Origin: the human T2T-CHM13v2.0 reference genome, Homo sapiens
DNA: 64,000 nucleotides
Direction: 5' to 3' (one strand)
NCBI RefSeq assembly: GCF_009914755.1
Contig: NC_060940.1
Positions within the stretch are counted from its first letter, which is position 1. Each line of letters starts with the position of its first letter. The notes under the pieces were generated by a model. It was not told where the DNA came from, did not search any database, and was given only the letters and a program-made list of their open reading frames with translations. Positions 1 through 64,000 of the stretch are shown here, piece after piece. The translations under genes were made by a program, and so were the position numbers.

Positions 1-11
1 AGGAAAAGTCA

Positions 12-2207
<2,196 letters not shown>

Positions 2208-2228
2208 TTATTTCTTTTTTTCTTTTTT

Positions 2229-2663
2229 TTAGCAGGAGAAGCAGATGCCACACTCAGAGCAGGACTGAGGCTTCTCACCTGTATGCGTGTGCCTATGAAT
2301 GGCCAAGGGAGCCTCTTTGGTGCACGCACCACACACAGTCAAAGCACCAGTAGGGCTTCTCTCCTGCATGGATAAGCTGGTGCTGGAGCAAGTTTCCCAG
2401 TCAGCAAGGGGAGTGCCACACTGTAGGCAGTGGTGGCAGTGCTCACCCAAGTGCATGTGCCTGGTGGTGGCCACAAGGGAGGGGAATGCAAACTGGCACC
2501 CACATCTGTGCACACATCCGCATATGTGCGTGGACAGCGCCCTCCTCAGGTGGAAGAGGTGGCTGCAGTCGGAGCCCTTGCAGAGCTCGTCCCCTGTGTG
2601 GGGGCAGCTGGTGCTGGACCAGGTGAGCTCTCTGGGAGAATTAGACACTGCATGACCCACAAA
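2229..2663 (-). pseudogene. Degenerate C2H2 zinc-finger array, 3' part (split by the provirus)
   Basis: Minus-strand translation gives HTGDE.., CxxC..H..H remnants and HRHTHTGEKPQSCSECG, with stops and frameshifts. Confidence 0.8.
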
Positions 2664-3092
2664 TGTGGCTGTCGGTTCGGGACTGAACAAAGGAGGACGA
2701 ACGCAGAAATGGAGACAAAGAAAAGGATCTGTTTTAAAGAAAGTGTCGGGGGCTCCTTGCTTCTAGGGAATAAGGGCCCTGAGCTTCTACAGCCCTTCAT
2801 ATTTATTAGGTAGAATCAACAGGGACTAAGAGGTAGTAGTTGGTCAGCTGCTTGATTTAGCACAGGCTCACATAATTGCTTTCTTTATACAACAGGCTCC
2901 AGATGTTCCTATAGATAACTACAAGGAACAACTGCACCTGGTGTGTGACTGTCCTCAGCATTCCTTCTGGTGGCAGACGCAGTTGTCAGCTTGCCAACAT
3001 CCTGCATTCATGAGAACAGTTTGCTGTTTGCTCATATAGCCTCCAGTGGTATACTGAGTTGGTCACGACCCTCATTCTTTTGGCCTCCAACA
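2664..3092 (-). repeat. 3' LTR (LTR3-type); PPT AGAAAGGGGGAGA immediately upstream at 3093-3105
   Basis: Direct repeat of 10832-11262, about 35-40 differences by hand alignment (~91% identity). Confidence 0.93.
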
Positions 3093-5439
<2,347 letters not shown>

Positions 5440-5461
5440 CTCCTGTAAGAACACAAGCATA

Positions 5462-5765
5462 GGCTGGGTGTGGTGGCTCATGCTTGTAATCCCAGCACTT
5501 TGGGAGGCCGAGGCAGGCAGATCACGAGGTCAGGAGATCGAGACCACAGTGAAACCCCATCTCTACTGAAAATACAAAAAATTAGCCTGGCGTTGTGGCG
5601 GGTGCCTGTAGTCCCAGCTACTCGGAGAGGCTGAGGCAGGAGAATGGCATGAACCCAGGAGGCGGAGCTTGCAGTGAGCTGAGATCATGCCACTGCACTC
5701 CAGCCTGGGTGACAGAGCGAGACTCTGTCTCAAAAAAAAAAAAAAAACCAACAACAACAACAAAA
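5462..5765 (+). mobile_element. AluY-like insertion in the integrase 3' end
   Basis: Full Alu with TSD AACACAAGCATA and A/(AAC)n tail. Confidence 0.92.
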
Positions 5766-8269
5766 AACACAAGCATATCCTCGTCCCCATGTCAGTAAAT
5801 CCACTGGGCCTTTCCATTGTCCTTCTTCTGGGGATTTCCATAATAGCTTTGGATAAACTTTCCTCTTTCCTTCTAACATTTGCCCGTGTCATTCCGCCAG
5901 AGTCTTACTATCTGTACCAGGAGTCAAAAAATTTAAAGTAAATAAGGCTAAATGTAATTTTGTTTCAGGTGGTTAGTTGGTCTCCTATTCCCCCTTTTTG
6001 TTTTTTCAACATACATTGTAATGTTTGATGTGCCTGCTCTATGATTCCTTGTCCTCGAGGGTTATGAGGAATTCCTGTTTTATGAGTGATTGCCCATAAC
6101 TGTAAAAATTTTGAAAAGCATGACTAACATAAGCAGATCCATTGTCAGTTTTTAATTGTTTAGGAACCCCCATATGGGCGAATAATCACAAACAATGTCG
6201 TCAGACACGGACAGCCATTTCCCCTGTTTGACATGTGGCATGTAACATATGAGAGTAGGTGTCTATAGTCACATGAACATAGCTGAGTGTGCCAAAGGCT
6301 GCTATATGTGTAACATCCATCTGCCAGATTTCATTTGGAGCCAAGCCTCATGGGTTGCATCCTTCCATGGGTGCAACACCAGGGACATGCTGGCAAGTAG
6401 GGCAGGCTTGCACAATAGCTGGAGCCTGGCTGCGAGGCAGATGAAACATACGAGTAAGGGCAGAGGTGTTTTGATGCAATAATGCATGAGAAACTTGGGC
6501 TTGTTGAAATACAGAACTGATCAGTTTATCTGCTCCATCATTACCTAGAGATAGTGGTCTAGGGAGTTGTGTGTGAGAGTGGATATGAGAAATATCAAAA
6601 GGAACAGCACGAGAGAAAATAGCTTGTTGAAGTCTTAGAAATAAGTTAAACAGCTCTGGTTCTAGGCTGCTTTTAATAGTGGCAGTTTCAATGCGACTGG
6701 CTACATTCACAACATAGGCTGAATCACAGACAATGTTAATAGGAGATGAAGCGGTGAGCTGTAAAACCTGAATAACTGCCATTAGTTCTGAGCATTGAGC
6801 TGAAACTCCAGAGGTCTTTATTGTTTGAGTATGCTTAGGTCCATAAATAGCTGCTCGGCCTTTGGAAGAGCCATCAGTGAAATAAGTCTGTCCGCCTGGA
6901 GTAGGCTTGTGATGAGTAATCACAGGAAGGATAAAAGGGTGAGCTTTATCAAATTGCAAAATTTTGTCTGATAGATAACGGTTAACTATTATTTCTACAA
7001 AATCTGTGAGAGCAATTTGCCATGCAGTCAACATTTCCCATGCTGCTGCCTGTTGTTGGGAATCCAAGGGAACAATAATTTTTTTCTGGATAATATCCCA
7101 TAAGTATTTTTGATCTCTGCCTACCTATTGTTATAAGTTGAGTAATTAAAGACAAACTTGCAAAGATTTCACTGTCTGATTGGATTTTTAAAAAAGCCAT
7201 TCTAATACTACTACAGATTTGTCTATGAATTGGCCTAAAGGTCTTGTTGGAGAATGGAGGGTAGGAAGAATAAACAGAAGCAAAGCCTTTTGTGGCTGTA
7301 GCCAGGAGGCATGTCGTTGCTGAAGCACCTGCTCTACAAGCTGTAACTCAGCTTCTGCCTCCTTAATAAGTTGCAGAGGAGAGCTTAATGAAGAGTCTCC
7401 TTGGAGGGTCTGGTAAAGCTGTTTGAGTTAATAAGTAGCAATACCTAGCATTGGGTGCAGCCAGTTAATATCCCCTAATAATTGTTGGAAATCGTTCAGA
7501 ATTTGTAATCTGTCCTTACGGAGAGCTACTTTTTGAGGCCAAACACTTCTTTCAGTAACAATAGTGCCTAAGTACTGGTATGGGGAGGTTGTTTGCACCT
7601 TTTCTGGAGCTACTTTGAGATTCCATTTAGTCAAAGCCCGTTTTATTTCTCTGAATAACTGATGTAAAATTTAATCTGTAGAAGCAGCCAAAAGAATATC
7701 ATCCATATAATGAATGATGTAGGCAGTGGGAAACATATTCCAAGGCCGCTTTAATGTCTGTCCTGCAAAATGCTGACATAACATAGGACTGTTGAGCATG
7801 CCTTGGGGTATAACTTTCCATTGATAATGAGAGACAGGCTCTTTTTGATTAACAGAAGGCACAGAGAAGGCAAATCGAGGCCTATCCTGCTCATGTAATA
7901 GTATAATAACAACAACAACAAAAAAAACAGTCTTTAAGATCTATTACTACAAGAGGCCAGTCTCTTGGAATCACTGCCGGGGATGGCAGACCTTGCTGTA
8001 ATGCACACATTGGTTTAATCTGTGCATTAATAGCTGTCAGATCATGAAACAGTAGGAAACATTTTCCTAACTTTTTTGGAATTACAAATACTGATGAATT
8101 CCAGGGACTGACTCTTCAATATGTCTTGCATCCAGTTGCTCTTTTACTAGCTGATGGAGTTGAGTTAGTTTCTCCTGTGATAGGGGCCATTGATCCACCC
8201 ATACAGGCTTGTCAGTCAGCCACCCTAGCGGCAAAGCATTGGGTGGAGGAGAAATATTAATGACCCCTG

Positions 8270-9200
8270 TCAGAAATCCTGACGACCTAGCCCTTTTCTA
8301 TCTGTTTGCCCAGTTACTGATATAGGATCAGGGTTTCCCTGTTGGGACTTTCCTAAGCCTTTTCCGTTCTGATATCCCATTTTCTTTAACATTTTAAATC
8401 CTGGATTGTCAATAGTTTCATTTGTAAGTCTCATATCCTGTGCTGTAAGTAAATCTTGGCCCCATAGGTTAACAGCTATATTTGCAACATAAGGTTGAAA
8501 AGTACACGACTGTCCATCTGGTCTGAGACGGGTAAAATCTCAGCACTCTGTTGAACACTTTGAACTTTTCCTACTCCCACTAAGGATGTAGAAGTTAATT
8601 GCAGGGGCCAGGATGGGGGCCAATTGTTTTTAGATATTACTGACACATCAGCTCCCATATCCATAAGCCCATAGAACTTTTTTCCTTTAATTTGCACTGT
8701 ACAGGTGGGTCGATTAGAAGCTATCGTTTGGGGTAAATTTCCCTTCTGGTTGTACTCCCAAATCCTTGATTCCCTCATTTCTCCTTATGTGGAGAAGGGT
8801 AATTTGCAGGCAATAGGCAGTAGTTGTATATTCTCCTGGTTCAAAAACCCACAGATCTTGTGACATTACCACTACTTGAATTTCTCCTTCATGATCAGAG
8901 TCAATTCCTGGGACTATAGTAATGCCCTGTAAGTTGAGACGGCTTCTACCCAAAATTAATCCCATATATCCTGTTGGCAAAGGACTCCAAATGCCAGTGG
9001 GAATTTTAGTGGTTTTTGTCTCCTCTGACTAACGTAACCCATTCTCTGACTGGGAGAGCTATTCCTGCGCTTCCAGGTGTTCCTGGGGAGAGGGAATCAA
9101 TGTTCCTCCGGAGATCCACCCCTGAAGTCGGGTTGTGGCCTGGATGGGGAATGCCCTCATTGTTTGAGGGGCCTGGGTCCAGGCCCCCTTCTCATTTCCC
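8270..9200 (-). pseudogene. pro with N-terminal dUTPase and C-terminal G-patch, disrupted
   Basis: dUTPase-like GLILGRS..PGIDSD.EGEI; protease LMDMGADVS (DTG mutated); G-patch MLKKMGY..GKGLG; GGGAAAT slippery-site remnant at 9194-9200. Confidence 0.85.
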
Positions 9201-10668
9201 AATGTGGGCGGTCCCATTCTGATGAAATTGTGAATGGCATTGATTAGCCCAATGATTTCCTTTATTGCAATGAGGGCAAAGTCCTGGCGTTTTTTTCTGT
9301 TGGGGGTAGGGTACTGCATTATAAGATCCCTTCTGCCCAGAGGTCTGATGGCACTCCTTTTTGAAACGTCTGATTTTTCCACAATTATAACATTTTCCCC
9401 TTTTAGAGTTTGACCCTTGGCCCTTTCTAGATTTGGCCACTAATAAATTAGCCGTTGCTTGAGCTAACATTGTAGAGCGATGAAGCTCAGTTCCCACATT
9501 TTGACAGGCTTTGAGAAAATTTCCTAAGTTTTTTGTACATCTTACAGAAGCCAGTGCACGTTTACAATCCTCATTTGCATTCTCAAAAGCTAAAGTTAAA
9601 GTTAGCATCTCTGCAGCCGCGGTATGAGGAATCTGACACCTCACTGCCTCTAGTAATCATGCAAGAAAATGTGCAGAGGGCTCCTGCAACCCTTGCATGG
9701 CACGTAAAAAAGATTGTATTGGGACCCCCTTCCTCTGGAATTGTGGCCAACGTGTGTTTAGCGGCCAGTGCACACTGCTGATAAGCAGCTTCTGGGAGTG
9801 CCATTTGATGTTGCAGGTCTGAATAAGGGCCATTACCCAACAGCATATCCTCTGTAATGTCCCTGTGTCCAGCAGCACGATTCTGTCTAGCCTGGTCTGC
9901 ACACAGTTCTTGCCAATTTAAATTCCATGTCAGGTATGAACTAGCAGACAAACAAGTGCGGGCCAAATGCTTTACATCAAAGGGTGGAAGGCGCATAGCA
10001 CCAAATACAGATTCTAGCAATCCTAAAGTAAATGGGCTCTGTACTCCATTATTCAGTACATGAGCTTTTAATTCCTTCAACAACTTAAACTCTAGTGGGG
10101 TGTGTTCATGAATAAACTGCTGTGGATTATTTGGATCCAGCCTTATAGAAATAGGAAAAGCACAAGGTTCGAAGGGCTCTCCAGCTATGGCAGCAGAGCG
10201 TAGAATTCTTTGTTTTGGGGTCTCTATTTCTGTTACTGAAGGAGACAGTACACGTGTGTCCACTACTGGAGGGGGCGGTACAGGCCAATTTTCATCCTCC
10301 CTCTCCTGTTTATTATTTCAATGGGCGCTGTTGGAGGGACAAAAGATTCTTTTGAAATTTGAGATTCAGAACATGGCTCCTGCTGTCCGGCAGAATAAGA
10401 AGGAGACAATGGCAGGAGGACAGTATGGAATAAAGTCAAAACAGAAGGATCAACTTTAAGACCTTTTTGATAAGCCTGTTTTAATCCTTCCCCTACACTG
10501 TCCCAATTTTCCGCATCGAGATGCCTGTCTGTGGAAACCATGGGTTATGCATAACAACCTCCTGCAGCAGCTTAGTGTTTGAGAACTAACCTGAGCACCA
10601 GATTGTTTAAGTAAAACTTTAAGCAACTGCACATAATGTTGCTCCTCAGTTGACAAATTCTGCCCCAC
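9192..10668 (-). pseudogene. gag, disrupted; start codon decayed to GTG
   Basis: (V)GQNLS matrix start, capsid GVQSPFTLG and LAFENANEDC, two zinc knuckles CYNCGK..C and CPHCNKGNHWANQC. Confidence 0.88.
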
Positions 10669-10811
10669 GTTACCCTGATTCACAAACTTCCCACTCCCAG
10701 TATCTCTTTAGGGCACTGACCTTATATCCTCTGCCAGCAGATTTGTCCTGGGGTTTCTCACTCATCTGGTCAGTTTCAGTTTCTCTGCTCCAGCAGATCT
10801 TCTTCCTTCAC

Positions 10812-10829
10812 GTCCCTGATTAGGCACCA
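10812..10829 (-). other. Primer-binding site, tRNA-Lys(UUU)-like
   Basis: TGGTGCCTAATCAGGGAC vs canonical TGGCGCCCGAACAGGGAC (14/18), 2 nt after the 5' LTR. Confidence 0.8.
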
Positions 10830-10831
10830 CT

Positions 10832-11262
10832 TGTGGCTGTTGGTTTGGGACTGAATGAAGGAGGACAAACGCAGAAATGAAGACAAAGACAAAAGGATCT
10901 GTTTTAAGGAAGGGGTCAGGGGGCTCCTTGCTTCTAGGGAATAAGGGCCCTGAGCTTCTACAGCCCTTCGTATTTATTAGGTAGAATCGACAGGGAGGAC
11001 GAGGCAACGGTTGATCAGCTGCTTGATTTATCACAGGCTCACATAATTGCTTTCTTTATACAACAGGCTCCAGATGTTCCTATAGATAACCACAAAGAAC
11101 ACTTCACCTACGGCATGACCATCCTCAGCATTCCTTCTGGCGGCAGATGCAGTTGTCAGCTTGCCCACATCCTGCATCCATGAGAACAGTTTGCTGTTTG
11201 CTCATATAGCCTCCAGTGGTATACTGAGTTGGTCACAACCCTCATTCTTTCGGCCTCCAACA
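10832..11262 (-). repeat. 5' LTR (LTR3-type) with AATAAATA TATA-like box (10971-10978)
   Basis: Direct repeat of 2664-3092; adjoins PBS. Confidence 0.93.
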
Positions 11263-16070
<4,808 letters not shown>

Positions 16071-16174
16071 ATCTGAGGGAGATAGAGCTTGGCCAACAAG
16101 AAGGCTGCTTCCTAGTATGTTCTGCTATCTCTAAGCAGTGAGACACACTACAGTATACATTCTTGGAGAAGCCT

Positions 16175-16945
<771 letters not shown>

Positions 16946-17125
16946 AGAAGTACAGTCAGCTTCAGTGTTCCATTCCTTGGCTATTAGGGTATCTCCCATT
17001 TCCATCACTCTCTCAGGCTGATTCATTTAGACTTCTAGAAGATATTACCCTCAATCTGGATAAAAAAACTGAGATCCCAACTCGTGCTACTGTGTGTGTG
17101 TGTGTGCGTGCATGTGTGTGTGTGA

Positions 17126-21170
<4,045 letters not shown>

Positions 21171-21199
21171 CTAAAGGACCACTCTTGGATCTGATCCTG

Positions 21200-21800
21200 A
21201 GAAAGTCCCTTAGAAAACATGGCGACGCCAGCCTCACCACCTGTTTCCAAAAGCAGTGTGACGCCCTTCGCTCCCTTAGTCAAGCTAATCTTACTAAATA
21301 AGGAACAAGCTTCCCCTGAGGCTTGCCCTTCAGCGCACTGGCACTGCCCACCCGAACGGGCGTCACGGATCCTGGTCAGTCTCTAGGATCGCGCTCGCTG
21401 ATAGGACGCTTCTGGTCGAACGTCCAAACAAGGTGTGCGGTGATTGGGCCGCGGAGGGCGGGGCGTTTGAACGGCGCGTGCGTGGGAGTTCCCCAGGCCG
21501 GCGTCATTAGGATCCTGGTGGGCGGTGGGACTTGGGTTCAAAGAAGACCAAGCAGGCAGACGTGTTCGGGGGCCCGCGGGTTCCGAGACTGGAGACTGGA
21601 CCTTTGGCTGTCCCCACGTGCATTCTAGGTCAACGGTGCGGTGGCAGAACCCTGGGGCTCTCCCCCGCGGAACTCGGCCCTGGCCGAGGCCCCAACCACG
21701 CTAGTAGGAGGAGGCCGAGCATCCCTCCTCGAAATCGCGAAATCCCGGCCCGACAATGTAGCCACGGAGTCGAAAGCCGCGTGCGAACTTGGCACTCACA
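21200..21800. promoter_or_regulatory. Orphan CpG island with promoter motifs
   Basis: CpG-rich non-repeat DNA; YY1-like AAAACATGGCG 21214; ATTGG 21443; GC boxes; GGCGG-N4-TTTGAA 21457-21471. Confidence 0.75.
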
Positions 21801-21894
21801 AAGCCTAGATAACCGTCTATTTTCTCCTGTAAAATAGGAGGGATGGACCCCCACAGATCATTGTAAAAGGTTCTTACAAAGAAAAATCCTCCTG

Positions 21895-30862
<8,968 letters not shown>

Positions 30863-32061
30863 TTATCTACATTCTCCTCAATTTCTGCCCCTGGATCTCT
30901 GCACTTGCAGTGATGACTGATGCACAGTCTTCCTTCCCAACTCCCTTTCCTTAAAGTCACATTGTTCATCACCTTCTCTGGGAAGCATTCTCCTGTAGCT
31001 CTGCAATGTGCCCTTTTGGGAACCTGTACATAAGTTGAGTTGAGCATTTATCTCATCGTGTTGGTCTATTTCATTGTCTCTGAAGACAAGGACGCTCACT
31101 GTCTTGTCCACCATAGTGTTTTTGTGTCTGGCTCATTGCTGGAGTTCAACAAATGTACTGAACAAATAAATAGACACCTCAGCCCATATTTAGAGCCCTC
31201 CTGCCCCCACAAAAACCTTGACTGTCCCATGTTTAGGCCTTCCTCTTTCTCTAGAGCAAAGGTCACAGTGGTGTGAATCTGTTTTCTGTCTCTTAGACCT
31301 CAATGCCTCAGCATTGCCACTCTAGCCATGAGTATTGATCTCCAGACACCTCTATCTGGAAATTTTTTTTTTTTTTTTTAGAGACAGGGTCTCACTCTGT
31401 TGCCCAGGCTGGAGTTCAGTGGCTCCATAAACAGCTCATTGCAGCCTTGACCTACCGGGCTCAAGTGATCCTCCTGCCTCAGCCTCTGGAGTAGCTGGGA
31501 CTCCAGTTGCAGGCCACCATCCCCGGCTGGACTCGCTTTCTGAATGTTGCCTAGATCTGGCCTCCACATGAAAGTATAGGATGCCAGGAATCACCTTTAG
31601 ACAAGCTGGCAGCTGCCCAGCCCAGCTTCCTCCACTTCATCTGAGCCATCTGTCCTCAGAGGCACCATCAGTGCTCATTTTCTTTTTTTTTTTTTTTTCA
31701 GGTGTGACAGCAGCATTCAAAACGACTTTAAGGATTATGTCTGCAATGCAGACTTTACACCTCTCCTGCAAATGGCCCATCCTCTAAAATATCTGCACAG
31801 TAATTGCAAGTGGGGACTTTCAAAATTCAGATATTCCATTTTATTTAATGCTGAAACACTAGTACCTACATTTGTTGGTGATGATTAAGTCTGGGTCAAA
31901 TCAAGACAGAGAAACCACATGGTAATTTGAACAAGGAAAGGTTTAATATTTTAAAAAAATCAACAATAGCCAAGTGCAGTGGCTCATGCCTGTAATCCAA
32001 GCACTCTGGGAGGCCGAGGCGGGCAGATCACGAGTTCAGGAGATCGAGACCATCCTGGCTA

Positions 32062-32286
<225 letters not shown>

Positions 32287-32306
32287 TTAGAGAAATGATT
32301 AGATTG

Positions 32307-33609
<1,303 letters not shown>

Positions 33610-33662
33610 GATAATAAGAAGTAAACAGAATTCTAAAAAAAAAAATGCAAGAAGAGCAGATA

Positions 33663-33741
33663 TTAGGTTGGTGCAAAAGTAATTGCGGTTTTGCCATTAC
33701 TTTTAATGACAAAAACCACAGTTATTTTTGCACCAACCTAA
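33663..33741. mobile_element. MADE1 MITE (Hsmar1-derived palindrome)
   Basis: TTAGGTTGGTGCAAAAGTAATTG..TTTTTGCACCAACCTAA flanked by TA on both sides. Confidence 0.92.
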
Positions 33742-34070
33742 TACAAGGAGCAGCCACAGCTCCTCTCAGGCGGAGACAGAGCATACAAGAAAAAGGCTCC
33801 TTCTGGCCAGGCGCGGTGGCTCATGCCTGTAACCCCAGCACTTTGGGAGGCCATAGCGGGTGGATCATTTGAGGTCAGGAGTTTGAGACCAGCCTGGTCA
33901 ACATGGTGAAACCCCATCTCTACTAAAAATACAAAAATTAGACAGGCATGGTGGCATGTGCCCGTAATCCCAGCTACTTGGGAGGCTAAGGCAGAATCGC
34001 TTGAGCCTGGGAGGCGGAGGTTGTGGTGAGCCACCACACTCCAGTCTGGGTGACAGAGTGAGACCCTGTC

Positions 34071-34210
34071 GAAAGAAAGAAAGAGAGAGAGAGAGAAGGA
34101 AGGAAGGAAGGAAGGAAGGAAGGAAGGAAGGAAGGAAGGAAGGAAGGAAAAAGAAAGAAGGAAGGAAGGAAGGAAAGGAAGGAAGGAAGGAAGGAAGGAA
34201 AGAAAGAAAG

Positions 34211-34253
<43 letters not shown>

Positions 34254-34280
34254 AAAGAAAGAAAGAAAGAAAGACAGACA
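34071..34280 (+). repeat. Polypurine (GAAG)n/(GAAA)n tract grown from an Alu tail
   Basis: About 200 nt of almost pure A/G. Confidence 0.95.
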
Positions 34281-34792
34281 GACCTCCTTCCTTCCTGAGA
34301 TCCACAAGTTTTTGGAGAGGGCACAGAAGTACAGAAGTCGCTGAAGTACAGTAGTTGCTGGAGTGTCAGTCTGGTGGAACTTGCTGGAAATCCACCCTCT
34401 TGGGTGCCAGGGAAAGCTGTTCATGGGCAGGTGTCTCCACAGAGGAACTCCACTGCAAAACCATCCAGAGGGCACCTGGGGGAGCTGCTGACCCTGGGGT
34501 TCTGCTGGCCACCCTGCCCTGCAGAAGCAGGGAGCTGGGAACCCACTTGTGCTGCAGGAGCCTCCCAGGAGGGTTTGCTGAACTGGGAAGCAAAACTCTT
34601 TCTTCCTGCAATGTCTCTCCAGCCATCTATTGACAAAACTTAGCATGATGCTGGCTGGTAAAAAAAATTTAAATATATATATATATTTAAAGGGTCCAGG
34701 CCAGGCGCGGTGGCTCACGCCTGTAATCCCAACACTTGGGGAGGCCGAGGTGGGCGGATCACGAGGTCAGGAGATCGAGACCATCCTGGCTA

Positions 34793-35227
<435 letters not shown>

Positions 35228-35441
35228 TCATGAGGGCTCACATTTGCTGGCCTGGGCTAAGGGCCAAGACTGCCACAGTCTACCTTAGACTTCCATTTGA
35301 TGAACTCTAGCACCCCAAGTTAGGGTCACACTGGTGGGCTCTTCCTACCAAATACTCAGGTCCAGGACTTTTCTTTGGACTACATCTTTTACCCTTGGTG
35401 TCATTGACTTCAAGAGACCTAGAGAATCAAAACTCAGATTA

Positions 35442-35755
<314 letters not shown>

Positions 35756-36155
35756 TCAGGTTAGGCCTGCTCTGCTTTTGAAAGTTTTTCCTGCCCTGGG
35801 GCCTGAAAAGCACCTGTGGGGTTTAGGTCTTAATTTGGCAAGGTTGAAAGAATCTCCAAGCACTCACAGCTGGATGAAACATCACTGTACCTCCTCAGGC
35901 ACCCATACTGCCAGCCCTGATCCAGAGGGAGAGAAACACCTCTACGTGGAAGAACCACGGCGGCCTGCTCCCACCAGAAGTCTGAATGGGTTTCCAGAGG
36001 ACCCAGCGGACCTCCTGTTACAGAGATGCTGTAGTCCTGCAAGAACGTCTCCCTGCATGAGTCCTTAGGGACGGAGCTGGGGAGCCTCCATTTCCCACAT
36101 AAGCCCTTCTCGATTATGCTTTCCATATCATCCCTTGTTTGTTTGTCTGTTTTGA

Positions 36156-36482
<327 letters not shown>

Positions 36483-36999
36483 TAAACCAGGAAGCACCTC
36501 TGCACCTTATCTCGGACCCAGGATTCTAGGCTTCAGGGTCTCTCGTTCTGTTAAGAAAACAAAATAAGGACTCGTGCTGGGCGCTCACGCCTGTAATCCC
36601 AGCACTTTGGGACGCTGAGGCGGGAGGACTACTTGAGCCCAGGTGTTCAAGATCAGCCTGGGCAACATAGCGAGATCCTGCCTCAAATTAAAAAAAAAAA
36701 ATTAAAAAAGAAAAGAAGTACTGGTTTGGACCAGGGAATCTGGGGAAGGAGAACTAGTGCAGACATGGGCTTTGGTTAAGCGGTCAGGGCACCTTCATAG
36801 CGCTGCAAGAAGCCACTACATGCCCACTTCCTCCCCACCAACAGCCCAGCTTCCAGTAAAGGGTCCATGACGCAGCTCCTCCAAGCAGCAGCGTCCCACC
36901 CTGATCCCTTACTCCTCAGGACTATTTACACCTCCCCCATCCTGCGGGCCCCACTTGAGACAGTGGTTCCTGAGAGCCGGGCCCCACTAGCAAGCCAAG

Positions 37000-43278
<6,279 letters not shown>

Positions 43279-43355
43279 GTGCCCCATCTGTTGGTCATCC
43301 ATCCTGAAGGGACAGGAAACCTCCCAGGCAGTTATTTTTTTTTCTCTATATTTCT

Positions 43356-43361
43356 AGTAAA
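43356..43361 (+). terminator. Probable non-canonical poly(A) signal AGTAAA of PRR14
   Basis: Only PAS-like hexamer seen after the stop; U-rich flanks. Confidence 0.55.
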
Positions 43362-43525
43362 GTTTTCGATATGTTTCTGATTCTTTTGTATCTCTAGCTG
43401 AGTTTAAGATTGATTTGGCTGATGTTTCTACGTTGACCCCCAAAGGTCTGGGAACTGGGGCTGGTGCTAGAGATGGTGACAGGGGTTGGGTACAGAGTAC
43501 AGGGAGGGGGTGAAGTGGTCACTTG

Positions 43526-43782
<257 letters not shown>

Positions 43783-44075
43783 TGAACATCTGACCTCAGG
43801 AAATCCGCCTGCTTTGGCCTCCCTAAGTGCTGGGATTACAGGCATGAGCCACCATGCCCGGCCTAGAGATACTCTCTTGCTTAGAGGATTCTCCTGTGTG
43901 GAGGGACACTTCTGAATCAGTGCCAGATGATACTGTGACCCTAGACCGTGGTCTGGGTTCTCCCAATTCATTTATATCAAGGAGACTGAAAGGCCTATAG
44001 TGGGTCAAGGCCTTGAAGATCAAGATGGCCCTGAATTCCTGCTAACATGCAGGCCAGGACCTGCTGCTGGATTCA

Positions 44076-44261
<186 letters not shown>

Positions 44262-45733
44262 TCAGGAGGCTGAGCCAGGAGAATTCACTTGAACCCGAGA
44301 GGCAGAGGTTGTAATGAGCTGAGATCGCACCACTGCACTCCAGCTTAGGGAACACAGCCAGACTCTGTCCCCCCCAAAAAAACAAAACAAAACAAAGAGC
44401 TAAGAGTAATGGGCCATAATGAAGCACTCACGACGACTGTCATAGGTGCTTGACCTGCACATGTCCCTGCGACAGGGAATTAGTCATTTTATGGACGAGA
44501 AAGCAAGGCAGGCATGTCAGCGCGCTGTCCACTTTTAAAACGGTAACCCGGGCAACCGAAGGCCAGAAATGGCTGTCTCTTTTTTTTTAAGCCAGTCACA
44601 TTGAGCAGTGGGGTGCATCTTTCATAACTGAGAGGCATCACAGGGCAGTGGCTGACATAGACGTGGCTAGGAGACTACCAGCCCGTCTGTGCGCGCATTC
44701 CTTTCCGTCCCAGTAAAATGGGGCTGACAGCATCTCCTTCATGGAATTATTACCAAACGCAGTCACAAACGCGGAGAAGCGCTCATGCAGGTGCAAGGCG
44801 TTTTCGAATTGCTAGCACTCGGGACCGCTGCCAGCAGCCGCGCCTGGAAGGGACGCGGCTGCCTGTTAGTGCGGCCGGCGCAGGCGCAGGCACAGCACGC
44901 GGCCGCTCGGGCCACCCCGGGCCGCGGAACGACTCGCAAGCAGCCAGCCTGACGGCGGCGCCGCCACGCGCGTGCGCGAGACGCCAGGCTGTCTGTGGGC
45001 CGCGCCGAGCGGCGGAAAGGCGGCGATGACTTAACTGGCTGTGGAACGGAACCTCTTGCAGCCGCGCGCCCCCCGGCGGCCAACCGCCCCCAACGCCTCA
45101 GGCCCCGCGTCTCCGCCCCTCGCCTCGACGCCATCAGGAGACCGGCCAATAAACAAACAGCAGGAAGAGGCGGGGCCCTGTAGTAACCGCCCCAAACACC
45201 TACTTCTAACCAGTCGAGTCACAAGACTGGGGGGAAGGGCGGAGCCAATCCGACGTAACCCAATCCAAGATTTGAGGGCGGTTACATGCACCCACTCCCT
45301 CGGGTTTGGCTCCGCCCCTCACCTTGACGTAGCCCTCCCAGCCTATCAACGACTGCGCCCGTTGGGGGTGAGGGGAAGGGGGCGGAGCGTGGGAGGAGGC
45401 CGAGAGAGGAAGGAGGCGTAGGCTGAGGAGGAAGAGGGAGGAGGGGTAGGGAAGTCCTGGCGGAGAAGCGCCCTAAGACTCCAAAGGAGACAACAGGAGT
45501 TTGTGCTGGAGCTCCCCCGCTGCCCATCGGCCGTTCCGGATCCCCTAAGGCCCAAGTCGGACAGAGACGGAGGAAAGGAGGAAGAGACTTTTATGTCGGC
45601 GGACAGGGGAGCTGTACCCGTCACCGTTGCCTCACATCCGGGGCTTTGGAGGGCTGGCCTCGCTGCCCCGCCCCGCCTCGCGCCTTTCATGGCGACCGGA
45701 GGCGGAGGCTGGAGGAGCTGGGCCCGGAGGAGG

Positions 45734-46372
45734 CCCCTTTAAATCTCCTTAAAGGGGTGGCCACTGAACTCGGCGGACTGCAACGCCAGCCTTAAAGGGG
45801 AAGCCGCCGAGCAGACGCTGACAAATTGAGAACTGTGCCGTTGGGAGAACTGGGGCGAGTGGGGTTTTTCTTTACGTCCTCCTCCCCCACACACAAGAAG
45901 TCTTTTAAATTCAACTTAAAGGGGAAGTGGCCGCTTGTGGAGGACTAGAAACTAACTCCGAGCCCTTAAAGGGACGGCCTGCTGTTAGAAGGACCCTGGA
46001 CTCCTTAAAGGGGTGGCCTCTTTGAGCCGGAGGACTTGAGACACTTTTAAAGGGGAGGTCTGCGTTTCGGGGCGAGCTTTCGGCCCCTTTTAAAGGGGTG
46101 GCCCTTCCTCTTCCTCGGGGAGACTTGCATCGACCCCTGGCAGGGGGTGGCCACCGCACTAGGCCGCCGGACACTGTCGGGTCGTCTTAAAGGGGCCGGG
46201 AGCTGGACAACTTGGGGCCTCGCCTTAAAGGGACGGCCGCCCCGTTTTCGCCGTCGCGGCCCCGCCGAGCCCGCAGGGGGGGCCCTCGGGCTTGTCGCCC
46301 CGGGGGCGGCGCCGGCTCCCCGGGCCGTGGCCTTGGGGCAAGCTCGGGGCCAGCAGATCCGGCTTTAAAGGA
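45734..46372 (+). repeat. Array of short TTAAAGGG direct repeats separated by unique spacers
   Basis: Nine exact copies plus one inverted and one TTAAAGGA (see findings). Confidence 0.9.
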
Positions 46373-46489
46373 GAAGCCGTGGCCCTCTCGTCACTGTGCA
46401 GCCGCCAGCGCCGCGCCTGCGACCCCGGGCCTGCGGACAGGCCGCTTCGGGCCCCGCCGCCTCCGGATGCGGCGCTGAGGGCGGTCGCC

Positions 46490-56616
<10,127 letters not shown>

Positions 56617-57756
56617 GGGGAACGGGGGGGGGTCGGGGCAAAGCTCCATCTCCCCTTCCTTTAACCAGGTCCTAGGGCTGAGGTTTTAAGCCAGGGCTGG
56701 AGGGCAAAGGTCATAACCTCACCAGCCACCTCTGAGGTCATGGAACCTGGGAACAGAAGCCTCAACCCCCACAAGACCAAGCATCACATGGAGTGTAGGG
56801 TCACTGGGAGAGCAGAGGTCACAGCCTCTAGAGAAGGGAGAGGGGCGTGTGCATGGGAGTGTGGCTCATCTCGGGGGCCATGGGGCCTCCTGAGGTACAC
56901 CTTTGCCCCTGTAAGGGCCTCTAGGCCCTGGGCCTGCCTCCCCAAGGGCTCACTAAGCCAGAGGCCAAAGTGCCCCCTCCCGTTCACCTACCACCCAAGT
57001 CCTCATGCCCTCCGAGGGCTGGGGGAGGAGGGGCTCAAGGAAGGGGGGTTCCATGTACATATTTATCACCCCTTTCACATAGCCCCAAGACCTTTTGTAC
57101 ATTTTTACAGGGGTGCCCCTCCCAACAGTTCCCTTCCTGGTTAATTAAACCCTCAGACTGGTGCTGTGTTCCTAGCCTCTGGCCTCTCTGTGGGGAAAGG
57201 GGACTGCAGGGGGAAGAGCCGGGAAGGGACAGTCAGGCTTCTCCCTGGGAAGGTGGGGCCAGCAGGAGATGACCAACAGGGGGCAGGACCTGGGGACCTG
57301 GGCTGGAGGGAAGGGCAGAAGCTTCCTACTTGGCTGACAGCCCCGGTTCCCCCAACATGTTCCCGTTCACTCTGCCCCCACCCCCAAAGGCTCAGCCTCT
57401 AAATCTCAGACTCCACCACCTCTTAATGGCTCAGTCCCCTTCACCCCATTTCCAAGTGCCCCCAGGACTCCTGGGCCCTGCTTCCCTGAACCCTGTTCTC
57501 CAAAACCCTGCCCCAGGCTAAGGGTGGCCAGAGAAGGTCACCATGTACCACACACCAAAGAAGGGGGTCGGCCCAGGGGTGGGCGACACAGGCAGCTTCT
57601 TCGGCAGCCTCACGGCAGCAACCCCAGCCTTCCCAAAGCAGCAGGCGCCTCCAGGCTGGGGCCCAACCTAGAAGGCAGGGGTCAATCTAACAAAACCCTA
57701 ACGTTGACTTTTTTCCCTGGTGGGGCTTCTTCTGTAACATGACTTGCGAATATTTA

Positions 57757-57762
57757 TATAAA
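57757..57762 (+). terminator. Probable non-canonical poly(A) signal TATAAA of FBRS
   Basis: Upstream TGTA (57733), downstream GT-rich tract (~57800); no AATAAA seen in the 3' UTR. Confidence 0.5.
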
Positions 57763-58201
57763 AACGAGTGTTACAATGAGACCCCCGGCTCCTCTTTGAG
57801 TGTGTGTGGGGTGGGTTGGACCAGGGTGGGGTGTGTGGGTCCTGGGGTAAGGGAGGGATGAGGACAGTACTGTCCGTATCCCGCCAAGGTTTTCCTCCCT
57901 GCCATCCACTGGGCAAGTTGGTCTGCCATTTCTGGAGGGATGGGTTCGAGGGTTGGGCACTGAAGTTTTTCACACTGTTTTTCTATAATCCAGGAATACA
58001 TAGTATGTAGGATTCAAGCAACCCAGTAAGACACTGAGCAAAACATTAAATTTCTCCTTCACCTGCCAACCTTCCCAAGCCCCATCCCCTTCCCCCAGGT
58101 AACCGCTGTAAATCATTAGGTGTATATTCTTCAGGTCCTTTCTATGTGTTCTCGCACATGTCTGCACAGGCAGAGTATGTTTAAAAAGATCTGTAATTTA
58201 A

Positions 58202-58583
<382 letters not shown>

Positions 58584-58699
58584 TGATCTGCCTGCCTTGG
58601 CCTCACAAAGTGCTGGGATTACAGGCGTGAGCCACCGCACCTGGCAACCACTGTTAATTTTCGGGGAAATTCCTCCAGTTATTTTTCTAGCTACTACAG

Positions 58700-59572
<873 letters not shown>

Positions 59573-59926
59573 AGGCCAGGCGTGGTGGTTCACGCCTGTG
59601 ATCCCAGAACTTTGGGAAGCCAAGATGGGTACATCCCTGAGGTCAGGAGTTCAAGATCAGCCTGGTCAACATGGTGAAACCCTGTCTCTACTACAGAATA
59701 CAAAAAGCTGGGCATGGTGGCTGACTCCTGTAGTCCCAGCTACTCAGGAGGCTGAGGCGGGAGAATCACTTGAATCCGGGAGGCGGAGGTTGCAGTGAGC
59801 TGAGATTTTCCAGCCTGGGTGACGGGGCGAGACTCTGTCTAAAAAAAAAAAAAAAAAGCAAGTCACTACTAAACTGGGCTGTCAGGGCTGTTGCCTACCT
59901 GAGCTCCTATAGAATTGACTGAGTGA

Positions 59927-60223
<297 letters not shown>

Positions 60224-60918
60224 TGAGCCACCACACCCAGACTTGTTTTGCTTTTGAGGCAGCTTTTGAGCAAAACAACAGCCGGTCTGTTGCCCAGGCT
60301 GGAGTACAGTGGTGCAATCACAGATCACTTCAGCCTCGAACTCCTATTCCCAAGTGATCCTCCTGCCTCAGCCTCTCGAGTAGCTGGAACTACAAGCCTG
60401 TGCCACCACATTTGGCTAGCTTTAAATTTTTGTAGAGACAGGGTTCTTGTCTTGTTGTCCAAGCTGGTCTCAAACTCCTGGTCCCAAGCAATCCTCCTGC
60501 CTCAACTTCTGAAAGCGCTGGAATTACAGGCGTGAGCCACTGTGCCTGGCCCATAAATGTACCTGTTGCCTTAGGAAAGATGCAGCCAACATTCCCTGCC
60601 ACCACCACACATATCCAGGATGTCTAGGGAAGGCTCAAGCCTAGATTGCTCCAACAGAAGTCAGAAACAAGTGACCAGAAGGTGAACGTTGGCTTGCAGA
60701 CAAGATTTCACATGGAAGTTCTTGTTTTCAGCTTCTCTTGAAAAATCCAAAAATCTGTGGTCACTAGACCTGCTTACCCCCATGGCTTTCCTTTGAAATG
60801 GGGCATAATCTCACCAGATTGCGACTGTCCCCTCCACTTGTTGTCTTGGAGTAGACCACAGTCACTATTCAGGCTACCTCTCTGGCCCCTATAGGCATTT
60901 GAGAGTGACTCTCAGTGA

Positions 60919-61179
<261 letters not shown>

Positions 61180-61811
61180 TGATCCGCCCGCCTCAGCCTC
61201 CCAAAATGCCGGGATTACAGGCGTGAGCCACCGTGCCCAGTAGAGTTAAATATTTTCTAGACATGCCTATCCCACCTCTCCTAGATCTCTCCCCAAGCAC
61301 CTCAGATATCCCAAATTAAGTCATCTTCGAGATCTGATGCCCCACTTCCCCCAAGGTTTCCATCTCTGTGTCATCAGCACTCAAGTCAGAAACCTCCCTC
61401 TTCCCTCACTTGATGCAGTTTCTGAGCTGCCTTTGATTCTTTCAACCACTGTTGACTTCATCCACAGTGCCAGGCACTGCACTTAGTGGCTGGGGATACA
61501 GAGGTACACAAAACAAACCCCAGCCATCCTGGAGCTTACATTGGACTATGAAAGAGGACAATTACAGAAGCTAATGACAGAATTCCAAGGGCCAGGCGTG
61601 CCGTCTCTGCCTGTAATCTTTGGGAGGCTGAAGTAGGCAGATCACCTGAGGTCAGGAGTTCGAGACCAGCCTGGCCAACATGGTGAAACCCTGTCTCTAT
61701 TATAAAAATACAAAAATTGCCAGGCGCGGTGGCTCACGCCTGTAATCCCAGCACTTTGGGAGGCCGAGGCAGGAGGATCACAAGGTCAGGAGATCAAGAC
61801 CATCCTGGCTA

Positions 61812-62270
<459 letters not shown>

Positions 62271-62354
62271 AAAAATATGGAAAGCTTCACGAATTTGCAA
62301 GTCATCCTTGCTAAGGGGCCATGCTGACCTCTGTATAATGTTTTAGTATATGTG
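62271..62354 (-). pseudogene. U6 snRNA retropseudogene (5' ~16 nt missing at an Alu boundary)
   Basis: Minus strand CACATATACTAAAA..TACAGAG..AGCATGGCCCCT..GCAAGGATGAC..GCAAATTCGTGAAGC.TTCCATATTTTT. Confidence 0.92.
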
Positions 62355-62478
62355 GCTGGGTGTGGTGGCCCACGCCTGTAATCCTAGCACTTTGGGAGGC
62401 CGAGGTGGGCGGATTGCCTGAGGCAGGAGCTTGAGACCAGCCTGGGCAACACGGTAAAACCCCGAAGTCCCTTCCTCA

Positions 62479-62709
<231 letters not shown>

Positions 62710-62724
62710 TCAAGAAAGAAAGAA

Positions 62725-62759
<35 letters not shown>

Positions 62760-64000
62760 GAAGAGGAAAGTTATACATATACATGTTTGTTATTTAAAAG
62801 TAGAGATGGGAGCTGAGCACAATGGCTCTTGCCTCTAATCCCAGCACGTCAGTAACTGAGGCAGGAGGATCACTGGAGCTCAGGAGTTCAAGACCCGTCT
62901 TTATGTAAAAACAAAACCAAACACATGGCCAGGTGCAGTGGCTCACGCCTGTAATCCCAGCACTTTGGGAGGCCGAGGCAGGCGGATCACCTGAGATCAG
63001 GAATTTAAGACGAGTCTGGTCAACATGACGAAACCCCGACTCTACAAAAATATAAAAATTAGCTGGGCACAGTGGTGCACGACTGTAATCCCAGCTACTT
63101 GGGAGGCTGATGCATGAGTTGCTTGAAAACGGGAGGTGGAGGTTGCAGTGAGCCAAGATCGCACCACTGCACTCTAGCCTGGGCGACAGAGTGAGACTTC
63201 GTCTCAAAAACAAAAACAAAAACAACACAGATCTCTGTGGATAGACATTTAAGTTGTTTCTAGCATTTGTGTTATGACAAACAGGATTTCTGGAAGTATT
63301 TTTATTATTTTATTATTATTGCTGACATAAAATTCACATACCATGAAATGTACCTTTTAAAGTGTGCCATTGCAGTGGTTTTCGTATATTCACAAAGTCG
63401 TACAACCATTGCCATTATCTAATTCTGGAGCCATTCAGAAACACCCATTTTTTTATGGCCATGTGTGCATGTGTCAGAAGAAGGCACTCTTGGAGGTGCA
63501 GCTGATGGGTTGTACAACCACTGCCATTATCTAATCATGGAGACATTCAGAAACACCCATTTTGTATGGTTGTGTGTGCCTGTGTGAGCAGAAGGCACCT
63601 GTGGAGATGCAGCTGATGGGCTTTGGGGTGATGAGTCCTTCCAACGGAAAGAAAGCAGGGCCCAGAGGCTTGGGATCACCACATTACCCCTGCTACACTG
63701 AGCAATTTGCAATGACTGCCAGTCCCTCAGGAAAAGTTAGTTCTATCTGGATTTTTGCACATCGGATTTCCTTCAAGCAGGCTAGACCCTTAAATATTCC
63801 AGTTAGAACAGTCTAATGATAGGAAATGCCCCAGTAACATGGGAGTTGTAATATCTCAATTCACAGACCTTGCAGTTGTGTGGTCCTTTTAAAACCTAAG
63901 TCAGGTGATGTCATTCCTCACCTGACTTTTGAGAGTTTTCAAAACTCTCAAAAAACGGAAAAAAGCGGTGGCTTACGCCTATAATCCCAACACTTTGGGA

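What the first reader, a model, noticed from the sequence alone, without database searches (positions are those of the whole stretch)
45734..46372. Phased, co-oriented TTAAAGGG repeat-spacer array in the FBRS promoter/5' leader
Seen: exact TTAAAGGG at 45749, 45792, 45916, 45966, 46005, 46047, 46090, 46187 and 46225, TTAAAGGA at 46365, and one inverted copy at 45734. The inverted copy and the first direct copy form a 9-bp stem, CCCCTTTAA-atctcc-TTAAAGGGG. Extended consensus is (C/T)(C/T)TTAAAGGG(G/A)(T/C)GGCC. Spacings are 43, 124, 50, 39, 42, 43, 97, 38 and 140, i.e. a ~42-bp (four helical turns) mode, with mostly unique spacers that sometimes contain GGACT(A/T)G. Nine copies of an AT-cored 8-mer within 480 bp of a GC-rich island is not explained by any repeat family or by the protein. 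Known: its reverse complement matches the conserved orphan promoter motif CTTTAAR, for which I know no assigned factor. Inference: a homotypic binding platform for an unidentified DNA- or RNA-binding factor controlling a PRC1.3/1.5 subunit, possibly by feedback. Alternatives are an array of TATA-like initiation sites or a leader element placing UAA stops in all three frames.
Basis: partly seen in the sequence, partly recalled or inferred. Interest (0 to 1): 0.8.

Follow-up and report, generated by a model that had tools for sequence, protein, structure and literature searches.

The report
Unique TTAAAGGG site cluster in FBRS leader
The first exon of the human FBRS gene carries nine perfect, same-direction copies of a short DNA word whose surroundings have drifted to randomness, an arrangement seen at no other place examined in the genome, and it most likely serves as a landing pad for a still unnamed regulatory protein.

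Summary
Nine exact same-strand TTAAAGGG copies, one TTAAAGGA and one exact inverted copy lie in 45734-46378, inside the annotated FBRS 5' leader. Dinucleotide shuffles of that stretch give 0.05 copies.

- **Not a current minisatellite.** TRF finds no array there. Pairwise identity among aligned units is 100% in the 8-mer, 55% in the next six bases and 32% in the spacers, against 27% expected at random. Copies are perfect or gone, so the word looks selectively kept.
- **Single copy and genome-unique.** The 881-base stretch matches only itself. TTAAAGGGRNGGCC has 96 matches genome-wide, 5 of them here, with no other two within 10 kb. A two-site pattern hits only FBRS, 3 of 3.
- **Absent from paralogues.** About 5 kb upstream of the homologous exon 1 of AUTS2 and FBRSL1 holds none.
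- **Helical phasing is not supported** (10.5 bp: R 0.16). The regularity is a unit of about 44 bp.
- **RNA readings found no support.** No shared fold, no Rfam match and no 18S complementarity above chance.

Best reading (0.45): a homotypic binding-site cluster for an unidentified DNA-binding factor, built like the ZNF410 clusters at CHD4. The factor, cross-species conservation and the proposed PRC1 feedback are all untested.

The parts
45734..46378 (+). The whole array: one inverted copy, nine exact direct copies and one near copy of TTAAAGGG. It lies inside FBRS exon 1 (5' leader, hub annotation 45402-46948; coding starts at 46490).
   Evidence: 9 copies against 0.049 expected in shuffles
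45734..45742 (-). Inverted copy (CCCCTTTAA on the + strand). With copy 1 it forms a palindrome around a 6-nt centre. Its TAA (45740-45742) ends the 49-codon uORF.
45749..45762 (+). Copy 1, TTAAAGGGGTGGCC
45792..45805 (+). Copy 2, TTAAAGGGGAAGCC
45916..45932 (+). Copy 3, TTAAAGGGGAAGTGGCC; the GGCC part sits three bases further out
45966..45979 (+). Copy 4, TTAAAGGGACGGCC
46005..46018 (+). Copy 5, TTAAAGGGGTGGCC
46047..46060 (+). Copy 6, TTAAAGGGGAGGTC
46090..46103 (+). Copy 7, TTAAAGGGGTGGCC
46139..46152 (+). Ghost unit GGCAGGGGGTGGCC. The G-rich half is kept and TTAAA is lost. It sits midway in the 97-bp gap.
46187..46200 (+). Copy 8, TTAAAGGGGCCGGG
46225..46238 (+). Copy 9, TTAAAGGGACGGCC. 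Its TAA (46226) is the nearest in-frame stop upstream of the FBRS start codon.
46271..46284 (+). Possible second ghost unit (CCGCAGGGGGGGCC) in the 140-bp gap
   Evidence: weak
46365..46378 (+). Near copy, TTAAAGGAGAAGCC (one mismatch in the 8-mer)
45593..45742 (+). Upstream ORF of 49 codons in the leader, ending on the TAA of the inverted copy
45668..46117 (.). RefSeq 'enhancer' functional element. It covers the inverted copy and direct copies 1-7.
   Evidence: hub annotation supplied with the finding; the underlying experiment is not given and was not checked here

Best explanation
The array is a selectively maintained homotypic cluster of binding sites. Each site is a composite word of about 14 bp: TTAAAGGG, then G/A, any base, and usually GGCC. 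I propose that one sequence-specific double-stranded-DNA-binding factor, most plausibly a multi-zinc-finger protein, recognises it. The cluster sits just downstream of the annotated FBRS transcription start.

It probably arose by local tandem duplication of a unit of about 44 bp. Since then the spacers have diverged to random-level identity while the word has been kept. Many adjacent sites would give high, cooperative occupancy at this one locus even though single sites elsewhere are rare and probably unbound. That would set FBRS transcription, and activation is my guess, because the RefSeq 'enhancer' element overlaps copies 1-7.

Shown here: the copies, their excess over chance, the motif-versus-spacer contrast, single-copy status, genome uniqueness and absence from the paralogues. 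Inferred: selection on the word, action on DNA, the type of factor and the direction of the effect.
For: - **Excess.** There are 9 exact copies where dinucleotide shuffles give 0.049, with a maximum of 2 in 2000.
- **All or none.** Nine + strand copies have 0 mismatches and one has 1 mismatch in 45400-46600.
- **Motif against spacer.** Across eight aligned units, pairwise identity is 224 of 224 in the 8-mer, 93 of 168 in the next six columns and 230 of 728 (32%) in the spacers. Composition alone predicts 27%. Under equal decay at the spacer rate, nine intact 8-mers have a probability of about 1e-39 or less in a crude star-tree estimate.
- **No live tandem array.** TRF reports none in 45734-46372.
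- **Rarity of the composite motif.** TTAAAGGGRNGGCC has 96 matches in 3.1 Gb, 5 of them within 490 bp here. On my reading of the list, no other two lie within 10 kb.
- **Two-site pattern.** TTAAAGGGRNGGCC N15-45 TTAAAGGG matches 3 times in the genome, all in FBRS; the reversed control gives 0.
- **Inverted copy.** An exact inverted copy lies 6 bp from copy 1. Tandem duplication cannot produce it, and it is what a double-stranded site allows.
- **Overlap with an annotated element.** The hub annotation places a RefSeq enhancer at 45668-46117, over copies 1-7.
- **Precedent for the architecture.** ZNF410 has 15 and 11 copies of a rare 12-nt motif (434 instances genome-wide), each cluster within 1.5 kb, at CHD4 only (passages read).
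Against: - No binding factor is identified. Text searches for the word and its longer forms returned primer-type or unrelated papers in the listings. Nothing links FBRS to such a factor.
- Cross-species conservation, the decisive test of selection, could not be run, because no other vertebrate genome is held.
- The array is transcribed (leader of NM_001105079.3 in the hub table) and all direct copies share the sense orientation. An RNA-level word therefore explains the same facts.
- Co-orientation and the ~44-bp period follow from the duplication history and say nothing about binding.
- Positions 9-14 vary among copies (55% pairwise identity). The claim of a 14-bp site is softer than the 8-mer.
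- In reporter assays of the STARR type the tested fragment is itself transcribed. If the annotated enhancer comes from such an assay, it does not separate DNA from RNA effects.
Confidence: 0.45

Rival explanations
1. RNA-level element. The nine UUAAAGGG words in the 1.1-kb 5' leader are single-stranded binding sites for an RNA-binding protein, or another trans-acting RNA partner, that tunes FBRS mRNA translation, stability or localisation.
For: The array lies wholly inside the annotated leader (hub table). All nine exact copies and the near copy are in the sense orientation. The inverted copy can pair with copy 1 in a stable hairpin (-17.7 kcal/mol, z -2.2; 7 of 200 shuffles fold as well), which could mask or present one site. 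GGAC-type words are mildly enriched in the spacers (GGAC 9 against 4.6 expected, 14 of 500 shuffles reach 9).
Against: There is no shared fold. The 521-nt array has z -0.96, with 17 of 100 shuffles as stable, and 7 of 8 single-unit folds have z between -0.6 and +0.8. Rfam gives no match at E up to 1. Complementarity of the motif to 18S rRNA is no better than for shuffled motifs (best runs 9-12 against shuffled means 8.6-9.8 and maxima 11-14). Sense orientation is already explained by tandem duplication. I recall no RNA-binding protein with this word, but that is recall and not a search.
Confidence: 0.2
2. Core-promoter array. Each TTAAAGGG is a weak TATA-like element that positions initiation about 30 bp downstream. 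The leader would then hold a series of internal start sites giving shorter FBRS mRNAs.
For: The word is A/T-cored and followed by a G-rich stretch. In four units a GGAC(T) word begins 25-27 bases after the motif start (26, 26, 25 and 27), so pyrimidine-purine steps fall near +30, close to the TATA-to-start distance known from textbooks.
Against: The word departs from the recalled TATA consensus TATAWAWR at several positions. The invariant GGG and the preferred GGCC are not needed by such an element. Pyrimidine-purine steps occur everywhere, so the geometry is weak evidence. The annotated start (45402) is upstream of the whole array (hub table). No start-site data were available.
Confidence: 0.08
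3. Neutral relic. The array is what remains of an old minisatellite of about 44 bp, the retained words have no function, and their survival reflects chance or mutational bias.
For: Copy positions fit a period of about 44 bp (R 0.83). Ghost units with only the G-rich half fill the 97-bp and 140-bp gaps. A young 41-bp minisatellite with the same CCTTAAAGGGGC core exists on chromosome 12 (10.1 copies, 98% matches), so such units can amplify.
Against: Equal decay cannot leave 72 of 72 motif bases intact while spacers fall to 32% identity against 27% random. The mismatch distribution is all-or-none. The word holds no CpG, but neither do many spacer positions, so mutational bias does not explain the contrast.
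Confidence: 0.07
4. Stop-codon barrier. The array's role is to place UAA stops in all three frames, so that translation started upstream ends before the FBRS start codon.
For: The motif TAAs fall in frames 0, 1 and 2 relative to the main ATG. The 49-codon uORF ends on the TAA of the inverted copy. The nearest in-frame stop before the main ATG is in copy 9.
Against: Only 3 of the 8 or more invariant bases are needed for a stop. Sixteen of the 27 stops in the leader lie outside the copies. ATG is not depleted in the array beyond expectation (0 observed against 1.2 expected; 126 of 500 shuffles have none).
Confidence: 0.05

Closest known systems
[quoted passage not shown]
   Same: Many copies of a long, genome-rare word packed into a short stretch at one chromatin-regulator gene, with no comparable cluster elsewhere. 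ZNF410: a 12-nt motif with 434 instances genome-wide, and 15 and 11 copies each within 1.5 kb. FBRS: a 14-nt degenerate motif with 96 instances genome-wide and 5 of them in 490 bp, plus 9 exact 8-mers in 484 bp (45749-46232).
   Different: For CHD4 the factor, its occupancy, vertebrate conservation and the expression effect are all demonstrated. For FBRS none of these is known. The FBRS copies are all co-oriented, spaced at about 44 bp and lie in the transcribed leader.
ZFP64 site cluster at the MLL (KMT2A) promoter (recalled; the original paper was not seen, only later papers citing it appear in the listing)
   Same: As I recall it, a zinc-finger factor owes its main target to an unusually dense run of its motif in one promoter.
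   Different: Recalled only. Motif, spacing and position were not compared here.
Minisatellite / VNTR, for example the 41-bp array at G000:C12:4980011 (L012 1487-1901)
   Same: Unit length of about 41-44 bp. The chromosome 12 unit even contains CCTTAAAGGGGC. The FBRS array probably began this way.
   Different: The chromosome 12 array has 10.1 copies at 98% matches over the whole unit (TRF score 802). At FBRS, TRF finds nothing and only the word is shared.
Orphan conserved promoter word CTTTAAR (the name occurs in 14 papers, search listing only)
   Same: The reverse complement of TTAAAG fits it.
   Different: CTTTAAR is a 7-mer found in very many promoters. The FBRS word is longer (8 invariant bases plus a preferred GGCC) and its clustering is unique. 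No factor for CTTTAAR turned up in the listing, and I did not open those papers.

Membership tests
Homotypic TF-site cluster giving single-locus specificity (ZNF410/CHD4 type) | Many copies of one long, rare motif within about 1.5 kb | tested here: met
   Nine exact 8-mers, one near copy and one inverted copy in 645 bp. Five matches to the 14-nt degenerate motif in 490 bp, out of 96 genome-wide.
Homotypic TF-site cluster giving single-locus specificity (ZNF410/CHD4 type) | No comparable cluster elsewhere in the genome | tested here: met
   The two-site composite pattern hits FBRS only, 3 of 3, with 0 in the control. No other pair of the 96 motif matches lies within 10 kb. In the three-site scans, the rows that read as tandem repeats (identical spacers in the 80 nt printed) come from C1:239500459, C2, C8, C9, C12, C18, C20 and C23. 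Three loci (C5:108670331, C5:167644179, C1:42478534) were not examined further. Raw hit counts in those scans do not exceed the reversed-pattern controls.
Homotypic TF-site cluster giving single-locus specificity (ZNF410/CHD4 type) | Motif copies conserved across species | not testable with these tools
   No other vertebrate genome is held. Only the within-array contrast (100% against 32% identity) speaks for selection.
Homotypic TF-site cluster giving single-locus specificity (ZNF410/CHD4 type) | Occupancy by a defined sequence-specific protein, and an expression change when the factor or the sites are lost | not testable with these tools
   No ChIP, footprint or perturbation data were available. 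Paper searches found nothing.
Minisatellite / VNTR | Head-to-tail units similar over their whole length | tested here: not met
   TRF at minimum score 30 reports no array in 45734-46372. Spacer identity is 32% against 27% random.
Minisatellite / VNTR | Regular unit period | tested here: inconclusive
   The best period is 43.9 bp with R 0.83, but it is the best of a scan over many periods. Individual spacings range from 38 to 50, with multiples beyond that.
Structured RNA family (Rfam) or repeated RNA hairpin unit | Match to a covariance model, or a fold shared by the units and better than shuffles | tested here: not met
   0 Rfam matches at E up to 1. Array z -0.96. Seven of 8 unit folds are not better than shuffles.
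rRNA-complementary translational enhancer in a 5' leader | Complementarity of the repeated word to 18S rRNA above chance | tested here: not met
   No exact complement of the 8-mer occurs in 18S. Best paired runs of 9-12 equal those of shuffled motifs (18S taken from L036).
Dispersed repeat / transposable element | Related copies elsewhere in the genome | tested here: not met
   The 881-base query 45600-46480 matches only itself. The stretch is not in the hub's list of masked repeats.
Feature shared by the AUTS2/FBRSL1/FBRS gene family | The same array upstream of the homologous first coding exon in the paralogues | tested here: not met
   Paralogue exon 1 was located by a back-translated pattern. 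There are 0 TTAAAGGG on either strand in the 6-kb stretches L034 (AUTS2) and L035 (FBRSL1), which reach about 5 kb upstream.

The most novel reading that the evidence does not exclude
FBRS has a private regulator. An as yet unassigned sequence-specific factor, probably a multi-zinc-finger protein, would have its only clustered recognition sites in the human genome in the FBRS leader. Like ZNF410 with CHD4, it would act essentially through this one gene and so set the dose of a PRC1.3/1.5 subunit. The array would then be a ready-made bait to identify that factor.
Probability: 0.2. Interest if true: 0.8.

Novelty: new member of a known kind. Interest (0 to 1): 0.6.

Why it matters
FBRS, with AUTS2 and FBRSL1, defines the PRC1.3/1.5 complexes (stated in reviews seen only in the listing). 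How its level is set is not described in the papers I could search: the phrase 'FBRS promoter' occurs in 0 papers.

A genome-unique cluster of a rare word is one of the few sequence signatures that predicts a dedicated regulator. It also gives a direct way to find that regulator, by pull-down with two or three units against word-mutated controls. If a dedicated factor exists, it would be a second example of the ZNF410/CHD4 logic and a selective handle on one Polycomb subcomplex. If the words turn out not to be conserved, the array is a curiosity of minisatellite decay.

Tried and rejected
- **Helical phasing:** rejected (Rayleigh R 0.16 at 10.5 bp).
- **Live tandem repeat:** rejected.
- **Dispersed repeat or pseudogene copy:** rejected.
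- **Rfam family:** none.
- **Common RNA fold per unit:** none.
- **18S rRNA complementarity:** at chance level.
- **ATG depletion of the array as a sign of a scanned leader:** not significant (0 against 1.2 expected).
- **GGACT as a second motif or m6A-type word:** only weakly enriched, and the broad DRACH pattern is not enriched (15 against 12.6 expected).
- **Array shared with AUTS2 or FBRSL1:** no.
- **Locating the paralogue exon 1 by protein search:** failed because of low-complexity hits. A back-translated pattern then worked.
- **Other genomic matches of the exact 14-mer as promoter sites:** of 13 outside FBRS, I examined the 8 that were given loci. Only 1 of those 8 (L001) lies in CpG-rich DNA, so there is no sign of a promoter-wide motif.
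- **Candidate factors by recalled consensus.** None of these was tested with a motif library.
  - SRF/CArG, CC(W)6GG: the copies have five A/T and then G, and only 5 of 9 have CC before the word.
  - SP/KLF GT-box: only the three GGGGTGGCC copies resemble it.
  - CTCF: only the ghost unit at 46139 looks faintly similar.
  - TCF/LEF and TATA-binding protein: the core differs from both consensus words.
- **Paper searches.** None produced a relevant paper.
  - TTAAAGGG: 745 papers, 20 listed.
  - CCCTTTAA with 'motif' and 'transcription factor': 129 papers, 25 listed.
  - Six longer forms of the word: 133 papers, 40 listed, mostly viral and qPCR primer papers by title.
  - FBRS with ChIP-seq, motif, promoter and zinc finger: 6 papers.
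  - FBRS with ZNF410: 3 papers.
  - 'FBRS promoter': 0 papers.
  - The Motif-Cluster paper PMC13466046 does not mention FBRS in its main text; its supplements were not opened.

Full report
**1. What is there**

- Exact TTAAAGGG on the + strand starts at 45749, 45792, 45916, 45966, 46005, 46047, 46090, 46187 and 46225.
- An exact inverted copy lies at 45735-45742.
- TTAAAGGA is at 46365. It is the only one-mismatch + strand copy between 45400 and 46600.

The window as a whole has 12 matches where dinucleotide shuffles give 3.82, and 0 of 100 shuffles reach 12. Within 45734-46372 there are 9 copies where shuffles give 0.049, with a maximum of 2 in 2000. By the hub's gene table, all of this lies inside FBRS exon 1 (45402-46948), upstream of the start codon at 46490, so it is in the annotated 5' leader.

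**2. Shape of the repeat**

Anchoring on the word shows a composite site. The base before it is C in 7 of 9 copies and the 8-mer is invariant. Position 9 is G in 7 of 9 and position 10 has no majority. Position 11 is G in 6 of 9, position 12 is G in 9 of 9, and positions 13 and 14 are C in 6 and 7 of 9.

Tandem Repeats Finder at minimum score 30 reports no array in this stretch. I aligned eight units and one 'ghost' unit with MAFFT (alignment A1). Over the eight true units, pairwise identity is:
- 224 of 224 in the 8-mer;
- 93 of 168 (55%) in the next six columns;
- 230 of 728 (32%) in the spacers, against 27% expected from composition alone.

Copy positions fit a period near 44 bp (R 0.83 at 43.9 bp, the best of a scan). 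They do not fit the helical repeat (R 0.16, p about 0.78 at 10.5 bp). Units that kept only the G-rich half (GGCAGGGGGTGGCC at 46139, and possibly 46271) sit in the 97-bp and 140-bp gaps.

My reading is an old local tandem duplication of a unit of about 44 bp. Its spacers have since randomised, while the word has been held intact in nine units and lost outright in a few. With the spacer-derived retention rate, nine intact 8-mers have a probability of about 1e-39 or less in a crude star-tree estimate. The exact figure means little, but equal decay is excluded. Selection on the word is thus an inference from the array itself, not from other species.

**3. Uniqueness**
- The 881 bases 45600-46480 match only themselves in the 3.1-Gb assembly, so this is no dispersed repeat or pseudogene copy.
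- The exact 14-mer TTAAAGGGGTGGCC occurs 16 times genome-wide, 3 of them here.
- The degenerate TTAAAGGGRNGGCC occurs 96 times, 5 of them within 490 bp here. From the printed list, no other two lie within 10 kb; the closest pair, on contig 18, is 12.8 kb apart.
- The two-site pattern TTAAAGGGRNGGCC N15-45 TTAAAGGG has 3 matches, all in FBRS, and the reversed control has 0.

Three-site patterns with gaps of 20-81 give 10-18 rows each. These totals do not exceed the reversed-pattern controls (18 against 24, 10 against 16, 11 against 14, 13 against 106), because true minisatellites dominate both. In the 80 nt printed, the rows from contigs 2, 8, 9, 12, 18, 20 and 23 and from C1:239500459 show identical spacers and are therefore tandem repeats. 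Three loci (C5:108670331, C5:167644179, C1:42478534) I did not examine further.

One of the minisatellites, on contig 12, has a 41-bp unit containing CCTTAAAGGGGC, with 10.1 copies at 98% matches. It shows what a young array of this kind looks like, and it shares nothing else with FBRS.

Of the 13 exact 14-mers outside FBRS, I looked at the 8 that were given loci. One of those 8 lies in CpG-rich DNA.

**4. Paralogues**

A protein search with the exon 1 translation returned only low-complexity hits. A back-translated pattern of its conserved C-terminal residues found exactly three places: FBRS, contig 7 (AUTS2 by position and sequence) and contig 12 (FBRSL1). The 6-kb stretches reaching about 5 kb upstream of those two exons hold no TTAAAGGG on either strand. 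The array is therefore specific to FBRS and is not a family feature.

**5. RNA-level tests**
- Rfam gives no match at E up to 1.
- The 521-nt array folds no better than shuffles (z -0.96, 17 of 100 as stable).
- Seven of eight single-unit folds have z between -0.6 and +0.8. Only the palindrome formed by the inverted copy and copy 1 is stable (-17.7 kcal/mol, z -2.2, 7 of 200 shuffles as good).
- I tested the idea of repeated rRNA-complementary leader elements against an 18S gene taken from the same assembly. The 8-mer has no exact complement there, and the best paired runs (9-12) equal those of shuffled motifs.

A linear RNA word bound by a protein remains possible and is my main rival.

**6. 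Coding and stops**

No ORF of 40 or more codons crosses the array on the + strand. A 49-codon uORF (45593-45742) ends on the TAA of the inverted copy. The motif TAAs fall in all three frames, and the nearest in-frame stop before the main ATG is in copy 9. However, 16 of the 27 stops in the leader lie outside the copies, and a stop needs 3 bases, not 8 or more. ATG is not significantly depleted in the array (0 against 1.2 expected, 126 of 500 shuffles have none).

**7. Mechanism**

The features are a long rare word, many copies, a unique cluster, an extra inverted copy, and overlap of copies 1-7 with a RefSeq 'enhancer' element. That element spans 45668-46117 in the hub annotation, and its experimental source is not given. 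These features fit a homotypic binding-site cluster for one sequence-specific DNA-binding factor.

The closest described case is ZNF410 at CHD4. There a 12-nt motif has 434 instances genome-wide, with 15 and 11 copies, each cluster within 1.5 kb, found only at that gene. The clusters are conserved in vertebrates and required for CHD4 expression (bioRxiv 10.1101/2020.08.31.274324; abstract and passages read).

For FBRS only the sequence-level criteria are met. Occupancy, conservation and effect could not be tested. I could not name the factor:
- Comparisons with recalled consensus words (CArG, GT-box/KLF, CTCF, TCF/LEF, TATA) fit poorly or fit only a minority of copies.
- No motif library is held here.
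- Text searches for the word and its longer forms gave primer-type or unrelated papers in the listings.
- Searches joining FBRS with ChIP-seq terms, with ZNF410 or with 'promoter' gave nothing relevant.
- The 2026 Motif-Cluster paper does not mention FBRS in its main text; its supplements were not opened.

**8. Verdict**

I file it as a new member of a known kind of element, with a confidence of 0.45 for the DNA-platform reading. The decisive checks are cross-species base-level conservation and public ChIP or footprint data over chr16:31,045,734-31,046,378 of T2T-CHM13v2.0.

Noticed in passing
window 45593-45742: A 49-codon upstream ORF in the FBRS leader, with a second in-frame ATG at 45689. 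It ends exactly on the TAA inside the inverted motif copy, which is also the 5' arm of the one stable hairpin.
   Followed up: partly
L012 1487-1901 (G000:C12:4980011 onward): A young 41-bp minisatellite, 10.1 copies at 98% matches, whose unit contains CCTTAAAGGGGC. The core word and unit length match the FBRS array, but nothing else is shared and the surrounding DNA is not CpG-rich. Probably coincidence.
   Followed up: partly
window 46139-46160: The ghost unit reads CTGGCAGGGGGTGGCCACC, which faintly resembles the CTCF core as I recall it. It was not scored with a matrix.
   Followed up: no
window 45370-45452 and 46807-46896: Purine-rich GGA/GAG runs sit at the annotated FBRS start site (TRF rows 45370-45452). 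A second run lies in the coding part of exon 1, where it encodes the poly-Glu tract (TRF row 46807-46896; translation).
   Followed up: no
window 45684-45700: TTTCATGGCGACCGG, preceded by a GC-box-like CCCCGCCCCGCC, looks like a YY1-type ATGGCG site just upstream of the array. The consensus is recalled. It could mark an internal start region about 270 bp downstream of the annotated start.
   Followed up: no
window 46225-46917, minus strand: A 230-codon antisense ORF runs across the GC-rich coding exon 1. This is the usual artefact of high G+C and a low-complexity sense frame, with no sign of a gene.
   Followed up: no
G000:C5:108670331, G000:C5:167644179, G000:C1:42478534: Three loci with three TTAAAGGG copies at spacings of 59-89 bp. 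In the 80 nt printed, their spacers are not obviously tandem. All look AT-rich or repeat-like and none was fetched.
   Followed up: no
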